Below are positions 1 to 7,416 of a stretch of DNA of 7,416 bases, piece by piece. Location of the stretch: assembly GCA_000004985.1 (NCBI GenBank), contig GG739140.1. The stretch is one strand, 5' to 3'. Both the position numbers and the translations under genes were made by a program. This DNA is from Naegleria gruberi. Its lineage: Eukaryota. Positions within the stretch are counted from its first letter, which is position 1. Every line of letters starts with the position of its first letter. The notes beneath the pieces are model-generated. The model did no database searches and was not told the DNA's origin. It saw only the letters and a program-made list of their open reading frames with translations.

Positions 1-243
1 TACAGAAATTGCAACAAATCCATTTTTCTTTTCGTATGGTGTTGCAAGTTTTTCGAAGAGAAAATAGGAAAAGTTCTGGAAATAGAATATTCAGAAGCTA
101 TCCCTTACTGTTTCGGATATGATGCAATCTATTGTCTTGCTCTGGAAATGGAAACTGTGTTTCTAACGAAATTTGCTATCGTGGATACTATGGAATGGAT
201 TATTAGCACTGATCCAAGTGTTTGCTCTGAACAGGGAGTATAA
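1..243 (+). CDS. Possible 3'-terminal coding exon of a gene entering from upstream of the window (partial). Frame +1 is open from nt 1 to a TAA at 241-243 (80 codons: YRNCNKSIFLFVWCCKFF...DPSVCSEQGV*).
   Basis: 80 consecutive sense codons in frame 1 from the window edge, in ~30% GC DNA where stops are frequent. Contains hydrophobic stretches. No start codon was required because it would be an internal or terminal exon. I recognise no domain. Confidence 0.2.
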   Translation, partial: YRNCNKSIFLFVWCCKFFEEKIGKVLEIEYSEAIPYCFGYDAIYCLALEMETVFLTKFAIVDTMEWIISTDPSVCSEQGV

Positions 244-779
244 CAAGTTGGAGTTGAGCATTTCTACATTGGCATTGATTAGGAGATTGACAAGAGCCAT
301 TTCTACAAACTTTTGAACTATTGAAAATTTCACCATAGTAACTTCTTTACAAAGTTCTTACTAGTGATACAAAATCTCAATTAGAAATTGAATCTTATTT
401 ACAATTCGATTTTACAATTTCCAATAATTTCTCCAAAACCAAAGAATGGAGTACTCTCTGCCACTAGCTCAATATCTAGAGGAGTTGCTTTGACAGATAT
501 TTTCCAATTTACATCAGTTGAATTCTCTGCCTCTCAAATATTGCAACGGAATCAGAGATTTCATCCATGAGTTTCTCTGTAACAACATATTTTCATTGAA
601 AAAGGTTGGTAAAAAGACTACAGCACCACAGGTTCCCAAGTTGTCTCCAACCTCAGTACTGATGTGGCTCGACGATGCTTAACTTCTCAAATCGGACGGG
701 ATGAGGTGCATTCATCGTGATATGGCCGTAGCCATTCATAACCTTAAATAGCAAAATATGAATCAGTTCAACATTGCAA

Positions 780-785
780 TTTATT
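780..785 (-). promoter_or_regulatory. Candidate polyadenylation signal (AATAAA on the minus strand) about 85 nt downstream of the stop of the 870..2189 gene.
   Basis: Plus-strand TTTATT at 780-785 reads AATAAA on the minus strand. Its distance from the TAA stop at 870-872 is plausible for a 3'UTR. Confidence 0.3.
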
Positions 786-869
786 GTTTTTGGAAATAGA
801 AAAGAGATGGCGATTTTCAAGAAACAACATTGAGAATAATAGTGAAATTCCTTCAAGATTAATAAATCT

Positions 870-2189
870 TTATTTGAATTGGGCAAAAAATTCCTCTATA
901 TTTTCTAATACATTATCAAAAGTGACACTTTGGAGCTCTTTTAAAGGTTTCAGATGTGAATAATCGTAATTTGTATCTGTTTCATCACACGTTCCTTCTT
1001 CTGGTTCTCCAACTCTGAAAAAACAATAAGGAGTCCAATAGAATATTTCGTTAGAAGCTTCTCCACAAATTACAATTTCGTCATATCCACTAACAATAAC
1101 ACAATAATGGTGCCTTCCATTAACATAATAAAGACTCTTTTCTTGATAATCAAAATCATGGACATCGACTATTGGCTCCGAGTAAAGGGCATGAGCATCC
1201 TTATAAGCTCCATAGGTTTGATAGTCTATGTCATCTCTATTGATAGCTCTATAATTTGCAATGAGATTTGAGACATACTCAAAAGCTTCATCTTTGATTT
1301 TTGGATTTTTGATTGTTTTGACATCTCCATAATCATAAGCTGCAGTGAGCTCTTCATCTATCCAAAATATAGTAAGAGGATCAAGATCCAAACCATCATC
1401 TCCTATTTGACCAGCTTGAATTGGGGCAGATTTAGTTTTTCTTTTTCTTGGTACAAGATTTTGCACATTTTTCCAAACTCTTTTACCAGGTTTCATATAA
1501 TTGACAAGATATCCTCGACTATACACCAAACCGACAATACAGGCACAAATAGACTCGAAATCTAAATTTTCCTCCAATATTCCATCAATGAATTGTTTCA
1601 CTTTCTTTTGGATCTTTCTTTTACGATTCGAATAGCACTCCCTTAAAAACTTATTCTCTGATTTATCTAGCAAGAGAATCCTGAAATATTGATACCCGTA
1701 AACTTCTTCATCATCTCCACCATTTATATGATCAGGAAAAAACATTAAAAGCTTGAATTTCCCACCATTTGACTTTCTCAAAGTAACTATGAATTTATAC
1801 TCTCCATTTTTCAAAAAGCATTTTCCTGAAATGAATTGATTTGCAATTTCTGGAATATAGTATTTGTTGCCTTTTTTAGGATAGGAAGCAAAAGATGCCA
1901 TCGATTTGTAAACTAATTCTATTACATATTTAGTCATTCTTTCCGTATGTCTTAAATCATCTCCTGATTTCAATAAGTCAATTAACGAATCTAGTTGATA
2001 AGGCACTGGACATTGACGATAATCATTAACATCTATTCTACGATTATATTTTTTTTCTCCAAAATAACTAATTATAGGACTTTGATTCTTCGTTTTTCCA
2101 TTATTATTATTAGATGGAGGAGGTGGTTCTTTGACATAATTATAAGTATTGAGAATAAAGTTCANATAATAATCGACACAAGTGATGCC
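870..2189 (-). CDS. Hypothetical protein, partial. The reading frame is open from the gap edge at 2189 to a TAA stop at 870-872, at least 440 aa. The first in-frame ATG is at 1935-1937; the ORF-track start at 2006 is a GTG. The true N-terminus is probably in or beyond gap 1. No domain recognised.
   Basis: The six-frame track gives a 378-aa ORF. I extended the same frame upstream by hand through 2007-2189 without a stop (..GITCVDYYxNFILNTYNYVKEPPPPSNNNNGKTKNQSPIISYFGEKKYNRRIDVNDYRQCPV-PYQLDS..). The long uninterrupted ORF in AT-rich DNA and its non-repetitive, compositionally protein-like sequence support a real single-exon coding region. Confidence 0.7.
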   Translation of the reverse strand, partial: GITCVDYYXNFILNTYNYVKEPPPPSNNNNGKTKNQSPIISYFGEKKYNRRIDVNDYRQCPVPYQLDSLIDLLKSGDDLRHTERMTKYVIELVYKSMASFASYPKKGNKYYIPEIANQFISGKCFLKNGEYKFIVTLRKSNGGKFKLLMFFPDHINGGDDEEVYGYQYFRILLLDKSENKFLRECYSNRKRKIQKKVKQFIDGILEENLDFESICACIVGLVYSRGYLVNYMKPGKRVWKNVQNLVPRKRKTKSAPIQAGQIGDDGLDLDPLTIFWIDEELTAAYDYGDVKTIKNPKIKDEAFEYVSNLIANYRAINRDDIDYQTYGAYKDAHALYSEPIVDVHDFDYQEKSLYYVNGRHHYCVIVSGYDEIVICGEASNEIFYWTPYCFFRVGEPEEGTCDETDTNYDYSHLKPLKELQSVTFDNVLENIEEFFAQFK

Positions 2190-2817
2190 NNNNNNNNNNN
2201 NNNNNNNNNNNNNNNNNNNNNNNNNNNNNNNNNNNNNNNNNNNNNNNNNNNNNNNNNNNNNNNNNNNNNNNNNNNNNNNNNNNNNNNNNNNNNNNNNNNN
2301 NNNNNNNNNNNNNNNNNNNNNNNNNNNNNNNNNNNNNNNNNNNNNNNNNNNNNNNNNNNNNNNNNNNNNNNNNNNNNNNNNNNNNNNNNNNNNNNNNNNN
2401 NNNNNNNNNNNNNNNNNNNNNNNNNNNNNNNNNNNNNNNNNNNNNNNNNNNNNNNNNNNNNNNNNNNNNNNNNNNNNNNNNNNNNNNNNNNNNNNNNNNN
2501 NNNNNNNNNNNNNNNNNNNNNNNNNNNNNNNNNNNNNNNNNNNNNNNNNNNNNNNNNNNNNNNNNNNNNNNNNNNNNNNNNNNNNNNNNNNNNNNNNNNN
2601 NNNNNNNNNNNNNNNNNNNNNNNNNNNNNNNNNNNNNNNNNNNNNNNNNNNNNNNNNNNNNNNNNNNNNNNNNNNNNNNNNNNNNNNNNNNNNNNNNNNN
2701 NNNNNNNNNNNNNNNNNNNNNNNNNNNNNNNNNNNNNNNNNNNNNNNNNNNNNNNNNNNNNNNNNNNNNNNNNNNNNNNNNNNNNNNNNNNNNNNNNNNN
2801 NNNNNNNNNNNNNNNNN
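2190..2817. other. Assembly gap of 628 N. There is also a single N at 2165.
   Basis: Run of n characters in the sequence. The non-round length suggests a scaffold gap sized from read pairs. Confidence 0.99.
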
Positions 2818-2902
2818 TGGGAAGTACTGCAGACATTATCTACCTCTTAGCATCTCCGATAAATATCATCAATTATTTTAATAATCAGTTGGCAATGATT
2901 TT

Positions 2903-3429
2903 GATGCAAATAATTACTTTTAAACTCTCCATTACTAAAATTTTCCAATAACAATCACTATTATTAATAATATTTGGACAATGTAGAGATGATGTGGTTT
3001 ATTCTACGATAGAATCAGGCTATTGGTGTTGTCCTATTTTTAATTTAAATGAATCATGATGAATAACCAGAAGTTGACAAAAACACAAAATGATGAAAAA
3101 CTGATAATAAATATATTGTTTATTATGTATTTGAATAGTAGTGATGAAAGACATTTTCCGAGTTGGTGAAGTTAATGTTGAGATATGGTCCATGTTGAAA
3201 ATCACAAAATTACTATTATTATGATAACAATGATGGTTGGTAGTTGTTCCGATGATGTACCAACTTGAATTTTTCCAAATATAATAACATTATTTCCAAA
3301 TCATGATGAACAATTAAATTCCAAAAATTCCTATTATTACTATTATACAAATGATGCTGAGATGAAGTGCTGAAATTCTTCGAGTTTCATGATGTGAAAC
3401 CACTCCAATAATCAACAAAGTCGTGATGT
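2903..3429 (+). repeat. Non-coding cluster of 11 TGATG pentamers. 8 of them are ATGATG (at 2989, 3056, 3090, 3230, 3252, 3303, 3351, 3389). 2 are GTGATG (3141, 3424). One is TGATGCAAA (2903). Spacing is irregular, about 20-90 nt.
   Basis: Counted by eye on the plus strand. The rest of the roughly 5.4 kb of non-N sequence contains only about 2 ATGATG/CATCAT hexamers. Rough expectation for ATGATG in 440 bp at this composition is well under 1. Confidence 0.45.
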
Positions 3430-3477
3430 TACTGCTTGCCAATATTTAGTAAATTTACATCTAATAGGTTAATCTTT

Positions 3478-3876
3478 TTAACTTACAATCTCACAATACT
3501 TTTTAAGATATTCAAAACTTGGAGGTACGTTCAATAATATCAATGGTATCAACATTTTGAATCGAGTTCCAAAAATTACTGATCTTTCCTCCACATTCTT
3601 CATATATTTCACAAATGAATGCTCGTTCACCTTCTTTTCATTCAAAATATGTACAGTGTGAAACTTTCTCAAATTATCAGAAACTGTTTTGTAAATTTTG
3701 TATTGAACAGATTTTTTGGAGAAGGTTTCCAGCAATTCTTGACAATTTCTAATCTTGAATAATAACCAATTGGATAAGAGTGTTTTCCAGATTATTTCAA
3801 ACCGATCGAGTTGATACCATCCCTTGCAGACTAACATACAGGACATGCCATCTCTGATGTCCAAATGTTCCATCAC
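3478..3876 (-). CDS. Small F-box protein. The F-box core is ..TLRHVMEHLDIRDGMSCMLVCKGWYQL.., followed by about 100 aa with no recognised domain. The annotated start is a GTG at 3876, with an ATG at 3871-3873. The N-terminal part of the F-box is in a different frame (see findings).
   Basis: The translated motif L..H...HLD.RD...C.LVCKGW..L matches the F-box consensus (LPxEIL..IL..LD..DL...R.VCK.W..L). The ORF is 132 aa from the track and the frame stays open upstream to a TGA at 3904-3906. Confidence 0.6.
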   Translation of the reverse strand: MMEHLDIRDGMSCMLVCKGWYQLDRFEIIWKTLLSNWLLFKIRNCQELLETFSKKSVQYKIYKTVSDNLRKFHTVHILNEKKVNEHSFVKYMKNVEERSVIFGTRFKMLIPLILLNVPPSFEYLKKYCEIVS

Positions 3877-3949
3877 GTGCCTGAGTGTGTGTCCGGATGA
3901 ATTTCATGTTGAGCCATTTTTTTTGTAATTGAAAAAGTTCTAGAATCTG

Positions 3950-3964
3950 GCAGTTTCGAACTGC
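3950..3964. repeat. Perfect 6-bp inverted repeat GCAGTT-tcg-AACTGC in the roughly 245-bp region between the two divergent F-box genes.
   Basis: Read directly. The arms at 3950-3955 and 3959-3964 are reverse complements. It is GC-rich relative to its AT-rich surroundings. Confidence 0.3.
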
Positions 3965-4120
3965 TCCATTTCCACCTCTCTGATTATTCTTATTATTTCA
4001 TTGTCCAAGAATTACTACTGTTCATCTTTTGTTTTTCAGTTCCGATCTAAATTGATGAGAAGATATGATAGGTGAGAATTTCCTTTTAATTTTTTAATTG
4101 AAAATAAATAAATTAAAAAA

Positions 4121-4351
4121 ATGTCTCAACAACCGTCAATGAATCACACAACTTGGTTTGATCAAGATTTGCTGTTGGCCAATATATTTCTCTATTTACA
4201 TCCGTATGAATTATTTGATAATTCTAAATTATCTTCATGTAGAAATGTTTGTAGATCATGGAATGGTTTAATTTGTGGTGAAGAATTTTGTAAATTTTAT
4301 TTTGAAAACCTCGTTTTGTTGTTATTCGTCCGAACCTTTATTAATCAGTAA
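4121..4351 (+). CDS. F-box protein, first coding exon of a partial gene. MSQQPSMNHTTWFDQDLLLANIFLYLHPYELFDNSKLSSCRNVCRSWNGLICGEEF.. is a complete F-box. The remainder of the gene, the substrate-binding domain, presumably lies in gap 2.
   Basis: Clear F-box consensus (DLLLANIFLYLHPYEL...CRNVCRSWNGLI). The start codon sits in an AAAAAAATG context typical of nematodes. The ORF stops 1 nt before the gap unless the candidate intron at 4290-4348 is used. Confidence 0.7.
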   Translation: MSQQPSMNHTTWFDQDLLLANIFLYLHPYELFDNSKLSSCRNVCRSWNGLICGEEFCKFYFENLVLLLFVRTFINQ

Positions 4352-5707
4352 NNNNNNNNNNNNNNNNNNNNNNNNNNNNNNNNNNNNNNNNNNNNNNNNN
4401 NNNNNNNNNNNNNNNNNNNNNNNNNNNNNNNNNNNNNNNNNNNNNNNNNNNNNNNNNNNNNNNNNNNNNNNNNNNNNNNNNNNNNNNNNNNNNNNNNNNN
4501 NNNNNNNNNNNNNNNNNNNNNNNNNNNNNNNNNNNNNNNNNNNNNNNNNNNNNNNNNNNNNNNNNNNNNNNNNNNNNNNNNNNNNNNNNNNNNNNNNNNN
4601 NNNNNNNNNNNNNNNNNNNNNNNNNNNNNNNNNNNNNNNNNNNNNNNNNNNNNNNNNNNNNNNNNNNNNNNNNNNNNNNNNNNNNNNNNNNNNNNNNNNN
4701 NNNNNNNNNNNNNNNNNNNNNNNNNNNNNNNNNNNNNNNNNNNNNNNNNNNNNNNNNNNNNNNNNNNNNNNNNNNNNNNNNNNNNNNNNNNNNNNNNNNN
4801 NNNNNNNNNNNNNNNNNNNNNNNNNNNNNNNNNNNNNNNNNNNNNNNNNNNNNNNNNNNNNNNNNNNNNNNNNNNNNNNNNNNNNNNNNNNNNNNNNNNN
4901 NNNNNNNNNNNNNNNNNNNNNNNNNNNNNNNNNNNNNNNNNNNNNNNNNNNNNNNNNNNNNNNNNNNNNNNNNNNNNNNNNNNNNNNNNNNNNNNNNNNN
5001 NNNNNNNNNNNNNNNNNNNNNNNNNNNNNNNNNNNNNNNNNNNNNNNNNNNNNNNNNNNNNNNNNNNNNNNNNNNNNNNNNNNNNNNNNNNNNNNNNNNN
5101 NNNNNNNNNNNNNNNNNNNNNNNNNNNNNNNNNNNNNNNNNNNNNNNNNNNNNNNNNNNNNNNNNNNNNNNNNNNNNNNNNNNNNNNNNNNNNNNNNNNN
5201 NNNNNNNNNNNNNNNNNNNNNNNNNNNNNNNNNNNNNNNNNNNNNNNNNNNNNNNNNNNNNNNNNNNNNNNNNNNNNNNNNNNNNNNNNNNNNNNNNNNN
5301 NNNNNNNNNNNNNNNNNNNNNNNNNNNNNNNNNNNNNNNNNNNNNNNNNNNNNNNNNNNNNNNNNNNNNNNNNNNNNNNNNNNNNNNNNNNNNNNNNNNN
5401 NNNNNNNNNNNNNNNNNNNNNNNNNNNNNNNNNNNNNNNNNNNNNNNNNNNNNNNNNNNNNNNNNNNNNNNNNNNNNNNNNNNNNNNNNNNNNNNNNNNN
5501 NNNNNNNNNNNNNNNNNNNNNNNNNNNNNNNNNNNNNNNNNNNNNNNNNNNNNNNNNNNNNNNNNNNNNNNNNNNNNNNNNNNNNNNNNNNNNNNNNNNN
5601 NNNNNNNNNNNNNNNNNNNNNNNNNNNNNNNNNNNNNNNNNNNNNNNNNNNNNNNNNNNNNNNNNNNNNNNNNNNNNNNNNNNNNNNNNNNNNNNNNNNN
5701 NNNNNNN
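4352..5707. other. Assembly gap of 1356 N.
   Basis: Run of n characters. Confidence 0.99.
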
Positions 5708-6267
5708 TCATAATCTGAAAGAAATATTTTCCCTCCTTTTCTGTCAATCGCCAATCCTAATGGTTGACTAAAATGAATATTCTCTGCGTCTTCAATTGTA
5801 TGTATCAATATCCATTCATTTTCGTTCATTTCATCATAAATAAAACATGTATTATGAAAAAGTTCAGCAACAAGCATTCTTTTTGGATTGATGAAAACAA
5901 TATCCGTCACTGTTTTGATTTTTTCAAGTTTCAACTCTTTAATGACCTTTCCATTCACATTCACAGTATCTATTATATCCATAGCTCCTTGGGTACTAAA
6001 TCTGAATAATTGTTTCTGATTTCCAATTATTCTAATTGCCATTCCATACAAATGATTTCTTTCAATTTTCCAAATACAATCAGCACTTGATCCTAATCTC
6101 ATTAAATCCTTCACTCTATATTTAAAAGTATACATATCCTCTACAAAATAAATAGCATCATTTTGTTCATGATCAAAATTCTCTTCAATTAACAAGCCAG
6201 TCACTCCTCCTTCAACAAAAAAAGCTCCCAAATATTCATGGTTAGTCAAATTTTCTTGCTTGAGTTT
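5708..6267 (-). CDS. Hypothetical protein, partial. The frame is open from an upstream TAA at 6268-6270 down to the gap edge at 5708, about 186 aa visible. The first in-frame ATG is at 6133-6135. The C-terminus is lost in gap 2. No domain recognised; ..HFSQPLGLAIDRKGGKIFLSDY is vaguely reminiscent of a beta-propeller/NHL-like blade, which I cannot substantiate.
   Basis: The track ORF of 634 'aa' is mostly N; the real part is residues 1-181. I extended the frame upstream by hand. The listed start at 6249 is a TTG, so the start is either the ATG at 6135 or an unseen upstream exon. Confidence 0.5.
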
Positions 6268-6500
6268 TTATAGCGTTTAATCATTGAAGAATTGACTGTT
6301 GCTTAATTTTTTGTGGATGAGGACAAATTATAATGTGCATGCTGTCGATTGTCCATACACTATTAAGGAAACTTCCACCAGTATAATTTGATCTTATTTA
6401 TGAAACTTAGATAAAGAATAATAAAAAAATAATAAGTAGCAATGCTTAAACAAGATAGTATAAACAAAATATTAATAATATATTTTCATCATGAATGAGA

Positions 6501-6572
6501 TCCCGTGTAGTCCAATGGCTAGGATACCTGGCTTTCACCCAGGAGGTCCGGGTTCAATTCCCGGCATGGGAG
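6501..6572 (+). tRNA. tRNA-Glu, anticodon TTC (UUC), 72 nt.
   Basis: Hand-folded cloverleaf. Acceptor stem TCCCGTG/CATGGGA with one G-T pair. D-arm GTCC..GGAT. Anticodon stem CCTGG/CCAGG with loop CTTTCAC (U33, anticodon TTC, A37). T-arm CCGGG-TTCAATT-CCCGG. Discriminator G. The A-box (TAGTCCAATGG) and B-box (GGTTCAATTCC) are intact. It closely resembles canonical eukaryotic tRNA-Glu(UUC). Confidence 0.92.
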
Positions 6573-6576
6573 GATG

Positions 6577-6582
6577 TTTTTT
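6577..6582 (+). terminator. RNA polymerase III oligo-T terminator (T6), 4 nt past the tRNA 3' end.
   Basis: gatgTTTTTTgg lies immediately downstream of the discriminator base. Confidence 0.6.
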
Positions 6583-6620
6583 GGAAGGAATTTCATCAAT
6601 GATCCCTAAAATAAAATCCA

Positions 6621-6626
6621 TTTATT
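6621..6626 (-). promoter_or_regulatory. Candidate AATAAA polyadenylation signal for the RGS gene, about 11 nt downstream of its stop.
   Basis: Plus-strand TTTATT at 6621-6626 is AATAAA on the minus strand. The stop codon is at 6637-6639. Confidence 0.35.
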
Positions 6627-6636
6627 AAAATTTATC

Positions 6637-7321
6637 CTAGACCTTCATTTTGGGTAAAATGCTTAGCTCCTTTTCCAATTGTTTCTCATATGATGCTTGG
6701 AAACGAGTATAATTATCCAACATGTTGTGTTCACAAGCTGTTTGAATTCTATCAAATATTTCAGGAGTGATGGCAAAGAGGAAACTCATATCTTGTGGAT
6801 TTGTGGAAGTTTGCTTTGGAGAAATATTCAATTTTGGAGAAGGTGAAACATTTCCATTTTTAGAAGCAAAATTAATGGTACTGTCTTTTAGGGATTTGAA
6901 GATTTTCTCAATTTCTGGAATTCCAAAATCCTTTCTTGAAATGTTCAATTCAAGAGGAGCTCCAATTCGAATATAAGTATTACAAATATTGTAAAATAAT
7001 TCTCTTCTTTGTTTTTCTGATTTGATTGTTTTGAATTTCTCAATGGCATTCCACATCATGACATCTTCACATGCAAAACATTTTTCTGAGAATTTCAGAA
7101 AGAGATTATTCCACTTTTCATTCAGTAAAATCTTTCGAATGCTACTTTCAGAAGGTTTCGAATGTTGAAGTTTAGAATCAACTGATGGAGTGCTTTCTGT
7201 TTGTTGTTTCTTGTCAGATTTGAATCTTTGAAGGAAGAATACAGGATACGTGAATGAAATTAATGTATCCCACATATTTCCAATTAAAATTGTAATCGTC
7301 CATGGGAAATAATAATCAATA
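6637..7321 (-). CDS. RGS-domain protein, last exon. The first in-frame ATG is at 7273-7275. The frame is open upstream to a candidate splice acceptor at 7321. It has a hydrophobic N-terminal segment (IDYYFPWTITILIGNMWDTLISFTYPVFFLQRF), then an RGS domain with one roughly 40-aa insert, and the protein ends about 15 aa after the domain.
   Basis: The translation matches RGS-domain hallmarks in three places: FLKFSEKCFACEDVMMWNAIEKFK; ELFYNICNTYIRIGAPLELNIS; IFDRIQTACEHNMLDNYTRFQASYEKQL. Corresponding consensus pieces: FL.SEFSEENLEFW.A.E.FK; A..IY..Y....AP.E.N.D; F..AQ......M..DSY.RFL.S..Y. The ORF is 212 aa from the ATG. Confidence 0.8.
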
Positions 7322-7372
7322 CTTTACAAAATATTACAATTATTATTCTAATCTCAGATATATATTACTTAC
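7322..7372 (-). other. Candidate 51-nt intron of the RGS gene (GTAAGT...AAAG), removing the only in-frame stop upstream of the ATG at 7275.
   Basis: Minus strand reads ..acaaccta|GTAAGTaatatatatctgagattagaataataattgtaatattttgtaaAG|tattgat... The 51-nt length is typical of Caenorhabditis-like small introns and the donor is consensus. The acceptor has A rather than C at -3. Confidence 0.35.
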
Positions 7373-7416
7373 TAGGTTGTAAAAATAGTGAATAAAGAAG
7401 GCACAGCATACAATAC
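7373..7416 (-). CDS. Putative upstream exon of the RGS gene (partial, runs off the window). It encodes VLYAVPSLFTIFTT-(Y), which joins in frame to IDYYFPW... and extends the hydrophobic N-terminus.
   Basis: 14 open codons in the frame dictated by the donor/acceptor phase (a phase-2 junction forming a Tyr codon). The hydrophobic character is continuous with the next exon. Confidence 0.3.

Follow-up and report, generated by a model that had tools for sequence, protein, structure and literature searches.

A dense one-strand cluster of ATGATG words in Naegleria gruberi and the hidden period of about 122 nt in its flanks

The short word TGATG occurs eleven times on one strand between positions 2902 and 3428 of a small Naegleria gruberi scaffold and is absent from the other strand of the same region. 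Such a cluster raises the question of whether the word is a site that is kept for what binds it, a trace of lost coding sequence or small RNA genes, or the by-product of how the region grew. The window analysed here is the entire 7416-bp draft scaffold. A remark on piRNA motifs in the preliminary description of this DNA implied a nematode setting, which the identity of the organism overturns. The features that frame the cluster are the following.

870-2189, minus strand: NAEGRDRAFT_76770, an orphan gene whose open frame continues into assembly gap 1
2190-2817: assembly gap 1
2902-3428, plus strand: eleven exact TGATG copies located by pattern search
3478-3917, minus strand: an unannotated F-box ORF, with its ATG at 3917, an open frame at 3876-3481 and a stop at 3480-3478

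The word cluster and the known elements it resembles

The dense one-strand ATGATG/TGATG cluster is real. Its plus-strand copies start at 2902, 2990, 3057, 3091, 3142, 3231, 3253, 3304, 3352, 3390 and 3424, with start-to-start spacings of 22-89 nt. The base before TGATG is A in eight of the eleven, G in two and T in one, so that there are 8 ATGATG, 2 GTGATG and 1 TTGATG; on the minus strand the copies read CATCA[T/C/A]. This tally agrees with the 8 ATGATG and 2 GTGATG counted previously and supplies the third class. All of the extended words that had been quoted (TGATGCAAA, TGATGAAAAAC, TGATGAAAGAC, TGATGAATAAC, TGATGAACAAT and TGATGTGAAAC) are present, and all eleven copies were located, although the start and the end of the cluster had each been placed one base off.

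Enrichment was measured against 5000 dinucleotide-preserving shuffles of 2895-3435. TGATG was observed 11 times compared with a shuffle mean of 2.8 and a maximum of 9 (0/5000 reach 11), and ATGATG 8 times compared with a mean of 1.2 and a maximum of 6, so both words exceed every shuffle. In the 4866 nt of scaffold outside the region there are 8 plus-strand and 12 minus-strand copies of TGATG, which corresponds to a density of 16.6 per kb in the region and ~2 per kb per strand elsewhere, a difference of ~8 times. Translation also bore out the stops reported in all six frames; the longest stop-free stretches, of 89 and 55 codons, are on the minus strand. The gene context had been read correctly as well: the F-box ORF on the minus strand has the cluster on its 3' side, and the large gene of that strand which enters gap 1 has it on its upstream side. 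That gene, NAEGRDRAFT_76770, is the downstream neighbour on the same strand. Its single database match is its own entry, and a search for environmental relatives from which synteny could be read found none.

TGATG is also the half-site of C/EBP-ATF composite elements (TGATGNAAT), and a homotypic cluster of such bZIP sites had been put forward as an explanation. The first copy, TGATGCAAA, is one mismatch from TGATGCAAT. Over the eleven copies in order, however, the mismatches to TGATGCAAT number 1, 3, 3, 2, 2, 4, 3, 3, 3, 3 and 3, so that a single copy lies within one mismatch, and, unlike in a composite element, the second half-site is missing in 10 of 11. The word TGATGNAAN fits 3 of 11 copies compared with 1.44 expected (P=0.17). 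No CRE, AP-1, C/EBP or PAR site and no palindromic bZIP site was found in the region, and the strictly one-way arrangement of all copies would have P~0.001 if orientation were free. C/EBP-ATF4 factors are metazoan. The bZIP candidate failed both the consensus and the half-site census.

Clusters of C/D-box snoRNA genes, which are polycistronic in plants and Euglenozoa, likewise have RUGAUGA-like words that recur every few tens of nucleotides along a single strand. Four copies here contain a C-box-like RTGATGA, and an Rfam search at E<=10 returned weak matches to archaeal sR2 (3137-3200, 19.9 bits) and sR5 (3053-3105, 15.8 bits). Both scores are below half of the gathering thresholds of 42 and 40 bits, respectively. 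In an explicit box-and-stem scan, which failed, only 3 plus-strand CTGA words were found for 11 C-like boxes, which allows 6 C..D pairs of 40-160 nt; the best terminal stem in any pair was 3 bp, where at least 4 bp are needed, and the C'-to-D spacer of the best candidate (3056-3104) was 4 nt, where at least about 10 nt are needed for a guide. Nor is there the fold stability that a snoRNA reading would predict. Unlike such gene clusters, the array thus has neither D boxes to match its C-like boxes nor terminal stems, spacers of guide length or support from a covariance model, and the earlier rejection of C/D snoRNAs is upheld. With the tests that were run contradicting them, a bZIP site cluster and a polycistronic C/D snoRNA cluster are both regarded as extremely improbable.

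A period of about 122 nt in the flanks

The positions of the motif taken alone show no significant period (P=0.42), so the claim of periodicity rests on the flanking sequence. Self-blastn gave offsets of 118, 119, 247, 248, 255 and 373 (~120 x n), and k-mer autocorrelation peaked at 122, 251 and 370. When the motif was masked, autocorrelation remained at lags 122 (z=8.3), 251 (z=8.4) and 374 (z=4.6) with dinucleotide shuffles as the null, and family-wise the observed maximum of 8.4 was greater than every maximum in 300 dinucleotide shuffles. The masked autocorrelation and the blastn offsets together give a head-to-tail period that is independent of the motif, as in a tandem repeat. The resulting array and its motif slots are listed below.

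2870-3602, minus strand: eroded tandem array of about 5-6 units, period ~122 nt (approximate boundaries)
2902-3394, plus strand: slot A, sub-type III, copies at 2902, 3142, 3253 and 3390 (phases 0, 118.5, 108 and 2, modulo 121.5)
3057-3428, plus strand: slot B, sub-type II, copies at 3057, 3304 and 3424 (phases 33.5, 37.5 and 36)
2990-3356, plus strand: slot C, sub-type I, copies at 2990, 3231 and 3352 (phases 88, 86 and 85.5) and a shifted copy at 3091

Ten of the eleven copies fall into three phase classes modulo 121.5 nt, and these coincide with three sub-types defined by the flanks. Sub-type I is preceded on the plus strand by ...TATTATTA..ACAA-ATGATG, reads HHLY or HHCY on the minus strand and is represented by flank repeats D2, D6 and D7. 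Sub-type II has the plus-strand flank AATC-ATGATG-AAnAA and the minus-strand reading [IV][VI]HHD, and its repeat families D1 and D3 show 81-83% identity over 16-18 nt. In sub-type III, the minus-strand translations of the first three copies are LHQNHCQ, FHHYYSN and VHHRNNYQ. The words CTATT, TTACT, TATTA and TCCAA are co-enriched and stand in the same order each time ahead of the motif. The earlier view that the spacing has no tandem period is therefore wrong; the spacing appears irregular because each unit has three slots and because indels have shifted them.

The array is heavily decayed, as indicated by the silence of TRF, which called no ~120-nt array at a minimum score of 30, and by pairwise global alignments of whole units, which were no better than shuffles (z<=2.1). 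Mean column identity in a MAFFT alignment of the units was 44%, and the islands beside motif copies are 70-93% identical. Conservation that is confined to islands suggests an array that is either very old or unevenly constrained.

Erosion can also be followed in the motif itself. One-mismatch versions of ATGATG number 10 on the plus strand compared with 4.9 expected (P=0.019) and 3 on the minus strand. Three of the ten are TTGATG/GTGATG copies already counted among the eleven, leaving seven additional ones.

2895-3367, plus strand: seven one-mismatch copies, at 2895 (ATGATT), 3122 (ATTATG), 3175 (ATGTTG), 3192 (ATGTTG), 3218 (ATTATG), 3221 (ATGATA) and 3362 (ATGAAG)

Mismatches occur at all positions of the hexamer, which is the pattern of erosion.

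The F-box ORF and the possible coding content of the array

At its high end the array extends over the final ~120 nt of the F-box ORF. As assembled, this ORF matches Pfam F-box-like (PF12937) at 20.4 bits, below the cut-off of 24.3, from profile position 14; when the frame is read further upstream the match begins at profile position 9. A frameshift of 2 nt lies in an (AC)4 run at 3892-3885, and removal of one AC brings PF12937 to 25.3 bits (cut-off 24.3) and F-box PF00646 to 22.9 bits (cut-off 20.5). A recognisable F-box domain thus lies upstream on the same strand, above the cut-offs only after the 2-nt correction. Pfam searches on X-masked frames found the F-box alone. No homologue of the minus-strand F-box ORF was found in 5.8 billion proteins, and a protein homology search with the F-box(+) ORF was without matches.

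Gene models that would carry the ORF across the array were also considered, with the following features.

3357-3486, minus strand: possible intron of 130 nt, hypothetical, its GTAAGT donor coinciding with the end of the ORF (3486) and its acceptor, the pyrimidine-rich ..CTCAG, ending at 3357
3119-3124, minus strand: AATAAA, candidate poly(A) signal, the first downstream of the F-box ORF
3003-2998, minus strand: AATAAA, further candidate poly(A) signal

The poly(A) signal AAUAAA is used by N. gruberi (PMC11529991). An intact multi-exon gene across the region was rejected, as minus-strand donors occur only at 3494 and 3486 and every exon chain meets stops. A ciliate-type alternative genetic code was rejected because the neighbouring genes are long standard-code ORFs and TGA occurs in frame in the region. 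A two-exon model is the sole survivor among the gene models and is speculative. In it, the hypothetical splice would let the ORF continue in frame into HHLYNSNN...PSLLS and a stop (3356-3222); GTAAGT occurs 2 times on the scaffold compared with about 3 expected from composition, which makes it weak as support for an intron.

F-box proteins normally have their repeat domains located after the F-box, and the array could accordingly be the decayed C-terminal repeat domain, of about 40 residues per repeat, of the upstream F-box protein. CATCAT would then be the remnant of a conserved His-His after hydrophobic residues, as in LIVHH, KLVHH, NVFHH, SVFHH and LVIHH, and in a weaker version three copies would still be coding, in the second exon at 3356-3222. 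Several observations fit this proposal. The array is directly 3' of the F-box ORF and overlaps it on the sense strand, the period of ~122 nt equals about 40 codons, and the 5' frameshift and missing annotation of the ORF make a dying gene plausible. One codon phase is common to 7 of 11 copies, 10 of 11 fall, as HH or HQ, within runs of 21 or more codons that have no stop, and two copies differ by a synonymous change of CAT to CAC alone. The GTAAGT donor and the CAG acceptor at 3357 would also give an in-frame join to a 45-codon HH-rich exon.

The tests of coding content gave the proposal no support. When the best 55-residue (HH) peptide was searched by phmmer against 1.84 billion representatives, one spurious, repeat-inflated match (P0002) was obtained, and no Pfam repeat family was found in any of the three minus frames at E<=10. 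The codon-usage score of -0.009 lies near the -0.07+-0.04 of intergenic sequence and shuffles and outside the 0.17-0.42 of genes, a test that is weak in power since held-out F-box ORFs also score low. Spacings divisible by 3 occur at the chance rate (3 of 10), and the biases in codon phase and open frame are not significant (about P 0.1 each). The 3-base periodicity is lost on randomising the motif (z falls from 4.7 to 1.5, in a low-power test), and every frame is interrupted by stops. The array resembles the pseudogenes of F-box birth and death in its same-strand position after an F-box, in its ~40-codon period and in the frameshifted, unannotated state of the F-box ORF itself. It is unlike F-box pseudogenes with LRR, WD40, Kelch or FNIP repeats in that none of these signatures, no homologue and no signal in codon usage or frame was found for it, and the repeat could not be placed in any protein family. 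Taken together, a coding origin is considered unlikely, while still deserving some weight.

Origin and possible function of the array

On balance, and with modest confidence, the TGATG cluster is probably the surviving signature of an old, nested and eroded tandem duplication, without a sequence-specific function of the motif today. A founder unit of ~122 nt would have carried ATGATG words, three or possibly four of them and all pointing the same way, which may have arisen by chance or by older triplet slippage. Unequal exchange or replication slippage would have produced about five or six head-to-tail copies of this unit, over a stretch running from the 3' end of the now frameshifted F-box ORF towards assembly gap 1, into which the low end of the array may run on. 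Substitutions and small indels would then have worn the units down, leaving only short islands beside motif copies alike. Duplication of this kind accounts for the local density, the single-strand polarity and most of the enrichment, and also for the fixed-order neighbouring words and the trail of one-mismatch copies.

Simple calculations are consistent with a neutral history. In a random 122-nt unit of the same composition, some pentamer with at least two G/C occurs three times with P~0.11, so the surprise is largely gone once the cluster is collapsed to one unit. Under a neutral retention of 0.85-0.93 per base, 11 exact copies are expected from 15-20 slots, and this modelled retention agrees with the 70-93% identity of the islands. 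Two observations count against neutrality. Four motif copies in the founder would be rare by chance (P~0.004), and the motif-bearing islands show much less decay than other parts of each unit, which is also expected from selection on the islands.

Sites for an RNA-binding protein in a UTR or intron had been the second candidate of the preliminary description. Selection might have kept the copies as candidate RNA or DNA binding sites, with tandem duplication multiplying them. In the RNA form, the site would be CAUCAU in a transcript of the minus strand, located either in the F-box gene (3' UTR or intron) or in the 5' region of NAEGRDRAFT_76770; in the DNA form, the candidate sites would lie upstream of NAEGRDRAFT_76770. 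Information content falls sharply outside the core hexamer, the islands at the copies have survived far better than other parts of the units, and the copies are strictly on the sense strand (as CAUCAU) for both flanking minus-strand genes. The minus-strand RNA is also less structured than 99 of 100 shuffles, as would suit a single-stranded binding platform; fold z-scores of +0.7 and +1.7 for the two strands led to the rejection of structured RNA. Against this, the sharp core is partly an ascertainment effect because exact matches were selected, the eroded copies mismatch at every position, and duplication by itself is enough to produce the polarity and the density. Literature searches turned up no known element of Naegleria that matches, and the literature on Naegleria snoRNAs, cis-elements and F-box families held nothing relevant besides the poly(A)-signal paper (PMC11529991). 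Retention of the copies as binding sites is accordingly judged quite unlikely.

A related and decidedly unlikely proposal is that the ATGATG/CAUCAU copies form a selected, strand-specific multi-site platform around which the array has decayed. Its most plausible form would place putative sites for a protein that binds single-stranded RNA in the transcript of the minus strand, within the 3' UTR or a long intron of the F-box gene or within the NAEGRDRAFT_76770 leader. The only pointers to it are the uneven decay, which has left preserved islands amid sequence at noise level, and a founder unit that may have had four copies. Elsewhere, clusters of YCAY words are bound by KH-domain RNA-binding proteins, for example Nova. 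The minus-strand RNA copy here is YCAUCAU, which contains overlapping YCAY words, and, as in YCAY clusters, the copies stand close together in RNA that lacks structure, in the sense orientation relative to the neighbouring genes. The resemblance is purely formal, and unlike in the KH systems, the clustering here is explained by duplication. To our knowledge, no YCAY/KH-type system has been described in Naegleria.

The region might instead be one copy of a dispersed Naegleria repeat family with the motif in its consensus, such as a non-autonomous transposon that has short repeats in internal or subterminal positions. The small, gap-ridden scaffold, with a gap directly adjoining the array, is typical of repeat-rich sequence, and a weak 17-nt inverted repeat (I8, 2932-2948 / 3436-3452) brackets most of the cluster. 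This inverted repeat is, however, 76% complementary and one of 38 similar pairs at chance level. Self-blastn found no second copy of the array elsewhere on the scaffold, protein searches matched no predicted protein from another copy, and no transposase lies nearby, the neighbour being an orphan with only its own database entry. A dispersed family is thus considered highly unlikely. A decayed interspersed repeat was the closest of the three candidates offered in the preliminary description; the decayed repeat stands, while the form that can be demonstrated is a local tandem array of ~122-nt units.

The array is best explained as an ordinary kind of sequence and not as a bank of transcription-factor sites or a set of small RNA genes. 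Its closest relatives are degenerate minisatellites or higher-order tandem repeats, with which it shares head-to-tail units of ~122 nt, offsets of 1x, 2x and 3x the period, a single polarity, a fixed order of co-enriched words, worn copies and an adjoining assembly gap. It differs from the tandem repeats that are usually annotated in its far greater decay, such that TRF fails and only the islands at the motif remain alike, and in its low copy number of about 5-6.

A selected platform, if true, would be the first described cis-element cluster of its type in a heterolobosean; we know of almost no cis-elements in the lineage of Naegleria, and motif-specific conservation, if found, would be a lead to an unknown regulatory element. 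For clusters of this kind in general, the flanks of strand-pure short words should be tested for hidden periodicity before a binding-site reading is adopted. If the favoured reading of an eroded tandem duplication is true, the locus is one more such duplication in a fast-evolving and poorly assembled region of the N. gruberi genome, beside what appears to be a dying F-box gene.

Motif cluster and its hidden period

On the plus strand, TGATG starts at 2902, 2990, 3057, 3091, 3142, 3231, 3253, 3304, 3352, 3390 and 3424, with eight copies reading ATGATG, two GTGATG and one TTGATG; a pattern search found no TGATG on the minus strand of the cluster stretch. In 5000 dinucleotide-preserving shuffles of 2895-3435, TGATG averaged 2.8 occurrences (maximum 9) against 11 observed, and ATGATG 1.2 (maximum 6) against 8. 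The density of TGATG is 16.6/kb in the cluster versus about 2/kb per strand over the remaining 4.9 kb. The dense plus-strand cluster of the preliminary description is thereby confirmed, as are stops in all six frames of the region; its location was right, but its exact ends were one base off.

The same description held that the spacing had no tandem period, which proved incorrect. Self-comparison gave weak matches with offsets clustering at 118, 119, 247, 248, 255 and 373 nt, and in the 8-mer autocorrelation (at most one mismatch, 2818-3640) lags 122, 251 and 370 stand out as peaks. As a control for peaks made by the motif itself, every NTGATG was masked, with dinucleotide-preserving shuffles as the null. 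Peaks persisted at lags 122 (z=8.3), 251 (z=8.4) and 374 (z=4.6); family-wise, the highest real peak stood above the maximum of all 300 shuffles. Since they survive masking, the flanks are periodic in their own right, repeating at about 122 nt independently of the motif. Motif positions alone gave no significant period (P=0.42 when the period is chosen freely), so the claim of periodicity rests on the flanks, whose similarity was used to define three sub-types of motif copies.

Sub-types of motif copies defined by flank similarity
3057, 3304, 3424, plus strand: AATC-ATGATG-AAnAA
2990, 3231, 3352, plus strand: TATTATTA..ACAA-ATGATG
2902, 3142, 3253, plus strand: third sub-type

The sub-types match three phase classes modulo 121.5 nt (about 35, 86 and 0); 3390 joins the third class by position, leaving 3091 as the sole out-of-register copy. 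CTATT, TTACT, TATTA and TCCAA are also enriched, and precede the motif in the same order each time.

At 3351-3373 (plus strand), ATGATGCTGAGATGAAGTGCTGA places C-box-like and D-box-like words in abutment and resembles a kink-turn motif, without stems or guide spacers. This string aligns with unit 2977-2996 as two neighbouring motif slots, a different slot being lost in each unit.

Scaffold, neighbouring genes and F-box ORFs

In the draft assembly of N. gruberi, the window makes up one complete small scaffold, with a GC content of 30-33% throughout. Most likely, assembly gaps account for the N runs at 2190-2817 (gap 1) and 4352-5707 (gap 2) and for a lone N at 2165.

Annotated features of the scaffold
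615-733, minus strand: 5S rRNA gene (Rfam, 105 bits, E 5e-23)
3478-3876, minus strand: ORF with weak F-box (Pfam)
3892-3885, minus strand: 2-nt frameshift in an (AC)4 run, ACACACAC, parting ATG 3917 from the F-box frame
4121-4351, plus strand: ORF with weak F-box (Pfam), entering gap 2
5708-6249, minus strand: open frame of 180 codons that enters gap 2, carrying at its end a weak match to the NHL repeat (Pfam E 0.11)
6501-6572, plus strand: tRNA-Glu(UUC) gene (ARAGORN/Rfam)
6637-7275, minus strand: ORF with RGS domain (Pfam)

The minus-strand ORF at 870-2006 has 100% identity with the Naegleria gruberi predicted protein NAEGRDRAFT_76770, a strict orphan that matched only itself in 5.8 billion proteins and carries no Pfam domain. 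The annotation gives it 355 aa, starting at an internal ATG; upstream of that ATG no stop interrupts the frame over a minimum of 84 further codons up to gap 1 (GITCVDYY.NFILNTYNYVKEPPPPSNNNNG...; 870-2189, minus strand), and the model therefore probably lacks the 5' part of the gene. The complete 5S rRNA gene lies isolated among protein-coding ORFs, suggesting that 5S genes are dispersed rather than arrayed on this scaffold. The tRNA-Glu(UUC) gene, of eukaryotic type, is flanked by the NHL-like and RGS-domain ORFs and is followed within a few bases by TTTTTT, a run resembling a Pol III terminator. The NHL-like frame probably encodes the N-terminal portion of a beta-propeller, the rest of the protein being lost in gap 2. 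Upstream of the RGS ORF, a probable 51-nt intron (7322-7372, minus strand, GTAAGTAATA...TTTTGTAAAG) is preceded by the hydrophobic open stretch VLYAVPSLFTIFTT; an additional exon of the RGS gene thus likely lies upstream and runs off the scaffold end.

The minus-strand F-box ORF is damaged as assembled, ATG 3917 opening MAQHEIHPDT and the F-box (LRHVMEHLD...) lying in another frame. With the (AC)4 run shortened by one AC, the F-box-like score rose from 20.4 to 25.3 bits (Pfam cut-off 24.3) and the F-box score was 22.9 bits (cut-off 20.5). Either the frameshift is real and pseudogenising or, given the draft quality of the scaffold, it is a sequencing error. For both F-box ORFs, no homologue and no annotated N. 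gruberi protein was found in 5.8 billion sequences. They stand head-to-head, and a 17-nt inverted repeat at their starts (3907-3923 / 4115-4131, 94% complementary, AAAAAAATGGCTCAACA / AAAAAAATGTCTCAACA) suggests a duplicated pair with a common bidirectional promoter region of about 200 nt, yet the proteins share the F-box core only. A 21-nt direct repeat of 90% identity (3687-3707 / 4286-4306, plus strand, TTTTGTAAATTTTGTATTGAA / TTTTGTAAATTTTATTTTGAA) falls in both ORFs, on the sense strand of one but the antisense strand of the other, and is probably due to chance (E 0.002 in this small region).

Coding and regulatory readings of the motif

The array could be a coding relic, the former repeat domain of an F-box protein, which is considered unlikely. 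Read on the minus strand, the motif is CAT-CAT, which would encode His-His, here preceded by hydrophobic residues (LIVHH, KLVHH, NVFHH, SVFHH, LVIHH); 7 of the 11 copies have their codon phase in common, and the period of about 40 codons comes immediately after an F-box. However, no minus frame matched a Pfam repeat family at E<=10, and only three of ten spacings are divisible by three. A phmmer search of 1.84 billion representatives with the best open 55-residue peptide (3386-3222) matched P0002 alone; its 40 bits accumulate over 11 copies of an unrelated repeat of about 88 residues, each giving the same weak low-complexity match. Codon usage scored like intergenic DNA and shuffles, a low-power comparison in which held-out F-box ORFs also score poorly, and the strong local 3-base periodicity dropped from z=4.7 to z=1.5 once the motif, itself (ATG)2, was randomised. 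Decayed F-box repeat domains resemble the array in position only. GTAAGT stands exactly at the end of the minus-strand F-box ORF; splicing from it to 3357, where there is a pyrimidine-rich CAG acceptor, would keep the frame and add an HH-rich exon of 45 codons. Downstream, the minus strand carries at 3124 an AATAAA, which N. gruberi uses as its poly(A) signal (PMC11529991). From these sequence signals a two-exon gene model is possible but speculative.

The bZIP sites of C/EBP-ATF type proposed earlier fared poorly: the first copy alone lies within one mismatch of TGATGCAAT, TGATGNAAN is fitted by 3 of 11 copies versus 1.44 expected (P=0.17), and orientation is identical in all 11 (P about 0.001 under free orientation). 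No CRE, AP-1, C/EBP or PAR sites were found in the cluster region. The poor fit to C/D-box snoRNAs, already remarked, was borne out by full RTGATGA in four copies versus only three CTGA on that strand, terminal stems of at most 3 bp in all six possible C..D pairs, and Rfam scores of 19.9 and 15.8 bits versus thresholds of 42 and 40. Against a structured RNA, neither strand folded better than shuffles (z +0.72, +1.70). C/D snoRNA clusters and C/EBP-ATF elements share the five-base word only with this cluster, which lacks their defining features; jointly, the bZIP and snoRNA readings are extremely improbable.

Erosion and origin of the array

The array is very decayed. One-mismatch ATGATG hexamers number 10 on the plus strand versus 4.9 expected (P=0.019) and 3 on the minus strand; three of the ten are the TTGATG and GTGATG copies already among the 11, leaving seven additional eroded sites, and mismatches are spread over every hexamer position. 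TRF did not report the array, MAFFT alignment of seven units gave a mean column identity of 44%, and global alignments of whole units were no better than shuffles (z<=2.1). Islands of 13-47 nt survive at 70-93% identity, nearly all beside a motif copy, and the pair 3319-3332 / 3567-3580 puts the first unit within the 3' part of the minus-strand F-box ORF.

The best explanation of the motif cluster, favoured with modest confidence, is neutral decayed tandem duplication. A founder unit of about 122 nt with three, perhaps four, same-strand ATGATG words would have been duplicated some five or six times in head-to-tail fashion, its units eroding since. Such a history would account for the density, polarity, pseudo-irregular spacing, ordered co-enriched words and decayed copies. 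In a random 122-nt unit of the same composition, some pentamer with at least two G/C occurs three times with P of about 0.11 and four times with 0.004; most of the statistical surprise is gone once the duplication is collapsed to one founder unit. Neutral retention of 0.85-0.93 per base yields 11 exact copies from 15-20 slots, consistent with island identity.

Neutral duplication poorly explains the better preservation of motif-side islands relative to the rest of the unit. AT-rich, indel-prone spacers may be the reason for this uneven decay, but the same pattern would result if the islands had been under selection, whether as binding sites or as segments that once were coding. A selected strand-specific element cluster is judged quite improbable, and membership of a dispersed repeat family more doubtful still. 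The array shows the periodicity that defines degenerate minisatellite-like arrays, whereas whole-unit alignability is absent. In kind it is such an array, a new instance of a known, ordinary sequence type.

Follow-up and report, generated by a model that had tools for sequence, protein, structure and literature searches.

A putative one-AC-unit frameshift behind the start codon of an unannotated F-box paralog in Naegleria gruberi

Introduction

The closest described counterparts of the locus reported here are two Naegleria gruberi proteins, NAEGRDRAFT_51840 (XP_002673035.1; P0002 in our search; 600 aa) and NAEGRDRAFT_68578 (XP_002676284.1; P0004; 607 aa). To these can be added two proteins from N. 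lovaniensis (C9374_001862 and C9374_010854), found as P0003 (660 aa) and P0005 (621 aa), and two from metagenomes, P0007 (632 aa) and P0008 (614 aa), each encoded by an uninterrupted ORF, of 632 and 614 codons respectively, on its contig. Proteins of this family carry an N-terminal F-box, presumably docking on Skp1 in an SCF ubiquitin ligase, which would be followed by a conserved helical linker and then by a long helical C-terminal region; no Pfam domain was found in the relatives beyond the F-box. In the Skp1-Skp2 structure, the LPxE(L/I)L part of the canonical F-box contacts Skp1.

We analyzed a further copy of the N-terminal module of this family. It resembles NAEGRDRAFT_51840 and NAEGRDRAFT_68578 in its N-terminal ~125 residues, with the EI(V/I)WKTLLSN block, the FGxRFKxL motif and a short leader before D-T-L. 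Unlike these two proteins, it has a +2 frameshift after codon 10, lacks residues ~130-600 and has no gene model. The N. lovaniensis pair and the two metagenomic proteins belong to the same family and share the same N-terminal module, with 32-37% identity to our copy; they are full length (614-660 aa), and the N. lovaniensis proteins have longer N-terminal leaders.

The window, by which we mean the whole stretch of DNA analyzed, is an entire 7.4-kb scaffold (7416 bp) of the Sanger-based N. gruberi NEG-M draft. This 8x-class assembly reaches a scaffold N50 of 160 kb (PMC9928731, Table 1) and has a size of ~41 Mb at 33-35% GC (PMC9928731 Table 1; PMC8296547 table). Genes of this species have a mean of 1.7 exons (PMC8296547 table), its introns average 203 bp, and a minimum intron of 30 bp was used in Naegleria mapping (PMC8296547). 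N's make up 27% of the scaffold (1984 N's), and the sequenced bases amount to 5431. The two gaps and the lone N at 2165 (Table 1) are typical signs of thin coverage, which bears on the trust to be placed in single indels here.

Results

When the 141-aa ORF of the window was run exhaustively against 1.84 billion representatives by phmmer, six true relatives emerged, with E = 1.8e-16 to 5e-14 for the Naegleria proteins. The two N. gruberi proteins matched at 43% identity (NAEGRDRAFT_51840, E = 1.8e-16) and 40% identity (NAEGRDRAFT_68578, E = 2.4e-14), while one entry on the same list, P0006, was discarded as a spurious repeat protein. The family surfaced only in this exhaustive HMMER scan; a word-index protein search with the repaired protein (see below) gave no match, and a protein search with the family alignment returned metagenomic members only. 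When the window was searched in six frames, the family HMM matched with E = 3e-37 over HMM positions 10-125 of 595, and tblastn placed the homology at 3894-3517. The homologous module has its F-box at the very N-terminus and also holds an EI(I/V/F)WKT(L/I)LS block and a helical linker with FGxRFKxL at its end, and the alignment showed that the family's invariant residues within it are kept by the window copy.

No gene model for the locus was found in public protein collections, whether by the word index, by a look-up of the product expected from the internal ATG or as a phmmer self-hit. Metagenomes were also scanned with a DNA pattern in which 0-10 nt replaced the AC run and, separately, with peptide patterns, and no ortholog of the locus was found. 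Sequence homology makes this unannotated locus the third N. gruberi paralog in a heterolobosean lineage-specific F-box family whose members are 600-660 aa long.

The features of the scaffold are collected in Table 1. Direct reading of the minus strand bore out all the coordinates of the frame break given in the original prediction, which had been made from the DNA sequence. The F-box frame is displaced by +2 (= -1) relative to the frame of the ATG at 3917, and translation revealed no ATG in the F-box frame above the TGA at 3906-3904. The first 10 codons of the remnant ORF represent the original N-terminus of the F-box protein, with HPD aligned to the HAD, YHD or PLD of relatives. The stop of this remnant overlaps the internal ATG as TGATG (3875-3871), a feature absent from the original prediction. 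An open frame of 141 codons has a probability of ~7e-6 at this base composition.

Table 1. Coordinates of features on the 7416-bp scaffold.
Feature	Position	Strand	Remarks
5S rRNA	615-733	-	Rfam RF00001, 105 bits, positions 1-120 of 120; just downstream of NAEGRDRAFT_76770
NAEGRDRAFT_76770	870-2006	-	378-codon ORF, 100% identical
Single stray N	2165		
Scaffold gap	2190-2817		628 N
F-box frame	3481-3903	-	141 codons, NSSGHTLRHVMEHLDIRDGMSCMLVCKGW...EIVS; stop TAA 3480-3478
GTAAGT, donor-like hexamer	3482-3487	-	two codons before stop; ORF end ...GAG ATT GTA AGT TAA
F-box domain	3778-3896	-	residues 8-46 of repaired protein; PF12937 25.3 bits, PF00646 22.9 bits
First ATG of F-box frame (MEHLD...)	3871-3873	-	sole protein route from sequence as assembled
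14-codon remnant ORF MAQHEIHPDTHSGT with TGA (3875-3873)	3873-3917	-	from translation
(GT)4/(AC)4 run, ACACACAC at 3892-3885	3885-3892	.	site of +2 frame shift
TGA shutting F-box frame upstream	3904-3906	-	from translation
17-nt start context AAAAAAATGGCTCAACA	3907-3923	-	16/17 match at 4115-4131 (+), at divergent F-box ORF
ATG, ancestral start codon	3915-3917	-	A-run 3918-3924 (seven A's) before, G after
Second F-box ORF	4121-4351	+	Pfam F-box-like 26.8 bits; divergent, 203 nt from first
Scaffold gap	4352-5707		1356 N
NHL-like ORF	5708-6249	-	180 codons open into 1356-N gap; faint NHL-repeat match at end
tRNA-Glu (UUC)	6501-6572	+	ARAGORN and Rfam; between RGS ORF and NHL-like ORF
RGS-domain ORF	6637-7275	-	212 codons uninterrupted; Pfam PF00615, 38.9 bits

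A single indel could join both frames only within 28 nt (3903-3876), and the (AC)4 run lies inside this stretch. Dinucleotide runs of at least four units were observed twice in the 5431 sequenced bases, with only the run in the junction stretch being of the GT/AC type; we estimate the chance of such a run falling there at ~1%. With (AC)3 in place of (AC)4, the sequence reads GAC ACA CTC (D T L). Deletion of one AC unit produced a 145-aa ORF, MAQHEIHPDTLRHVMEHLD..., with the N-terminus MAQHEIHPDTLRHV..., and both this translation and the N-termini of relatives supported the earlier proposal that removing one AC joins the frames at the start ATG 3917.

The N-termini of the relatives were MMHADTLFCII, MSQLYHDTLYCIL, MSQLPLDSVFCI and MSSLHLPLDTVFCI, their openings being MMHADTL.. 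(NAEGRDRAFT_51840), MSQLYHDTL.. (NAEGRDRAFT_68578), MSQLPLDSV.. and MSSLHLPLDTV... The general pattern is M-x-Q/H...D-T/S-L/V, placed straight behind an A-run. An invariant Asp precedes (T/S)(L/V) in the family alignment. It corresponds to D9 of the window copy, where its codon (GAC, 3893-3891) lies in the frame of ATG 3917 and the T-L-R-H-V that follows lies in the F-box frame. The unrepaired F-box frame reads G-H-T-L, and the invariant Asp is regained only by the join. The family trait of D-(T/S)-(L/V) lying 4-10 residues behind the initiator Met, all in a single frame, is missing from the window copy as assembled; its Met and Asp stand in a different frame from the T-L, and removal of one AC unit is needed to unite them. 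The same holds for the Pro at the start of F-box helix 1, which comes from the ATG frame and appears, as H-P-D-T-L, only after the join. The Trp of F-box helix 3 is present in the F-box frame (CKGW).

Repairs of the junction were compared using a family HMM built without the window sequence, against which we scored all 87 distinct proteins arising from one 2-nt deletion or 1-nt insertion at the junction. Deletion of an AC unit (any AC unit) ranked first of the 87 with 125.5 bits, followed by repairs scoring 125.0 and 124.2 bits, and the median of the 87 was 121.0 bits. The unrepaired ORF scored 121.1 bits, so that the profile gain from the join (+4.4 bits) is real but modest. The original prediction was to fall if the joined protein scored no better than the truncated one, and the product of the internal ATG reached 117.9 bits, below the joined form. 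It was likewise to fall if reads uniformly showed (GT)4 and paralogs had an unrelated upstream exon, and no such exon was seen among the relatives.

Pfam profiles gave the same order. With PF12937 (cut-off 24.3), the joined protein scored 25.3, the unrepaired ORF after the TGA 24.4 and the internal-ATG product 20.4; with PF00646 (cut-off 20.5), the scores were 22.9 for the joined protein and 20.5 for the unrepaired ORF, and the internal-ATG product gave no hit. The joined protein was therefore above both F-box thresholds, the unrepaired ORF borderline and the internal-ATG product below. The TLRHV segment, encoded after the upstream TGA and before the internal ATG, was worth +3 to +4 bits.

Start contexts were also compared with those of the metagenomic relatives, which are ...CAAAAAATGTCACAACTT and ...TTAAAAAATGTCATCACTT, with ...ACAAAAAAAATGGCTCAACAT in the window. 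These relatives share an A-run, an ATG and an (S/A)-Q start, with AAAAA-ATG-TCA-CAA or AAAAA-ATG-TCA-TCA at the homologous position, so that P0007 and P0008 both begin with an A-run, ATG, TC(A) and CAA/TCA. Because the AC deletion is the top-scoring repair and restores the invariant Asp, these sequence comparisons identify ATG 3917 as the ancestral start and the lesion as equivalent to a gain of one AC, from (AC)3 to (AC)4, after codon 10, giving a +2 shift.

A single-sequence phmmer search of the PDB gave weak F-box matches (E = 0.1-1) to beta-TrCP1, Skp2 and TIR1, and the family alignment, used as a profile against the PDB, matched nothing. An AlphaFold model of the 141-aa ORF, built on an alignment of five sequences, was of poor quality (pLDDT 64) and was used solely to place helix 1; in this low-confidence model helix 1 spans ORF residues 7-13, with the internal Met as residue 11. 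A product started at the internal ATG would lack H-P-D-T-L-R-H-V, the counterpart of LPxE(L/I)L.

The original prediction had described a complete, ~146-aa F-box-only protein, a description at odds with the relatives, all of which are 600-660 aa long and matched in the window over their first ~125 residues only. The C-terminal helical region of the family (~470 positions) is absent from the sequenced window beyond HMM position 125, as judged by six-frame HMM and tblastn searches. Between the stop of the F-box ORF and the 628-N gap lie 660 nt of 24-28% GC in which no credible ORF was found. The GTAAGT at the end of the ORF raises the possibility, on its sequence, that the ORF may be a first exon with a downstream exon. 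The locus is thus either 3'-truncated or interrupted by an intron of at least 660 nt, with an acceptor in or beyond the gap, compared with the N. gruberi mean of 203 bp. The product of NAEGRDRAFT_76770 was considered as the missing C-terminus and rejected on homology, being unrelated (hhalign probability 0.3%), though a domain-swapped fusion with it is conceivable.

No frame break was seen in the other features of the scaffold, namely three ORFs (378, 212 and 180 codons), the 5S rRNA and the tRNA. The second F-box ORF shares AAAAAAATG(G/T)CTCAACA at its start with the first, and begins M-S-Q-Q as against M-A-Q-H. The 17-nt start context was found twice in the window, with zero matches expected from 200 shuffles. 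This second ORF ends in CAGTAA exactly where the 1356-N gap begins, and on its sequence this ending resembles a splice donor more than a genuine stop.

For NAEGRDRAFT_76770, no relatives beyond itself were found in 5.8 billion proteins, and no Pfam domain was detected. Its frame is open for 69 nt above the annotated ATG, and on the far side of the 628-N gap an ATG-led frame (MSAVLP) at 2836 runs into it (2818-2846, minus strand); the model may be 5'-incomplete. An exact match to the RGS ORF was absent from the gene-position index, and the NHL-like ORF probably represents the 5' end of a longer gene, the rest of which lies in unsequenced DNA. An ORF at 6491-6628 was set aside as spurious, being a translation of the tRNA-Glu. 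A scan for bacterial promoters and terminators gave background counts and is irrelevant for a eukaryote.

Discussion

The age of the window copy can be judged from its N-terminal module, where the 43% and 40% identity to the two N. gruberi paralogs may be set beside the 48% that they share with each other. Since this divergence is comparable to that between the paralogs, we regard the copy, from its sequence, as an old paralog and not a recent duplicate. The 141 open codons and the conserved residues that have been kept indicate that the module was under selection for most of its history, and an open frame in so old a copy means that the lesion breaking the start must be recent, unless it is not real. 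A long-dead fragment would carry stop codons; as none is present, both lesions would be young, or the short form would have been functional until recently.

Our tentative preference is for a real, young lesion in a truncated paralog, in which case the locus would be a pseudogene or null allele and not a working gene. The homology, the ancestral start and the place and size of the lesion are shown by the sequence comparisons; we infer that the extra AC is in the organism's DNA, that the truncation is real and that translation is affected as follows. Polymerase slippage would have extended (AC)3 to (AC)4 after codon 10 and shifted the frame by +2. A scanning ribosome would then start at the first AUG (3917), in its strong A-rich context, and would make a 14-residue peptide ending at the UGA. 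The overlapping UGAUG could permit slight reinitiation at best, yielding a 131-aa F-box protein without the first half of helix 1, and with the C-terminal region also missing the locus would be null or nearly so.

It is only slightly less likely that the organism has (AC)3 and an intact start, with the extra AC confined to the low-coverage Sanger consensus. We would then be dealing with a functional paralog, either naturally short or with its remaining exons in unassembled sequence. Such an artefact would fit a 7.4-kb scaffold whose gaps of 628 and 1356 N and lone N at 2165 are typical of thin coverage, and an ORF that is otherwise fully open and retains all family-conserved residues, as in a live gene. 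It would also fit the GTAAGT at the end of this ORF, and the absence of a gene model, as from a predictor tripped by the error. However, ~3 kb of coding sequence elsewhere on the scaffold is unbroken, as are the 5S rRNA and the tRNA, and with these other features intact pervasive indel error is not evident. The gain of exactly one repeat unit is a signature of polymerase slippage, base-calling errors usually being of a single base, so a clean extra unit is more typical of slippage in vivo. Sequencing error would, in addition, leave the missing 470 C-terminal positions unexplained. We consider it unlikely that the locus functions as assembled, with the 14-codon ORF acting as a uORF and termination-reinitiation at UGAUG giving low levels of the N-truncated 131-aa protein from the ATG at 3873. 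The stop and start do overlap exactly (TGATG, 3875-3871), the downstream frame is open for 131 codons, and a short uORF favors reinitiation in eukaryotes. Yet this supposed uORF is homologous to coding sequence at the N-terminus of the relatives, in which no uORF exists and the corresponding ATG is the start, and the TLRHV upstream of the internal ATG still encodes F-box residues contributing those +3 to +4 bits. The internal-ATG product also falls below the Pfam F-box thresholds and begins inside the predicted helix 1. A native start at 3871-3873, offered as one option in the original prediction, is accordingly disfavored by the homologous N-terminus upstream and the weaker F-box score.

An intron or unseen upstream exon supplying the true N-terminus, which would make ATG 3917 irrelevant, seems very improbable. 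N. gruberi does average 1.7 exons per gene (PMC8296547), and a CAG (3883-3881) directly follows the AC run. A tiny intron joining the two frames was nevertheless rejected on geometry, as the frames overlap within 28 nt, below the 30-bp mapping minimum (mean 203 bp). Stops occur in all frames upstream, and the relatives carry the F-box from the outset and agree with the peptide of the ATG frame; their Pfam F-box match starts at residue 2-7, so that no upstream exon is expected. The least credible reading is programmed recoding, in which a tRNA-Thr would slip by +2 from ACA (3890-3888) to ACA (3888-3886), or transcriptional slippage would occur, to produce the full-length protein. A +2 slip on ACACAC would allow perfect re-pairing and would yield exactly MAQHEIHPDTLRHV..., but the X-XXY-YYZ slippery heptamer is absent, and folding of the 95 nt behind the run gave z = +0.32, indicating no downstream structure. 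Furthermore, the zero-frame stop lies four codons past the slip site and not at it, and the arrangement is shared by no relative, all of which are in frame. If recoding were true, a dinucleotide-repeat frameshift would regulate an apparently broken heterolobosean gene to give low levels of an F-box protein.

The value of the locus is mainly one of annotation, with a third N. gruberi paralog recognized, its ancestral start fixed and its defect pinned to one AC unit. If the lesion is real, slippage in a short repeat has killed a gene very recently in a polyploid, heterozygous protist, and the case is a clean one; an artefact would add one further functional F-box gene to the catalogue. Either outcome is unsurprising to specialists. 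The small scaffold itself deserves re-assembly, holding as it does an F-box remnant, a second F-box exon, an orphan gene, a 5S rRNA, a tRNA-Glu and an RGS gene.

Compared with known F-box proteins, residues 12-49 of the repaired protein align by phmmer with the F-box of beta-TrCP1 (1P22/6M90). Canonical F-boxes (PF00646/PF12937; beta-TrCP1, Skp2 1FS1, TIR1 2P1M) have the usual Leu-Pro where the window copy has His-Pro, and, unlike canonical F-box proteins, the window copy carries no WD40, LRR or Kelch substrate domain. Pseudogenes and null alleles caused by microsatellite indels offer the other comparison. As in those cases, the lesion in the window corresponds to an exact one-unit dinucleotide gain leading to a frameshift and an early stop, but here the run is very short, lengthening from three to four units.
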